Source: a virus (lineage: Duplodnaviria > Caudoviricetes). From it: a stretch of DNA of 60,787 nucleotides. Positions 1 to 60,787 of the stretch are shown in pieces. The translations under genes were made by a program, and so were the position numbers. Each line of letters opens with the position of its first letter. Positions within the stretch are counted from its first letter, which is position 1. The DNA is taken from IMG/VR virus record IMGVR_UViG_3300044823_000252, positions 1 through 60,787 of that record. One strand, written 5' to 3'. The notes under the pieces were generated by a model. That model was not told where the DNA came from, ran no database searches, and saw only the letters and a list, made by a program, of their open reading frames with translations.

Positions 1-95
1 GGTCGCCGTCGTACTGCGCGGTATCGTGTGGCGGTGCGCCGCTCGAGATCGTCAAGCAGTACGTCGCGGCCCAGAGGGGCTCCTCCCCACCCTAA
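1..95 (+). CDS. tnpA: IS200-family Y1 transposase TnpA, C-terminal fragment
   Basis: Frame from nt 3 reads SPSYCAVSCGGAPLEIVKQYVAAQRGSSPP*, close to the complete TnpA at 32920-33336 (WSPSYCIISAGGAPIEILRQYVENQ). Confidence 0.9.
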   Translation, partial: SPSYCAVSCGGAPLEIVKQYVAAQRGSSPP

Positions 96-123
96 AGGAC
101 GGGGTTTCCGCCCCGGTTATTCG
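1..123 (-). mobile_element. Partial IS200/IS605-family element (left end plus tnpA 3' end), cut by the contig edge
   Basis: Carries a tnpA C-terminus and a subterminal hairpin (85-104, ccccaccctaaaggacgggg). On the minus strand, guide tetramer GAAA precedes the hairpin and target tetramer TCAT (124-127) abuts the end, as the IS608-type guide/cleavage pairing rule predicts. Confidence 0.85.
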
Positions 124-513
124 ATGACAACCCGAAAACGGGTCGTCGAGGCCACGCGCAAGCGACAGGCGCCACAAGTCCGTGCCATCAAGGCGCTCGT
201 GCTGTCCGACGAGGATCCGTACACGTCCTGGATGGACGACCCGGAGAACACCGACCGCCGCGAGGCGTACGAGAACGGCGACTTCGTATTCATCGGCGTG
301 AGAGCCGAGGCCGAGATCGTGGTCGATGGTGTCATCCAGCACATCACGAGCGGTGGGCTGTGGGGTATCGAGAGCGACTCGGGTGAGGAGTACATCCGGG
401 TGATCGCAGCCGAGGAGTACGCCGACCTCCGTAAGATCCTGACGTCGATCGGCGTACCGACGTCGCAACTGCCAACAGAGTTCGACCCGAAGTGGGTCGA
501 GTGGAGAGTCTAA
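124..513 (+). CDS. Hypothetical phage protein
   Basis: ATG at 124 directly after the IS end; first gene of a coupled operon. The ORF-track extension to nt 28 is IS sequence. Confidence 0.7.
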   Translation: MTTRKRVVEATRKRQAPQVRAIKALVLSDEDPYTSWMDDPENTDRREAYENGDFVFIGVRAEAEIVVDGVIQHITSGGLWGIESDSGEEYIRVIAAEEYADLRKILTSIGVPTSQLPTEFDPKWVEWRV

Positions 514-514
514 G

Positions 515-916
515 ATGGCTGGAGCTAGCGCGAAGGGGATCCGATCGTACGGACCTGGCAAGTTCTACACGCTCCTCGACAGCTTCGCCTTCGAGATGAC
601 GCTCAACGGCGGCGTCGACGAGGAGGCTAGCTACGGCGAGGGTGGCGGTTGGTACGGGCTCGTGTGGATCAACGACGACGCCCGTGAGCAGATCTGTGAG
701 ATCGCTAAGGAGGAGAAGGATCCTCTTACCGAGGAAGAGCAGGATCTGCTCGACGAGAGTCTGGCTGTCATCTTCTTCGAGCGGTCGGACGGCATCGTCG
801 AGGCCGACTGGTTCGACTCCAAGAAGGAGGCCGAGCAAGCGTGGGCCGAGATCCTCGTCGACACGGAGGAGGAAGAGGAAGAGGAAGAGGAAGAAGACGA
901 GGAGGAAGAAGGATGA
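515..916 (+). CDS. Hypothetical acidic protein with poly-Glu tail
   Basis: 133 aa, coupled to neighbours (ATGA overlap at 913-916). Confidence 0.75.
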   Translation: MAGASAKGIRSYGPGKFYTLLDSFAFEMTLNGGVDEEASYGEGGGWYGLVWINDDAREQICEIAKEEKDPLTEEEQDLLDESLAVIFFERSDGIVEADWFDSKKEAEQAWAEILVDTEEEEEEEEEEDEEEEG

Positions 917-1626
917 CTCGCCGCCGCACCGTACACGCCGCCGACTCCGTCGACTTCGACGACGAGGACTCCGTGCTCGCCGAGATGGCGCGCGAGCTCG
1001 ACATCGATCCCGACGAGCTCCGGATCAAGGAGAGCCACCTCGGCGACTTCGGCGCCGGCACGGTCTACGAGGTCACGATCCGCGGCTCCAAGAACGGCGG
1101 CAAGGAGTGGCACGTCGTCGCCGACGATGACCAGGAGCGCAAGCTCGCGCTAGCGATCGTCAAGCAGGATCTCGAAGAGAGCCCCGAGATCTTCAACCAG
1201 GACTTCATCGAGTCGCACATCGACATGGACCGGTTGAAGCGCGACCTCGAGAGCGACCTGCAGAGTCAGAACGAGGAGACCCTGCGCGACATGCGCGACC
1301 GCGAGTTCTGGCGCGAGTGGGAGCGCGAGGGGTTCGACACGCCCGAGGAGGACGAGGACGGCGACGTTCCGTCACCCGACGAGGACCAGATCGTCGAGCT
1401 CGCCGAGCGACAGACCGAGGAGCAGCTCAAGGATCCGATGAGCTACCTCGAAGACATCTACGGCCGCGAGGACGCCGTCAAGAAGGCGATCGATATCGCC
1501 GGCATCGACGTGGACGCCGCCGCCGAGGACGCGGTCGACACGGACGGCGCGGCGCACTTCCTGTCGTCGTACGACAGCAACTCGTACGTCACGAAGGGCG
1601 GGCTCGTGTACTGGAGGCAGAACTGA
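913..1626 (+). CDS. Hypothetical highly acidic protein
   Basis: ATG 913 overlaps the previous stop; D/E-rich; ends AAHFLSSYDSNSY..YWRQN. Confidence 0.75.
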   Translation: MTRRRTVHAADSVDFDDEDSVLAEMARELDIDPDELRIKESHLGDFGAGTVYEVTIRGSKNGGKEWHVVADDDQERKLALAIVKQDLEESPEIFNQDFIESHIDMDRLKRDLESDLQSQNEETLRDMRDREFWREWEREGFDTPEEDEDGDVPSPDEDQIVELAERQTEEQLKDPMSYLEDIYGREDAVKKAIDIAGIDVDAAAEDAVDTDGAAHFLSSYDSNSYVTKGGLVYWRQN

Positions 1627-2597
1627 TGGCTGCGTTCACCCGCCAGCACTACGTCGAAGTCGCGCGCATCTTGAGCGGTGTCCGCGACCCCCGCGAGAAA
1701 CAGCGACTCGCCGATGAATTCGGTCGGATGTTCCAGAAGGACAACCCGGCCTTCGATGGCGACCGGTTCGCGAAGGCGGTCCACCAGGGTCGGACCGACG
1801 CGGGCATCAACGTGCGCGAAGGGGTCGAGGAATCGAAAGCGCTGACGGCGGCCCGCGCCAAGCTCGCCGCGCACGGCTACTCGATCCAGAAGACCGAGTA
1901 TGGCGACTACCGCGTTTACCCGAAGGGCAGCCGCCGGCCGGACGAGGGGTACTTCACCGACAACCTCGACGACGCCGTGGCGACCGGCATCCAGATGGCC
2001 ACTGACGGCGGTGACCATCTCGTGCATGCGGCCCGCCGAACCGCCAGGCCCGCGCCCCGCGAGGCGGACGCAGGTTTCGCCATCAGCGTCAACGACCAGC
2101 GTGACATCGAGGACAACGCCCATTCGACGTTCGGGCCCAAGCACGGCGAGCAGGAAGATCGTGACCGAGCGATGAAGGCTGGGGTCGTTGATTCGGAAGG
2201 TCGGATCACCCAGAAGGGGTGGGACCAGCTCGGCAACGACATCACCCGGATCGAGCGCAACTCGATGGCCTGGATGCGTAAGACGTTCGTGAGCGCCCGC
2301 GACGAAGGGCACGACAAGTACTCCGACCTCACGGGCTCCTTCTGGTTCGATCCCGCCAACCACGAGCAGGCTCGACTCGTCGAGCTGGCCGCAGACACGG
2401 GGCGCCAGGAGCGCATCGACATGCAGGACTCCAGCTACGGCGACCTCGCGAACGCGGCATTCACCGGTGTGAGCGACTTCGGTAGCTCCGTGCTCGGCGG
2501 CTCCATCACCTTCTTCGATGTGAAGCCTGAAGATATGGACGCACTCGTGGCGACGCTCGATCGGGTCGATCGACAGCCCAAAGGGAGCAAACGATGA
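1626..2597 (+). CDS. Modular hypothetical phage protein
   Basis: ATG 1626 overlaps the previous TGA; N-terminal TRQHY..DNPAFDGDRF small phage domain plus further modules. Confidence 0.7.
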   Translation: MAAFTRQHYVEVARILSGVRDPREKQRLADEFGRMFQKDNPAFDGDRFAKAVHQGRTDAGINVREGVEESKALTAARAKLAAHGYSIQKTEYGDYRVYPKGSRRPDEGYFTDNLDDAVATGIQMATDGGDHLVHAARRTARPAPREADAGFAISVNDQRDIEDNAHSTFGPKHGEQEDRDRAMKAGVVDSEGRITQKGWDQLGNDITRIERNSMAWMRKTFVSARDEGHDKYSDLTGSFWFDPANHEQARLVELAADTGRQERIDMQDSSYGDLANAAFTGVSDFGSSVLGGSITFFDVKPEDMDALVATLDRVDRQPKGSKR

Positions 2598-3502
2598 CTC
2601 GTCACACGATGCGCGCACGACGAGGCCAGCAACACCTCCCTGGTATCGAACGCGGCGCCGAGCCCGTCGAGATCGAGATTCCCACGATGGGCTGGGAGCA
2701 GATCAATGGAGACAGGGACCCAGGGGCGTACGGCGGCACCATCGCCACCGGCGACGGGGACCACCTGGAGCTGATCAAGATCCAGCCGGTCCGCGAGTAC
2801 GTCGGCGACGGCGAGGCGAAAGATGTCGGCTTCCCGTTCTGGACGCGCACCGCGTACTTCGACCTCGCTGACCTCGATCCGAACAGCGACGACGTCAAGG
2901 GCGCCATGAGCTACGTCGGCCTCGACCTGGACGCTCTCGACGAGATGAAGCCCGAGTATCGCGCGGTCGCACTCGCGGACGCTCTGCTCGACTACGGCCG
3001 AGCCGACGAGGGGCCCAGCGGGTGGTCGGCGGACATCGGCATCCCCGAGAAGGTGAAGTGGTCGAGCGGCGAAGTTGCTGGGTCCGAGTACCTCGCCGAC
3101 GAGGACGACGCGTTCGTTCGTGAAGTGCTGCTCGCCGACATCGACGTGGACTACGAGAAGTACGGGCCCGACGAGAAAGAACCCACGAGTGGGCTGAAGG
3201 TCCATGTCCGCGGGTCCACCGTGGAGATCACGGAGTGGACCGACATCGAGGCTGCCAACGGTGAGGAGCAGCCGGAGGGCGAGAAGATCGTCAAGCAGTA
3301 CGCGGAGGTCGAACTCGACGAGCTGTTCGATCCGAAAGGCAAGCACCGCGGCGCGTACAGCGGCGACGCGGGCGGCGAATCGCTCGTGGACCTGGCGAAG
3401 ATGGACCCGGAGGATCAGGAGGACGCCATCGTCTCGGCGGCGATCTCCTACCTGGCCTACTTCGGTGGCGAAGAGGAATTCGTAGACGAGATCGGTGATT
3501 GA
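2594..3502 (+). CDS. Hypothetical acidic protein
   Basis: 302 aa, ATGA-coupled to the previous gene. Confidence 0.75.
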   Translation: MTRHTMRARRGQQHLPGIERGAEPVEIEIPTMGWEQINGDRDPGAYGGTIATGDGDHLELIKIQPVREYVGDGEAKDVGFPFWTRTAYFDLADLDPNSDDVKGAMSYVGLDLDALDEMKPEYRAVALADALLDYGRADEGPSGWSADIGIPEKVKWSSGEVAGSEYLADEDDAFVREVLLADIDVDYEKYGPDEKEPTSGLKVHVRGSTVEITEWTDIEAANGEEQPEGEKIVKQYAEVELDELFDPKGKHRGAYSGDAGGESLVDLAKMDPEDQEDAIVSAAISYLAYFGGEEEFVDEIGD

Positions 3503-3515
3503 AGAGGAGAGGGCG

Positions 3516-4094
3516 ATGCCGGAAGGACGCGTACGCAAGCCGATTGCCGATCTGATCGGAGAGTTGAAGTCGTGGCTCCCGAACTACGACCACGGGCCGA
3601 ACGACTACCCGACGCTGCTCTGGCGCATCCTGGCGAGCACGCCAGGCGGCGACGAAGCGGAGGACATGGGCTACGAGCCGTTCCAGCTCGGGTGGCAGGA
3701 GGTCGACCAGCTCGGTCGCGTGCTCGTCGCCATCCAGGACAAGCGCGACGTCGAGGACCTCATCGCGGGTCTGCTCGCTGACGGGGAGGAGGGGGAGGTC
3801 GACGAGGCGCGGCGCCGCAACCATCCGCCGTACGGCGACAAGCGGGACTACCCGAAGATCGACATCTACGTCGACGGTCAGTACGTCGCCACGACGACGT
3901 GGGCGAGCACGGTCAAGCAAGCCGTCGAGCAGTACGTCGCCAGGAACAATGTGGGATCGGACAGGGTGACCGCCCACTTCCAGGAGTCCCGTCACTCGAC
4001 CCGCGAGGCGAGGAACCCGTTCTCGCGCCCGGTACGCGAGCCTACCCGGGGTCGCACTGAGCTGGCAGCCCGCCGCCCGCCGAAGAGGCGCTGA
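3516..4094 (+). CDS. Modular hypothetical protein
   Basis: GAGGAG RBS before ATG 3516; two modules joined by EVDEARRR. Confidence 0.7.
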   Translation: MPEGRVRKPIADLIGELKSWLPNYDHGPNDYPTLLWRILASTPGGDEAEDMGYEPFQLGWQEVDQLGRVLVAIQDKRDVEDLIAGLLADGEEGEVDEARRRNHPPYGDKRDYPKIDIYVDGQYVATTTWASTVKQAVEQYVARNNVGSDRVTAHFQESRHSTREARNPFSRPVREPTRGRTELAARRPPKRR

Positions 4095-5779
4095 TGCCCC
4101 GCAAGCGAGACGCGTTCACGCTCGCGTACGTCGAGGCGATGCTCTGGTCCTCCATGGACAACGCCGACGAGCAGGGCGGCGAGCCGCTCGACGCGAACTA
4201 CGGTCCCGAGGACATCGCGCCCGAGACGATGGAGCTCATCGTCGAGGACTGCGCTCGCTTCCAGCAAGAGAACGCTGAATTGCTAGAGCAGGCATACGAT
4301 CAGCGGATGGTGGACGACCCGCGACGCGTAGGCGGCCCCGGTCCAGGTGACTACGATAGTGAACAGGCTGGTCAAGATTTCTGGCTCACGCGCGGTGGCC
4401 ACGGCGCCGGATTTTGGGATCGCAAACTCGGCGATGTCGGCGACGAGCTGACGAAGGCCGCCGAATCCTACGGCAGCTTCGACCTGCAGGTCGACGACGG
4501 CGTCATCTACGGTCCGCCGCCGGACTGGTACCGCGAGCATCGAAAACCGGCTCCCACCGCAAACGAAGCGCGCCGGACGCGCCACATAGTGCGCGACTTC
4601 GGCACGCTCCCCGAGCTCGTCGAGCACGCGGGGCGGCAGGAGGGGGCCACGCACGTCGTAGTCCTCGGCAAGAAGGCGTCGCTCTTCTACCCGACGGGCC
4701 GGTACTGGCCGAGCGGCGAGCCGCAGTACGAGGCCGGAAAGGTGTGGCACCAGGGCGGCTACTGGCACTCCGTTGCGCCGTCCGCGCGCAGCCCGCTCAC
4801 CGGCGGGCTGCCTGGCGGTACCGAGACGATCGAGGCGTACCTAGCGAAGACGGGTCAGCGCACCGCAGAAGCCAAGCGGAGCGGTCGATCGCGCGGAACG
4901 ACCAAGAGCGCGGCGCAGGTCGCCGAGGAGCTCTCGAAGAGGGTCGGTGGGTCCACCCCGAAGCCCGTCCGTGGCGGTGCAGTGCAGTTCACGACCTACA
5001 GTCCCGAGTACAGCCAAAAGATCGTCGTCGTCGTGGATGCATTCAACGAGGGTGGCGTGTCGCTGTCCGTCTTCTCCGACGAGGGCCTGTCCGAGACTGC
5101 CAGGTACGAGAACATCTCCGACTTCACGTACGGACCGGGCGGCTACACGTCGCACCAGGTCGACCTCGACCATATGGTCGAGGACGTCGACTGGGTCAAG
5201 TCGACCGTCGACGGGTACGCGGCGAGCTGGCAGGAAGCCGGAGGTGAGGTGGACGAGTCGCGCGGCGTGGTCCGCGAGACCTGGGTCCCACCCAATCTCG
5301 CTCGCGACGGCATCACGCCCACCATGCTCGAGACACTCATCGGAGGCGTCGGCGGCCTCGCGAGGATCCGCCCGGGTAAGTCGGTCGTCTACGACCGGGC
5401 GTACGCGAAGCTCCGCGATGGCGGCTACGTCGTGCTCGTGCGCGCGACGCCAGGAACATCACCCGGCGGCGACTACTACGCGCTCACCGACAAGGGCGCC
5501 GACCTCGTACGGCGCTACAGGCTCGAGGTGCGCAAGGTGGGCGCGACGTGGGGCAGCAAAGTGCATGAGACTCGGCGTGGACCAGAGCCGGTCAGCGACC
5601 CGTTCTACGTCATCCAGCAGCTGTACTCGGACGGTCACCTGTCGGATGGCGAGTTCGGTTTCGACGACGAGGGGATCGCTCTCGATGAGGCTAAGAAGCT
5701 ACTCAGGTTACCTCACTTCAAAGGTGACTACGTGCGGGTGATCACGCGCGACGGTGAGCTCGTCTGGGACTCACGATGA
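4094..5779 (+). CDS. Multi-domain (polyvalent-like) hypothetical phage protein
   Basis: 561 aa; N-terminal YVEAMLWSS..AGQDFWLTRGGHGAGFWDR domain, then several modules separated by xE(A/S/T)R linkers. Confidence 0.75.
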   Translation: MPRKRDAFTLAYVEAMLWSSMDNADEQGGEPLDANYGPEDIAPETMELIVEDCARFQQENAELLEQAYDQRMVDDPRRVGGPGPGDYDSEQAGQDFWLTRGGHGAGFWDRKLGDVGDELTKAAESYGSFDLQVDDGVIYGPPPDWYREHRKPAPTANEARRTRHIVRDFGTLPELVEHAGRQEGATHVVVLGKKASLFYPTGRYWPSGEPQYEAGKVWHQGGYWHSVAPSARSPLTGGLPGGTETIEAYLAKTGQRTAEAKRSGRSRGTTKSAAQVAEELSKRVGGSTPKPVRGGAVQFTTYSPEYSQKIVVVVDAFNEGGVSLSVFSDEGLSETARYENISDFTYGPGGYTSHQVDLDHMVEDVDWVKSTVDGYAASWQEAGGEVDESRGVVRETWVPPNLARDGITPTMLETLIGGVGGLARIRPGKSVVYDRAYAKLRDGGYVVLVRATPGTSPGGDYYALTDKGADLVRRYRLEVRKVGATWGSKVHETRRGPEPVSDPFYVIQQLYSDGHLSDGEFGFDDEGIALDEAKKLLRLPHFKGDYVRVITRDGELVWDSR

Positions 5780-7260
5780 GCCTGAACGCCAACGAGTTTG
5801 TCGCGCTCCTCTCGTCGCTGGCGCCCGGCGACAGGCGGACGGTCGCCCGCTTCCAGCCGAGCCTCGGCGGCGAGCGCGGCGGCGGCAGCGTCTACGTGAA
5901 CTTCGTCAACCTCCCGCCCGACGTCGGGGGCTCGGGAGGTGGTGCGGAGGCCGAGAACAACCGCGCGTCGTTCTGGGTCAACGGGTTCGCCCACGACCCG
6001 ACCGTACCCGCCGCTACGGTCAAGGTCGAGCAGGCTGCCAGCGTGTTCCACCGCCCGTGGCTCGGCGCGCCTGGCGTCCCGTTCCGAGCGAAGAGCGGGT
6101 CGCCCGAGGTCGTGGCACGCTATCTAGCCGCGTACCTGGCGAGGGTCGCCAGTGCGGTGCCGCCGCGCTTCACGCACTCCCTCCAAGAGGGAAACCGCCA
6201 GACCTTCGACGTCTGGTGGATGGAGAGGGACGCGTGGGCGATCTACGCGTCGAACCTCTCACGCTCTAAGGCCGACGCGCTGGCCAGGCGCGTGAAGTAC
6301 GAGCTGGCCCCGCGGTGGGGGCTGCCGAACGTGCCCACGCGCGTCGTGCCGCACGGGGAGCCGGTCGTGGGCGAGGCGCGTGGTGAGGTAGGATCGAGCA
6401 CAGAGGAGACCGTCATGAGTCGCAAGCCCAGCAAGTCCCGCCGCGAGCCCACTCCGGAGGAGGAGGGAGCGCAGATCCTCGAGCAAGCCGAGAAGGCCGG
6501 AGCCGACTACGCCAGAGAGCAGGTGAACGGCGAACACTTCCGCGACTGGGTCAACGACCAGCTCGCTGAGGCCGAGCGGATGCGCGCTTCCGACCCGGAC
6601 AGCGTCTTCCCGTCCGACACGCCGGACGGTGCGAAGAGGGCCGCCCGGAACATGCTCCAACAGCTCGAGTGGGACACCGATCGCCAGATGGACACAAGCG
6701 AGGTGTTGGAACTCAGCGGGGCTGCTGGCGTGTTCGGTGCTGGAAGCGCTGACTGGGTGCGCGACACGTACGGCATCACCGAGAAGGAGGTCACCAACAC
6801 CTTCTTCAAGGCCTTCAAGGAGGAGCTACGCACGCCGTCCATCCGGACGTGGTTGACCGACCTGGTGCTCGAGACGAGCGAGCAGGTCAAGCCGAGTGGC
6901 GGCGCGCAGGAGCGACGGAGATCCGTCGTCCGCGACTACGTCCCCGTCGACTCCCGCGGCCGCCCGCTCTCTCCGCCGACCTCGGACTACGAGAAGGCGA
7001 AGCGTCAGCCGGACAAGGCCGGCGGCGTCGTCAAGTTCAAGGTCGGTCGCCAGTCGGCCGCACACGAGGCCCACCGCGTCCGCGACTACGTCCCGGTCGA
7101 CACGCGTGGACGCCCCCTGTCGCCCCCGACCAAGGACTACAGCGAGGCGAAGAAGAAGGCGGACCGCGCGGGCGGCGTCGTCAAGTTCGCCGTAGGGCGC
7201 AGCGCCAGCGAGCGGCACCCACGCAGGCTGAGTGCTAGTCGGCGCCCACGCGGCCGCTGA
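5776..7260 (+). CDS. Multi-domain hypothetical protein with C-terminal tandem duplication
   Basis: 494 aa; last gene of the operon; two ~41-aa VRDYVPVD..GGVVKF.VGR repeats. Confidence 0.75.
   Translation: MSLNANEFVALLSSLAPGDRRTVARFQPSLGGERGGGSVYVNFVNLPPDVGGSGGGAEAENNRASFWVNGFAHDPTVPAATVKVEQAASVFHRPWLGAPGVPFRAKSGSPEVVARYLAAYLARVASAVPPRFTHSLQEGNRQTFDVWWMERDAWAIYASNLSRSKADALARRVKYELAPRWGLPNVPTRVVPHGEPVVGEARGEVGSSTEETVMSRKPSKSRREPTPEEEGAQILEQAEKAGADYAREQVNGEHFRDWVNDQLAEAERMRASDPDSVFPSDTPDGAKRAARNMLQQLEWDTDRQMDTSEVLELSGAAGVFGAGSADWVRDTYGITEKEVTNTFFKAFKEELRTPSIRTWLTDLVLETSEQVKPSGGAQERRRSVVRDYVPVDSRGRPLSPPTSDYEKAKRQPDKAGGVVKFKVGRQSAAHEAHRVRDYVPVDTRGRPLSPPTKDYSEAKKKADRAGGVVKFAVGRSASERHPRRLSASRRPRGR
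6928..7200 (+). repeat. Intragenic duplication, 2 x ~123 bp at 150-bp period
   Basis: 6928-7050 and 7078-7200 encode near-identical peptides. Confidence 0.9.
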
Positions 7261-7278
7261 CCGGAACCTCCCCGATCA

Positions 7279-7306
7279 CCCGCGGAGCCGGAGTGGCCTC
7301 CGCGGG
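7279..7306. terminator. GC-rich hairpin between convergent operons
   Basis: cccgcggag-N10-ctccgcggg, 9-bp stem; no U-tract. Confidence 0.4.
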
Positions 7307-7401
7307 CACTGGCACCGAAGCCGCGCGGGGAGTCGCTGCCTTCGCGCGATGCTGGTTCGCCTTCGCCGGAACGGCCGCGATCGTGTAGCTCACGCGGAGT
7401 T

Positions 7402-7429
7402 ATGCTAGTATGACATACTAACCTGTCAA
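7402..7429 (-). promoter_or_regulatory. Sigma70-like promoter with palindromic operator in the spacer
   Basis: Minus strand TTGACA-N16-TAGCAT; perfect palindrome TAGTATG-A-CATACTA at 7406-7420. Confidence 0.55.
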
Positions 7430-7833
7430 GAGCAGCACTCGCACGAGCAGTCGCCGTTGACGAAGGCGTAGCAGCCCTCGTCCGCGCGCCCGCAGTGCCG
7501 CTTGCTCGCGCGCGGCACGGTACCGACCGGCTTGGGCAGCGGCGGCGGGCGCTTGGGTAGATCCCTGAGTACCGGCGGCGTCGGTACCTCCCGGCCGCGC
7601 GGGACTAGCCCGCGGCTGACCAGGTTCGCGTACTGCGGGGCGACCCGCTCGCGGACCGCCGTCGCCCAGTCGCGCTGCGCGTCGGTGAGCTGCTGGAAGC
7701 GCTCGCCGCGCAGGCCGGCGGTCAAGTCGAACCGCATGCTGGCGAACTTCTCGACCTCGACGTCGGTCAGATTGTCGGCGTGCCGGTCGAGGAGCTCGGC
7801 GAGGAGCTCCAGGTCTTCGTCTCGCTGGGTCAT
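7426..7833 (-). CDS. Hypothetical protein (paralog of 45493-45786) with Cys-rich tail
   Basis: MTQRDEDLELL..QLTDAQRDWA; coupled start. Confidence 0.65.
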   Translation of the reverse strand: MTQRDEDLELLAELLDRHADNLTDVEVEKFASMRFDLTAGLRGERFQQLTDAQRDWATAVRERVAPQYANLVSRGLVPRGREVPTPPVLRDLPKRPPPLPKPVGTVPRASKRHCGRADEGCYAFVNGDCSCECCS

Positions 7834-8331
7834 GCGTCGTGGTCCTTGAAGTGGTCGGTGCAGACGATCGAGTCGCGCGGCACCGATCCGCCGCAGAGGC
7901 TGCAGCGTCCGTTGACGGTCCACCAGAGAGACAGGTACCACGGCGGCTCGCGAGCGCTCACCGACTCGTCCCGGAAGATGTAGCTGAGTGTCTTGTGGGC
8001 CACGTACGCGGAGAACCCCGACAGGGCGCCCACCAGCGCGAGCATCGCGAGCCCGCTCCACGGCGGTCCGAGCACCTGGTCCAGCCACGCCGCGAACCTC
8101 ATCGCCCCCTCGCCATCCACGACCGCGGCACCCCGAGCGTCGCGAGCACCTGGTCGAGCGCGGCGCTGCGCGCGCGCTTCTCGCCACGCTCCCGCTCGCC
8201 GAGCCGCATCGCGACGTAGAACGCGCCGAGCTGGCACTGCGATAGGTCTCCGACGTGCGATAGCCAGAACGAGTCGTCGACCTCTCCGTCCATGAGCCGG
8301 TTGAGATTGGGTCCGAAGACCTTTGGATCCA

Positions 8332-8937
8332 TCATCGGATATCTCCATCGAGCGGGAATCGCGCGCACTCCACCCACGCACTCGTCCCGGGATCTGGGTT
8401 GGAGTCGTCAACATCCACCTCGCGCTCGACGACCCACGCGTCCAACTCGGGCACGACGCTCACTCGCACAGCTCGTGCGACGAGCGGACCGTAGAACTTG
8501 TCGATCTCGACGACGTTGTCCGTGCCCACGCATACGCGGACGTCGTACTTCCACCCCCCGACGTGCAGCTCTGGGATCGTCTTGTCGTTGTCGATCCACG
8601 GCCTACCGACCCGCTGCTGCTTGCTGACAGCCGCCTCGATATCAGCGATCCACCGATCTCGCTGCGCCACCTCCTCGCCGCAGAGCCGCACGCAGAGCGC
8701 TCGAACGGCTACGCGCCACTCGTCGAGGTTTTTCTCCACGCGATCCGACGCCGGAGTCTGAGGCGACAGTGGTCCATCCATGATCGTCATGTGCGAGTCA
8801 ACGTACTCGTCGAGGTAGTAGTCCTCTCTCCCGAAGACGCACCACTCGCGACCGCGGCGCTCGATCAGGAACACCTGCGCGTCGCTTCTTCCTTCCGTCC
8901 ACCTAGCCCAGAATACCCCGTCCGCGTGCTCGCTCAT
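8332..8937 (-). CDS. Hypothetical protein
   Basis: 201 aa, within the coupled leftward operon. Confidence 0.65.
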   Translation of the reverse strand: MSEHADGVFWARWTEGRSDAQVFLIERRGREWCVFGREDYYLDEYVDSHMTIMDGPLSPQTPASDRVEKNLDEWRVAVRALCVRLCGEEVAQRDRWIADIEAAVSKQQRVGRPWIDNDKTIPELHVGGWKYDVRVCVGTDNVVEIDKFYGPLVARAVRVSVVPELDAWVVEREVDVDDSNPDPGTSAWVECARFPLDGDIR

Positions 8938-9259
8938 CGAGTGTGCCCTTCCTGATGCTTGCCGCGCCTGCTGCGGAGGTTCCGCTCATTCGGCGGCAGC
9001 CGTCTCCGTCTCGGACCGAGGAAACAGTCCGCACACGTCGAACAGATCCAGCCACCTCTGGTGAAGATGTGCCTGTCGCGGCGCAGCGACCGACCTAGCT
9101 GGATTCTGCGCGGTGACGACAACTCCACGACCGCGCGCAACCACACCGGCCGCCAGCCGGCGTTCATCAGGTGCGTGCAGTGACCGTCGACGGTCTCGCA
9201 CTCCTCAACTTCCGGGTGTTCGAAGATCGCCTGGCAGTGCTCGCATCGGTACGTCCAGC

Positions 9260-9502
9260 TCATAACGCTTTACCGTTCGCGCTCGCGTTCAGATCGACGC
9301 AGATCGTCGACCCACACCGGCAATTCCTGAGCTCGATCCGCTCTACCCAGTCATCATGCACGCCTACGTATTGGAGCTCCCCCCACTCGGCTGCCGTGTA
9401 TCGCGCACCGCACCCGCAGGTCTTGACCACGATGAGGTGAGCGATAGCTTGACAGCGCACGCAGGCCGCCGGGTCGTGCGAGCGATCGACCTCGACGCTC
9501 AC
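9260..9502 (-). CDS. Small Zn-ribbon protein (paralog of 19675-19929)
   Basis: KTCGCG..W..L.YVG.HDD..ELRNCRCGST. Confidence 0.65.
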   Translation of the reverse strand: MSVEVDRSHDPAACVRCQAIAHLIVVKTCGCGARYTAAEWGELQYVGVHDDWVERIELRNCRCGSTICVDLNASANGKAL

Positions 9503-10224
9503 GGTCCACCCGCGAGATCGCCCTGAGTGAGCAGCAGGTCGGACGACCGATTCGACGCGAATCGCACCAAGCGATCACGGAAGTCGGCCATATTGATGAG
9601 CGCCTCGACCCTCGAGTGCAGCGCGTCGATCGCAAGCTTCAGCGCGCAGAGCCCGCGCCACGTATCGTCGTCGTATGGCAGCTCCACCACGTCAGCGTCG
9701 TTCGAGTACGTCGAGGGCCGGTCGAGCGTCTTCGCGCGCACCTCGCGGTCGTACTCGCTCGGGTTGCCGGCCTCGAAGTCGACCACGTGCTCGCGCTCGA
9801 GGTAGCCCTCGCGCTCGATCGGTCCGCGGACGCTCTTGTTTCGACCCAGTCTACCGTCCCGCTCGCGCTCCAGTGTGACGCGCTCGATCACTTCATCGTG
9901 ATCAGGACGCAGGGACAGCTCGCAGCGTCGGAACTCGAGGTGCACGGAGGCGCCCTTGATGACCTTCGTTCGGATCGAGTGGTCCTGGTCGTCGTACTTG
10001 TCGTAGAGCGTGACCAGGATCACCGGCCTCCAGTCGAGCGGCGCGGCCTTCTCGTAGACCTGGTTGAGGCGCCTGTACACCTCGGTAAAGGTGTCGGCAC
10101 TCTCCCGCGAGCGGATGCCCGGCGCCTCGAAGAAGAAGGTGTGTTCGCGGAAGTCGTAGAACACCTCGACGTCGACGCCGCCCGAGCGCACCTTGTCGAC
10201 GACGATCGGCTTACGGTCCCGCAT
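9499..10224 (-). CDS. Hypothetical protein
   Basis: MRDRKPIVVDKV..; coupled to neighbours. Confidence 0.65.
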   Translation of the reverse strand: MRDRKPIVVDKVRSGGVDVEVFYDFREHTFFFEAPGIRSRESADTFTEVYRRLNQVYEKAAPLDWRPVILVTLYDKYDDQDHSIRTKVIKGASVHLEFRRCELSLRPDHDEVIERVTLERERDGRLGRNKSVRGPIEREGYLEREHVVDFEAGNPSEYDREVRAKTLDRPSTYSNDADVVELPYDDDTWRGLCALKLAIDALHSRVEALINMADFRDRLVRFASNRSSDLLLTQGDLAGGP

Positions 10225-10882
10225 CAGAGGCCCACCCTCTCTTCGCCGTCGAGGTACTCGATCATCGCCCGCACGATTTGCTCGGCGATCTCGGGGTCTC
10301 TGTCTTCGGTCGCCAGGTACATCACACCGACCGCGCACAGCTCCATGCGCGCGACGCGCTGAAGATCGCGATCTTCCCTCTTGACGGTCAGTGTCACCTC
10401 GTCACTCATCGGATCCGTCTCCCTCGTTGCGGTTGAACAGCTTCACCCGATCGACGATCGTCCGCGGGATCGAAGTGGACCGAGCGTACCGAGGTGGTAG
10501 CGTCAGTGTTGGCTCCGGCAGGAACGTGGGTGGCGGCGGGAAGGGCAGGTCGGGGAAGTGTCCGGCGACGGCCCCGGTGAACCCATTCTGCTCGGCGAAC
10601 CGCTCGCACTCGGCGACGGTGCGGTCCCTCATCGGCCACACTGGCGCACGAGTTCCTCGTACGTCCGGTCTCCGGACAGGGTGTTCGCCAGATCGGGGCT
10701 CCGATCCCCCTCGAGCTCGGCGATGCGGTCCCGCAGCCGGACGTGCGCCGCGCGCCACTGCGCGACACAGCGGGCGGCCTCGGCGCGCCAGTCGCGCTTC
10801 GCGCAGACGTAGCCGACGCCGATACCGAGCAGCCAGACCCCGCAGTGGGTCAGGCAGGCGATGAGGTTGGGGTAGTTCATGA

Positions 10883-11287
10883 TCATGGCTCCCGCACCGC
10901 TCTCCCCATCTTGATGTTGTTTATGTTGAGCGGGCACGACGTGCGGTTGTGGCCGAGACCGCCGCACGCCGTGCATCGGCGCGCCTCGCGCGAGAATCCC
11001 CCCGTGCCACGGCAGACCGTGCAGAGGAGCTGCTCGACCGTCGGCTCGTTCGCGTCGTCGGAAGCGATGAGCGTCGGCCTGACCATGATACCCCTGACGC
11101 CACACCGCTCGCAGTCACCGACCGTCGCCCTGTTGCGTAGGTTCTCGCGGACCTTCGCGATCCAGTCGATCCAGTCCTCGCGGTGCTCCGTCGTCAGGCA
11201 CCCGGTTAGCTCGCGCGCCAGATCGAACACCGTGTCGATCGCCGCGGGGGACGATGGCGGCGGTCGATCGCCGAAGAGAGTACTCAC
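10883..11287 (-). CDS. Zn-finger protein with CCHC zinc knuckle
   Basis: CERC, CTVC, CTACGGLGHNRTSC. Confidence 0.6.
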   Translation of the reverse strand: MSTLFGDRPPPSSPAAIDTVFDLARELTGCLTTEHREDWIDWIAKVRENLRNRATVGDCERCGVRGIMVRPTLIASDDANEPTVEQLLCTVCRGTGGFSREARRCTACGGLGHNRTSCPLNINNIKMGRAVREP

Positions 11288-11590
11288 GACTGGCCCCGGA
11301 CGCAGACGGTTACACCCCGCCCGCCCTGGACGTCCACGACGGTGTACGCGCTGTTTTTCTTCAAGACGGAACCTCCAGTTCGACCTTCACGTACCACCCG
11401 CCGCGACCCGTCACGATCTGCCGCGTCACTAGCGCCTGCATGTCGTCGGTGACCGCGTACCGCACACTGCACCCCGCGCACAAGAGAACGAGGATCTTGC
11501 CATCGTCGGTCTGCACATCGAACACCATCCCCGTCGTGCACTCCCTGGTGACGTGATCGCAGAGTCCGACGCGCTTGCCTCTCGGGATCT

Positions 11591-12193
11591 TCATGGCGCC
11601 ACCTTCCCCGGCCTTGTCTGAATGAGCGCCGCCTCTGGCCCACGCCAAAAAGGTTGTATCCATATGACTTTGCGATCCATCCTCCCCACTCCACACACCT
11701 GCCTGCGGTAATGACCGCGGACCATGACCTGCACCGTCGGCGGACCGTGCTTGCGACCGGCCTTGCCGTGCTCGACGTACTCTCTGACCGACTCGCGGCA
11801 GTCGATCTCGATCGGCTTACCGACCGTGATGATGCGATACTCAGGCTCGGCCTCGCGCCCTTTACTCCTCGGTCGCGCCTCGACCTTCTTGACCTTGAAG
11901 TTCGGCGGGTGCTGCAGGTTGAGCAGGAGGCCCGCCACGAGGCGCTTGGCCATCACCAGGCAGCGCCGCGTGACGTCGTCCTCGTGGAGGTCGCTGCCGT
12001 CGCTGACGAGCAGATCCGATAGGGCCGGCGCTTCGTCGGTGACAGTACCGGCGACCGCGACGCGCAGGTTCAAGTTGGGTCCCCCGGTCGTCAGGAGAGT
12101 GATCCGTGATCCGAACGAGTAGGTCGCCACCAGGACGCGCGAGAACAGGTGACGCTGCCGCCTGCGCGCCTGGCGATTGGGTGAGGCGATCAT
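11591..12193 (-). CDS. Hypothetical phage protein with C-terminal VRGHxR motif
   Basis: VMVRGHYRRQVCG..IWIQPFWRGP, a motif I recognise from phage proteins. Confidence 0.6.
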   Translation of the reverse strand: MIASPNRQARRRQRHLFSRVLVATYSFGSRITLLTTGGPNLNLRVAVAGTVTDEAPALSDLLVSDGSDLHEDDVTRRCLVMAKRLVAGLLLNLQHPPNFKVKKVEARPRSKGREAEPEYRIITVGKPIEIDCRESVREYVEHGKAGRKHGPPTVQVMVRGHYRRQVCGVGRMDRKVIWIQPFWRGPEAALIQTRPGKVAP

Positions 12194-13070
12194 CGCGTGC
12201 CCTTGCCCCTCTGATAGAGATGCACGTACGTCTCCCCTGACCCGCGCAACGCATCAAGCGCCTCCGCGTAGCGGACGACCTCCATGATGCTGACCCCCTC
12301 GGGCTGCAGGCTGCGCGTAGCCCCCAACCGTCTCGCGACCTTCTTCAACTCCTCCAGGTGGTGGAGCTCGATGCTGTAAAGCACCTGATCGGCCGGCGTC
12401 GACTCTTGAGGCGGCTCACCGGGAGGCGACTCTTTTCGAAGCGCCTCGATGACGAACTGACGAGCGCGCTCGCCACCGCTCCGCAGAAAGCTCGCGAGCC
12501 GACGCTCGACCTCCCAGCAGTTGTCGCAGCGCGCACAGTCCGGCGCAGCCCGCCCGCCGCACGACTCGCACGGTGCGCTCAAGACGATCCCCGGAGCGCC
12601 GCCACCTCGGCTTTGCGTAGCTCGATGTCGGCAACGTAGAGGCGGTCGCGAGCGACCTTGGCGACTTTTTCTGCCTCGCTGTAGGCGCCGTGCGACGCAT
12701 CGTTGACCGCCGTCTCGAGCGCCTTGATCGCCGCGCGCATCTGCGCGATGGCGGCGCCTTCGTGTTTCCTGCGTGCGTCGATGCTGTTCACGATTCCCCC
12801 TCGTCATCCATGAGGCCCATGAGAGCTTGGTACTCGCCCTCGCTCATGTCGTGGTCGCAGCTCACCTGTTCACCTCGTCGACGACGATCCGCAGGCACTC
12901 GAGCACCACCGCGTCCTCACGATCCCCACCGTTCCCGTCGGTGCCGTGCTCGCCGACGTAGTCGGCGATCCTGCCGACCTGCTCTGGCGTGTAGTCGAGC
13001 ATCAGCGTCTCGACCGAGGACACGAACCGCCGAAGCGCGGTGCGCTCGGCGGAGGTGAGTGGGTGGCGGC

Positions 13071-13283
13071 TCATCGTTGCGGCCCTACTGCAGCCTGCCG
13101 CTCTGCAGCTATGCGCAGACCGACATGGAGCAGCCATGTACTCACACCGAGTCCCTCGCGGCTGGCGACCGACTCAAGCAACTCGCGCTGCTGATCCGTG
13201 CAGCGCACGTTGACGACGTTCTCCTTGAGGGTCTTGCCACTCTTCTTAGTCTTCGGAGCCATGGATATCGATCGCCCTTTCAT
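13071..13283 (-). CDS. Ribbon-helix-helix DNA-binding protein
   Basis: VVNVRCTDQQRELLESVASREGLGVSTWL; alternative start 13262. Confidence 0.7.
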   Translation of the reverse strand: MKGRSISMAPKTKKSGKTLKENVVNVRCTDQQRELLESVASREGLGVSTWLLHVGLRIAAERQAAVGPQR

Positions 13284-13332
13284 AACACAAACGTTGTATC
13301 GATATTGTCAATCAATTAGTTGACCGTGTCAA
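13282..13332 (-). promoter_or_regulatory. AT-rich promoter/operator region
   Basis: Minus-strand TTGACA (13306-13311), N18, TGTTAT; palindrome TTGAC-CGT-GTCAA at 13320-13332. Confidence 0.45.
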
Positions 13333-14377
13333 GGTAAGCCGAGTCAGCCACCATTCTTTGCGATGGTTGCTCGCTTCGCCTCGTCGAGCGCTCGCCTGCA
13401 GGCGTCGAGCCACTGGTCCGCGTCCGCTAACGTCTGCAGGTGCCCAGGCATGTCCGAGTCGGTCGACAGCATCTCCTCGAGAGCGTTGAGCGTCACTTCC
13501 AGCGCGCTCTGGTAATCCTCGACGGTGACGAGCGGCGCGATGTCAGCCACCTGACACCTCCTCCGACACCTCCCGGCGCTGGAACTCAGCGCACGGCTCG
13601 ATCAGGCGATTGCCGGCGACGAACGGGCCACCATGCACGCCCTCAGCCACACCGCAGCGAGCGCAGCACGACTCTAGCGCGCGCGCCACTCCGATCACGC
13701 CCGCCTCCATCTTGGAGTTCAAATCGGACAGGTCCTCGCGACAGAGCCCGAACCCGAAGATCGGTCGCGCGCACCCGTCGACGAGACATTCCCCGCGTCG
13801 AGCCGCTTTGCGGCGCCCTGAATCAGGTTTCAGCTTCATCGTCGTACTCCCTCTCCAAGATCCCGATCGGCTCACCCGACTCGATCACGACCGGTCTGCG
13901 CAGCACGCGCCACCCGTCGCGCGTGTACCCAGGCGTCAGCCCCATCGCCCGCAGCCGGCGCGCTGCGGCGCGCCCCTTCTTCCCGCCCGGGTAGAAGCGC
14001 GCGCGGACGTGGAGCGTCCTCTCGCTGGCGCCAGACATCACCGCTGCCCCATCAGGTCGGACAGCACCTGGTTCGCCGTCTCGTGGTCGAGGCAGACGGC
14101 AATGACGTTCCGGTCCGCGTCGCGCACCTCGAACATCCACGGGCGCGGGTATGGCCAGCCGAACGCCTCCGCGACCTCCGGCTCGCACCCGTGGACCGTG
14201 CCCGTTATCCGGAACGCGCCGCCCTTGAACATCACCCTCTGCATCACTTCCCCCTCTTCCGCATCCGGTCACGGAAGCTCTTGAACTGCGTGAACTCGTC
14301 CGACTCTCTGTCGAGGCCCAGCACCGCTGGAACGATCAGCAGGGCCACGGTAAGGATCGGTAGCCAGGCTAGGTGAC

Positions 14378-14779
14378 TCATCCCCTCGCTCCGTCGGTAG
14401 ATCGCACCTTACCGCTCCGGTGGTCGTTGCATGCCGTGTACGCCTCCCGCGCCCGCTCGATCATCCGGTCGAGCACCGCGTCGACGGTGCCGGCGCGGTG
14501 CACGCGCGTGGCCTTGAAGATCGGGACCACTCGCGCCGGCCAGTGGAACTTGCTGTCGGCGAAGATGGCCACAACGCGGATGGCGTCTTCGCCGCAGTCG
14601 CGCACCTCGGCGGCGCCGCGCTGGATCGACGAGTAGACCTTCACGGTGTACCGCGCGTCACGATCGTGCGAGCGCCCGTAGACCTCCTCCCCGGAGTCGG
14701 CGGGGAGGAGGTGGAACCCCGCCGCCGCCAACCGTCCTCGGATGGCGGAGGCGGGCACGGCGACGAATCGGGTGCTCAC
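14378..14779 (-). CDS. Hypothetical phage protein
   Basis: VKVYSSI..RDCGEDAIRV; coupled to the helicase. Confidence 0.65.
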   Translation of the reverse strand: MSTRFVAVPASAIRGRLAAAGFHLLPADSGEEVYGRSHDRDARYTVKVYSSIQRGAAEVRDCGEDAIRVVAIFADSKFHWPARVVPIFKATRVHRAGTVDAVLDRMIERAREAYTACNDHRSGKVRSTDGARG

Positions 14780-16353
14780 GCGCTCTCCGCGCCGTCGCCA
14801 TGGAGCTTCTTAGCGAAGCCGCCGACCAGGACGAGCGTGTGCTTCGCACGTGTTTGAGCAACGTATAAACAGTTGGCCTCTTCTGTCGAGACGCCAGGCC
14901 GGTAGGTGTCGATGAGTAGCCAAACCCGATCGCGCTCCAGACCTTTCGCCTTGTGGGTGGTCGAGAGCATGATACAGGCGCCGTCACTCTTGTCGGAGAA
15001 CAGCTCCTCGATCCTGGCGACGACGTCCGCGACGCTGACGGCGCCGTCGCTGAGCGCGATGAGGCACGCCGCGCGGTCCTCGACGGCCTGCGTGTCGCGC
15101 TTCTTGGCGGCGAGCCTCGCGATCTCCTTCTTCGCCCACTCCTCGACGTGGACGCGAAACGCGGGGACGTCCGTTACCTTGCTCTTCTTGACGAACGAAG
15201 CGAGGTTTTTGCCCACGTCGCGCCCCTGGATGTTGGCGCGCCGACCGTCCCTGAGAAAACCCATGCAGAGCCCGATCAGTGGGGCATTGACGCGAGAGAT
15301 GATGAAGTCCCCAGGCTGCGCGCCCCTCTCCATCTGCTCGCGCGTCGCGTTGATGACCTCACCCTCGACTGCGTCCGTAGCGGGCTGGATGTTCCGGACG
15401 ATCTCCTGGGCCTTGCGGACGACCGCCTTCGAGCAGCGGTAGCAGATCGATAGCGGTAACTCGGTCGCGCCGAGGCTATCCTTGACGTTGTCGAACGCGC
15501 GCTCGTCGGCTCCTCTCCACGCATAAATTGCCTGCCTCGGGTCCCCGACGGCGAGGATGCGACCGCCCTCGCGGCACGCGCGCAGCGTCAGCTCGATCTG
15601 CGCGGCGTTCAGGTCCTGGGTCTCGTCGACGAAGACCCGGTCGAACTTGCGCTGGCGGAGCTTCCTAACGACCGGCAACCAGACCATGTCGTCGAAGTCG
15701 ATCTTACCGTCCTCGGTGCTGTAGCAGTGGCGGAGTAGTCCAAGCACCTCCTGGACGAACTTCTGGCGGTCAGCCTCAGCGGCGTCATCGCCCGCATCGT
15801 CCCCGAACGCACCCTCCTCGTCCTCTTCTGTAGTCGGAAGCTCGATGTCGAATCGGTACATGACCTCGTCGATCGAGGCCGAGGTCAGGGCGAGCGCACT
15901 CTTCGCGAGCGACACCGTCTTGATGAGCATGCGGCAGCGATCGTCGATGATCTCCAACTGTTCCTGAAATTCGAACACATCCGCCTCGCTCTTCGATTCG
16001 GTGATCGCCTTCTCCAGGCGGGCGATCTCGTCGCGGTACAGGTCCTCGACGAAACCGTGCACGCGGTACTCGTCGATCGTGAGCCGCCCGAGCGAGGCCG
16101 TGATGCACTTCAGGCCATAGGAATGCAGGGTCGACACCTCGACCGGCTTGCCAGCTAGGCGCTGGCCAAGCACCTTGGCGATGTCCTTGTTGAAGGCGAA
16201 GAACGCGGTCTTGAGGCCGCGCGGGATGTAGTCGACCGCCGCCTCGATGGTGGTTGTCTTGCCGCTGCCAGCGACCGCGTTGACGACGGTGTGGCCGGTG
16301 CCCTCGGCGACATTCTTGAAGACGGCGAGTTGGTAGGTGCTCCAGGTGCGCAT
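14776..16353 (-). CDS. UvrD/Rep-like SF1 DNA helicase
   Basis: AVAGSGKTT, VFVDETQD, VGDPRQAIYAWRG, LSICYRC, STTHKAKGLE, LYVAQTRAK; AGGAG RBS before ATG 16353. Confidence 0.92.
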   Translation of the reverse strand: MRTWSTYQLAVFKNVAEGTGHTVVNAVAGSGKTTTIEAAVDYIPRGLKTAFFAFNKDIAKVLGQRLAGKPVEVSTLHSYGLKCITASLGRLTIDEYRVHGFVEDLYRDEIARLEKAITESKSEADVFEFQEQLEIIDDRCRMLIKTVSLAKSALALTSASIDEVMYRFDIELPTTEEDEEGAFGDDAGDDAAEADRQKFVQEVLGLLRHCYSTEDGKIDFDDMVWLPVVRKLRQRKFDRVFVDETQDLNAAQIELTLRACREGGRILAVGDPRQAIYAWRGADERAFDNVKDSLGATELPLSICYRCSKAVVRKAQEIVRNIQPATDAVEGEVINATREQMERGAQPGDFIISRVNAPLIGLCMGFLRDGRRANIQGRDVGKNLASFVKKSKVTDVPAFRVHVEEWAKKEIARLAAKKRDTQAVEDRAACLIALSDGAVSVADVVARIEELFSDKSDGACIMLSTTHKAKGLERDRVWLLIDTYRPGVSTEEANCLYVAQTRAKHTLVLVGGFAKKLHGDGAESA

Positions 16354-16448
16354 GGTGGTGGGGATCTCCTTTTCCCGGGTTTCGGTGGCTAAAACGAGCG
16401 ACCGATAGACAGTGTTCCACGTCAAACGTTCATCGTCAACAAAAAGTG

Positions 16449-16476
16449 TTGCGTTTGAGTAGATATTAGTTATGCT
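16449..16476 (+). promoter_or_regulatory. Sigma70-like promoter heading the rightward operon that ends in cas12 and the array
   Basis: TTGCGT-N16-TATGCT in an AT-rich divergent gap, 8 nt before ATG 16485. Confidence 0.55.
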
Positions 16477-16484
16477 CCGTCTAC

Positions 16485-17316
16485 ATGAACATGTCGGTCC
16501 GATCCACGCCCCCCGAAACAGCCACCCGCCACGTCGGCAACTGCCAGCTCTGCGAGAGCGACCAGAAGCTCTCTCCTGGCGGCCTGACGGTCCACCACGG
16601 CTACCAGCGCCCCGGTGACGGCTTCATCCACGGCGACTGCCACGGGGTCGCTGAGGCTCCCTACGAGGTCTCCTGCGCGCTCATCGAGACCCACCGTGCG
16701 GCGCTGCAGGTCCGGCTCGTGCACCTGCGCGCGCGTCTCGCGGACATCCAGGCCTGCCGCGTCAACTGGTTCTTCCGAAGGGAACCGAGCTGGCCTGAGG
16801 CTCGACGAGTACGCCGTGGGGGTCACCGAGCCCTACCGGTTCGCCCGCGGCCTCGAGAGCTACAAGTGGGACGTAGAGGGCAACATCCGGCAGACCGAGG
16901 CCACGATCACCCGGTTCACCGCCCGGATCGCTGCCTGGCGCCCGCAGCCCGTCCGAACGGTCGAGGAGGGGCTCCGCAAGGAGGCCGCCGTCAAGGCCGC
17001 GCGCAAGGGCGAACGTGACGCCGCGCGCGCTGCCCGCGCCGCCAAGAATGCCGCCACCGAAGCCAAGCAGGCCGCCCTGGCCGCCCGCCGACAGGCGATC
17101 GTCGAGGGCCTGGTGGCCTCCCTGCAGGCCCTGGCGGACCAACCGGCGAGTCCCGATCGCGACGCCGCCGCCCGCAAGATCTGGGCGTCGGTCAAGGACA
17201 GTAAGAAGTACCCGTGGCTCTGGCTCCACGAGCTGCTGGAGCAGGGCGCCGAGGCGTCGACGCTAGCGCTCGGTCTCACCCGCCGCGACCCGCAGAGCGG
17301 GTGCGTCCTCTACTGA
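16485..17316 (+). pseudogene. Frameshifted hypothetical phage gene
   Basis: GNCQLC..HHGYQRPG..GDCHG..PYEVS N-half (frame of 16485) appears to continue in the frame of ORF 16615-17316 near 16790. Confidence 0.6.
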
Positions 17317-17328
17317 AGGAGAATCCCG

Positions 17329-17685
17329 ATGAGCGCGAAGACCGCCACCGTCCGCCTGTACGTCGCCGTCGTCTCCCTGGCCGCCGCGCTCCTCGAGCTC
17401 GTGGCGACCGTCGTGCGGCTTGCCGCCGCCCTGCTCGGTCGGGCAGCCCGCGCCGTCCGGGCGCGCGCGGAACGATCTACGGCCACGCCAGTGGTTCTGC
17501 GGGTCGTCCCGCAGCCTGGCCGGCGAACGCCGGTCGACGCGCGCGCGCGCATCACGTTCGCGCTCGTCGGCATGAGGTTCCACGCGCCGGCCGTCCGCGC
17601 GTTCGTCGCCGGACTCGGCGACCGCGCGGACCGCGAGCCGATCGACGCGCTCATCAAGGAGGGGCTCGCCAAGTTGGCAGCTTGA
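17329..17685 (+). CDS. Protein with RuvA C-terminal-like helical domain
   Basis: FALVGMRF..AV..IDALIKEGLAKL; AAGGAG RBS. Confidence 0.45.
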   Translation: MSAKTATVRLYVAVVSLAAALLELVATVVRLAAALLGRAARAVRARAERSTATPVVLRVVPQPGRRTPVDARARITFALVGMRFHAPAVRAFVAGLGDRADREPIDALIKEGLAKLAA

Positions 17686-18265
17686 TTCCGATGATCGTCC
17701 GCATCGTCCCATCCTCAGTCGCCCTACCGATGTTCCTCAAAGGAACACTCAAGACGCTCGTGAGCGGTCCTCGCGAGATCATGGAGGCCGAGCGATCGGT
17801 GGCGGCAGCGGAGAAGAGGTTACTGGTCGCTCAGGAAAAACTCGCGAAGGTCAAACGAGCCTGGAAACAGGCCTGCGATGAAGGGAGCACACGATGACGC
17901 GTCGCCACGCACAACCCCAGAACATCCACGTCATGGGCGCCCGATCGCGCGTCAGCCGACTCTGCGGCGCGACCTCTGGCGGGTTCGTCCGACTGAACGC
18001 CGATGGGCAGAGGTGGCTCAAGAAGTTCATCGCGAGCGGCGGCGGCCTCTGCCCCGAGTGCGCGAAGCTCCACGAGAGGGAACCGTCGTGAAGACCTACC
18101 TCGTCATGGCCGCCCGGCGCGGCCTCGTCCACCGACACGCCTGCGCCTCGGTGCAGGCCGCAGCCATCGCGACCCGCTTCTACCGTAAGGCCGGCTGGGC
18201 GGTGACCGTCCTGCCGGCGCTGGGATGCACCTAAACCCCGACCCACCCAAAAGAGGAGACCATCG

Positions 18266-18730
18266 ATGCCCACGACCTTCGCATCCAACTTCGTAATCCG
18301 CACACGTGACGACGGTGTGCCCTACGTCACGCTCGCCGAGGACGTCCCCGCGTGGCTGCGCAAAACGGTACGTGACGCTCACCTGGACACACTGCCGAGC
18401 GACTGGGTCTACGCCGAGTGCAAGGCGGCCGTCGAGGCGTTTGACGAGGGTACTTTCGCCGGTTCAGACGACGACGACGACTGCGTGCACGATCACGCGG
18501 ACTCGCGCGTCGAGGTCTACACCCAGGCGCTCTACCAGTGGGCCGCTGACCACTGCCTCACGGAGATCTTCGCTGCCGCCAAGCAGGAGGCGATGGACGT
18601 GGGTCTGCCTGAAGACACGGAAGACCGGATCAAGTCCATTCAGTACGCAGCGATCCACCACATCGCCGATACGATGCGGCAGGCGTGTATAGCCGCCGCT
18701 CGCGAGCAGACTGGCATGGAGCCCGCGTGA
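18266..18730 (+). CDS. Acidic protein, possibly Ocr-like
   Basis: GAGGAG RBS; DDDDCVHDHADSRVEVY resembles the core of T7 Ocr. Confidence 0.4.
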   Translation: MPTTFASNFVIRTRDDGVPYVTLAEDVPAWLRKTVRDAHLDTLPSDWVYAECKAAVEAFDEGTFAGSDDDDDCVHDHADSRVEVYTQALYQWAADHCLTEIFAAAKQEAMDVGLPEDTEDRIKSIQYAAIHHIADTMRQACIAAAREQTGMEPA

Positions 18731-19674
18731 ACAAGCACCTCGCAGCGACCATCCGTGCGGCGTTCGCGGCCGAGGGGTCCGCGCCCGCGATGCGCGTAGA
18801 CGGCCGGAACTACGGCTGCGGCGGTAGTGGACGTTCTGTCCACTTCCACTGCTCGAACCTCGACGAGGTAGAGGCGTACGTGCGGCGGATCGTGGCCCAC
18901 GCGCCCTATGTCGTCGTCACCGACGTCGTCAACTTCGGCTTCTCCAGCCGCGAGATCACGCTCGCGGTCGACCCGGAGTGCTCGGGGCTCCCCGGCGGCC
19001 CGGTGTATCGCGCGCACCTCGCGGTGGGGATGGCGCTGGCGCGTCGCGCGGTCGACGCGTGCATGGATGCGACTAGGGAGTCCCGTCAGTCCCAGCAGCG
19101 TCGAGCTGCTCAATCCGCGCACAAGCCGCCTCCACCGCCGCCTGGTGACGCCATCCCGTGTGTGCACGGAGCCCTTCCTGGGGGCCTGCGCGTTCGCTGG
19201 CTGCCCCCACTTCGTTCCGGACGGCCCTCGCGACGAAGAAGTGGGCGTTCCGGCCGGGCACGACCGAAGCGGACATCGTCGCTGCGCTCGCGGAGAACGA
19301 GACGCAGCACGCGCGCGCGCCAGGCAGCGCGAGCCCGATCCATCTGGTCGTCGAGCGCAAGATGAACGAACGAAAGTCCAGACCATGAACGTCACCCGCC
19401 ACCTGACCGTCACCCTAGCTCGCCTGCACAACTACTCGAATGGCACCATGAAGATCGAGGTGATCCCGTTCACGCGCGACCGCGTGCTCGTCGTGCTTGA
19501 GGCTCGCGTGTGTGGGCAGCACATGTGGACGACGTACCCGATCGCCAGCGTCGACCCTGATCTCTGCGCACTGCTCCGCTGGCTCGAGGCTCGCGAGGAG
19601 CAGGCGAGCCGTCTCGCCCTCTCCCTACGCGGGTTGGTTCACCTCTTCCGCAACGCTACCAAGGGAGCACGCTC

Positions 19675-19929
19675 ATGAAGACCTGCACGATCTGCCGGAC
19701 CGTCATCGACCTAGCGGCGTGGCGCGCGCTGTCGCTCGTCGGCTACCACGACGACGACGTCCTCGACTCCGATCACCCGACTCCTACGACCCTGGAGCTT
19801 CGCAACTGCCACTGCGGGGCCACGCTGTCGGTGGAGCTGCCGCGCCGCCTCCACTACACCACACCCACTCTCACTCGGCTCGTGGCGTCGGACCCGAGGG
19901 TGATGGCTGCCCTGCAGGGCCTGCGATGA
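19675..19929 (+). CDS. Small Zn-ribbon protein (paralog of 9260-9502)
   Basis: KTCTIC..W..L.LVGYHDD..ELRNCHCGAT. Confidence 0.65.
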   Translation: MKTCTICRTVIDLAAWRALSLVGYHDDDVLDSDHPTPTTLELRNCHCGATLSVELPRRLHYTTPTLTRLVASDPRVMAALQGLR

Positions 19930-20278
19930 GGACCGTCCGCACGGCCCGCCCAGGACTGCTCCGCCTCGACAGCGGCCAGACACTGTTCAAGTCGGAGTAC
20001 AACCACGATCCGCCCCGCGAGGACGACCCGATGGTGTTCAACATGGCCGGCGAGTTCGTGGTCGGCGAGTACATGGACTTTCCGTGCCGCGAGCTCGCGG
20101 ACCCCGCGGCGAGTAGGCCGCTGGGCACCGCCGCCGAGGCGCTCGTGCCGATCGTGCGGAGCGTCCTGGTCGTCGCCTTCACCCGGCGCGGTGAGGCGGA
20201 ACAGGTGGCGCGCGCGAGGGGGATCGTGACAGCTATCTCCGACCTCATCGACGAGCGGATCGAGCTGGCGGGTGACTC

Positions 20279-20677
20279 GTGAACCTCTCCATCCCCCACT
20301 GCCAGGACGCCCTGCACTGGCTCAAGGGTCGCGGCTGGGACCTGACGCCGCTCACCCCGCCCGACGTCCACGCCCTGCTCGCCGTCGCGCACTGCTGGCA
20401 GCTCTGGGCGAGGCGCGACCCCGCCGGGCAGCGCGCCGCCGTCGACGCCGTGGCCGCGCTGCTCGACTGCTGCCAGGAGGTCGCCTGGCCGATGGCGCGC
20501 GAGCTCGTCGCCCACGCTAGCAACTGGCACTACCGAGACGCTGTCTGGCCCGAGGTCACCCGCCGGTTCGAGGCGCGCATGCGCGCGCAGTTCGGATCGA
20601 TCGTCAACATCGACGAGATCAACCGGATCAAGCGCCTCGAGCGCTGCCACGTCGGCCTCACGCTGGTGATGTCATGA
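20279..20677 (+). CDS. Hypothetical protein
   Basis: Coupled ORF upstream of cas12. Confidence 0.6.
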   Translation: MNLSIPHCQDALHWLKGRGWDLTPLTPPDVHALLAVAHCWQLWARRDPAGQRAAVDAVAALLDCCQEVAWPMARELVAHASNWHYRDAVWPEVTRRFEARMRAQFGSIVNIDEINRIKRLERCHVGLTLVMS

Positions 20678-20985
20678 TCCTATTCGGATACGACACCAAC
20701 AAGCACGGGATGGTCCGGCTACGCATCCACGTGAACGATGTCGACAGGGTCACTGAGGTATGGCGCGCGCGCGGGCTCGAGGTCAGCGCGTACACCGAAC
20801 CGGATGACCCACCGACCGTCGACGAGCTCCTCGCTGGTCTGGATCTGACCGAGAGCGCGCGACGCTCGCGAAGCGAGAAGCGGATCTCGTTGACGGAGTC
20901 AAACCAGGACAACGTCGACGCCGTTCGTCGCAGCCACCAACGTGCAGCCGATATTGGCTGGCCACACGACCCACGAAAACTCTGA
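20674..20985 (+). CDS. Hypothetical protein directly upstream of cas12
   Basis: ATGA-coupled, 103 aa. Confidence 0.6.
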   Translation: MILFGYDTNKHGMVRLRIHVNDVDRVTEVWRARGLEVSAYTEPDDPPTVDELLAGLDLTESARRSRSEKRISLTESNQDNVDAVRRSHQRAADIGWPHDPRKL

Positions 20986-21003
20986 AAGTAGGGAGATAAA
21001 GCC

Positions 21004-23079
21004 ATGACTACACTGGTGTTTCGCAACGGAGTCACCGCGCCCCGCGAGGGCGCGGACGTCGTCCATGAGCAGATGTGGCGCGCGCACGCGTACCGCAAAA
21101 ACCTCGCGCTCATCGAGCGCGGTCGGCGGTGGGCCGAGCGCCTGGCGCGGTCGACCTGCAGCGCGGAGATGGAGGCAGCCGAAGCAAAAGTCGCCGGGAT
21201 CGCGGCGGCGTGCGAGTGGCTCGGCGCCGAGATCCGGGTCGGGCGCAAGGTCACCCGATCGCGCAGCGAGACGGCGTCCGCGCGCCTGCAGATCGCCGCC
21301 GCGCGCGCCGCGGGCAAACAGGCGCGCGAGCAACTCTACGCGGTGCGGGCGCGCTACGCGTCGCAGTGCAAGGAGTGCCGCAAGCTCAAGAGCGAGCAGA
21401 ACCCGTGCCCGCACGCCTCGGCGGAGGCGCGCGCGCTGCGCGACGCGATCGACACCATCGACACGATGGCTAACGAGATCGTCAAGAACGCCCGCCACCA
21501 CTCGGGTGTGTGGTGGGGCACGTACCTGATCGTCGAGCGCGCGCACCGCGCGAGCTGTGCGGCGCCGCTCTACGATAAAGACGGCGTCACGCCGCACGAC
21601 CCGGACTTGCCGCCACCGTGGGACGGCTCGGGGACCGTGGGCGTGCAGATCCAGTCGACTCGACCGCTGACGGTCGAGGGAGCGCTCGCGCAGAAGGACT
21701 CCAGGCTGCGGATCGGTGCCCCCCCGTGGCCCGAAGAGTGGCTCGCGAGCGCTACGCTCGCAGCGCGTCCCCCACGTCGAGAGGATAGCATCGTAGGGAG
21801 CGGTCGCGGCCGCCGTCCACCGGGGATCTTGCCAGGTCGTAAAGGTGAGCCGGACCAGCCTGCGCCGGCGACGCGACCCGACGGCACGCCAGCGCGCTGG
21901 GTGCGTGACCGTGCGGCGCGGCACGGCGAGCTCAGGTTGTGCGTAGACACCGACGAGCATCGCCGGCCGATCTGGGCGACATTCCGGCTCGACTACCACC
22001 GGCCGCTACCGGCCGGTGCGTCCATCACCTGGGCCGCCGTCCACCGGCGCGCGCGCGGGCCGCACAGTGAGTGGAGCCTCTGCCTGACGGTCAACACGCC
22101 GGATACCGTGACCGTTCCCCAGGTCCCGGACCGCCCGACCGTCGCCGTCGACGTGGGCTGGCGGTTGATAGACGGGGCGATCCGCGTCGCGGCTTGGCAC
22201 GACTCGAACGGGAAAAGCGGCGAGCTACGGCTGACCGTTGCCGACGTCCACGTGCTCCGCATGCACGCGGACGTGCGCAGCGAGCGCGACCGCGCGTTCG
22301 ACATCTGCAAGACGAACCTGAAGCGGTGGATCAATGTCTCTCCGGTCGCGACGGAGTGGATGCGGGACGCCGCGCGCGTGATGCACGCGTGGCGCCGCCC
22401 GGCCAAGCTGGTCCGCCTGCTCCGTCGCTGGGAGAGTGAGCGGCCGGACCGAGACGCCGCCGAGGACGCCGCGCTCCAGGCTGTCCGGGCGTGGGCGATG
22501 GGTGACTGGGCGCGGTGGGCCACCGAGGAAGCGTGTCGCGTGCGCGGGCTGCGACGCCGGCGCGACAAGTACCGCTGCTTCGCCGCGGAGCTCACGCGCG
22601 CGTACGGCACGATCGTGATCGAGCAGTTCGACCTGCGGGTGGTCGCCACCCGGAAAGCGACCGGGGCGGACGACGCCGAGAACGAGGTCGCGCGCAGCAA
22701 CCGCCAGCTCGCCGCCGTGAGCGAACTGCGCGACTGCCTGATATCGACCGCTCCGCGTCGCGGCACCCAGATCGCGGCCGTAGACGCCGCGTACACGACC
22801 AGCACGTGCCCGGCGTGTGGGCTCGTGGCCGACCGGGAGCCCGCCCTGCGGGTGCGCCTGCGCTGCACGTGTGGTCACGAGTGGGACCAGGACCGGGAGG
22901 GTGCGGCCCCGCTGCTGCTCCAGCGGTGGTGCGAGCGGCCCGGCGACGCGAAGATCGTGGCGGCCGCTCGCGACGACGGTAAGGATGCAGAAGACAAGGC
23001 GAAGAAGAGTGAACGGTGGGCGCGTGCGCGCCGGATGGGAGCCGCCAAGAAGGTCCGGGTGGCGAGCGCTCGAAAGTAG
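21004..23079 (+). CDS. cas12: Type V CRISPR effector, Cas12m-like (V-U1/V-M), TnpB-derived RuvC protein
   Basis: RuvC-I VAVD383VGWR, RuvC-II IVIE540QFDL, Zn finger TSTCPACG..CTCG, RuvC-III WDQD630. N-terminus EQMWRAHAYRKNLALIER plus a long coiled coil resembles Cas12m. GGGAG RBS; CRISPR array starts 41 bp downstream. Confidence 0.88.
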   Translation: MTTLVFRNGVTAPREGADVVHEQMWRAHAYRKNLALIERGRRWAERLARSTCSAEMEAAEAKVAGIAAACEWLGAEIRVGRKVTRSRSETASARLQIAAARAAGKQAREQLYAVRARYASQCKECRKLKSEQNPCPHASAEARALRDAIDTIDTMANEIVKNARHHSGVWWGTYLIVERAHRASCAAPLYDKDGVTPHDPDLPPPWDGSGTVGVQIQSTRPLTVEGALAQKDSRLRIGAPPWPEEWLASATLAARPPRREDSIVGSGRGRRPPGILPGRKGEPDQPAPATRPDGTPARWVRDRAARHGELRLCVDTDEHRRPIWATFRLDYHRPLPAGASITWAAVHRRARGPHSEWSLCLTVNTPDTVTVPQVPDRPTVAVDVGWRLIDGAIRVAAWHDSNGKSGELRLTVADVHVLRMHADVRSERDRAFDICKTNLKRWINVSPVATEWMRDAARVMHAWRRPAKLVRLLRRWESERPDRDAAEDAALQAVRAWAMGDWARWATEEACRVRGLRRRRDKYRCFAAELTRAYGTIVIEQFDLRVVATRKATGADDAENEVARSNRQLAAVSELRDCLISTAPRRGTQIAAVDAAYTTSTCPACGLVADREPALRVRLRCTCGHEWDQDREGAAPLLLQRWCERPGDAKIVAAARDDGKDAEDKAKKSERWARARRMGAAKKVRVASARK

Positions 23080-23120
23080 GTCTGCAACGACCAAGGATCC
23101 TTGACAATTTATAAGCGGCT
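23080..23120 (+). promoter_or_regulatory. Short CRISPR leader
   Basis: AT-rich TTGACAATTTATAAG tract just before repeat 1, in otherwise GC-rich DNA. Confidence 0.6.
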
Positions 23121-24677
23121 GTCGCGACGGCAGCGGGGTCGATCGAAGACTCCGACGACCACAGCCCGGTCATGCTCGCCCTCTTCGACGGCGTCGCGAC
23201 GGCAGCGGGGTCGATCGAAGACTCCGACGTACCGATCGACGAGAGCCATGGCGGAAGACCTCCTGAGGTCGCGACGGCAGCGGGGTCGATCGAAGACTCC
23301 GACCGCCATCCCCGACCACCTCCGCCCTGACGCCCCTGGTCGCGACGGCAGCGGGGTCGATCGAAGACTCCGACATCAAGCTGTGCTGGAAGTGCGCTTC
23401 GCACCCGCGGTCGCGACGGCAGCGGGGTCGATCGAAGACTCCGACAGGTGACCCACCTCGCTGTTGCCCATCTGCCCCGGCGTCGCGACGGCAGCGGGGT
23501 CGATCGAAGACTCCGACACGCCGCTCGCGGTCTGGCCGGCGTTCACGGCGCCAAGTCGCGACGGCAGCGGGGTCGATCGAAGACTCCGACGATGCCATCT
23601 TGCGGCGCTAGCGGGGACACTCGGGGTCGCGACGGCAGCGGGGTCGATCGAAGACTCCGACGTGCTCCATCGTCTCGCCTCGCCTCCGAAGGTGACGCCA
23701 AGTCGCGACGGCAGCGGGGTCGATCGAAGACTCCGACTTGTTGCTGCCGGCGGAGCCACTCGTCCGCGCGCGCAAGTCGCGACGGCAGCGGGGTCGATCG
23801 AAGACTCCGACATCTCGAGGCAGTGGCCTTAATAGCCGCGCAGCGCGTCGCGACGGCAGCGGGGTCGATCGAAGACTCCGACACGGAGGGACCTGCCTTG
23901 CGGGGGAGCCGCTCTCTGGTCGCGACGGCAGCGGGGTCGATCGAAGACTCCGACGATGCCATCTTGCGGCGCTAGCGGGGACACTCGGGGTCGCGACGGC
24001 AGCGGGGTCGATCGAAGACTCCGACGGGGGGCACGTTGGGACCTGCTCGCCAACCGGGGAGCTGGTCGTGACGGCAGCGGGGTCGATCGAAGACTCCGAC
24101 GGGCTAACAGCCGCGGGCGCCGCCGCAGGTGCACTAGTCGCGACGGCAGCGGGGTCGATCGAAGACTCCGACCCACCACCTGACCGAGCGTCTCCGTTTC
24201 GTTTGTGAGTCGCGACGGCAGCGGGGTCGATCGAAGACTCCGACACTGACCATCGGCGTCGTCCCCCTTCACCACCCGCAAGAGTCGCGACGGCAGCGGG
24301 GTCGATCGAAGACTCCGACCGTGGATCTCGCCACCGTCGAATGACGGGCCCGACGTCGCGACGGCAGCGGGGTCGATCGAAGACTCCGACCCAGTCACGC
24401 GCCGAGGTCTCCGTCACCCGCGGACCGTCGCGACGGCAGCGGGGTCGATCGAAGACTCCGACGGGCTAACAGCCGCGGGCGCCGCCGCAGGTGCACTAGT
24501 CGCGACGGCAGCGGGGTCGATCGAAGACTCCGACGCCATATCGTCCATCGTCACGCCGGTCACGGGCAGGTCGCGACGGCAGCGGGGTCGATCGAAGACT
24601 CCGACCGCGTCGTAGTACGCGCCTACGACGATGCTCGCGATGTCGCGACGGCAGCGGGGTCGATCGAAGACTCCGAC
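23121..24677 (+). CRISPR. CRISPR array: 22 repeats of 36 nt (GTCGCGACGGCAGCGGGGTCGATCGAAGACTCCGAC), 21 spacers of 35-40 nt (19 unique)
   Basis: Counted directly. Only repeat 14 (24065) differs (C>T at position 5). The 3' hairpin CGGGGTC-GATCGAA-GACTCCG followed by AC supports + orientation. Spacer 7 = 12 and 14 = 19. Confidence 0.99.
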
Positions 24678-25138
24678 GGCGTCGCGGGCATGATGTACGC
24701 GGCGGAGTAGAGCCGATCCCCGCCCGCCATCGTGCGGGAGAGGAGCTCGTCGTATCGTTCGAAACGGAACTCCCGGAACGAAACGCCTCCGAAGGCGCGC
24801 ACGAGGAGAGACCAGGTGTCGATGCGGTTGAAGAGCTTGAACAGCAGGGTGCGGAAGAACACCTCGCGCGGTGCCTGGTCCCCCTCGCAGATCACACGCC
24901 GGATGAGAAACTGGCTCACCCGATCCGATGCGCGATAGGCGTTCGTGAACTTGTAGGCGCCGAGGATCGGGTCCTTCGTCCACTGTCCTAGGGGCTCCTG
25001 GATGCGGCGGAAAAAGATGGCTTGGCGCTCGCACGCGAACCGCCAGTACGTGTCGTAGACCTCGCTCGGGATCACCGGCGAGAGCTTGGCGAAGACGAAC
25101 GGCGCGCGCGCGCGACCATGTTCGGACGGGGTCGTCAT
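24678..25138 (-). pseudogene. 3'-truncated aGPT-Pplase1 / 5hmdU-DNA-kinase-family (thymine hypermodification) gene
   Basis: YWRFACERQAIFFRR..WTKDPILGAYKFTNAYRASDRVSQ..LFKLFNRIDTW..YSAAYIMP, then the frame runs straight into the last CRISPR repeat. Confidence 0.75.
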
Positions 25139-25230
25139 GACGCGGAGGCGCGGTACGTCGCACCGCACGGCTTGCAGAGCGTGGCACCGTCATCGGTGAG
25201 CCAGAAGTGGTGGGTCAGGTGCTTCACGAC

Positions 25231-25890
25231 TCAACCGCCCCCGTCGACCGGTGGCGCGACCTGACCCTTGGCGGTCACGGCTACCCGAACCAGATGCTCG
25301 TACGCGGCTTGCGGCGAGTCGCCGCGCCCGATCGGCGCATCCCGGTAGTCGCTCCAGAACTCCTTGCACGCGATGTCGCCCGACTGGTGATGATCCAGCC
25401 ACCCGGGATCACCGACCCATGCGATCCACTCACCACCCTCGTACGCTCCCCCGTATCGAGTCCCAAAGATCACCACGTCGTACCCGTGCAGACCGTTCTC
25501 GATGCGCTGCCACATCCACCGAGTGCGCTCCGCGCGCTGCGCCACCTGCGTCAGTCGCGTCTGTCGGTCCCAACCCGGCAGGCGCCGCCGCTCGACCACC
25601 TGCCCGCGCTTGTGCGCGCGCTCGATGCCGGCGAGCATCCCCGACGTGACACCGAGATCTTCGTAGACGGCGATCAGGTCTGCGTGCTCGCCCCACGCGA
25701 ATCCGGCGCGGATGCCGCGCGCGCGCTCTTCAGGGACGTCGTCACGTAGGACGCCTCTCTGGGTCAAGAGGCCGTGGCTCGCGTAGGGGCTCTCGCCGCG
25801 CGCGAGGCAGTCCGCCATCGCGGCTCTGAGGTAACGGAGGTTCCGATCCACATCACCCGCGTACGGAGACTCAATGACGACTAGCTTCAC
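25231..25890 (-). CDS. Nucleoside-deoxyribosyltransferase-like phage protein fused to an extra domain
   Basis: KLVVIESPYAGDVDRNLRY..GESPYASH..LRDDVPEERARGI..GVTSGM. Confidence 0.6.
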   Translation of the reverse strand: MKLVVIESPYAGDVDRNLRYLRAAMADCLARGESPYASHGLLTQRGVLRDDVPEERARGIRAGFAWGEHADLIAVYEDLGVTSGMLAGIERAHKRGQVVERRRLPGWDRQTRLTQVAQRAERTRWMWQRIENGLHGYDVVIFGTRYGGAYEGGEWIAWVGDPGWLDHHQSGDIACKEFWSDYRDAPIGRGDSPQAAYEHLVRVAVTAKGQVAPPVDGGG

Positions 25891-26104
25891 GGGCGCACCT
25901 CCGGACACTCGCACTTGAACCACGTCCACCCGGACGGCACCACGAGTCTCGCTCGCGGGTCACTGCACTTGGTGAAGTAGCCGTCAGGCGCGTGAACCTC
26001 ATCGACACACGGCCCAGGACGCGCGCGTTCGAAGTAGACCAACGCGTAGACCGCGCACACGATCGTGACGCACGCGATGACGGCAGACACTGCTGCTCGA
26101 TCGC

Positions 26105-26281
26105 TCATCGACGTCTCCCTTTCGCTTCGAGCCCGCGCTCGATGAGCAGCCGCACGACCTCGTTGAGGCTCGGCTTGATGCCGTTGGCCTTCGCGATGCG
26201 CCCCTGCTCGACCAGGATCCTGTCCCGGATGCGCTTGGAGACTCGCGCTCCGAGTACGATGTCGTACGTCTCTTCCGGCAT
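26105..26281 (-). CDS. Ribbon-helix-helix DNA-binding protein
   Basis: IVLGARVSKRIRDRI..SLNEVVRLLIERGL; sits at a divergent junction. Confidence 0.65.
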   Translation of the reverse strand: MPEETYDIVLGARVSKRIRDRILVEQGRIAKANGIKPSLNEVVRLLIERGLEAKGRRR

Positions 26282-26308
26282 TGGCGCTATCAACCGTAGC
26301 GAATGTTG

Positions 26309-26336
26309 TTGTCGAACGCAACGCCCGAGTTAGAAT
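26309..26336 (+). promoter_or_regulatory. Sigma70-like promoter
   Basis: TTGTCG-N16-TAGAAT in the divergent gap. Confidence 0.45.
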
Positions 26337-26785
26337 CTACCGCTGCGTAGCGACCTTGACTTCCATGCTGGATGCTGCCGAGGTGCGCGGCAAGAATCAA
26401 AGGCCGTGAAACTCACCCATCGAGCGCGCAATTCAAGAGGAAACGATGTCACAAAGCGAAGAGCCGCGAGCGTTCCTGGCATGGTGCTACGAGGTCGTGC
26501 CCGAGGAGATGGCGATCATGACCAGAGCCGAGGTGGAGCGACGTGGGCTTCGCTCCGGCAAAGAGATTGGAGAGGCGATAGCTCGAATCGCCGTCGAGCG
26601 ACGACCAGCGTCTCAGGTGCTGGACTCCTTGGAGGAGCTTCTGGACGCGCCTCCGGTGGACTCGGCCGCCTACGTACTTCTGCTGGAGGAGTACGTCACG
26701 GCGCGCCTGCGTGAGGCAAAGTAAGGACGATTGCCGCACCCGCGTGCGCGCGGACAGCGAACAACTGCAAGAAAGGTAACGAGCC

Positions 26786-26917
26786 ATGCCGACCGGGTAC
26801 ACCGCCATCATCGAGGAACGGGCGGACCTCACGTTTCGGGACTTCGCGCTTCGGTGCGCACGTGAGAGGGCCGACGAACGCAAGTCGTGGATCGACGCTC
26901 TGTATGCGTCGCTGTAG
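26786..26917 (+). pseudogene. Internally deleted remnant of an MPTGYT-type phage protein
   Basis: 43 aa, MPTGYTAIIEE..TFRDFALRCAR joined directly to ERADERKSWIDALYASL*; AAAGG RBS. Confidence 0.5.
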
Positions 26918-28492
26918 GGACGAACCCAGTGCGCGCGGTGGAACGATGAGCCGACGGAATGGCAAGTGTCCTGGATGCGGAGCGTTGGTCACGGTGGATG
27001 ACGAAGCGCAGTCCGTCGTGCATGACGAACCCGTGTGTGAAGCGTTCGACACCGCCGCACGCGCCGGCGAGCAGCCGGAGGTACGTAGTGTGAACGCTGA
27101 GGCGGTCGATGCGCACCTGGACGCGCTTCGCCGCCGTGTCGAGGCCAGGCGGAGGCGCCCGTGATCCGCTTCGGCTGCTTCGACGGTGCTCCCAAGGTTC
27201 TTCGGAAATCGACCATCCTACGGCGCGCTCGCGAGAAGGGGATGCACGAGGCAGCGGCCGAGCTAGAGCGCGTCGCCGCGATGTTCCCGGAGTGCCCGCA
27301 CCACGGGAAGCTGGAGGATCCGATCGTCGGCCACGTCGGGACGCAGATCGCGATCTGCTGTCCGTGGTGCAGCGACCCGAAGGTGCTCGCCGCCTGGGAA
27401 GCCGAGGGTAGACGAGGTGTGGGTTGAGACGCGGCGGACCGGACAACGGACTATCGAAAAGCTGCGCGCGGACGCGGTCTCTACTGGTACGACTTCGTGT
27501 TCTCCAGGCGGAGGAATCCCTGATGGCCATGACGACAGATCAAGCCCGTGCAGTTCTCCGCCGCCGGATGCCGCCGCCGACCCGGCGGGTAGCCGAAGAA
27601 CCGCTCGACAGGCGCCTCGTACGGGGCTTCATCGAGCGCGAGCGCGATGCCGCCGAGGAGATCATCGATCGCGTGCCTGTCTTCAGCCGCAAGTACAACC
27701 TCGCCGTCGACCGGCTCGAGGAGATCCGGGATGTTCTCGAGGCGCTCGAAAGGGTCGCAGGATGATCGTCGTCAGCGTCGAGGTCTGGCCGGACGGTAGC
27801 AAGGAGGCGCGTCGCGTGATCCAAGTCGCGTCGATCTGGCATGTCAGCGGCGACCACGACGAGAGCGACTACAGCTACGCTCTGTCCAAGCCGGCTGTGC
27901 GGGGCACATCGTGCACGGCGGACCCGAAGGGGCTCGTTCGCGGCGAGGGCGTCTGGAAGAGCGGCAGCATCCTCGCGCACGTGTTCGGCCACGGCGCGCT
28001 CCGGCTCGTGCAGAAGTGCTTCGAGGCCGCCCTCCGCGGAGAGCCATGAATCCTTTGGCCCGTCTCGCCTACGACTCGCTCGGACGCCGCGACTGCTGGC
28101 TGCTCGCTATGCGCGTCGTGGTCATCGGGCTCATCGTCGGCGTATGGGGCCTCGGGCACATGAGGCCGGATCTGGCGTCGCTCAGCGCGAGATGACGAGC
28201 GTGACAGTCCTCCCTTTTCGCAGACCCAAGAAGAAAAGGGTCGATCAGCCCGCGGCGATCGAGGACGTCGCCCGATGTTCCGTGTGCGGGTGGCGCTTGC
28301 CGACTGTGGTGCGCGCCGACCGATCTGCCGTCAAGCGACCGATCACACTCTCCATCGACTGTCCAGAGTGCGGTGCGAACTTGATCCTGATGGTCGAGTT
28401 CACGTGATCCGGCTTATCACCCGGAGACTGCTGGCGAATGCACGCCGCGTTGGTGGATCGCGAGCCGCGTGCTGGCGAATTGCAAACTTTTC

Positions 28493-28522
28493 TTGACGGG
28501 GTCGAGTCTGCTTTCGTAAGGT
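28493..28522 (+). promoter_or_regulatory. Promoter upstream of the primase-helicase
   Basis: TTGACG-N18-TAAGGT. Confidence 0.45.
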
Positions 28523-28529
28523 CCCTCGT

Positions 28530-28670
28530 CGAGCCGCGTGGTCTAGCAACCCGGCGGCTTCGCCTCCCCGGAGAGGGGTCGCGCGATGGTGTTCGACGGG
28601 CGGGCCCTCCCACCCGCGATTGCTACCGTGCGGGCCCGACAGCGCGTCCTCTCCCCGGGGCGGCGGTTTC
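28530..28670 (+). ncRNA. Candidate structured leader RNA (possibly C4-antisense-like)
   Basis: Nested inverted repeats (gagccgc/gcggctt; ccccgg-agagg/cctct-ccgggg) and loop TAGCAA complementary to downstream TTGCTA. Confidence 0.3.
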
Positions 28671-28755
28671 TTGACGTGCACACCGGGAGAGTTTTGATGA
28701 CGACCGATATCTCGGTCGCGAGCCGCGCTCGCGCTCGCAACCGGCAAGAGTGGTG

Positions 28756-31700
28756 ATGTCCGACGACGGCCACGAGCCGATGCCGCCCGACGAGTTCTGG
28801 AAGCTCGTGGCATCGCAGAAGGTCGAGGCCGGTGGTGGGGTGTCTCTGCCACCGTCCGATACCGATGGCGCTCCTTCGCCGCCGAACGATGGGAGCTCGG
28901 TCGGAGCCCCGCCGCCCGTACCGCCTCCCAAGACCGGAGACTCCTCGCTCGAGGAGCGCCTGCGCGCCGCCCAGGAGCGGGGACTGGCCGACAACCTGCG
29001 CCGCCAGCTCGCGTTCGTGGGCGCCGCGGAGGTGGTCTTCGAGTTCCAGGCGCTCGGCGTCCGGCGCTACCCGAACGACTCGTTCGACAAGTCGCGCGCG
29101 GCGCACGCGCGCGGGCCGGAGATGGCCGTCGCGCTCTGCGCCGAGGCCGACTCGTGGATCGCGCACGGCGTGTACATCATGCCGGCGCGGCTGCGGGCCG
29201 GGGTCGAGTCGCGGCACGCGGCGCCGGGGCACTGGTTCGACATCCCGAAGGGCGTCGGCACGACGGACTCGGACGTCGAGGCGCGCCTCATCCTCGCCGT
29301 CGACTTCGACGTCAAGCGGCCGAGCGCGATCTCGGCGACCGAGGAGGAGATGCAGCGGTCGGTACGCGTCGCACAGAACGCCTGGAGCTTCCTCGCCCAC
29401 CACCTCGGCGAGAGCTCGCTCGCGTACCTGCATTCGGGCAACGGCCGACAGATCCACATCGCGCTCGACGCGGTGCCGGTCAACGACCCGTCGAAGAACG
29501 CGTGCGCGGGCCTGCTCGTCGGCCTCGCGCACCTCTTCAACACGCCCGAGGTCACGGTCGACGAGAAGCTCTTCGACGCCAAGCGCATCCTGCCCGCGTG
29601 CGGGACCTTGAAGAAGAAGGGTGCGGCGGGCGTCGAGGACCGCCCGCACCGCCGGACCGCCATTGTCACTCCGGAGGTTGTGACGCGCGTCTCGCTGGAG
29701 AAGCTCGTCGAGCTGGCGCGTGTCATCTGGGAGGCGTCGGACGCCGCCGGCCGCGCGGCCATCGACAAGGCGTTCGGCGTCAAGCCGCAGCCGCAGGCGA
29801 CGAGCGTCGTCACCGGGATGCGCGACAACCCCGACTCGCCGTTCGCGCGGGCCAACGACGTCGAGCCGCAGCAGGTGGCCGACTGGCTCGGTCTCTACAA
29901 CCCGCGCGGCGAGGTCGTGTGCCCGGGATGCGGAGAGACGAGCGGCGTCGCGGTCTTGAACCGCGGGCTCAAGTGCCACCACAACAGGTGCAAGGACCGC
30001 GGGCGCGGCGGGTTCCGGACGAACATCGACCTCGTCGCCGAGGTGCAGGGGCTGTCTCCGAAGGAGGCCGTGATCGCGATCAGCGACCGGTTCGGCCTGG
30101 GGATCCCCACCTTTCACGAGGTGCCGCCGCCGGCCATCGCGGAGGCGGCGACGGAGGGCGAGCGCGCGGCCGCCGTGCAGCAGCAGCAGCAGGACTACGG
30201 GGCCGAGTTCCTGACGCCGCTCGACGAGCGGCTCACCCGGTCGGTCGCGCGCGCCGTTCGCCGCTGGATCGGCATCGAGAAACCAGTGCCGCTGCCATGG
30301 GACGAGCTCAAGGAGCACTTCGGCGGGGGCTTGTGGCCGGGGCTACACATCCTCTGCTCGGGCACCGGGGTCGGCAAGACCGCCGCGGTCCTCCAGATCT
30401 GCAAGCACGCCGCCGTAGAGGGCGTTCCGACGGCCTACGTGGGCCTCGAGATGGACGACCTGCAGTTCGACCTGCGCGTGGTCGCGGAGGAGGCGGAGCT
30501 CAGATGGAGCAACCTCTACACCGGGCAGACCAACAATGAGGCGCTCAAGCGCGCGGCCACGGTCGCTCTGGAACTAGCCGACAGGAAGCTCCCGCTGCAC
30601 CCGATCAACAGGAACCCGATGGGCTGGCCGGCGAGCAAGGTGCACGCGCTCGCCGCCGCGCTCCGGCAGAAGTACCCGGAGCCGCCCCCGTCCGAGACCA
30701 TGAACTCGGGCGGACCCGGGTCGAGGCCGATCCTCATCGTCCTCGACTACCTGCAGATCATCGGCCCCGAGGAGGGAGAGGACGGTAAGTACAAGACCCT
30801 CGACCTCCGAGAGCGCATCGGGCGCGCCGCCTACGCCCTGCGCGAGGTGGCGACGCACCACAACATCGCGATCCTCGTCGTCGCCTCGGTCGCGCGCGAC
30901 AAGTACGGGCTCTGGCCGATGGTGATGAGCGCCGACCTCCGGTGGGACTACGACAAGGATCGCCTGGTCAACAGGCGCGTCACGGTCCCCGACGTTCTCG
31001 TCGGCCTCGGTAAGGAGAGCGGGGAGATCGAGTACGGCGCCGACAGCGTGAGCGTCCTCTCGCGCGTGCCGGACACCTACGTCGACGGCCAGGGCGAGAG
31101 CGTCGTGTTCGTGACCGCCAAAGGTCGCGCGACGGGCGCGCGGTGGACCCCGATGCACTTCACTGGCTTCCGTTACGAGCCCGCCCGCGACGGCGGAGAC
31201 GCCGTCGTCGAGGCCCTCAGCAAGGCCGACAACGCGAAGGAGCAGAAGAGGCTCCAGAAGGAGGAGGGGAAGCGGCAGGCTGAGGCCGAGGCCGACCAGC
31301 GTCGAGCCGCCGCCGCGGACTCGAAGGAGCAGCAGCGAGTCCGAGACCGGGACGCGTGCCTGCGGGTCGTCACCCAGTGCCCAGGGATCGGTTCGCGTCA
31401 GCTCCGAGCGTCGATGGCCGCCGAGCTGGGTGAGTGTGGGAGGGAGCGGGCCGACGCCGCGATCACCTACTGTGAGAACGTATCCCACACCATCACCGTC
31501 AACCGGATCAACCCGAAGGACCTGAAGCACTACCCTTCGGGGCAGTACGCCCCACAACCTGACCCAGACGGTGGTGACTTGTCTACCGATCGGTTTATGT
31601 TGGACGGTCCAAAAAAATCCCCCATACCCCCTAGTGATGGCGCCACACGCGCCACACCGGGGGGGAGTGGCGGAAGTAGCTCCGCCACACCCGCCACACC

Positions 31701-32106
31701 CGCCACACGTGGTCTAACTGACGGTAACTATAGAGACGGAGGTGTGGCGGAGCCTCCGCCACACCTCGAAAAGCGATCCGCCACACCCGCCACACCTCGC
31801 CAGCCCACGGCGGACGAGCAGACCGATGCAGACTCAGTCGTCCTGTTCGACATGGACGAGTCCGAGTGGCGGACCGCCACGAAGGCCCTGGGGTGGTCCG
31901 AGGCGCGCTCAGGGAGGGCCAGGGCGCTGGCGAAGCACCGCCAGTCCAAGGCGCGCGCGGACGGGCAGGCGCTCCACCATGTCGAGCTCCGCGGAGATGA
32001 TCCCCGCGCGCTGGCTACGGAGTGGGGGTGGGACGACGATAGGATCAGGATCGCCATGCGGTTCAAGCCGGCGGCAAACGACCGAAAGGAAAACGACGAT
32101 GGTTGA
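28756..32106 (+). CDS. Primase (AEP-like) - Zn finger - DnaB-like SF4 helicase fusion
   Basis: AVDFD, HSGNGRQIH, FDAKRILPACGT; CPGC..CHHNRC; SGTGVGKT, GLEMD, IVLDYLQ, KESGEIEYGAD, AKGR. Confidence 0.85.
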   Translation: MSDDGHEPMPPDEFWKLVASQKVEAGGGVSLPPSDTDGAPSPPNDGSSVGAPPPVPPPKTGDSSLEERLRAAQERGLADNLRRQLAFVGAAEVVFEFQALGVRRYPNDSFDKSRAAHARGPEMAVALCAEADSWIAHGVYIMPARLRAGVESRHAAPGHWFDIPKGVGTTDSDVEARLILAVDFDVKRPSAISATEEEMQRSVRVAQNAWSFLAHHLGESSLAYLHSGNGRQIHIALDAVPVNDPSKNACAGLLVGLAHLFNTPEVTVDEKLFDAKRILPACGTLKKKGAAGVEDRPHRRTAIVTPEVVTRVSLEKLVELARVIWEASDAAGRAAIDKAFGVKPQPQATSVVTGMRDNPDSPFARANDVEPQQVADWLGLYNPRGEVVCPGCGETSGVAVLNRGLKCHHNRCKDRGRGGFRTNIDLVAEVQGLSPKEAVIAISDRFGLGIPTFHEVPPPAIAEAATEGERAAAVQQQQQDYGAEFLTPLDERLTRSVARAVRRWIGIEKPVPLPWDELKEHFGGGLWPGLHILCSGTGVGKTAAVLQICKHAAVEGVPTAYVGLEMDDLQFDLRVVAEEAELRWSNLYTGQTNNEALKRAATVALELADRKLPLHPINRNPMGWPASKVHALAAALRQKYPEPPPSETMNSGGPGSRPILIVLDYLQIIGPEEGEDGKYKTLDLRERIGRAAYALREVATHHNIAILVVASVARDKYGLWPMVMSADLRWDYDKDRLVNRRVTVPDVLVGLGKESGEIEYGADSVSVLSRVPDTYVDGQGESVVFVTAKGRATGARWTPMHFTGFRYEPARDGGDAVVEALSKADNAKEQKRLQKEEGKRQAEAEADQRRAAAADSKEQQRVRDRDACLRVVTQCPGIGSRQLRASMAAELGECGRERADAAITYCENVSHTITVNRINPKDLKHYPSGQYAPQPDPDGGDLSTDRFMLDGPKKSPIPPSDGATRATPGGSGGSSSATPATPATRGLTDGNYRDGGVAEPPPHLEKRSATPATPRQPTADEQTDADSVVLFDMDESEWRTATKALGWSEARSGRARALAKHRQSKARADGQALHHVELRGDDPRALATEWGWDDDRIRIAMRFKPAANDRKENDDG
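31641..31796. repeat. Iteron-like CGCCACAC cluster (putative origin) within the primase-helicase gene
   Basis: Direct copies at 31641, 31650, 31683, 31692, 31701, 31757, 31779, 31788; inverted copy at 31742 forming palindrome 31741-31765. Confidence 0.7.
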
Positions 32107-32666
32107 CGAAGTCGAGCGCAAGGCCGAGACGATCAGGGCTGACGCGAGCGGTCAGTGCCCATTCTGCGGGCGGGCGGTCTCGGTACGGTGGGGTCTGCAC
32201 GCGCAGCCGACGTGCGAGGCGTTCGACCGGATGAGCGGCGACGATTTCGTGCGCGCGGTCGTCAATGGTAAGCAAGCAACATGATCAAACCGATCGTTCT
32301 CTTTCTGCTTGGCGTGTCCGTGGGCGGGTTCGGGCGCGACGCGGCTCGACTCGCGTGGGGTCGCTACATGTCGTGGCGGATGGAGCGGGACTACCAGCTC
32401 GCGGTCGAGCGGCTGAGTGGGTGCCGGCACGCTCGCACCGTCCTGACCGACTGTGGAATGGGACTCGTCACTCCCAAGTGCGTCGATTGTCTCGCTCTGC
32501 ACATGCCGCCAAGCGTCGGTCCAGTGGGCCTTCATGGGCGAGACGGTTGGTGCGCGAACAGCGCCACGATTGAAGAGGCTCAGAAGCTCACGCGCGAGCT
32601 CCAGAACAATCGAGGACCCTCGTGACTCACCGCGACGCGCCCGCGGTCCGGAGAGGCTGAGGCGAC

Positions 32667-35072
32667 CTAAGGCCCACGGAGGACGAACCGCGCCTGCACG
32701 CTGGACCCAGTCGCCGCCAGGACGGCGACGATGACTTGGGAGAACGGCCGCGGGCCGAGCGCGGCCATAAGCTCGCTCTCCCCGAGCGCGAGTCCGGGTG
32801 ACAGCGCGGCCATGAGCCTGCAGAACTGCTGGATCCGCTCCGTGATGACCGCAAAACGGCAAGCCCCCGCCTCGCTCCGCAGGCGGGGGTCCACTCGGGT
32901 GGAGCGAGCGGGGGCGGCCCTAGTCCGGTCTCTTCTGGTTCTCCACGTACTGCCTGAGGATCTCGATAGGCGCACCTCCCGCCGAGATGATGCAGTAGCT
33001 CGGCGACCAGAGGACAGGCTTGCCTCGGTAGGCCGAGCGAAGAACGGGGAACTCGGCGCGCAGCCGGCGGCTCGTAACGGTCTTGAGGTTGTTGATGATG
33101 TCCGTCGGCCGCACCTTCGGCGGCAGGTCGATGAGCGCATGGATGTGGTCGACCTCTCCGGAGCATTCGAGCAGGCACCCCTCCCACGCTTCGCAGAGAG
33201 TGCCGAGGATGGTCGAGGCCCGGTCGAGCATGGCTCCGGTGAGCACATTCTTGCGGTACTTGGTAACGAGAACCAAGTGGTAGACGAGTCGGTAAACGGC
33301 GTTTGCGTTGCGGTGGAGAGCTTGCGTATGGGCCACGAACCAAGCATAGTACGGCCATGGTCCGCGTCTACCGCTATCGCCTGTACCCGACGCGAGCCCA
33401 GGACGCCGCGCTGCGAGAAACGATCGAACGGCTCCGCGAGTTGTACAACGCTGCCCTCCAGCATCGCCGCGACGCATACCGCAAGGCTGGCGTCACCGTC
33501 TCCGCCTACAGCCAGATGCGAGAGCTTGTCGGTGTTCGTCTCGTGCGGCCCGAGTACGCCGAGATCCATACGCATCTCTTGCAGGACGTTCTCACACGAC
33601 TCGACCGTGCCTACCGCGCGTTCTTCCGGCGCTGCAAAGCTGGCGAGACGCCGGGCTTCCCTCGGTTCAAGGGGCGTGGCCGCTACCGAACCTTCACGTT
33701 CAAGGACGCAGCGAATCACAACGGCGTCCGGCTTCTCCCGACTGGCCGGGTCAAGCTCGCGGGCATCGGCAACGTCAAGGTCAAACTCCATCGTCACGTC
33801 GAGGGGCGCATCAAGCAAGCGTCCGTGTCCCTCGACGGAGACGGTCACTGGTACGTGGTCTTTGCGTGCGCCGAGGTCCCGACGAAACCTCTGCCCGCCA
33901 CTGGCAAAAGCGTCGGCATCGACGTCGGCATCACCACGTTCGCCGCGCTCAGCGACGGCCCGCCGGTCGACAATCCTCGACCCTACGAGGTCGCGCAGCG
34001 CTCTCTCGCTACGGCACAGCGTCGCGTGTCTCGACGCAAGCGCGGGTCGAAGCGTCGGCGCAAGGCCGTGGTTCTTCTCGCCAAGCAGTCGGCACGCGTC
34101 CAGCGGGTGCGCCTCGACTTTCACCACAAGACCGCCCACGCCATCGTTCAGCGGTTCGACTCGATTTCCGTGGAGGACCTCAACGTCAAAGGCTTGGCGC
34201 GTATGCGTCTCGCCAAACAGGTACACGATGCCGGGTGGGCTCAGTTCACCACGATCCTCGCTAGCAAGGCTGAAAGCGCCGGCCGCGAGTTCTATCGGGT
34301 GGACCCACGCGGCACATCTCAGGAATGCAGCGGCTGCCACGCTAGGGTCCCGAAAGGGCTCCACGTGCGCGTCCACGCGTGTCCGCGCTGCGGGCTCGTT
34401 TTGGACCGCGACGTCAACGCGGCCCTCAACGTACAAGCGCGGGGACACCGCGTTCGGGGAGGGCTGAATGTCCAGCTCGAAGATCCGAGAAGCCCCTACC
34501 TCGCCGCTTGCGGCAGGTAGGGGAGTTGTCACGTGGCGGGCCATCGCGTAGCCGGCGCGCATCACGCCGAGGACCGCCCCGTCGATCGGATCCGCGAACA
34601 TGTCACCGAACGCGAAGGACGACGCGGGCACGTCGGGCCACGGAGGATGGGTCTCGACCTCAGCGATCGATCGGGCGAGCGACAGCCCACGGGCGAGGTC
34701 GTCGGCGGAGTTCAGGCTCCGCATACTACCGAACACCACGCACTCGCCGACCATCCCAGCGAGCGTCACGACTAGATCGCACCAGAGCGTGTCGGGCGCC
34801 CTCCGCGCGAGGCGTTTGAGCAGGACGTGCCCACCAGGCTGACCGTCGGCGGACCGCGTGACGTCCACGCGCAGCACGCCGGTCACCGACGTGCAGTGCC
34901 AGGCCAGGAGCGCGTGGCCGGCCTCGTGCGCGACCGCCCGCGGGTTGACCGGCTCTGACTGGACTGCAGGCGCAGCCACAGGCCACTCCCGCGCGAGGGT
35001 CAGCACCAGCGCGGCGAGGGGCATCGCCGCCGTCAGCTCGAACGCGAGGAGAGCGGCGGCGAACGGGGTCAC
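32667..35072 (-). CDS. Peptidase M41 (FtsH protease domain)-like gene interrupted in frame by IS605
   Basis: AVAHEAGHA, LAGMVGE, ADDL motifs; removing 32850-34532 restores ..AMARH|VITERIQ.. (240 aa). Confidence 0.75.
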   Translation of the reverse strand: MTPFAAALLAFELTAAMPLAALVLTLAREWPVAAPAVQSEPVNPRAVAHEAGHALLAWHCTSVTGVLRVDVTRSADGQPGGHVLLKRLARRAPDTLWCDLVVTLAGMVGECVVFGSMRSLNSADDLARGLSLARSIAEVETHPPWPDVPASSFAFGDMFADPIDGAVLGVMRAGYAMARHVTTPLPAASGEVGASRIFELDIQPSPNAVSPRLYVEGRVDVAVQNEPAARTRVDAHVEPFRDPSVAAAAFLRCAAWVHPIELAAGAFSLASEDRGELSPPGIVYLFGETHTRQAFDVEVLHGNRVEPLNDGVGGLVVKVEAHPLDACRLLGEKNHGLAPTLRPALASRHATLCRSERALRDLVGSRIVDRRAVAERGERGDADVDADAFASGGQRFRRDLGARKDHVPVTVSVEGHGRLLDAPLDVTMEFDLDVADARELDPASREKPDAVVIRCVLEREGSVAATPLEPREARRLASFAAPEERAVGTVESCENVLQEMRMDLGVLGPHETNTDKLSHLAVGGDGDASLAVCVAAMLEGSVVQLAEPFDRFSQRGVLGSRRVQAIAVDADHGRTMLGSWPIRKLSTATQTPFTDSSTTWFSLPSTARMCSPEPCSTGPRPSSALSAKRGRGACSNAPERSTTSMRSSTCRRRCGRRTSSTTSRPLRAAGCAPSSPFFARPTEASLSSGRRATASSRREVRLSRSSGSTWRTRRDRTRAAPARSTRVDPRLRSEAGACRFAVITERIQQFCRLMAALSPGLALGESELMAALGPRPFSQVIVAVLAATGSSVQARFVLRGP
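32920..33336 (-). CDS. tnpA: IS200-family Y1 transposase
   Basis: YHLVLVTKYRK, HUH motif DHIH, LWSPSY, catalytic YVENQ; GTG start inferred. Confidence 0.95.
   Translation of the reverse strand: MAHTQALHRNANAVYRLVYHLVLVTKYRKNVLTGAMLDRASTILGTLCEAWEGCLLECSGEVDHIHALIDLPPKVRPTDIINNLKTVTSRRLRAEFPVLRSAYRGKPVLWSPSYCIISAGGAPIEILRQYVENQKRPD
33357..34520 (+). CDS. tnpB: RNA-guided endonuclease TnpB
   Basis: YRYRLYPT, PRFK, GIDVGI, VEDL, TSQECSGC..CPRCG, DRDVNAALN; intact D-E-D. Confidence 0.96.
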   Translation: MVRVYRYRLYPTRAQDAALRETIERLRELYNAALQHRRDAYRKAGVTVSAYSQMRELVGVRLVRPEYAEIHTHLLQDVLTRLDRAYRAFFRRCKAGETPGFPRFKGRGRYRTFTFKDAANHNGVRLLPTGRVKLAGIGNVKVKLHRHVEGRIKQASVSLDGDGHWYVVFACAEVPTKPLPATGKSVGIDVGITTFAALSDGPPVDNPRPYEVAQRSLATAQRRVSRRKRGSKRRRKAVVLLAKQSARVQRVRLDFHHKTAHAIVQRFDSISVEDLNVKGLARMRLAKQVHDAGWAQFTTILASKAESAGREFYRVDPRGTSQECSGCHARVPKGLHVRVHACPRCGLVLDRDVNAALNVQARGHRVRGGLNVQLEDPRSPYLAACGR

Positions 35073-35518
35073 TGGGGTAGGACCCCGGCCTTACGAAGAG
35101 TCTCTCTGGCCATGTCGAAGGACCCAGGTGCGTGCCACGCGCGAGAGAGGCCGCTCGGGTGCGGGAGCACGACGTACGTGGTGCAGGTGTCGTCCGCAGG
35201 CCACACGGGTCCGCGCTGTTCAACCAAGAACGGGACGAAGAAGATCCCGAACGCGCGCGTCACCTTTGCGCCGAGCAGCACGAGCACACCGCCTTTGCGT
35301 TCGATCTGAATCGTGCTCGCCCGCTCACGCGCCTCGCGCGCTCGCCACTCTCTCGGGCAGAGGTTCGTTCGATCGAACCGATCGAGGTAGTCGTCCGGGT
35401 CGAGCCCCATCACCTTCCGGCAGAGACGATCTCCAGCGCAGTTCGGGGGCGCCGGGTAGAGCGCGAACTCCGGATCGCCGCCGTACGGGTTCGCCTCGCC
35501 GATGAGCAGCGGCCTCAC
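35069..35518 (-). CDS. Uracil-DNA glycosylase-superfamily protein
   Basis: LLIGEANP, AGDRL, TNL, VLLGAKV, LPHPSG motifs. Confidence 0.7.
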   Translation of the reverse strand: MRPLLIGEANPYGGDPEFALYPAPPNCAGDRLCRKVMGLDPDDYLDRFDRTNLCPREWRAREARERASTIQIERKGGVLVLLGAKVTRAFGIFFVPFLVEQRGPVWPADDTCTTYVVLPHPSGLSRAWHAPGSFDMARETLRKAGVLPQ

Positions 35519-35979
35519 GACGCCTCCGCGAGGCGGAGGGCGTCCTCGATGGTGGAGAGCATCTCCTGGGTAAGGCTCCACCCGAAGATCTCCAGCACGA
35601 TCCGCGCGGTGGTGGCCTCGGCCGCGGAGGCCGACCGTGCGGTCGCGCGCACGACCGACCCGTGGGTGACGAGGATCATCTTCGCGAGGCGCTGCCTGCC
35701 GACGGTGACGCGAACGGCGTCGGGCAGGAACGCGCCCACGATGCGTTCGCCCACCGAGAGCGCGACGCTCACCGAGGGGTCCTCGGAGGAGACGCGCACG
35801 CTCTGCCACACCTGGTCCTCGACGATGTGCCCGGCGATGAACGTGATCTCGTTGTCGTTGGTGCGCAGCAGGTCGACGCCCTGGTAGAGTTGCTCGGCGG
35901 TGACGGTGGCCTTGACATACTCGAGCAAAGTCCCCTCCTCCCTGAGGAGGGAGGCGAGGACATGCGGGGGAAAGTTCAT
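35515..35979 (-). CDS. Hypothetical protein
   Basis: 154 aa in the leftward operon. Confidence 0.6.
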   Translation of the reverse strand: MNFPPHVLASLLREEGTLLEYVKATVTAEQLYQGVDLLRTNDNEITFIAGHIVEDQVWQSVRVSSEDPSVSVALSVGERIVGAFLPDAVRVTVGRQRLAKMILVTHGSVVRATARSASAAEATTARIVLEIFGWSLTQEMLSTIEDALRLAEAS

Positions 35980-35985
35980 TGCTTG

Positions 35986-36408
35986 TCACCTTTTCATGCA
36001 GGATGCGACGTACTCGCGGACGAGCGCGGAGGTGACGCGCGCGTTCTCCCCACTGTCGTACTCCTCACCGGAGTGCAGCGCGCCCACGTGAAACCGCTCG
36101 ACGAGCGGGTGCGCGCGAAGGACGTCCCGCACACGAGCGCGGTCCGCCTCGGTGCAGTCCGCCAGGTCCCCGGAGCCGTCCTCGTTCTTCTGAAAGAAGA
36201 GGCACACTACGTCCGCACACTCGCCGGTGTACTCGGGGTTCCCGTAGCCCCCACCACCGGTGAGTCGGTAGCGTTTGCCGCCGTCCTCGTGCAAGGTGAC
36301 GTCGGTGATCGATCTGAGGACCGCCAGCAGCTTGGCCGCCTCCGGGTCGTCGGCGCGAGGGTCGGACACGCCGCGCAGTTTCACGGCCACCGCGAACGTG
36401 GTGCTCAC
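35986..36408 (-). CDS. Hypothetical protein
   Basis: Coupled ORF. Confidence 0.6.
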   Translation of the reverse strand: MSTTFAVAVKLRGVSDPRADDPEAAKLLAVLRSITDVTLHEDGGKRYRLTGGGGYGNPEYTGECADVVCLFFQKNEDGSGDLADCTEADRARVRDVLRAHPLVERFHVGALHSGEEYDSGENARVTSALVREYVASCMKR

Positions 36409-36764
36409 GGGCTCCTCGCTTGCCCGCAGCTCTCACACTTGCCGTCGAGCCCGACGCTCCACCGCGCGCGCTCCTCCTCGGTGCAGTCGCAGTAGAGGGT
36501 CGGCGCGGCGAGCTCCTCGGTGAGCCACACCACCGTCTCAACGAATGCTGCACCGATTCCGGCGTTGTAGTACGGGTGCCCCTTCGCGACCGCCTCGTGC
36601 GTCACCCCCGAGACCACGCCGCAGAACGCCTGGTCCTTCTTCGGGCAGACGCGCGGGTGCCAGAGCACGAACGGGTCGCCGACGCGCGGCAGGTAGTCGG
36701 CCTCGTACTCGCCGAGGTCTTCGCCGTCGTCGAAGTTCGGGACCTTTATCGTGAAACTGGGCAT
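36405..36764 (-). CDS. Hypothetical protein with C-terminal Cys pairs
   Basis: GAAGGAG RBS; MPSFTIKV..CDC..CESC. Confidence 0.6.
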   Translation of the reverse strand: MPSFTIKVPNFDDGEDLGEYEADYLPRVGDPFVLWHPRVCPKKDQAFCGVVSGVTHEAVAKGHPYYNAGIGAAFVETVVWLTEELAAPTLYCDCTEEERARWSVGLDGKCESCGQARSP

Positions 36765-36939
36765 GATCGATCTCCTTCTCCGCGTCGGTTCGCGATCCAA
36801 CCTCTCCTGCGCAGGCCGCGGACGATCCGGCTCACGCTCGACCGGTGCAGGCCGGTCTCCCGCCAGAGCGATCGGGGCGGACGGCCACTGTCTGGTGGCA
36901 CTGCTCGCAGGTGTAGTCGTCTTGATCCATCATCGGATG

Positions 36940-39774
36940 TCAACCGATCCCCTCGCCGTCCAACCAGTCGGCGAACGGCGCGTCGACCGGCTCGCCCGTC
37001 GGGACCTCGGCCCATTCGTCGGACGGCGCGTCGATGGCGTCGATCGTCCTCGCGAGCGCGTTCTCCTCCGCGGAGATCCCCATGGCGCGATCCTCTTCCG
37101 CGGCGTCGCGCTCGTCGTGAGCGCGAGTCGCCTCGCTCAGCGCCCGCTCCTCGAGCGCCTCCTGCTCCTCGCGGGCCGCCTTGCGCAGGAGGCGGCGCTC
37201 GAGGAGGCTCTGCCATAGCGCGTCGGACGCGAAGTCCGCCTTGATCTTCTCGGACCAGTGCCGGGGAGGCCAGGCGCCGTAGCGATCCTTGTAGATCGCG
37301 CTCGCGAAGCCAGGCTTGAACCCCTTGCTCTTGGCCATGACGACCTGCCGCCAGAAGAACGCCCACTTGAGCGCCTCGGGCTCGGTCTGCCGCTCGCGGA
37401 GCTCCCCGTCGCTCTCGCTGAGCGGCCGCTCCTGGCGGGGGATCTCCGCGCCGCAGTGCGGGCAGACCGTGCGCGACACGCCGCAGTACCCGCCGCACGC
37501 GGGGCACTTGCGCATCATCTCCTGACCGCCCGCCCGTTTCGGGCGGTCCTTGAGGGACCAGGCGACGTCCTCGAACGGGCAGCCGAGGCCGGGTCGGTCG
37601 AAGTTCCCCGCGTGGTCGAGCAGGAGTGGGATTATGCCGCACCACGGTCGCATCTCGCGCCCACACATCTGCCTCCACGCGGTCATGCTCATCGTCGGGC
37701 GAGCGCACACGACACACTTGATTTCCTGGATGTCGATCCCCTCGACGGCGACCAGGCAGTTTGTGACGACCTCGAGCCGCCCCGAGGCGAGGTCGCTGAG
37801 TATCCGCTCGCGATCGCCCTCCGGAGTGTTGCCGTCGAGGTGCGCTACGCGCACCCCGGCGCGCCCGAACCGCTCCGCGAGCGACAGCGAGTGCTCGACG
37901 TTGACCGCGAACACGATCGTGCGGCGCCTCTCGCCATCGACGAACTCCCCGGGCACGCGGACCCCCTTGTTGAAGACGGGGTGCAGGTGCGCTCGCTTCA
38001 GCCAGGTCTCGACGACGTTGCCCTCGAGCCGGTCGGCGCGCATCACCTGCGCGAGCTGGTCCTCGTCGAAGTCCGACCCGCTCTTGCGCACGCGCGACAG
38101 GTCAGCCGCCTCGCTGCCGGCGAAGACGTCGGGCGCGACGAGCCAGTCGGGGTGCTTGAGTAGCTCTGCGTACGTCGCGACCTGCACGATCTCCTCGAAG
38201 AGATCCCCGCCGAGCGGGCGACCGTCGAGCCGCACCGGCGTCGCGGTGAAGCCGAGGACGATGGGGTCCTCGTACGCAGAGAGGAGCTCCCTGTAACTGT
38301 CGGAGGCAGATCTATGACATTCATCAATTATTACAATAACTTGCTTGCCTAAAAACGGCCTGTCACGTCGCGCGAGCGTCGCGATGCTGCCGACCTGCAC
38401 GGACGCCGACGGGTCGTAACGTGCGTCGTTCCCGCGGATGACGCCCACGTGGGTGATCCCCTGGTTGGCGAGCTGGCGCACGGCCTGGTCCAGAATTTCC
38501 TTGCGGTGGGCCACGAAGAGCACTGGCAGCGTCGCTGACTTGATGATCGCCGCGAGCAGGACAGTCTTTCCACTGTTGTGCGTGACGGTGAAGTCGTCGA
38601 GTAGGTATCGTCCATCTCGATCGAGAGTGAAGCCGTAGAAACTTGCATCCTTCACACGTTTTACCGAGAATCCAGTCCGAAGCGGATTCTTCTTTTGTGT
38701 GCGAGCTGCGGCTCTCTTCCTTGTTACTTTGCACGGAACGACAGACGTTTCACCGGACACTGACACCCGCCAGTAGGTCCCTACCGCTCCGGTCTGACAT
38801 CCCTTCCGACACTTGGACACGTAGGCAGCTAGACCCAGGCTCCTAGCCAAAAATGCGACGTCACGAGATAGCGCCTCGGACTTTGAGATAAAGTCGAAGC
38901 CTTTGAGCGACATCGATCCGTCCGTATCGATGAGACCAGCCAGCAGTGCAGCACGATCCTTACGTGAGGCAACCTTGTACTGGTGTGGGATGAACTTCGA
39001 CCCACCATCAAGACCTTCGAGTCCAACCTGATCCAGTAGCAACTTGAGCCGATTCCGGCTGCCACCCCTTGGGCCGTTTGATTTGTTGGCCAGGTGGAGG
39101 ACGGTGTTGTCCACCCCCCCACGTTCATCTCGACGCACGCGCAAGCCGATCCGTTCGGCTTGAACCTCGATCGGGGTGGTTATTTCATGTTTGGTGCCTA
39201 TGGAGATCGACATGGAGCTGTTCCTGCTGCAGCCGTCTCCGAGGTAGAGGCCTAGCAGGTACGGATCGATCGGTAGGATCGCTCGACTTCTTGGGAAGTT
39301 GACACTGACGCGGAGTAGCTTGTGAATGTGCTTGCGCCACTTCGACCACGAGAGCCATTCGCGGACTGTGACGTCCACTAGTTCACCGTTTCGGTGAGGT
39401 TGCCCGTCTGCGTTCGTGCGCACGAGCGTCAGTACGTGGTCCTCGTTGACGATCCACGATTCACCCTTGACCGGGATGATGCGGTACATGCGCCCGAACC
39501 CACGGCAGAGAGCTAGAACTCTACGCGGTGCACTGTCTGGACCCATGAGGAGGTCGCCAACGCATACCTCCTCGATCGCGCGTAGCGATCCGTCGAACAT
39601 CATCACGCGCTGCCCTTTTGCGTGGCATCCGGTGGGGCTCACGCACAGGATTCGTTTCTTTCCCAGCAGCACCCTCGTGCGCACCTCCACGAGCGCGCGC
39701 GACTGGTAGGGGCGCAGCTTCTTGGGTGGCGCGCCCTGCGTGAGGGCGGTGGACTCAAAGAGCGGGAGCGTCAT
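36940..39774 (-). CDS. SF2 DExH helicase (RadD/YejH-like) with intein
   Basis: LRPYQ, SPTG|SGKT split by intein, DECH, GFTATP, EGID, QMCGR, DHAGN, CPAC..CPHC. Confidence 0.92.
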   Translation of the reverse strand: MTLPLFESTALTQGAPPKKLRPYQSRALVEVRTRVLLGKKRILCVSPTGCHAKGQRVMMFDGSLRAIEEVCVGDLLMGPDSAPRRVLALCRGFGRMYRIIPVKGESWIVNEDHVLTLVRTNADGQPHRNGELVDVTVREWLSWSKWRKHIHKLLRVSVNFPRSRAILPIDPYLLGLYLGDGCSRNSSMSISIGTKHEITTPIEVQAERIGLRVRRDERGGVDNTVLHLANKSNGPRGGSRNRLKLLLDQVGLEGLDGGSKFIPHQYKVASRKDRAALLAGLIDTDGSMSLKGFDFISKSEALSRDVAFLARSLGLAAYVSKCRKGCQTGAVGTYWRVSVSGETSVVPCKVTRKRAAARTQKKNPLRTGFSVKRVKDASFYGFTLDRDGRYLLDDFTVTHNSGKTVLLAAIIKSATLPVLFVAHRKEILDQAVRQLANQGITHVGVIRGNDARYDPSASVQVGSIATLARRDRPFLGKQVIVIIDECHRSASDSYRELLSAYEDPIVLGFTATPVRLDGRPLGGDLFEEIVQVATYAELLKHPDWLVAPDVFAGSEAADLSRVRKSGSDFDEDQLAQVMRADRLEGNVVETWLKRAHLHPVFNKGVRVPGEFVDGERRRTIVFAVNVEHSLSLAERFGRAGVRVAHLDGNTPEGDRERILSDLASGRLEVVTNCLVAVEGIDIQEIKCVVCARPTMSMTAWRQMCGREMRPWCGIIPLLLDHAGNFDRPGLGCPFEDVAWSLKDRPKRAGGQEMMRKCPACGGYCGVSRTVCPHCGAEIPRQERPLSESDGELRERQTEPEALKWAFFWRQVVMAKSKGFKPGFASAIYKDRYGAWPPRHWSEKIKADFASDALWQSLLERRLLRKAAREEQEALEERALSEATRAHDERDAAEEDRAMGISAEENALARTIDAIDAPSDEWAEVPTGEPVDAPFADWLDGEGIG
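38575..39627 (-). mobile_element. Class 1 intein with LAGLIDADG homing endonuclease (351 aa) in the helicase P-loop
   Basis: Starts CHAKG, ends VTHN|S; LLGLYLGDG and LAGLIDTDG; lower GC than the exteins. Confidence 0.93.
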
Positions 39775-39777
39775 CGT

Positions 39778-40128
39778 CTAGCCATCTCCGAGCGTCCCCA
39801 TGCACTTGTACCCTTCCTGTCCGTGCTCGCGCGCCCATGGCTCGTAGATCGAGTCGTAGTCGTCGTCATCGAGGCTGACGATGCGGACCCTCCACCCGCT
39901 CGCCGCAAGGAACTCGTACAGCGCTCGCCCCTCCGGGATCGCGAGGCGGTAGCGATCGGTCTTCTCGGGCGGGTCGTCGCCACCGTTGACGGCGCGGAGC
40001 CACGACTCGAAAGGCTGCTCCGTGATGGCGTTTGGTTGACCGGTGTCCTCGCCGCCGATGATGAGCGTCTTCTCGCAGTCGAAGTAGACGCGGCGCGCGT
40101 CGTCGACGAGCAGGTAGTGGTTGCTCAT
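39778..40128 (-). CDS. Hypothetical protein
   Basis: 116 aa upstream of the helicase. Confidence 0.6.
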   Translation of the reverse strand: MSNHYLLVDDARRVYFDCEKTLIIGGEDTGQPNAITEQPFESWLRAVNGGDDPPEKTDRYRLAIPEGRALYEFLAASGWRVRIVSLDDDDYDSIYEPWAREHGQEGYKCMGTLGDG

Positions 40129-40398
40129 GGAGTAACGGCCTCTCCGATGCGCTCGACTGTCATAGCGCCACCGCGACCATGTCGAGGACCTTCCCCATGA
40201 TGCGCGCGGCCACCTTCGGCCGCATCCGACGGCCCGGCTTGAGAAGCTTCCTCACCGTCGACTCGTGCTCGCCGATCCGCCTGCAGAGCGTGCCGAGCGG
40301 GACGCCGCCGGCGCCTCCGCAGACCTTGCACGGGTCTGCCCAGTCGGCGTCGCGGTGGACCAGACCGCGCACGCAGTCGGGCGCGTCGCAGGCGACGA

Positions 40399-40572
40399 TC
40401 ACGCGCGTTCCTGCAGCAGCGTCCGCGCCACCGCGCTCACGTTCACCGGCATCCCGGTCCGCTTGCTCTGCTTCTCCGCGAGCTTCTCCAGTTTCTCGAG
40501 CAGCCGCTGCGGCACGCGCAGCCCGAGGTAGACCATCCGATCCTTCTTCTTGTCGACAGGCATGTTGAACAT
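40399..40572 (-). CDS. Ribbon-helix-helix DNA-binding protein
   Basis: VYLGLRVPQRLLEKLEKLA..NVSAVARTLL; sits at a divergent junction. Confidence 0.7.
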   Translation of the reverse strand: MFNMPVDKKKDRMVYLGLRVPQRLLEKLEKLAEKQSKRTGMPVNVSAVARTLLQERA

Positions 40573-40589
40573 CGATAACACAAAATGAC

Positions 40590-40618
40590 TTGCTGTGCTC
40601 GGAAGAGCGGCGTACGGT
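40590..40618 (+). promoter_or_regulatory. Promoter for the rightward recombination/metabolism operon
   Basis: TTGCTG-N17-TACGGT. Confidence 0.4.
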
Positions 40619-40958
40619 GCGGCCAGTTGGGTTTGGGTCTGATTTTTTGACAGGTGAGGTGAGCGATGACGGACGGCGACTCTGCCGCGCGGCTAGATAG
40701 ATCCGCCTGCGCGGAGAAGGACTGGGGGAGGTGGCGCGACTACCGCTCGACGGTGTTCTTGCGTTACCCAGACGCGGAGCTGGTGGCGTGTGGTACGTGC
40801 GGGCGACCGTGCGACAAGGTCAAGTCTAGTCGACCGCTCTGCGACGGGTGCTGGGAGGTTGAGTACCGGCTCGACGCGTACCTGCGTGACGGCGGCGCGG
40901 CGGCGGCGCGTTTCCTGATCGCGGCACTTGAAGGGGAGCCGCTGCGCCTGGTGTCGAA

Positions 40959-41636
40959 GTGAGGCGCGCGCTCTTGCTTGACACGGAGACGACTGGGATC
41001 GACCCATCGGTAGACAAGATCGTTGAGGTTGCAGTCTGCCTGTTCGACCTTGAGTTGGGCTGCCCGATCGTCAGCTACGCGTCACTGATCCAGGCAGCGA
41101 GTAATGCCGCCGAGTCGATCAACGGTATCTCCGCCGCTGCTTTGGCTGGTGCCCCGCACGGTATTGAGGTGTGGCGTTCCGTGGCCGAGCTGGCGTCTCA
41201 AGCCGACGTCGTCGCCGCGCACAACGCGGAGTTCGACCGATCGTTCGTGCGTGCTGCTGGTATCGAGTCGGTCGCGGGTCGTGACTGGGTCTGTACGATG
41301 AGCGATCTTGACTGGGGCGGCAGTAGGAAGCTTGTGGAGATCGCTCTGAACCACGGCGTCGGCGTCGCGAGCATCCACCGCGCGGCAGCCGACGTCGACA
41401 TCATGGCGCGCTTGTTCGCGCGCGTGCGTGAGCGTGGCGGGGACCTTCCCGCGCTGTTCCGACGAGCGGCGCGCCCGAAAGCGCTCTTCTACGCGCTGGT
41501 CTCGTACGAGAACCGGCAGATCGCTAAGGCCCACGGGTTCGGGTGGGATGAGGCGAAGCACGGCAAGAACTGGTTCCGGTACATGCCGCCGGAGGACACG
41601 GAGGCGCTGCCGTTCCAGGTGCGGAGGGTCGCCTGA
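40959..41636 (+). CDS. DEDDh 3'-5' exonuclease (DnaQ-like)
   Basis: LDTETTG, AHNAEFD, HRAAAD. Confidence 0.9.
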   Translation: MRRALLLDTETTGIDPSVDKIVEVAVCLFDLELGCPIVSYASLIQAASNAAESINGISAAALAGAPHGIEVWRSVAELASQADVVAAHNAEFDRSFVRAAGIESVAGRDWVCTMSDLDWGGSRKLVEIALNHGVGVASIHRAAADVDIMARLFARVRERGGDLPALFRRAARPKALFYALVSYENRQIAKAHGFGWDEAKHGKNWFRYMPPEDTEALPFQVRRVA

Positions 41637-41844
41637 TGGCCGTCGCTGGAGGTGTGGCGATTCCCCTAATGGATCGAGTCACCTTCGACAACGTGACCGA
41701 GATCGACCTCGACGGTCACGTAGACGCACGCGGGGTTCAGTACGTAGGCAATGCCGCGAAGCAGGCGGACGGCACGTGGCGGTGCCTCGCGGTCGTGGGT
41801 GGCGCCCTTTGCGTCGTGGAAGTCCGTATTAGGCCGGAGGCTGT

Positions 41845-42888
41845 ATGACGCTCCTCATCCTCGAGACAAAGACTTCCGGAGAGGACATAACGCCAGGATC
41901 CAGCTACTGGCGTCGGATCAGGATGGACCCGCAGATCGGTGTCTACCTGCGCGCGGCGCAGCAGAAGGGGCTCGACCCCGCCGCCATCGGGTACGACGTC
42001 CTGGGCAAGGTCGCTCTGCGGCCGCTGAAGGCTACCCCACTCGAGTCGCGCAAGTACACCCAGCCGACCAAGAAGGAGCCGACGCCGCGCCTCTACGCCA
42101 ACCAGCGCGAGCGCGACGAGACGCCTGAGGAGTACGGCGAGCGGTGTCTGAAGGCTATCGCGGCGGAGCCCGACGCGTACTACCAGCGCGCGCTGCCGGT
42201 GCGCCTGTTCCAGGAGCAGCACGACGGCGCGGTCGACGTCTGGCAGACGGCGCAGACGATGCGCGAGGCGCACCGGCTGAACGTGTTCCCGCGAAACCCC
42301 GACTCGTGCTTCAACTGGAGCCGGGCGTGCGACTTCCTGCCCGCGTGCTGCGGGGACGTGCCGCTCGACGATCCGCTCCTATTCCGGCGGGAGGACAAGG
42401 AGCACGAGGAGCTCGAGGACATCTTCGAGACCGACCGCGTCGTGCTCACGCAGTCGAGCATGCGTACGTTCCGCGCGTGCCCGCGGCGCTACCAGATCCG
42501 CTACATCATGCACTTGCGGCCGGTCATCCGATCCGAGGCGCTACGGACCGGGTCGAGCGTGCATCGGGCCGTCGAGGCACTGCGCAAGGGTAAGTCGCTC
42601 GACGAGGCCCTGCTCGCGCTCGACCACGAGGACCCGTACGACTACCAGCGCGAGCGGGCGATGATTGTCGGGTACGTCGCGCGCTGGGGAGACGCCACAC
42701 GCGGCATCGTCGCGGTGGAGTCGCAGTTCGAGGTCGACCTGGTCAACCCGGAGACCGGGGCGGCGTCGCGCACGTTCCGGCTGGCCGGCAAGATGGACGC
42801 GATCTTCGACGGAGACGTGTGTGAATTTCTCGGTGCTGCTGGGCAGCCTGCGGCGGGTTCGATCCCCGCCACCGGGACGGAGGTGTAG
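41845..42888 (+). CDS. Cas4/RecB-like PD-(D/E)XK exonuclease, circularly permuted
   Basis: ETKT, QIGVY and the Cys cluster come before the S..CPRRY, GSSVH, VESQF and GKMD motifs; GGAGG RBS. Confidence 0.8.
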   Translation: MTLLILETKTSGEDITPGSSYWRRIRMDPQIGVYLRAAQQKGLDPAAIGYDVLGKVALRPLKATPLESRKYTQPTKKEPTPRLYANQRERDETPEEYGERCLKAIAAEPDAYYQRALPVRLFQEQHDGAVDVWQTAQTMREAHRLNVFPRNPDSCFNWSRACDFLPACCGDVPLDDPLLFRREDKEHEELEDIFETDRVVLTQSSMRTFRACPRRYQIRYIMHLRPVIRSEALRTGSSVHRAVEALRKGKSLDEALLALDHEDPYDYQRERAMIVGYVARWGDATRGIVAVESQFEVDLVNPETGAASRTFRLAGKMDAIFDGDVCEFLGAAGQPAAGSIPATGTEV

Positions 42889-42890
42889 AG

Positions 42891-44912
42891 ATGGCAGTGG
42901 ACATGGGTCGCATCGTCAAAGGGAAGGTCGCGCGGCCGCCGCGCGTGGTCCTCTACGGGTTCGAGGGTGTCGGTAAGGCGCAACCTGTTGACGCGATGGT
43001 TCTGACGCCGACAGGTTTTATCGAGATGGGATCTCTGGAAGTCGACGACCAGGTTATCGGTGTTGACGGCAAGCCAGTACGTGTCGTCGGCGTGTTCCCG
43101 CAAGGGAAGAAGAAGATCTTTCGTGTCGTGATGAAGGATGGCGCGGAGACAGAGTGCTGCGAGGAGCACTTGTGGGAGACGACAACGGTAACGGACTCTC
43201 TTCATGGAAAACCATCGAAGGTCCGTTCGCTCGCTGAGATCAGGGAGAAGTTTTTGTACCGGAAAGGTGCGGATGGGGATCCTAGTAACGCGAACGACGT
43301 ACCGAATCACCGCATTCCAGTGGCGATGCCGGTGGAGTTCACCAGCGCGGGGCCCCTTTCGCTGAATCCGTACCTTCTCGGTCTGCTCCTTGGGGATGGG
43401 GTTCTTGGCGGCCATGCGAATAGTGTGGCTTTTTCAAAGCCGGAGTCAGACGTGATGGACCGGTTGGCTGCGGCGCTTCCTGAATCGGATACGGTTACCC
43501 GGTTCGATGACGGGAGCGGTCTGCGGATCCGAAGGAAGAAGCAGTCGAACCATAGGGACCAGTCGGACACATCGAAAGCGCTGTCTGCACTCGGCCTGCG
43601 AGGCTTGTCGTCGCTGGAGAAGTTCATCCCGGACGCCTACTTATTCGCGAGCGTAGAGGACAGGATCAATCTACTGCGCGGCATCTGCGACACGGACGGG
43701 CACGTCATACGGTCGGGACAGCGGGTCGAGATATCCACCTCTTCCCCGAGACTGAGGGACGGGATCCTGTTCTTGATCAGGTCGCTTGGTGGTGTCATTA
43801 CGTTGACCCAGAGAACCCCCGCGTACATGTACAACGGAGAGCGTCGGTTCGGATCGGTGTCGTGGCGCATGCTGGCGGCATTCCCGCACGGACTCTGCCC
43901 GGTCTCAAGCGAGAAGCACTTGGCCAAGTGGAGGTCCGACCAAACGCCACACTATCAGACCATCGTCGAGGTGGAGGAGGTCGGCGAGAAGGAGTGTCGG
44001 TGCATTAAGATCGACGCGGAAGACGGCCTGTACCTCACGGATGACTTCATCGTCACGCACAACACCACGTGGGCTGCAGGGGCGCCGAACGTGTTCTTCC
44101 TCGACGCCAACAGGGGCAGCTCCAAGCTCGACGTCGAGCGCGTCGAGATCGAGTCGTGGGACGACGCGTTCGGGTGGCTCGAGGCTATCGAGGCCGGTCA
44201 CATCAAGTGCGACAACGTCGCGTTCGACGTGCTCTCGGACTTCGAGAACATGAGTCACGTGAAACTATTCCCAGGCAGCACGATCTCAAAGTACGATGGC
44301 GGCTACGGCAAGGGGGACGACGTGGCGCTGAAGGAGTGGCGCTGGCTGCTCGCTCAGGTCGAGCGCGTGTGGCTGCGCGGCAAGGGCATCATCTTCGTGG
44401 CCCACGCTCAGGTGAAGAAGTTTGAGGACCCGACTGGTCCGGGCTATGAGCGGTTTGAACTCGCGTGCAGGAAGAACATCGCCGCCCTACTCAAGGGGTG
44501 GAGCGACTACGTGTTCTTCGCGCGCGAGAATGTGACGGTCGCCACGGTGGAGAAGGGCAAACCGGCCAAGGTCTCGACCACCGGCGAGCGGTGGGTCTAC
44601 ACCAAGCGCCTGCCGGCCTACGACGCGAAGGCGCGCGGCACGGCGCTCTTCCCGGACAAGCTACCTCTGTCGTGGGACGAGTTCGCGCGAGCGGTCAAGG
44701 AGGACGACACGCGCGGCGATCAGATGAGGGGTGAGCTCGACGCGATGCTCACTGAGATCGGCGACAAGGCGTTCGAGAAGACCGTGCGCGACTGGGTCAA
44801 GCAGTACCCCGCCGGCCTGGTCGACGCGTTCAACCGCGTGCAGATCCGTCTCAACGCGAAGCAGGAGGTCGCTGACGCGGACAAGTCCGCGTCCGCTACC
44901 GCCACCGCGTGA
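42891..44912 (+). CDS. AAA_24/Sak4-like phage ATPase with intein
   Basis: LYGFEGVGK|TTWAA split by intein; YDGGYGKG, IIFVAH, WSDYVFF, AYDAKAR. Confidence 0.88.
   Translation: MAVDMGRIVKGKVARPPRVVLYGFEGVGKAQPVDAMVLTPTGFIEMGSLEVDDQVIGVDGKPVRVVGVFPQGKKKIFRVVMKDGAETECCEEHLWETTTVTDSLHGKPSKVRSLAEIREKFLYRKGADGDPSNANDVPNHRIPVAMPVEFTSAGPLSLNPYLLGLLLGDGVLGGHANSVAFSKPESDVMDRLAAALPESDTVTRFDDGSGLRIRRKKQSNHRDQSDTSKALSALGLRGLSSLEKFIPDAYLFASVEDRINLLRGICDTDGHVIRSGQRVEISTSSPRLRDGILFLIRSLGGVITLTQRTPAYMYNGERRFGSVSWRMLAAFPHGLCPVSSEKHLAKWRSDQTPHYQTIVEVEEVGEKECRCIKIDAEDGLYLTDDFIVTHNTTWAAGAPNVFFLDANRGSSKLDVERVEIESWDDAFGWLEAIEAGHIKCDNVAFDVLSDFENMSHVKLFPGSTISKYDGGYGKGDDVALKEWRWLLAQVERVWLRGKGIIFVAHAQVKKFEDPTGPGYERFELACRKNIAALLKGWSDYVFFARENVTVATVEKGKPAKVSTTGERWVYTKRLPAYDAKARGTALFPDKLPLSWDEFARAVKEDDTRGDQMRGELDAMLTEIGDKAFEKTVRDWVKQYPAGLVDAFNRVQIRLNAKQEVADADKSASATATA
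42978..44063 (+). mobile_element. Class 3 (Ala1) intein with LAGLIDADG endonuclease (362 aa)
   Basis: Starts AQPVD; WCT signature (EHLW, ECRCI, VTHN|T); LLGLLLGDG and LRGICDTDG. Confidence 0.88.
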
Positions 44913-44965
44913 GCCAAGAGGTTGTCTGAAGAAGTGTGAAAGAGAGAACAAGGAGAAAACCGACC

Positions 44966-45493
44966 ATGAGCAACGTACCGCCCATCCCCCAGGCGCCCCA
45001 GGCGTCACCGACCACGAAGCCGACCGACCCCAAGGAGGGTCGGTACAAGGCCAAGGCCGCAGCGCCCGACCCGACTGGCGCCCCGCACGAGTTCGGGAAG
45101 AGCTCGAAGGGCACCCCGGAGCTGCTCGTCCACCTCTACCTGCCGGACCTGCAGCGCACCTTCGTCTCGCCGCTCTACTTCTCGGCGGATGCCGCTCCGT
45201 ACTCCGAGGAGCGCCTGCGCGCGCTCGGCTGCGCGGACATCACGACGCTCGCCGGCATCGACTCGAACGAGGTCGACGTCGAACTGTCGTACGAGTTCTA
45301 CGACGGCAAGTGGCGCATCCGCGTGTCGATCCTGTCGGGCGGCGGCGTGTTCCACACCTCGAATCCGATGCCAGGCGGCGGCAAGGAGTTCGCGGCGAAC
45401 ATCCAGGCGTCGCTCGGTCGGCCGGTCAACCTCGGTGGAGTTGCGACCGTCAACGGGACCGGCGGCAGCGGATCACCCAAGCCCCCGTTCTGA
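44966..45493 (+). CDS. Putative phage ssDNA-binding protein
   Basis: EGRYKAK..GKSSKGTP..VDVELSYEFYDGK, flexible tail ending PPF; follows the Sak4-like ATPase; AAGGAG RBS. Confidence 0.65.
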   Translation: MSNVPPIPQAPQASPTTKPTDPKEGRYKAKAAAPDPTGAPHEFGKSSKGTPELLVHLYLPDLQRTFVSPLYFSADAAPYSEERLRALGCADITTLAGIDSNEVDVELSYEFYDGKWRIRVSILSGGGVFHTSNPMPGGGKEFAANIQASLGRPVNLGGVATVNGTGGSGSPKPPF

Positions 45494-45786
45494 TGCCCAG
45501 GCGCGCGAGTAGGGTCGTCGTCGCCGATCTCGACGACGCCGACCTCCTTGAGCGCGTGCTCGCGCGCACCGACTTGGACCCGTACGAGGCGGGCGTCTTC
45601 GCGGAGATGCTCGACAGGCTGCGGGAGCGCGCCGAGGAGTACGGCGACGGCGCGTACGGCCTGACCGACAGGCAGCGCGAGTGGGCTGAGCGAGCGCTCG
45701 CGCGAGTGAAGCGGAAGCTGACCGGGGCGGAGTTCGTCGAGGTGGTCCGGACGACCATCGGTAGAGATCTGAGGTTACGGACTTGA
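45493..45786 (+). CDS. Hypothetical protein (paralog of 7426-7833)
   Basis: DLLERVL..FAEML..LTDRQREWA. Confidence 0.6.
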   Translation: MPRRASRVVVADLDDADLLERVLARTDLDPYEAGVFAEMLDRLRERAEEYGDGAYGLTDRQREWAERALARVKRKLTGAEFVEVVRTTIGRDLRLRT

Positions 45787-46625
45787 ACCAACCGACCACC
45801 GATATTGACGAGACAGCCGTCCAGGCTGCGCCGTTCTTGAAAAGCGCAGGGGGGAAGCGCTCGCTCCTGCCCGAGATCCGCGAGCACGTACCTGCGTCGT
45901 TCGGGCGGTACTTCGAGCCGTTCGTCGGTGGTGGTGCCGTCTTCTTCGATCTCCACGCCGTCGGAAGGGCCGACCGTGCCTACCTTGGTGACGCCAACAT
46001 CCACTGGATAATGGCGTACGAGGCCGTCCGCGACGATGTCGACGACCTCATCACCGCGCTCTTGGCTCACGCCGTCAAGCACTCGGCGGAGCACTACTAC
46101 GCTGTGCGCGAGCAGTCGCCGACGTCGAGACTCGCCATAGCGGCGCGGGCGATCTACCTGAACAAGACGTGTTTCAACGGACTTCACCGCGTCAACAAAG
46201 CTGGCAAGTTCAACGTCCCGATCGGCCGGTACGCGAACCCGACGATCTGCGACGAGGCGAACCTGCGCGCCTGCTCGGTCGCGCTGCAGAGCGTGGAGCT
46301 CGCGCGCGGCGACTTCGCGTCGGTGATGGCGCACGCTCGGGCGGGCGACTTCGTCTACTTCGACTGCCCGTACGTGCCGGTGAGCGCGAGCAGTCACTTC
46401 ACCGGGTACACGTCAGGGGGGTTCGACTGGACCGACCAGGAGCGGCTCGCGTCCTGCGCGCGCCGACTCAAGAAGCAAGGCGTGTGCGTACTGCTCTCCA
46501 ACGCCGACCATCTGAGCGTACGCAGACTCTACAATGGCTTCGAGATGCAGACCGTGAAGGCGCGCCGCAACATCAACAGCAAGGCCGGCAAGCGCGGGGT
46601 GGTCGGCGAGCTGCTCATCTGGTGA
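45783..46625 (+). CDS. dam: Dam-family (D12) DNA adenine methyltransferase, DCPY variant
   Basis: LKSAGGK, EPFVGGGAV, YLNKTCFNGLHRVN..FNVPIG, VYFDCPY. Confidence 0.88.
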   Translation: MNQPTTDIDETAVQAAPFLKSAGGKRSLLPEIREHVPASFGRYFEPFVGGGAVFFDLHAVGRADRAYLGDANIHWIMAYEAVRDDVDDLITALLAHAVKHSAEHYYAVREQSPTSRLAIAARAIYLNKTCFNGLHRVNKAGKFNVPIGRYANPTICDEANLRACSVALQSVELARGDFASVMAHARAGDFVYFDCPYVPVSASSHFTGYTSGGFDWTDQERLASCARRLKKQGVCVLLSNADHLSVRRLYNGFEMQTVKARRNINSKAGKRGVVGELLIW

Positions 46626-46639
46626 AGGGAGTCGGTGCC

Positions 46640-47854
<1,215 letters not shown>

Positions 47855-47860
47855 CGGGCG

Positions 47861-48298
47861 ATGCGGAAGCGGACGATGCTGCACGGTTCGATCGCGAACG
47901 AGATCGTGATGGCGGTCGGGCTGCGGGCGATGGCGGACGCGATCGGCGAGGAAGTTGGCCCCGACGTCTCCTTTGCGCTCTTCGTCGACTGGAGAGACGG
48001 CAAGCCCATGTCCTACGTGTCCGACGTCCCCAGACCGCGCGTCATCCCGATCCTCGAAGATTGGCTCGCGAAGGCGGAGCACCTGCCCGGTCGGAGCGGC
48101 GGTCAGCTACGCGGCGCGCCGGTGCTCCAGGCCAAGTGCGCGGAGCTTGGCAAGCAGATGGTCGAGGAGGACATCGATGTCGCGCTGTTCCTCATCAAGT
48201 GGGGTGACGACGGCGAGGTCGCGTGGTTCTTGTCGATGGATCGCGGGCAAGATGTGGTGCGTGACTGGGTACAGTCGGAAAAACGATCAGGGAGCTGA
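47861..48298 (+). CDS. Hypothetical protein
   Basis: 145 aa in operon. Confidence 0.6.
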   Translation: MRKRTMLHGSIANEIVMAVGLRAMADAIGEEVGPDVSFALFVDWRDGKPMSYVSDVPRPRVIPILEDWLAKAEHLPGRSGGQLRGAPVLQAKCAELGKQMVEEDIDVALFLIKWGDDGEVAWFLSMDRGQDVVRDWVQSEKRSGS

Positions 48299-48301
48299 GG
48301 G

Positions 48302-49195
48302 ATGCCGAAAGAATCGAGAGACGCGCTCAATGCGAAGGGTAAGACCGATGTCTACTACTTCGACCCGACCGACGTGGTCCTGGTCGAGAACAAGGCTTCC
48401 GCGCTCTACGACGAGCGGGTGGAGAACGACTTCAAGGAGTCGCTCGTCGTCAACATGATGTACCAGCCGGAGCCCGACGGGCCGCCGCAGGGCGTCCTCA
48501 AGGTACTCCTCGGCCGGCGCAACGCGGAGACTGGCAAGGTCGAGATCATCGACGGCAGGCAACGCACCAAAGCCTGCCGCGAGGCGAACCGTCGGCTCAA
48601 GAAACAGGGAGCGGAGCTACTTCGTCTGCCGGTGCTGCTCAAGCGCGCGAACGACGTGCGGTCGATGGCGATGCTTATCAGCTCCAACGAGCACACGACG
48701 GAAGACTCGCCGCTCAAGAAGGCCCACAAGGCGCAACGCTACATCGACCTTGGGCGCGACGAGTCGGAGGTGGGGGCTCTGCTTGGCCTCTCGCGGCAGT
48801 CGGTCAAGAGTCTACTGTCCTTGCTCGATGCACCCGCCTCCGTCAGAAACGCCGTCGAGATGGGCAAGATCACCGCGCGCGACGGCTACAAACTCGCACG
48901 CCTTGCTCCGGATGAGGCCAAGGTGAAGGTCGCGGAGCTACTCGAGCACGCGCCGCGAACGCCCGGCAAGAAACGGTCGCCTAACGCGAAGCGCGCGCGG
49001 GAGATCCTCGGCGGCGGCGAGCAGAAACTAGCGCCGGATCCCACCAACAGTCATACGACCAAGAAGGGAGAGGACGCGGTCGCGGAGTCCATCGCCGTGT
49101 GGATCGAGCGGACGTGGAACGGCGACGAGAACTGGGACGGGTCGCCGAAGGATATTCCTCAACGGATCCGCGCCGGGGAGTGGCGAAACAAATGA
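48302..49195 (+). CDS. ParB-like protein
   Basis: IIDGRQRTKA Arg patch, SSN, then an HTH (ESEVGALLGLSRQSV). Confidence 0.75.
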   Translation: MPKESRDALNAKGKTDVYYFDPTDVVLVENKASALYDERVENDFKESLVVNMMYQPEPDGPPQGVLKVLLGRRNAETGKVEIIDGRQRTKACREANRRLKKQGAELLRLPVLLKRANDVRSMAMLISSNEHTTEDSPLKKAHKAQRYIDLGRDESEVGALLGLSRQSVKSLLSLLDAPASVRNAVEMGKITARDGYKLARLAPDEAKVKVAELLEHAPRTPGKKRSPNAKRAREILGGGEQKLAPDPTNSHTTKKGEDAVAESIAVWIERTWNGDENWDGSPKDIPQRIRAGEWRNK

Positions 49196-49369
49196 TGAAG
49201 CTTTGCGACTGCGCGGTCTGCGGCGAGCCTGTCCAGCGCCGGAAGTACCAAGCCGACACGGCGCGCGTCTGCTCGCCTCCGTGCGCGAGGCGGCTCGCCG
49301 TTCTCGAGCACCCGGACATCGACGTCAAGGGCAATCGCTGGAGGGATCAGCTCCCTCAAGCGTAGAACC

Positions 49370-49648
49370 ATGACGGGGTACGACCTTACAACCATCGAGC
49401 GGCTCGCTGAGAAGATCGCCCAAGAGCACGGCCTCAGGCAGTCCTCCGATCTCTTCGCGCCCAAGAGGCACCCGACGGTCGTGCGGGCAAGAGACCATCT
49501 TTTTGCGGTCGTGAAGTGGTCGACAGGGTTCTCGTGGCCCGAGATGGCGGAGATCTTCGGGATGGACCACACGAGCATTCTCGTGGCCGTGAGGCGCCAC
49601 GAGATGCGCCTCAACGGTGAGGCACCAACCAAGAGAGAGAAACCGTAA
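49370..49648 (+). CDS. DnaA C-terminal-like HTH protein
   Basis: VRAR..FSWPEMAEIFGMDHTSILVAVRR. Confidence 0.75.
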   Translation: MTGYDLTTIERLAEKIAQEHGLRQSSDLFAPKRHPTVVRARDHLFAVVKWSTGFSWPEMAEIFGMDHTSILVAVRRHEMRLNGEAPTKREKP

Positions 49649-49674
49649 TCAACCCCGGCCTAAAGTCCGGAGCT

Positions 49675-50544
49675 TTGGAGATCAATCTCGATGGCTCGCA
49701 ACCAAGCATGAGCAAGCTCAGGATGTCGTTGGACCTTTCACTGCCTCTCGATGCAGTGACGCAGAAGATCGCGTTCATCGGGCGGACGGGGAGCGGCAAG
49801 ACGTACGCGGCGACCAAGCTCGCGGAACTCTTCGGTGAGGCGGGCGCGCAGTTTGTCGCGCTCGACCCGGTCGGCAAGTGGTGGAGCCTGAGGCTGCGCG
49901 CCGACGGCAAACCCTCCGGGCTCGACGTGCCTGTGTTCGGTGGACTGCACGGCGACCTGCCCCTCGAGCCGCTCATGGGCGCGCGGATCGCGGATCTCAT
50001 CGTCGACAGGCAGATCGCGGCGGTGCTCGACGTCAGTCAGTTCGAGCACAACACGGACAAGGCTCGATTCGCCGAGGCGTTCGCGACGCGGCTCTTCTAC
50101 AGGAAGAAGTCGGCGCCGAGCGCGATCCACCTCTTCGTAGAAGAGGCGCAGGAGTTCATACCGCAAAACCCGCAGGGCGAAGAGAAGCGGATGCTCGGCG
50201 CGTTCGAACGGATCGTCAAGCTCGGCCGCAACTTCGGCATCGGCGCGTCGCTCATCAGTCAGCGCCCGCAGGAAGTCAACAAGAAGGCGCTCAACCAGAC
50301 CGAGTGCCTCTTCGTCTTCCAGACGACCGGCACCCACGAACGCAAGGCCATCGACGCGTGGATCGCCGACAAGGGCATCGACGAGGACGACCGAGCGATG
50401 TCGAAAGAAGATGTAGCCGCGAATTGTGATCCGCCGTACGAAGCTGGCGGCGGCGGCTTCAACAACGCGCTGTCCAGGCTCCGCACCCTCGGCATCATCG
50501 AGGGCCGAAGTGAGATCAACCTGACCGAGCAACTTCGAGGATAA
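49675..50544 (+). CDS. HerA/DUF87-like ATPase, probably internally deleted
   Basis: GRTGSGKT, LDPVG, VEEAQ, LGRNFGIG, SQRP, then an abrupt jump to a winged-helix tail FNNALSRLRTLG. Start position uncertain. Confidence 0.75.
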   Translation: MEINLDGSQPSMSKLRMSLDLSLPLDAVTQKIAFIGRTGSGKTYAATKLAELFGEAGAQFVALDPVGKWWSLRLRADGKPSGLDVPVFGGLHGDLPLEPLMGARIADLIVDRQIAAVLDVSQFEHNTDKARFAEAFATRLFYRKKSAPSAIHLFVEEAQEFIPQNPQGEEKRMLGAFERIVKLGRNFGIGASLISQRPQEVNKKALNQTECLFVFQTTGTHERKAIDAWIADKGIDEDDRAMSKEDVAANCDPPYEAGGGGFNNALSRLRTLGIIEGRSEINLTEQLRG

Positions 50545-50556
50545 AAGGAGACGACC

Positions 50557-50703
50557 ATGGTGAAGAAGACGAAGGCGGCCAAGACGAAGTCCAGCAAGAA
50601 GGCCAACCGCAAGGGCACGCGCGGCGGATCGGTCGGTGGCAAGCCGCGCAAGTGCGGCATCTGCGGCAAGCTCGGTCACAACCGACGTACCCACGGCCGA
50701 TGA
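50557..50703 (+). CDS. 48-aa basic zinc-knuckle protein (not in ORF track)
   Basis: AAGGAG RBS; MVKKTKAAKTKSSKK..RKCGICGKLGHNRRTH. Confidence 0.7.
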   Translation: MVKKTKAAKTKSSKKANRKGTRGGSVGGKPRKCGICGKLGHNRRTHGR

Positions 50704-51327
50704 GCGTATTTATTGGTAGCGTGCGGGGGCCGCACCACAATAGCCAGTACGACGCGGGTGAGGTGTGGAGCGACGCGAGCGGCGTTTCACTCAATCTGTT
50801 CGAGAGTAACGGCTCCGATCGTACGAGCATGGTAAAGGCCACACGTAAGCTCGACCCGGTCGCGGCGCGCAACCTCGCCGCGCTGCTCGTGCGCGCCTCC
50901 GAGGAGGCCGAGCGGATGCGCTCCGGTGGGAGGGTGAACGGATCGTGAGGGTCTGGGTCATGACGAGCGGCGACTGCAGTGACACGCGCGTCGTCGCGGT
51001 CTTCACGGCGAGGGCCGACGCGGAGCGAGCCGAGGATCTTTTCGGCTGGAGCCCGATCGAGATGTACACCGACGTGCCGAACCTCGCGACCTTGCCGAAC
51101 GGCAAGCGCCCATTCTGCATGAGCGCCATCAAAAGAGATTACGGGAGCGACATGCCGAATTGCCGAGCGTACGAGGCGGACTACATCATCCCGCTGGAAA
51201 CGGCCTGGACGGGGGCTTTCCCAACCGGGCGCGACCAGTGGTTCGGGAGTATGTGGGCGGTCGACGAAGGTGAAGCTCTCCGCGAGGCGAACCGCAAGCT
51301 CCAGGAGATCCTGGGGGAGGTGTCTAC

Positions 51328-52212
51328 GTGAGTTACGAGGCGAAGATCATCCTGGACAGCGTAGGCCCGAACGGCGTGCGCCTGACGACGTTCGAACTGT
51401 CTTACCCGCGCATCGTGCACGCCGAGTTGCTCACGCACCGTATGTTCTCGCGCAACAGCGCCTCGTCGCGCGCCATCCCGACCGAGAGGTTGCTCGGTCG
51501 GATCGAGGAGGACCCGGTGCTGCCGGTCTGGTGGGGGAAGAACCAATCTGGGATGGCTGCGCGCGAGGAGCTCGACGGCGAGGCGCTCGAGTCAGCGAAG
51601 CGTTTATGGCTCGAGGCCGTCATGAGCGGCGTGCGGTACGCGCGCGAGCTCGGGAACCTCGGCCTGCACAAGCAGGTCGCCAACCGCGCCGCCGAACTCG
51701 GCATGTTCATCACCGTCGTCGTGACGGCGACGGAGTTCGACAATTTCTTCGCACTCCGCGACCACACGGCCGCGCAGCCGGAGTTGGCCGACGTCGCCGG
51801 CAAAGCTCATCGACTGTGGCAGGCGAGCGAGCCGGAGCGACTCTCTGCCGGGATGTGGCACCTACCGTACGTGACCGGCTACGACGGGCACATCTTGGGC
51901 TATGGTCCGGACGACATCTGCCGGATCAGTATCGGCCGGTGCGCGGCCGTCAGCTACCTGAACCAGGACAAGCGCGACCCGCCCGCAGATCTAGCGCGCG
52001 CAGGCAAGCTCGCGGCGGCAGGGCACATGAGCCCCTTCGAGCACGTCGCGCAGGCGCTCACCGAGGAGCAGTGGGTGCTCTACGGCACCGAGTTGGTTGC
52101 TAGGTGGGTGGACCGTCGAGTCCCGATTGGCAACCTGTGGGGCTGGCGACAGTATCGTAAAGGGCTCAAGAACGAGCACGACTTCTCGAAGATCGGAGCC
52201 GACCATGCCTGA
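51328..52212 (+). CDS. thyX: Phage ThyX-like flavin-dependent thymidylate synthase
   Basis: ELLTHRMFSRNSASSRAIP, LHKQVANR, AQPE, HMSPFEH. Confidence 0.85.
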   Translation: MSYEAKIILDSVGPNGVRLTTFELSYPRIVHAELLTHRMFSRNSASSRAIPTERLLGRIEEDPVLPVWWGKNQSGMAAREELDGEALESAKRLWLEAVMSGVRYARELGNLGLHKQVANRAAELGMFITVVVTATEFDNFFALRDHTAAQPELADVAGKAHRLWQASEPERLSAGMWHLPYVTGYDGHILGYGPDDICRISIGRCAAVSYLNQDKRDPPADLARAGKLAAAGHMSPFEHVAQALTEEQWVLYGTELVARWVDRRVPIGNLWGWRQYRKGLKNEHDFSKIGADHA

Positions 52213-52927
52213 CGACCGTGACGCCGAGGTGATTCGCCTCACTCTCCTGGTCGACGAGCTGACCGCGCAGCGTGACGCGTTCGGGCAGAAGGCGCTTCAG
52301 CTCCAGGATCGCGTGACCACGCTGGAGTCGGCGCGCGACGCGCGCCAGCGAGCGGTCCTGCAGTGGGTCGGCGGCACGTTCGGGCCGCTCGCGCGCACGC
52401 CCTACGAGCGCGCGCAGCGCGTGCTAGAGGAGGCGGTCGAGCTAGGCCAGGCAGAGGGTCTGACACCCGAGAGAACGCGCGCGGTCGTTGACCACGTCTA
52501 CGGCAAGCCCCCCGGAGATCCGGCGCAGGAGGCGGGCGGCCTCGGGGTGACGCTGCTCGCTTACTGTGAGGCGCGTGGGCTGTCGGCCGACGGGGAGGAG
52601 GTCCGGGAGTTCGACCGCGTGCTGTCGATCGACCCAGCGCAATTCCGCGCGCGGCACAACGCGAAGGCGGATGCGGGTATCGCAGTGCGGGCGCCCGAAG
52701 GGATCCCGAGCTGGAGTCCAGGAAACGTCCTGCATCTCAAGACCCAGCGCGACCAGCCGTACGGGTCGGTGCGCAAGTGCTGCGAGCGCTGCGGGGTCGC
52801 GCTCATTCCTCCCGAGCCGTTTCCGTGGACGGCGGACGAGGCGATCTACTACCACCCGCCTAGCGGGTTCGTGAACTGCGCGAGCGCGAAGGAGGATCAA
52901 GATGGAGACCGGCTGCCCGCACCCTGA
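52205..52927 (+). CDS. MazG-like NTP pyrophosphohydrolase-domain protein
   Basis: W..TFG..ERAQRVLEEAVEL..QEAGG. Confidence 0.55.
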   Translation: MPDDRDAEVIRLTLLVDELTAQRDAFGQKALQLQDRVTTLESARDARQRAVLQWVGGTFGPLARTPYERAQRVLEEAVELGQAEGLTPERTRAVVDHVYGKPPGDPAQEAGGLGVTLLAYCEARGLSADGEEVREFDRVLSIDPAQFRARHNAKADAGIAVRAPEGIPSWSPGNVLHLKTQRDQPYGSVRKCCERCGVALIPPEPFPWTADEAIYYHPPSGFVNCASAKEDQDGDRLPAP

Positions 52928-53785
52928 GTCCGCGATCGTCACCATCGAGACGGACATGACGGTCGTTTGGTGGTGTTCGCTCTGCGGTTCCATCGAAGAC
53001 AACAACGGTGAACACGGTGCGCCAGCCTGCACTTGGCGCGCTCCGACCGGGATCGTGCTCCCAGGATGGATGTGCGCCTGCGGAGTGTTCAACGGCTCGC
53101 TCAAAGAATTACTTGCGACGTGTCGCTTGTGCGGTACGCCTCGGTTGACAACCGATACCACTAACGATACTTCTGGAATGGGTGGCGAGTCGTGAGCGAT
53201 CCCGAGGACGACGTCTACTGTAAGGAGAACTGCCGCGAGCGGCGTAAGCCGTGCGCCCATTGTCTCGCGCAGCCGTCGCACGCTGCGCGACCGACGACTT
53301 ATCACCGAAGGTAAACCAACACTCACCCCACAACCCGTTCGCAACGCTACTGAGGAGAGACTCATGACCGAAAAGGAAAAGCAGGCGCTCTGGATCGAGT
53401 TCGCGAAGGTTGCCGTGCAGAATTACGAGACACCGGACGACATCGACAACCTCGAAGACTTGGTCAACGACATCGCCGACTTCAGCGCCTCGGTAGCCGA
53501 CGCGATGGTCGAGGAGGCCGACGAGCGGTTCGGTGGTGGGCGCCGCCGGAGTGGTAGGTCGTCGCGCAGGCGACGGGACCCCGAAGACGGGCCGGAAGAG
53601 AAGTAAGCGTGAGTCGACCTCCGTGCGCGCCGAGCTTCCGCGAACTCCGCGAGGGCCTGCCCGCCTTCGAATGGGTCGACAACGGGCAGGCCCACGTCGA
53701 GGCGCGCACGGTCGGGATCGTGCGCGGGTCCGTTCGAACGCTGGGAGAGGTTCGCGCCGAAGCGGCGCAGGGAGGTTGACTGATC

Positions 53786-54484
53786 ATGAAGACGTATTGG
53801 GATCTGTCGGAGAAAGAGCGCGCCGAGCTCTCGCGCGACGACGTCGCGAAGTTCATCGACGCGGAGCTGATGACCAAGGGCGTACTGTCCGTGCCGACGC
53901 TCGCGCTCGTGCCGGTGCCCGAGACCCAGGCGCCGACGACAACGCTGTACCAGATCGGCGACAGCTATAGCGGCATCGACCTCGCCTTCCGTACCGAGCA
54001 GGACGCCCGCGCGTTCGCGATCGGCGCGATGCGCATCGAGCGCGACTGGGAGTCGGACTCGTCATTCGTCCGCCCCATCACCGAGACGGCCGTGCGGACG
54101 GTGCCCATCGCCGAGCGCGACGCGGTGATGGCGATACGCCCGGCGCTCAAGGCCGCCAAGGTCGCGGCCGAGGAGAACCGCAAGCGCCGCGAAGCGCACG
54201 AGGCGCAGCAGCGCGAGGTCGAAAAAACGCTCGAGTCGATGTGGGCTGACTGGAACGCCTGCATCGCGAAGGCCGAGCGGATGTCTCGGATCCGGGAGAC
54301 CGCGGCGAAGTACAAGGCTCTGGCCGAGGGTGACTCCGGCATCGCGGGCCGATTTCTCCTCAAGGTCTTTCCGGCGAACAACGTGACCGAGGCCGAGGAC
54401 TGGTGCTCCGACTGGCCGCTCCCTATCGAGCGCTGCGCCGGGGTCGAACCCACGGGGCCGCAGCTCGCCGGAGGTGCGCCGTGA
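53786..54484 (+). CDS. Hypothetical protein
   Basis: GGAGG RBS; 232 aa. Confidence 0.65.
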   Translation: MKTYWDLSEKERAELSRDDVAKFIDAELMTKGVLSVPTLALVPVPETQAPTTTLYQIGDSYSGIDLAFRTEQDARAFAIGAMRIERDWESDSSFVRPITETAVRTVPIAERDAVMAIRPALKAAKVAAEENRKRREAHEAQQREVEKTLESMWADWNACIAKAERMSRIRETAAKYKALAEGDSGIAGRFLLKVFPANNVTEAEDWCSDWPLPIERCAGVEPTGPQLAGGAP

Positions 54485-56898
54485 AGCTCGAGGTAGGCTG
54501 GAGGCCCTGCTCGATCGAGCGGCGGTTGAGGCGATGAACGCGATCGACTGGGCGGAGCGCGTCCGGGTTCGGTTGCGTGGATCTGTAGGCCGCCCGCTCG
54601 ACGCGGCGATCGTTCTCGAGCGGGAGAATGCGGCCCGCCTCTGTGAGGATCTGGCTGACGAGTACCTCGCGAAAGGGATCGGGTGGAATTTTGACGCGGC
54701 CGTGGCGTTGGCCGATCGCATCCGATCCGGTAAGCGGTCGGCACCGAGGGGAATGGAGAGATCTGATGGGTGACCATATCGTGGACGGCGAGTTCAAGAG
54801 CGACAAGTACGACTGGTGCCCGCCCGGGTTCGTGGCGCTCAAGCTCACCGACAAGGACGCGCAGCCGTTCTTGTGGGGGTACGCCCAGGCACACCGTCCG
54901 CGCGACCGCGGCTTCTCTGACGACCTCGAGACGGCGCTCAGAGCCAATGGTTTCGTCACGCCGGACGGAGACTACCTCCAAGATCTGAAGCACAAGAAGC
55001 GGGCGTGGCCGGAGATCTTCGCGAAGCGACTGGAGTGGCTGATCTCGAGCGAGGGGGCTCAGCGAGCCCCGGAGCAGGTGGTCGCGTACGCCGAGAGGCT
55101 CACCGACCTCTGCATAGACACGATCACCGTCAGGTGCCGATCGTTCGACGCGAAGATCGATGCCTTCGCTAAAGGTCTCAGTGAGCGTATTGCCGCGAAC
55201 GTCGCGGGTGACGTGCACGACGAGCGTTTACTCGGCCTGCGCGGACACTGCTCGCGGTGCGACGCCAAGCCGAGTGAACCGTGCAGGGAGTCGCGGTGAG
55301 TTTCTTCTGCCAGGCGTGCGGCAACCAGCGCGCTGGATCGCCAGCCGAGGGTGAGGATGTCTGTAACGATTGTAGGTTGAAGCAGGTGGGCCAGGCGGCT
55401 CTCCTGGTTTCCTACCTGCTCGTCGAGCGGCGTCGCATCGACATGGACGTCGTCCTCGAGCTTGAGCAAATCCTCGACGAGACTCAGAACGGTCCGCCGG
55501 ACGGCGGCGCGGACGGGTCGATCGATGAGCGCCAGTGGCGCACACTGCGCGAGATCGTCGACGCGGCGCGCGCATACGAGGGGGCGCTCGACAGTGCGCA
55601 GCTATTGGGAACAAGGACGTGACTGACATCGTGGTGTCCGTCGCGGACCTGTCGGAGCTCATCGCGCGCGCGCCGGGAAGGGTCAGGTACACGCGCGAGG
55701 AGATGCTCGCGCGCCTCGATGGTGCGATCTGCAAGGGATACGTGGACGGTGTCGCCGTCATTGAACCGATGGACGGAGGCACCATCTGGACGCCACAACG
55801 GGACGTGGACGCGTTCATCTCGGACGGTCTGCTCACTGAGGTGACCGTCGGTGAGGTCACTAGGTTGGTGCGACCGTGATCGTTACGGGGTGTCTCGCGG
55901 GGCTCTTCGCGGTCGCCTTCGTCGTCGGTTATATCGCCTTCCTATATTGGGTAGTGACACTGCCCGACCCGCATGACGTGGAAGCATGGAAAGAGCGGAG
56001 ACGACGACGATGATCGACCCCAAGTGCTGCCGCTGCAGGATGGAGCTGACCGAGAAGGGTGGCGTCCTGCTGCTGCCGCCTGAAAGTACACGCAAGATAG
56101 CCAGCGGCGCGCTGGAGGTGGACTTAGTACCAAAGCTCCACCTCTGCGTCCCGTGTACGGACGCCGTGGTCACGTTCTTGGCTAGCGCCGAGTGGGCTGA
56201 CACGCCGGACGAGTGGATCGAGGCGATCAAGGCGGCACACCCGGCGCACGGCAGTGAGACGCACGATACATACGGCATCGCGATGCGGATGGTCGGAAAC
56301 CGTCACTCCAAGGGCCAACTGGTTGCTCTCGTGAACTGGTTACTCGTCCGTATCCAGACCGATCGTCGCAAGTCATGATCGTGACCGGCCACTCACCGAC
56401 GTGGTTCGGGGAATCTTCCGCAGATCGCCGCCGTACGGCCGGCCTGATCGGGATGACCATCTTGCTGTCGCCGCTGATCCTGGTGGCCGAGCTGCTCTAC
56501 GCGATCGGTGTACCATGCCGCGGAGATTCGCCGAAACCGAGCACCTGAGAGGAGTCCACCATGGACGTGATGCAGCGAGTGGAAGACTTCATGAACCTGG
56601 CTCTCGACGAGCGCACACCGGAGAAGGAGCGACTCAACTCCGCGCTCGGAGCGCTCCGACTCATCCGCGAGTACAAGCTGCTCGGCAAAAAGCACGTCGA
56701 CGTCGCCGCCAGCGTCATCGAGAGGATCACCAACCCCATCTTCGGTGAGGAGGTGGCGAGCCGAGCCGAGAAGATCGCGGACAGCGTCGACAGGGTCATC
56801 GGCAGCGTCAAGAGAGTGTCCGACAGACTCGCGAAGAGCGCGAGTGTCGGGGAGGGAGGGCGCGGCGGTGGTCGGGGTCGTCGGTACGGGGGGCGAGG

Positions 56899-58212
56899 GT
56901 GAGTACGCGACTCGACCTCGTCCTGCGGAAGTTCCCCGAACACGGGGACGAGATCCGCGCGCTCGCTTCGCGGGACCCGTCCGGGAACCTCAAGTACCTC
57001 GACTGGGGGGCGAGGGTGATAGCATCCAGGCAAGCGCTCGCGCCCGAGGTCGCCGACGTCATCGACCTGTTCCACCGGTTCAGGGGGATGGAGTTCGGGC
57101 GGCGTCATCGGCGCGAGCTTGTCCGACGCGACATCTACTCCTACCGCCCGCAGGATCTGGCTCACCTGCGCGACGCCATGCTCAAGATCAAGCGGGCTAC
57201 CGAAAAGAAGCGGCGAGAGCGCGAGCGCCTCTACCGTATCGAGGGGTCGATGGACGTCGACGTCGTCTACGACTCGCCCGACCTCATCGTCCGGCACATC
57301 AAGAACAAGAACGCCAGCGTCCACTACGGACTGAGCACGAAGTGGTGCATCTCGATGCAGCGCGACGGTTACTTCGAGAGTTACGAAACGAACAACGCTA
57401 CGTTCTTCTTCTTCGAGCGCAAGTCGCCGGTAGGCGACGAGTTCGACAAGGTCGCCGTCATGCTTCCGCGCGGCAGCGATCGTAACGTGGCTGACGCGTT
57501 CACGGCCATCGACCGCCGGATCGACATGATGGCGCTTGCCGGGGTGTACGGACCGCGCGTCTTCGACATCTTCCGCGCGGTCTACGAGTGCAGTGAGCGG
57601 TACCCTGGCTCGACCGCGTGCTGCGTCCGCGCGGGCACTGCCACGCGCGAGCAACTCGAGTCGATGTTCGCGAGTATCACCGGAGGCTCACTCAAGAAGC
57701 TGGATCCCTACGAGATGGACTTATTGCTCGTGTCCATCTGCTGCAACGACGCCGCGCCACCCTCCATGCTGGAGGAGATCGCCAGGAGCGCCTCCGCGCT
57801 GTCGATGGCTGCGTGGAAACGGTGGTCTGGCAAGCGTCTTCGGAGAATGGCTCATCAGGATAGCGCGAAGGAGCTGGTGCGCGCCGTCATGGCGGCTCTG
57901 GTGATTCACCCGCTGACTCCGGACGCTCTCAGGGCCAACCTGGTCAGTGGCCTCCGGCGCCGGCACGTCGACATCGAGAAGATCCGTCGGGTGACCGACG
58001 ACCGATGGAGCGGTGTAGGGGTGGTCTACCGAGAGCGCAAATCGTACAGGTACAGGAGGACTCGTCGCGTACCGAGAACAGCGGCGAGTCTCCGCGCATG
58101 GGCGGATCGGCTTGACCGGAGGGCTGTAAGGGCGAGGAAGCAGGCCAAGGCGCTGGAGCGCAAACTGGCCGCTGCGATGGCTAAGAAAAAGAAGAGAGCG
58201 AGTGCCCGATGA
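56899..58212 (+). CDS. Hypothetical large-phage protein
   Basis: DPSGNLKYLDW and ASVHYGLSTKWCIS..YFESY motifs. Confidence 0.7.
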   Translation: MSTRLDLVLRKFPEHGDEIRALASRDPSGNLKYLDWGARVIASRQALAPEVADVIDLFHRFRGMEFGRRHRRELVRRDIYSYRPQDLAHLRDAMLKIKRATEKKRRERERLYRIEGSMDVDVVYDSPDLIVRHIKNKNASVHYGLSTKWCISMQRDGYFESYETNNATFFFFERKSPVGDEFDKVAVMLPRGSDRNVADAFTAIDRRIDMMALAGVYGPRVFDIFRAVYECSERYPGSTACCVRAGTATREQLESMFASITGGSLKKLDPYEMDLLLVSICCNDAAPPSMLEEIARSASALSMAAWKRWSGKRLRRMAHQDSAKELVRAVMAALVIHPLTPDALRANLVSGLRRRHVDIEKIRRVTDDRWSGVGVVYRERKSYRYRRTRRVPRTAASLRAWADRLDRRAVRARKQAKALERKLAAAMAKKKKRASAR

Positions 58213-58892
58213 GCGAACCGCATGAATTGCCTCCCGCCACCACCGACGATGCAGCCCCCGTGAGGCCGCACCCCGTCGACGTAGCGCTCGCCGCGATCAG
58301 TCAGATGGCTGGGGACTTGCTCGGCAGTGACAAGCCGAACCGGTTCGGCGAGATCCGGTCGATCACGTCGATCGCGATGCAACTTCAGCGGATGCGTCCC
58401 GACGTGGGTGTGAGCGAGATCGGCGACCACGAGGACTACAACGACGCTCCCGTCATGATGCGTCGCGGTCAAGTGCATGGTGGCGGGTTCAACGACGCCG
58501 CGGACGTGAGCCGTGAGATCCTCATGATGGCGCAGACCTTCATCACCCAGTACGCCGAGGCCGAGAAGAGGAAGGCGGACAAGCCAGACCCCGACGTCCG
58601 GCTGAACGAGGTGGGCGAGCTGGCGGAGCTCTACATGCTGCGCCTGAAGCTGGCTGGCGCGGACCAGGACATCCCGCCCGAGATCAACTACCGTATCAGT
58701 CACCTACTCAAGCGGATCGGAGAGCCAAGCCATGAACCTGATCGACCTCAATGGGATCCCGCTCTTTCTCCCGAGCATGTACGGGGATGTCAAGTTGACG
58801 GCTCAGGGGGACCAGACCGAGGTGGAGTGGGAGCGGATCTCGCCGAGCGAGCGGGAGGCGATGACGGCGCTCGGCAAGAAGTACAGCGTTGA
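58209..58892 (+). CDS. Hypothetical protein
   Basis: ATGA-coupled start; 3' end overlaps the next gene by ~160 bp. Confidence 0.55.
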   Translation: MSEPHELPPATTDDAAPVRPHPVDVALAAISQMAGDLLGSDKPNRFGEIRSITSIAMQLQRMRPDVGVSEIGDHEDYNDAPVMMRRGQVHGGGFNDAADVSREILMMAQTFITQYAEAEKRKADKPDPDVRLNEVGELAELYMLRLKLAGADQDIPPEINYRISHLLKRIGEPSHEPDRPQWDPALSPEHVRGCQVDGSGGPDRGGVGADLAERAGGDDGARQEVQR

Positions 58893-59472
58893 CACGACCG
58901 CTGACGTAGGGAAGGTGCTCGTCGCGAAACCCATCGACAAGGTGGAGAGTCTGCTCGCCAAGGCGATGAAGCGCGGCAGGAAGCTCCTGACCGCGGTCGT
59001 CTTCCAGAACGGACGGATCGAGGAGGTCCACCGCGCCAGCGACGGAGACGGGGCGGCATCGGCCTCGAAGGTTGTCAAGACGGTCAAGGACACCGTCAAG
59101 GCGGCCGTCACCGTCGCGCAGCCGACCCTCGGCTGCCCGGTGCCGGAGTTCGAGCGTGCGGACGTCCGCGCGACGCGTGTGCTTCGGGAGTTTCTGACGC
59201 CCAGGCAGCTCGAGGACTTCGACCGGACGCAGAGTTTCCTCGTCGTCGGTGGAGACACGGGGCATCGCTACATCCTGACGAGTCGACAGGCGTCGCGCGA
59301 TCGGCTCGCGAAGGTGGACGGCCGCAGCGTCTTCGATCTCGATCTGGGTCACGCTGTCTGCGTGCACGACTGGGTGGTGCCGGCGGCCGAGGAGCTCCTC
59401 GAACTGAAGCTGTTCCTCGAGTTGCCCGACCGAGAGCGATACGTCAACGCGCTCGCCGACGCGCACGGATAG
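58732..59472 (+). CDS. Hypothetical protein
   Basis: GGAG RBS; 246 aa. Confidence 0.7.
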   Translation: MNLIDLNGIPLFLPSMYGDVKLTAQGDQTEVEWERISPSEREAMTALGKKYSVDTTADVGKVLVAKPIDKVESLLAKAMKRGRKLLTAVVFQNGRIEEVHRASDGDGAASASKVVKTVKDTVKAAVTVAQPTLGCPVPEFERADVRATRVLREFLTPRQLEDFDRTQSFLVVGGDTGHRYILTSRQASRDRLAKVDGRSVFDLDLGHAVCVHDWVVPAAEELLELKLFLELPDRERYVNALADAHG

Positions 59473-59482
59473 GTGAGCGGCC

Positions 59483-59746
59483 ATGCTGGACGAGGCGCGG
59501 AGAGAGCTCGGCGAAAAGACGCGATCTCAGATCGAGGAGGAGACGGCCTACAAGTGGGCCGAACGCTCGGTAGCCGCGTACGAGCGGTACGTGCTCGGCG
59601 GTAGTTCCGCACCTACGTGGCTGCGCGACGCGCAGCACTACGCCGACGAGGCGATCGAGCACGCGTCACTCGCGGACCGATCGGGCGACGTCTTGCGCAG
59701 TGTCCGGAGGTGGATCCGCCACTTCGTCCCGGACACCGTGATCTAG
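59483..59746 (+). CDS. Hypothetical protein
   Basis: Last gene of the rightward operon. Confidence 0.6.
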   Translation: MLDEARRELGEKTRSQIEEETAYKWAERSVAAYERYVLGGSSAPTWLRDAQHYADEAIEHASLADRSGDVLRSVRRWIRHFVPDTVI

Positions 59747-60520
59747 ACGTCTTCGAGCAGTGTTTGGATGTCCGAGAGCGCGACCCGGTAGGCGTTCTCT
59801 CGGATGAGGCCACCCTTCTGGACGAGCTCGTCCGGGTGAGACGCGAGCCGCGCGGCGTTGTCGGCGCGCGCCGTCAGGCGCACCTCGATCGCTTCGAGCG
59901 CGCGTACGAGCTTGACGACCCTCGCTTCGAGGGTCATTCGGCCAACACCGTCGAGTTGGAGCAGTTCGGCGCGGTTCATCGGATCGATCCGGTGTGCTGC
60001 TTGCGCCACGCCTCCATCGAGTCCGCACACGCGCGCGCCTCGGCGACCTTCTTGAGGTCGCCGCCCTGCTGCCAGTACTGGGCAGCCCAGAGCCGTATGG
60101 CGACCGGAGCGAGCGGGTCGCTGCCGCGCAGGGTGAAGGTCGGTTCGTCGATTGGTCCCATCGTTCCAGCACCTCTTTCCATGTTCTCTTCGGTCACGGC
60201 AGCGGCTCTACGCCGATGTCCGATCCGTGTGACTGCGCGAGCGCCCGGAATCGCTTCGCGCAGTCGGTGCACGCGGGCGTCTTCTTGGCGTCTGGGTCCG
60301 TCCATACGACGAGCCAGCGCGCCTCCGCACCGCACATCTTGCCGTCCGGAGGCAGCGTGGCGACGCAACGTTGAGCTCCGGCTGGGGCCGGGGGTTGCTG
60401 CGTGGACGGAGTCGGCGGGTGCTCCTTCTCCTCCTCAGCGCGAGTCAAGCCGACTGGGTTCACTGGAGCACTCTCCCTCTCTCGTTGCAGTTTGTGCAAA
60501 GACCACGCTCGTGGACGTAG

Positions 60521-60664
60521 TCATCGATCAGGTTGGAGGCCTCCAGTACCCTTGAACAGCACCACAGTGACGACGGCTTCGACGAGCCTGCCGCCGTCTA
60601 CAAGCCTCTTCATGAGCGCCTCGTTGGAGGCCTTCACGATCTCGATCTCTTCGTCCTGATTCAT
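60521..60664 (-). CDS. Hypothetical protein starting at the IS target site
   Basis: MNQDEEIEIVK..; its ATG is part of the TCAT target. Confidence 0.5.
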   Translation of the reverse strand: MNQDEEIEIVKASNEALMKRLVDGGRLVEAVVTVVLFKGTGGLQPDR

Positions 60665-60787
60665 CGAATAACCGGGGCGGAAACCCCGTCCTTTAGGGTG
60701 GGGAGGAGCCCCTCTGGGCCGCGACGTACTGCTTGACGATCTCGAGCGGCGCACCGCCACACGATACCGCGCAGTACGACGGCGACC
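60665..60787 (+). mobile_element. Partial IS200/IS605 element, inverted identical copy of nt 1-123
   Basis: 60661-60787 is the exact reverse complement of 1-127; tnpA tail at 60693-60787 on the minus strand. Confidence 0.88.

Follow-up and report, generated by a model that had tools for sequence, protein, structure and literature searches.

The window analysed here is a 60,787-nt stretch of DNA from peat soils (IMG/VR record IMGVR_UViG_3300044823_000252, a virus of 60.8 kb), in which a cas12m gene and a CRISPR array lie side by side on the plus strand. The gene (21004..23079) is a 691-aa ORF running from ATG to TAG and encodes a type V-M effector belonging to a virus-associated clade of approximately 690-aa proteins; its start codon is found 18 nt past the TGA of the preceding ORF (20674-20985), with a Shine-Dalgarno-like GGGAG ahead of the ATG. 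The array (23121..24677, same direction as cas12m) consists of 22 repeats of 36 nt and 21 spacers, and it begins 41 nt after the cas12m stop codon, the interval between them (23080..23120, plus strand) being a putative leader with a conserved TTGACAA. This arrangement of ORF, gap and repeats is the one described in an earlier note on this DNA, and it was recovered in full. Across four peat-metagenome runs, independent Logan contigs carry the cas12m gene without a single difference (100% identical), and the junction between the last repeat and the downstream sequence is backed by contigs from three of the four runs (X2, X3 and X4).

The virus status of the record is the IMG/VR label; replication genes and terminase-like matches were found in it, and no capsid model matched within the record. 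With Pfam models for Cas1, Cas2 and Cas4, neither the entire 60.8-kb record nor a complete relative of 119.9 kb produced a match at E<=1. A tyrosine integrase was likewise detected in neither. On the far side of the array lies a truncated 5-hmdU DNA kinase gene (24623..25168, minus strand), a neighbor outside the system whose reading frame enters the last repeat; it matches only positions 1-132 of the 281 in the PF18723 profile, with the match ending at 24674, and the gene is absent from the relative G001. The neighbors of cas12m are otherwise small unknown ORFs, with no tnpA beside it. The earlier statement that neither tnpA nor an IS end stands beside cas12m calls for one correction on the scale of the record, which carries a separate and ordinary IS605 tnpB at 33303-34520, about 10 kb downstream.

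This IS605 copy raises the question of whether the 691-aa protein could itself be an ordinary IS200/IS605 TnpB that happens to stand next to unrelated repeats, as might also be suggested by TNB being the only Pfam domain detected in it and by a weak match to the NCBIfam model guided_TnpB (37 bits, where the cut-off is 100). We find this reading hardly credible, and it is already contradicted by several results. The protein has no Pfam match to OrfB_IS605 or HTH_OrfB, whereas the TnpB of the same record matches these two models as well as TNB; a BLASTP comparison between the two proteins gave an E of 0.09 over the Zn ribbon only, indicating that they are unrelated; no tnpA adjoins the gene, which stands beside an array with a matching PAM. 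In a phmmer search against the PDB, the best matches were to Cas12m chains (23vw_A, E 7.5e-38; GoCas12m 8pm4_A, 1e-16; UnCas12m4a, 8.7e-14), and the next ones, to Cas12f, Fanzor and TnpB chains, had E >= 0.15. The AF2 model (pLDDT 85.8) points the same way, with Cas12m2 (8hhl_A, E 6.6e-28, TM 0.65/0.74) and GoCas12m (1.6e-26) as the top Foldseek matches (TM range 0.64-0.74), compared to an E of about 1e-8 for TnpB and Cas12f. The superposition on Cas12m that had been proposed as a check gave, with VIA-align, Z scores of 21.3 for GoCas12m and 20.5 for MmCas12m2 (550 residues aligned at an rmsd of 4.5 A, and 542 at 4.2 A), and the predicted model has the bilobed fold of Cas12m over its whole length. 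TnpB proteins, including the one at 33303-34520, resemble the protein in their RuvC and Zn-ribbon core, with Z scores of roughly 14-15 across some 350 residues (one TnpB comparison gave 15.0 over 347), but they have no REC lobe and no array, use an omega RNA and are borne on insertion sequences. Cas12f (V-F) was also considered as an identity and rejected, with phmmer E values of 0.15-0.17 and Z scores of 12.4-13.7 compared to 20-21 for Cas12m. Judged from its sequence and predicted structure, the 691-aa protein is a type V-M Cas12m, far from IS605 TnpB.

An alignment of 38 homologs places the catalytic motifs, all encoded on the plus strand. RuvC-I comprises D383 followed by G385-W386-R387 (22150..22164), with the D in 36 of the 38 homologs, the G and R in all of them and the W in 37. 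RuvC-II is E540 (22621..22623), at the end of strand 536-541 in the model, where 36/38 homologs have E, and RuvC-III reads D628-Q-D630-R-E-G-A634 (22885..22905), with both aspartates present in 38/38. The Zn ribbon (TNB domain; 22807..22872) is matched by PF07282 with an E of 2.8e-10 over residues 574-634, and its cysteines C602, C605, C621 and C623 are kept in 36, 38, 37 and 38 of the 38 homologs. The triad residues D383, E540 and D630, the GWR and DQDREGA motifs and the Zn-ribbon cysteines were all confirmed at these codons. Two further features set the approximately 690-aa proteins apart as a distinct and well-supported clade. The first is a CCCH Zn-finger-like insertion in the helical (REC) lobe (C122-x2-C125-x9-C135-x-H137; 21367..21414, plus strand), present in 28 of the 38 aligned homologs and a gap in the other 10. 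The second is a clade-specific Pro/Arg-rich insertion (aa 240-300; 21721..21903, plus strand) that is modeled with low confidence (pLDDT 46-76 over residues 250-290); only 29 of the 184 relatives in a wider alignment have 45 or more residues in this segment. Among full-length members of the clade, D383, E540 and D630 are kept in 26/27, and an N-D-D member (P0025) is nested within the clade as sister to P0009 (support 0.998), which implies that the canonical triad is dispensable in this clade.

Intact-looking catalytic residues are normal for the Cas12m family, and D-E-D is the majority state, found in 154 of the 184 aligned relatives. The premise that characterized Cas12m proteins carry H-D-D was in this respect incomplete. 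Four clades of Cas12m have been described (Wu 2022, cited in PMC10442227), of which clades 3 and 4 carry D-E-D, and four D-E-D proteins, MsCas12m and three orthologs, have been assayed. The D-E-D forms share with our protein the triad, the GWR motif and the Zn ribbon, as well as an array without other cas genes, a two-stem repeat and a T/C-rich 5' PAM, and they use crRNA only, as our protein would. The triad given for clades 3 and 4 (D-E-D, or NED/DND) is represented here by D383, E540 and D630, a likeness by description only. The protein studied here differs in being about 90 residues longer, in having the REC CCCH insertion and the Pro/Arg loop and in being virus-borne, and none of the tested orthologs is close to it. 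The best sequence match, over residues 296-638, is PDB chain 23vw_A (577 aa), named by its depositors "CRISPR-associated DNA-binding protein Cas12m", and our literature search found no paper on this entry. Its residues aligned with the triad are D, E and D, and it has DLGWR and WDQD motifs; D383 aligns with D in 23vw_A and with H in GoCas12m. The N-terminal half of 23vw_A has no detectable sequence similarity to the 691-aa protein, and this chain reads DQDYNAA in place of DQDREGA. MmCas12m2 (8HHL, 8HHM, 8HIO) and GoCas12m (8PM4) appear from the model to have the same fold over the whole length, but they are bacterial rather than viral, carry H-D-D triads and are 23-24% identical to the 691-aa protein in the structural alignment.

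A phage-encoded D-E-D form has been described as well, in a preprint on myxophage MV-1 (10.64898/2026.09.14.751636). MvCas12m (D305/E463/D555) belongs to a phage of a myxobacterial host and has an adjacent array without cas1, cas2, cas4 or a tracrRNA; it is 610 aa long with 8 spacers, for which its authors found no protospacers. By description, our system differs in its 691-aa effector and its 21 spacers, two of them with host matches, and in its TTN PAM. Because D-E-D Cas12m proteins have been described and assayed, 23vw_A is D/E/D and 154 of the 184 relatives are D-E-D, the protein largely falls among already characterized Cas12m with the same triad, an outcome that the earlier note had named as counting against its proposal. 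That proposal, of an intermediate between TnpB and Cas12m still able to cut DNA, had the triad as its sole basis.

The array itself is highly uniform, with 21 of the 22 repeats identical and one carrying a single C>T at 24069. Its 21 spacers are 35-40 nt long and 19 of them are unique (spacer 7 is the same as 12, and 14 as 19). The interval between gene and array is also 41 nt in the relative with 93% identity, where GATC-TTGACAA is kept, and a consensus sigma-70 scan of this region found no promoter. RNAfold agrees with the earlier description of the repeat as a 3' hairpin followed by AC. In a set of 14 repeats from 7 loci plus the window, this hairpin (stem II) covaries, with 96.9% of cells paired and 6 of 7 pairs compensatory (0/500 shuffles as high); stem I is weaker, with 83.9% paired and no double changes. 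Rfam gave no match, and outside the array nothing in the window complements the repeat over more than 12 nt, that stretch being some 11 kb distant. Neither adaptation genes nor an anti-repeat lie close by, and the description of a stand-alone effector of the Cas12m (V-M) lineage with its own array stands; an adjacent array without other cas genes is the V-M layout reported in PMC10691335, and of 15 other IMG/VR loci, 10 keep the gene-plus-array layout.

Two of the 19 unique spacers matched a target, and none was found for the other 17. Spacer 5 (23446..23481, plus strand) matches, antisense to the gene, the conserved GNSEVGH-coding part of gpmI, the gene for cofactor-independent phosphoglycerate mutase (Pfam iPGM_N and Metalloenzyme), in about 89 of the 401 genomes searched from one myxobacterial order. 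The best match is 35/36, the 5' flank is TTG or TTC, and in every genome examined there is at least one mismatch within the PAM-proximal 9 nt. Spacer 14 (24101..24136, plus strand) and its identical duplicate, spacer 19 (24463..24498, plus strand), match one bacterial genome of the same order at 36/36 positions (G372:C394; 100% over 38 nt, 5' flank TTC). This protospacer lies inside a 172-aa Gly/Ala-rich ORF that adjoins a sigma-54 activator gene and has homologs in 3 of 301 genomes. In a sister virus, one spacer matches an IS1-like transposase at 34/36. All three independent protospacers (those of spacer 5, of spacer 14/19 and of the sister-virus spacer) have a 5'-TTN flank, either TTC or TTG; TT occurs at those loci with a frequency of 0.016-0.034, giving a joint chance of about 1.6e-5 for three TT flanks. 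These flanks indicate that the array is read along cas12m, and TTN is the PAM reported for Cas12m2 (PMC10442227). The likely hosts are myxobacteria, and the targets found for the spacers lend support to the suggestion that the system acts against competing elements or the host.

The locus could still be a relic or a passenger, with an array that Cas12m no longer uses, for example because a host effector has taken over its guides or because the whole cassette is in decay, and with host matches left over from spacer uptake elsewhere. The lack of adaptation genes, the truncated gene that the array abuts, the decayed distal half of the relative's array and the large share of spacers without a target would all be expected under this scenario. 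We consider it very unlikely, given the near-identity of the repeats, the intact ORF that is invariant in four runs, the consistent PAM and the conservation of the layout in other viral loci. Moreover, the relative encodes a protein 93% identical to this one, yet its array has no spacer in common with ours, which indicates spacer turnover.

What the complex does at its target can be approached from the known biochemistry. In PMC11013384, all 8 Cas12m assayed, 4 of them with D-E-D, showed no detectable dsDNA cleavage; purified MsCas12m (RuvC D274) and GoCas12m gave neither target nor collateral cleavage, and MsCas12m D274A still processed pre-crRNA. In Cas12m2, cutting did not return when H-D-D was changed to D-E-D (PMC10442227). 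By analogy with these proteins, the system is probably a DNA binder that depends on a TTN PAM and on crRNA alone and that silences genes of the host and of mobile elements. [quoted passage not shown] The complex would then find 5'-TTN-flanked DNA, form a stable R-loop and stay bound, blocking transcription or replication instead of cutting. At least part of the guides would be directed against the host chromosome, at gpmI and a small accessory gene, and the sister virus would aim one at an IS transposase; with such targets the virus would silence host and mobile-element genes during infection.

The same system could instead have an active D-E-D RuvC that nicks or cuts TTN-flanked targets and so damages host DNA or competing elements. 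The retention of D-E-D in 26/27 clade members and 154/184 relatives is compatible with a selected catalytic role and counts against a non-cutting effector, particularly as pre-crRNA processing does not explain it, the MsCas12m D274A mutant having remained competent in that step. The Zn ribbon is conserved along with the triad, the clade has insertions of its own, and 23vw_A aligns over residues 296-638 only. The authors of PMC10442227 suggest that clades 3 and 4 may carry out two-metal hydrolysis, the MV-1 authors speculate that their D-E-D phage Cas12m is a nuclease, and a virus that is purely lytic, as the lack of a tyrosine integrase would allow, could afford to cut its host. The assays cited in the available parts of PMC11013384 and PMC10442227 cover dsDNA, RNA and collateral cleavage, with nicking of supercoiled DNA not among them. 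Even so, we regard an active nuclease as unlikely, because none of the four tested D-E-D Cas12m cleaved dsDNA, MsCas12m showed no collateral cleavage, a restored D-E-D did not bring back cutting, the closest solved D/E/D chain was named a DNA-binding protein by its depositors, the N-D-D member is nested inside the clade, and the Asn of DxDxNAA (N in 122/184 relatives, G in 42/184) is Gly here at position 633.

Taking the silencing complex a step further, we tentatively propose a virus-run, programmable form of CRISPRi, in which a non-cutting Cas12m with host-derived guides switches host genes off during infection, with spacers filtered for TTN despite the lack of adaptation genes; we hold this as possible rather than probable. 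Its targets would be the glycolytic gpmI and the accessory gene beside the sigma-54 activator, for which the guide is present twice. Arrays without adaptation genes, some with spacers against host chromosomal genes, are also described for huge phages, including those with Cas-phi, in PMC7162821, where host-targeting spacers are proposed to alter host regulation; those systems use different effectors (Cas-phi, type I and others), whereas the effector family here is a known non-cutting DNA binder. A bolder variant would give the conserved D-E-D site of the approximately 690-aa clade a nicking activity that did not show up in the orthologs assayed.

A Cas12m with D-E-D adds little in itself, since such proteins have been described, four were non-cutting in assays and a phage-borne one appears in a preprint. 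The delimited, virus-associated clade of approximately 690-aa proteins with its two insertions provides a test set for the role of D-E-D in V-M systems, and the 5'-TTN PAM could be read straight from natural protospacers. The targets seen here, a housekeeping gene and an accessory gene of the host together with an IS transposase, are apparently the first concrete ones for a virus-borne Cas12m array, a priority that we base on the MV-1 preprint, which reports no protospacers, and not on a dedicated literature search. With these targets known, a simple reporter would be enough to test the idea that a virus silences host genes through a CRISPR effector that does not cut.

The locus that the earlier note had observed, an effector gene followed by an array, is real. 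Between the stop codon of a small ORF and the start of the cas12m ORF downstream of it (21004-23079, + strand, 691 aa) lie 18 nt. The CRISPR array (23121-24677), whose first repeat lies 41 nt past the end of cas12m, consists of 22 repeats of 36 nt, 21 of them identical and one with a single C>T change. Its 21 spacers are 35-40 nt long and 19 are unique, with spacer 7 identical to spacer 12 and spacer 14 identical to spacer 19. The cas12m gene is present with 0 differences in Logan contigs from four peat-metagenome runs, and the junction between the last repeat and the downstream sequence is confirmed by Logan contigs of three of those four runs.

For the 691-aa protein, Pfam detects only a Cas12f1-like TNB Zn ribbon, and the score with the NCBIfam guided_TnpB model, 37 bits, is below its cut-off of 100. 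The best sequence matches in the PDB are three Cas12m chains (23vw_A, 7.5e-38; GoCas12m 8pm4_A, 1e-16; UnCas12m4a, 8.7e-14), and Cas12f and Fanzor chains appear only at E >= 0.15. In the comparison of a predicted structure with Cas12m that had been proposed earlier, the AlphaFold2 model (38 homologs, pLDDT 85.8, pTM 0.70) fits both Cas12m2 and GoCas12m from end to end, in Foldseek (E 6.6e-28 and 1.6e-26, TM 0.64-0.74) and in VIA-align (Z 20.5 over 542 residues and Z 21.3 over 550, respectively). For TnpB the VIA-align Z is 15.0 over 347 residues, and the notion that the protein is an ordinary TnpB is hardly tenable. An IS605 TnpB encoded in the same record (33303-34520, + strand) matches all three Pfam TnpB models (OrfB_IS605, TNB, HTH_OrfB), whereas the Cas12m does not; apart from the Zn ribbon the two are unrelated, with a BLASTP E of 0.09. 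Sequence, fold and domain results thus indicate that the protein has every Cas12m feature testable in silico and fails the TnpB tests, and by all these predicted features it is Cas12m. We consider it very probable that the locus is a functional V-M Cas12m system, and there is only a slim chance that it is a relic.

The window makes up an entire IMG/VR virus record (60,787 bases), which is flagged as having inverted terminal repeats, with a CheckV completeness of 76%. A sister-virus contig of 119.9 kb, also from IMG/VR (G001, CheckV 100%) encodes a 93% identical protein and is collinear with the window on either side of the cas12m locus. Neither genome has a match to the Pfam models for HK97 capsid and tyrosine integrase, and the PHROG scans returned only helicases and ParB-like, thymidylate-synthase-like and partial terminase-like matches. 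The window encodes an RtcB RNA ligase (46169-47854), a ParB-like protein (48302-49195) and a thymidylate-synthase-like protein (51328-52212, PHROG 85).

Directly 5' of cas12m the sister virus has an insert of ~1.1 kb without a Pfam match (4794-5895 of its cas12m region, L002) where the window has 42 nt. One contig from a peat run (X1) fuses 20931 to 24654, omitting cas12m and almost the entire array (3722 nt); with a shorter side of only 24 nt, it is a weak indication of what could be a cassette-free variant. On the other side of the cassette lies a truncated 5-hmdU DNA kinase gene (24623-25168, - strand, PF18723) that ends at profile position 132 of 281, and the truncation point is exactly the last, perfect repeat of the array. 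The sister virus lacks the kinase gene and has ~4 kb of different sequence at the corresponding spot. The kinase fragment (24677-25140, 1 difference) also occurs in a 4.9-kb X1 contig with other sequence on both flanks, and this context suggests that the gene is intact in some other genome. Between cas12m and the array, GATC-TTGACAA is kept in both viruses (window 23096-23106; L002 8090-8100) and the remaining stretch has diverged; no -10 element matching TTGACAA was found, and a promoter scan found no promoter.

The family is large, as HMMER recovered 3132 clusters among 1.84 billion representatives at E <= 1e-3, of which 1072 reached E <= 1e-30. In a midpoint-rooted FastTree phylogeny of 184 sequences, built from unnamed relatives of at least 520 aa, the ~690-aa proteins form a single clade (support 1.0). 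Its 28 tips comprise 26 with D-E-D, one fragment and one N-D-D protein, P0025, whose pairing with P0009 as sisters has a support of 0.998. Two markers accompany the clade: a C122-x2-C125-x9-C135-x-H137 motif, seen in 28 of the 38 aligned homologs, and a Pro/Arg-rich insertion at residues 240-300, a region of low model confidence, in 29/184 relatives. A profile scan of genome contigs yielded three Cas12m-like loci, in Polyangiaceae, Actinomycetota and Microvirga MAGs, at which neither TRF nor a k-mer scan detected an array. In IMG/VR the scan gave 16 loci, 15 of them on contigs other than that of the close relative and with 22-33% identity; these contigs are 37-194 kb long, apart from a 5-kb contig and two others (84 and 96 kb), and 10 of the 15 loci have a CRISPR-like array just 3' of the gene. 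Virus-borne relatives are common. One described in a 2026 preprint (10.64898/2026.09.14.751636) is MvCas12m of a myxophage (610 aa, D305/E463/D555, 8 spacers, without adaptation genes); its authors report that no protospacers were found and claim the first phage Cas12m.

D383, E540 and D630 are at the positions that the earlier note had assigned to them, and the model has them on the RuvC elements expected for such residues, D383 in strand 379-389, E540 where strand 536-541 ends and D630 where helix 629-644 begins. The contrast drawn there, with characterized Cas12m as H-D-D, was an incomplete premise and finds no support in the literature. GoCas12m, unlike the window protein, has H, D and D at the aligned positions, but in the nearest solved Cas12m, 23vw_A, these are D, E and D. 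In a set of 184 sequences of at least 520 aa, the query plus 183 relatives, 154 carry D-E-D, 10 N-E-D, 7 N-D-D and 2 H-D-D, the others being singletons or pairs. Judged by these sequences, the D-E-D triad is not unusual in Cas12m. The Asn of DxDxNAA is Gly in the window protein, and across the same set N is found in 122/184 and G in 42/184.

The earlier suggestion of an effector that could still cut or nick DNA fares less well. According to PMC11013384, whose Tables S1 and S2 list 134 variants with 8 tested, none of the eight orthologs assayed, four of them D-E-D, cleaved dsDNA, and purified MsCas12m (RuvC D274) and purified GoCas12m left both DNA and RNA targets uncut and had no collateral activity. 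Changing H-D-D to D-E-D in Cas12m2 did not restore cutting, as stated in PMC10442227. Since D-E-D is not unusual among relatives or in the literature, and the tested D-E-D orthologs do not cut dsDNA, nuclease activity cannot be predicted from the triad by itself. It is unlikely that the protein is a D-E-D-dependent nickase or nuclease, yet this reading keeps some probability because 26 of the 27 full-length clade members retain the triad and no close ortholog of the window protein is among those tested.

The predicted fold of the repeat has two stems, stem I of 4 bp and stem II of 7 bp; stem II closes a 7-nt loop, and AC comes after it. Fourteen repeats were aligned, of which the window supplied two, the G001 array six, a related bacterial-MAG array two and distant viral loci four. 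In this alignment 96.9% of stem II cells are paired, two-sided changes occur at 6/7 pairs, and the covariation score was reached by 0/500 shuffles; sliding the partner columns lowered pairing to 23-56%. Stem I is weaker (83.9% paired, changes on one side only). No complement of the repeat longer than 12 nt was found elsewhere in the window, and Rfam gave no match. The predicted hairpin and these two negative results would fit the crRNA-only mode in which Cas12m works, as described in PMC11013384.

The window and G001 arrays have no spacer in common, and no Cas1, Cas2 or Cas4 was found in either genome. The lack of shared spacers with a 93% identical relative, together with the missing adaptation genes, indicates that spacers turn over, either through acquisition with borrowed machinery or through recombination. 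The G001 array (L002 8115-10312) is composite: 15 clean variant-repeat units with compensatory changes in stem II come first, and about 15 decayed window-type units with irregular spacing (14-82 nt) make up the second half. A bacterial MAG contig of the same order (G341:C770:24718-25427) terminates in an array whose repeat is closely related, again with compensatory stem changes, and the contig end cuts off the cas12m side; this array could come from a virus binned into the MAG, from a prophage or from a locus of the host. Within the window array the duplicate spacers (23591-23625 and 23955-23989; 24101-24136 and 24463-24498) lie five units apart in each pair, in stretches of 108 nt with 100% and 99% identity, and with different spacers intervening. 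Logan contigs stop at the repeats and leave the interior 24091-24603 without cover, and the duplications are possibly an assembly artefact.

Spacer targets were sought in 401 genomes of the order containing the Polyangiaceae MAG with a distant Cas12m homolog, scoring the best two candidates per genome for both arrays. Among the matches listed, spacer 5 matches about 89/401 genomes (best 35/36) in the conserved GNSEVGH-coding segment of gpmI (Pfam iPGM_N, Metalloenzyme), antisense to the gene; every match examined is mismatched at one or more of the first 9 nt. In the peat runs that contain the virus, gpmI-like contigs overlap spacer 5, with flanks GTT|C or GTTG| and 2-3 differences. For spacer 14/19 the matches listed include one genome, G372, where the identity is 36/36, inside a 172-aa Gly/Ala-rich ORF directly 5' of a sigma-54 activator gene; homologs in only 3/301 sampled genomes mark this ORF as an accessory gene. 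The G001 array gave one good match (spacer L002:9494-9529, 34/36), in an IS1-like DDE transposase ORF whose Pfam score is sub-threshold (22.2 bits vs 24.1). One of its two matches outside the related G341 array, in genome G401 (90% over 47 nt), was discarded as mostly repeat sequence.

On the spacer-sense strand, TTC or TTG stands directly 5' of each of the three protospacers, with a joint chance of ~1.6e-5 given TT frequencies of 0.016-0.034 in those loci, and this fixes the direction of the array. The natural flank agrees with the 5'-TTN PAM reported for Cas12m2 in PMC10442227. Isolate-phage and plasmid collections gave spacer matches at chance level only (E 0.1-0.5). No self-targets were found in the window, where alignments reached at most 18 nt (with 2 mismatches) and exact matches at most 13 nt, or in G001, where the top alignment had 84% identity over 35 nt. 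The remaining 17 of the 19 unique spacers had no convincing match in these collections, the two viruses or the best two candidates per genome in the 401 genomes, where 20 re-aligned regions had 6-15 mismatches and none had TT at -3/-2.

Phage arrays with spacers directed at the host have a precedent in principle (PMC7162821). The reading we favor, and consider somewhat probable as a whole, is that the Cas12m would be guided by crRNA alone, with no need of a second RNA, would bind TTN-flanked DNA without cutting it, and would thereby silence host and mobile-element genes. Counting against host targeting are the 17 unique spacers with no convincing match among the two candidates scored per genome, and the mismatches in the first 9 nt of the gpmI matches. 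The new part of these findings is the spacer targets and the PAM. The locus adds three modest and testable things: a PAM taken from natural protospacers, targets in the host and in an IS, and a delimited clade of ~690-aa proteins.
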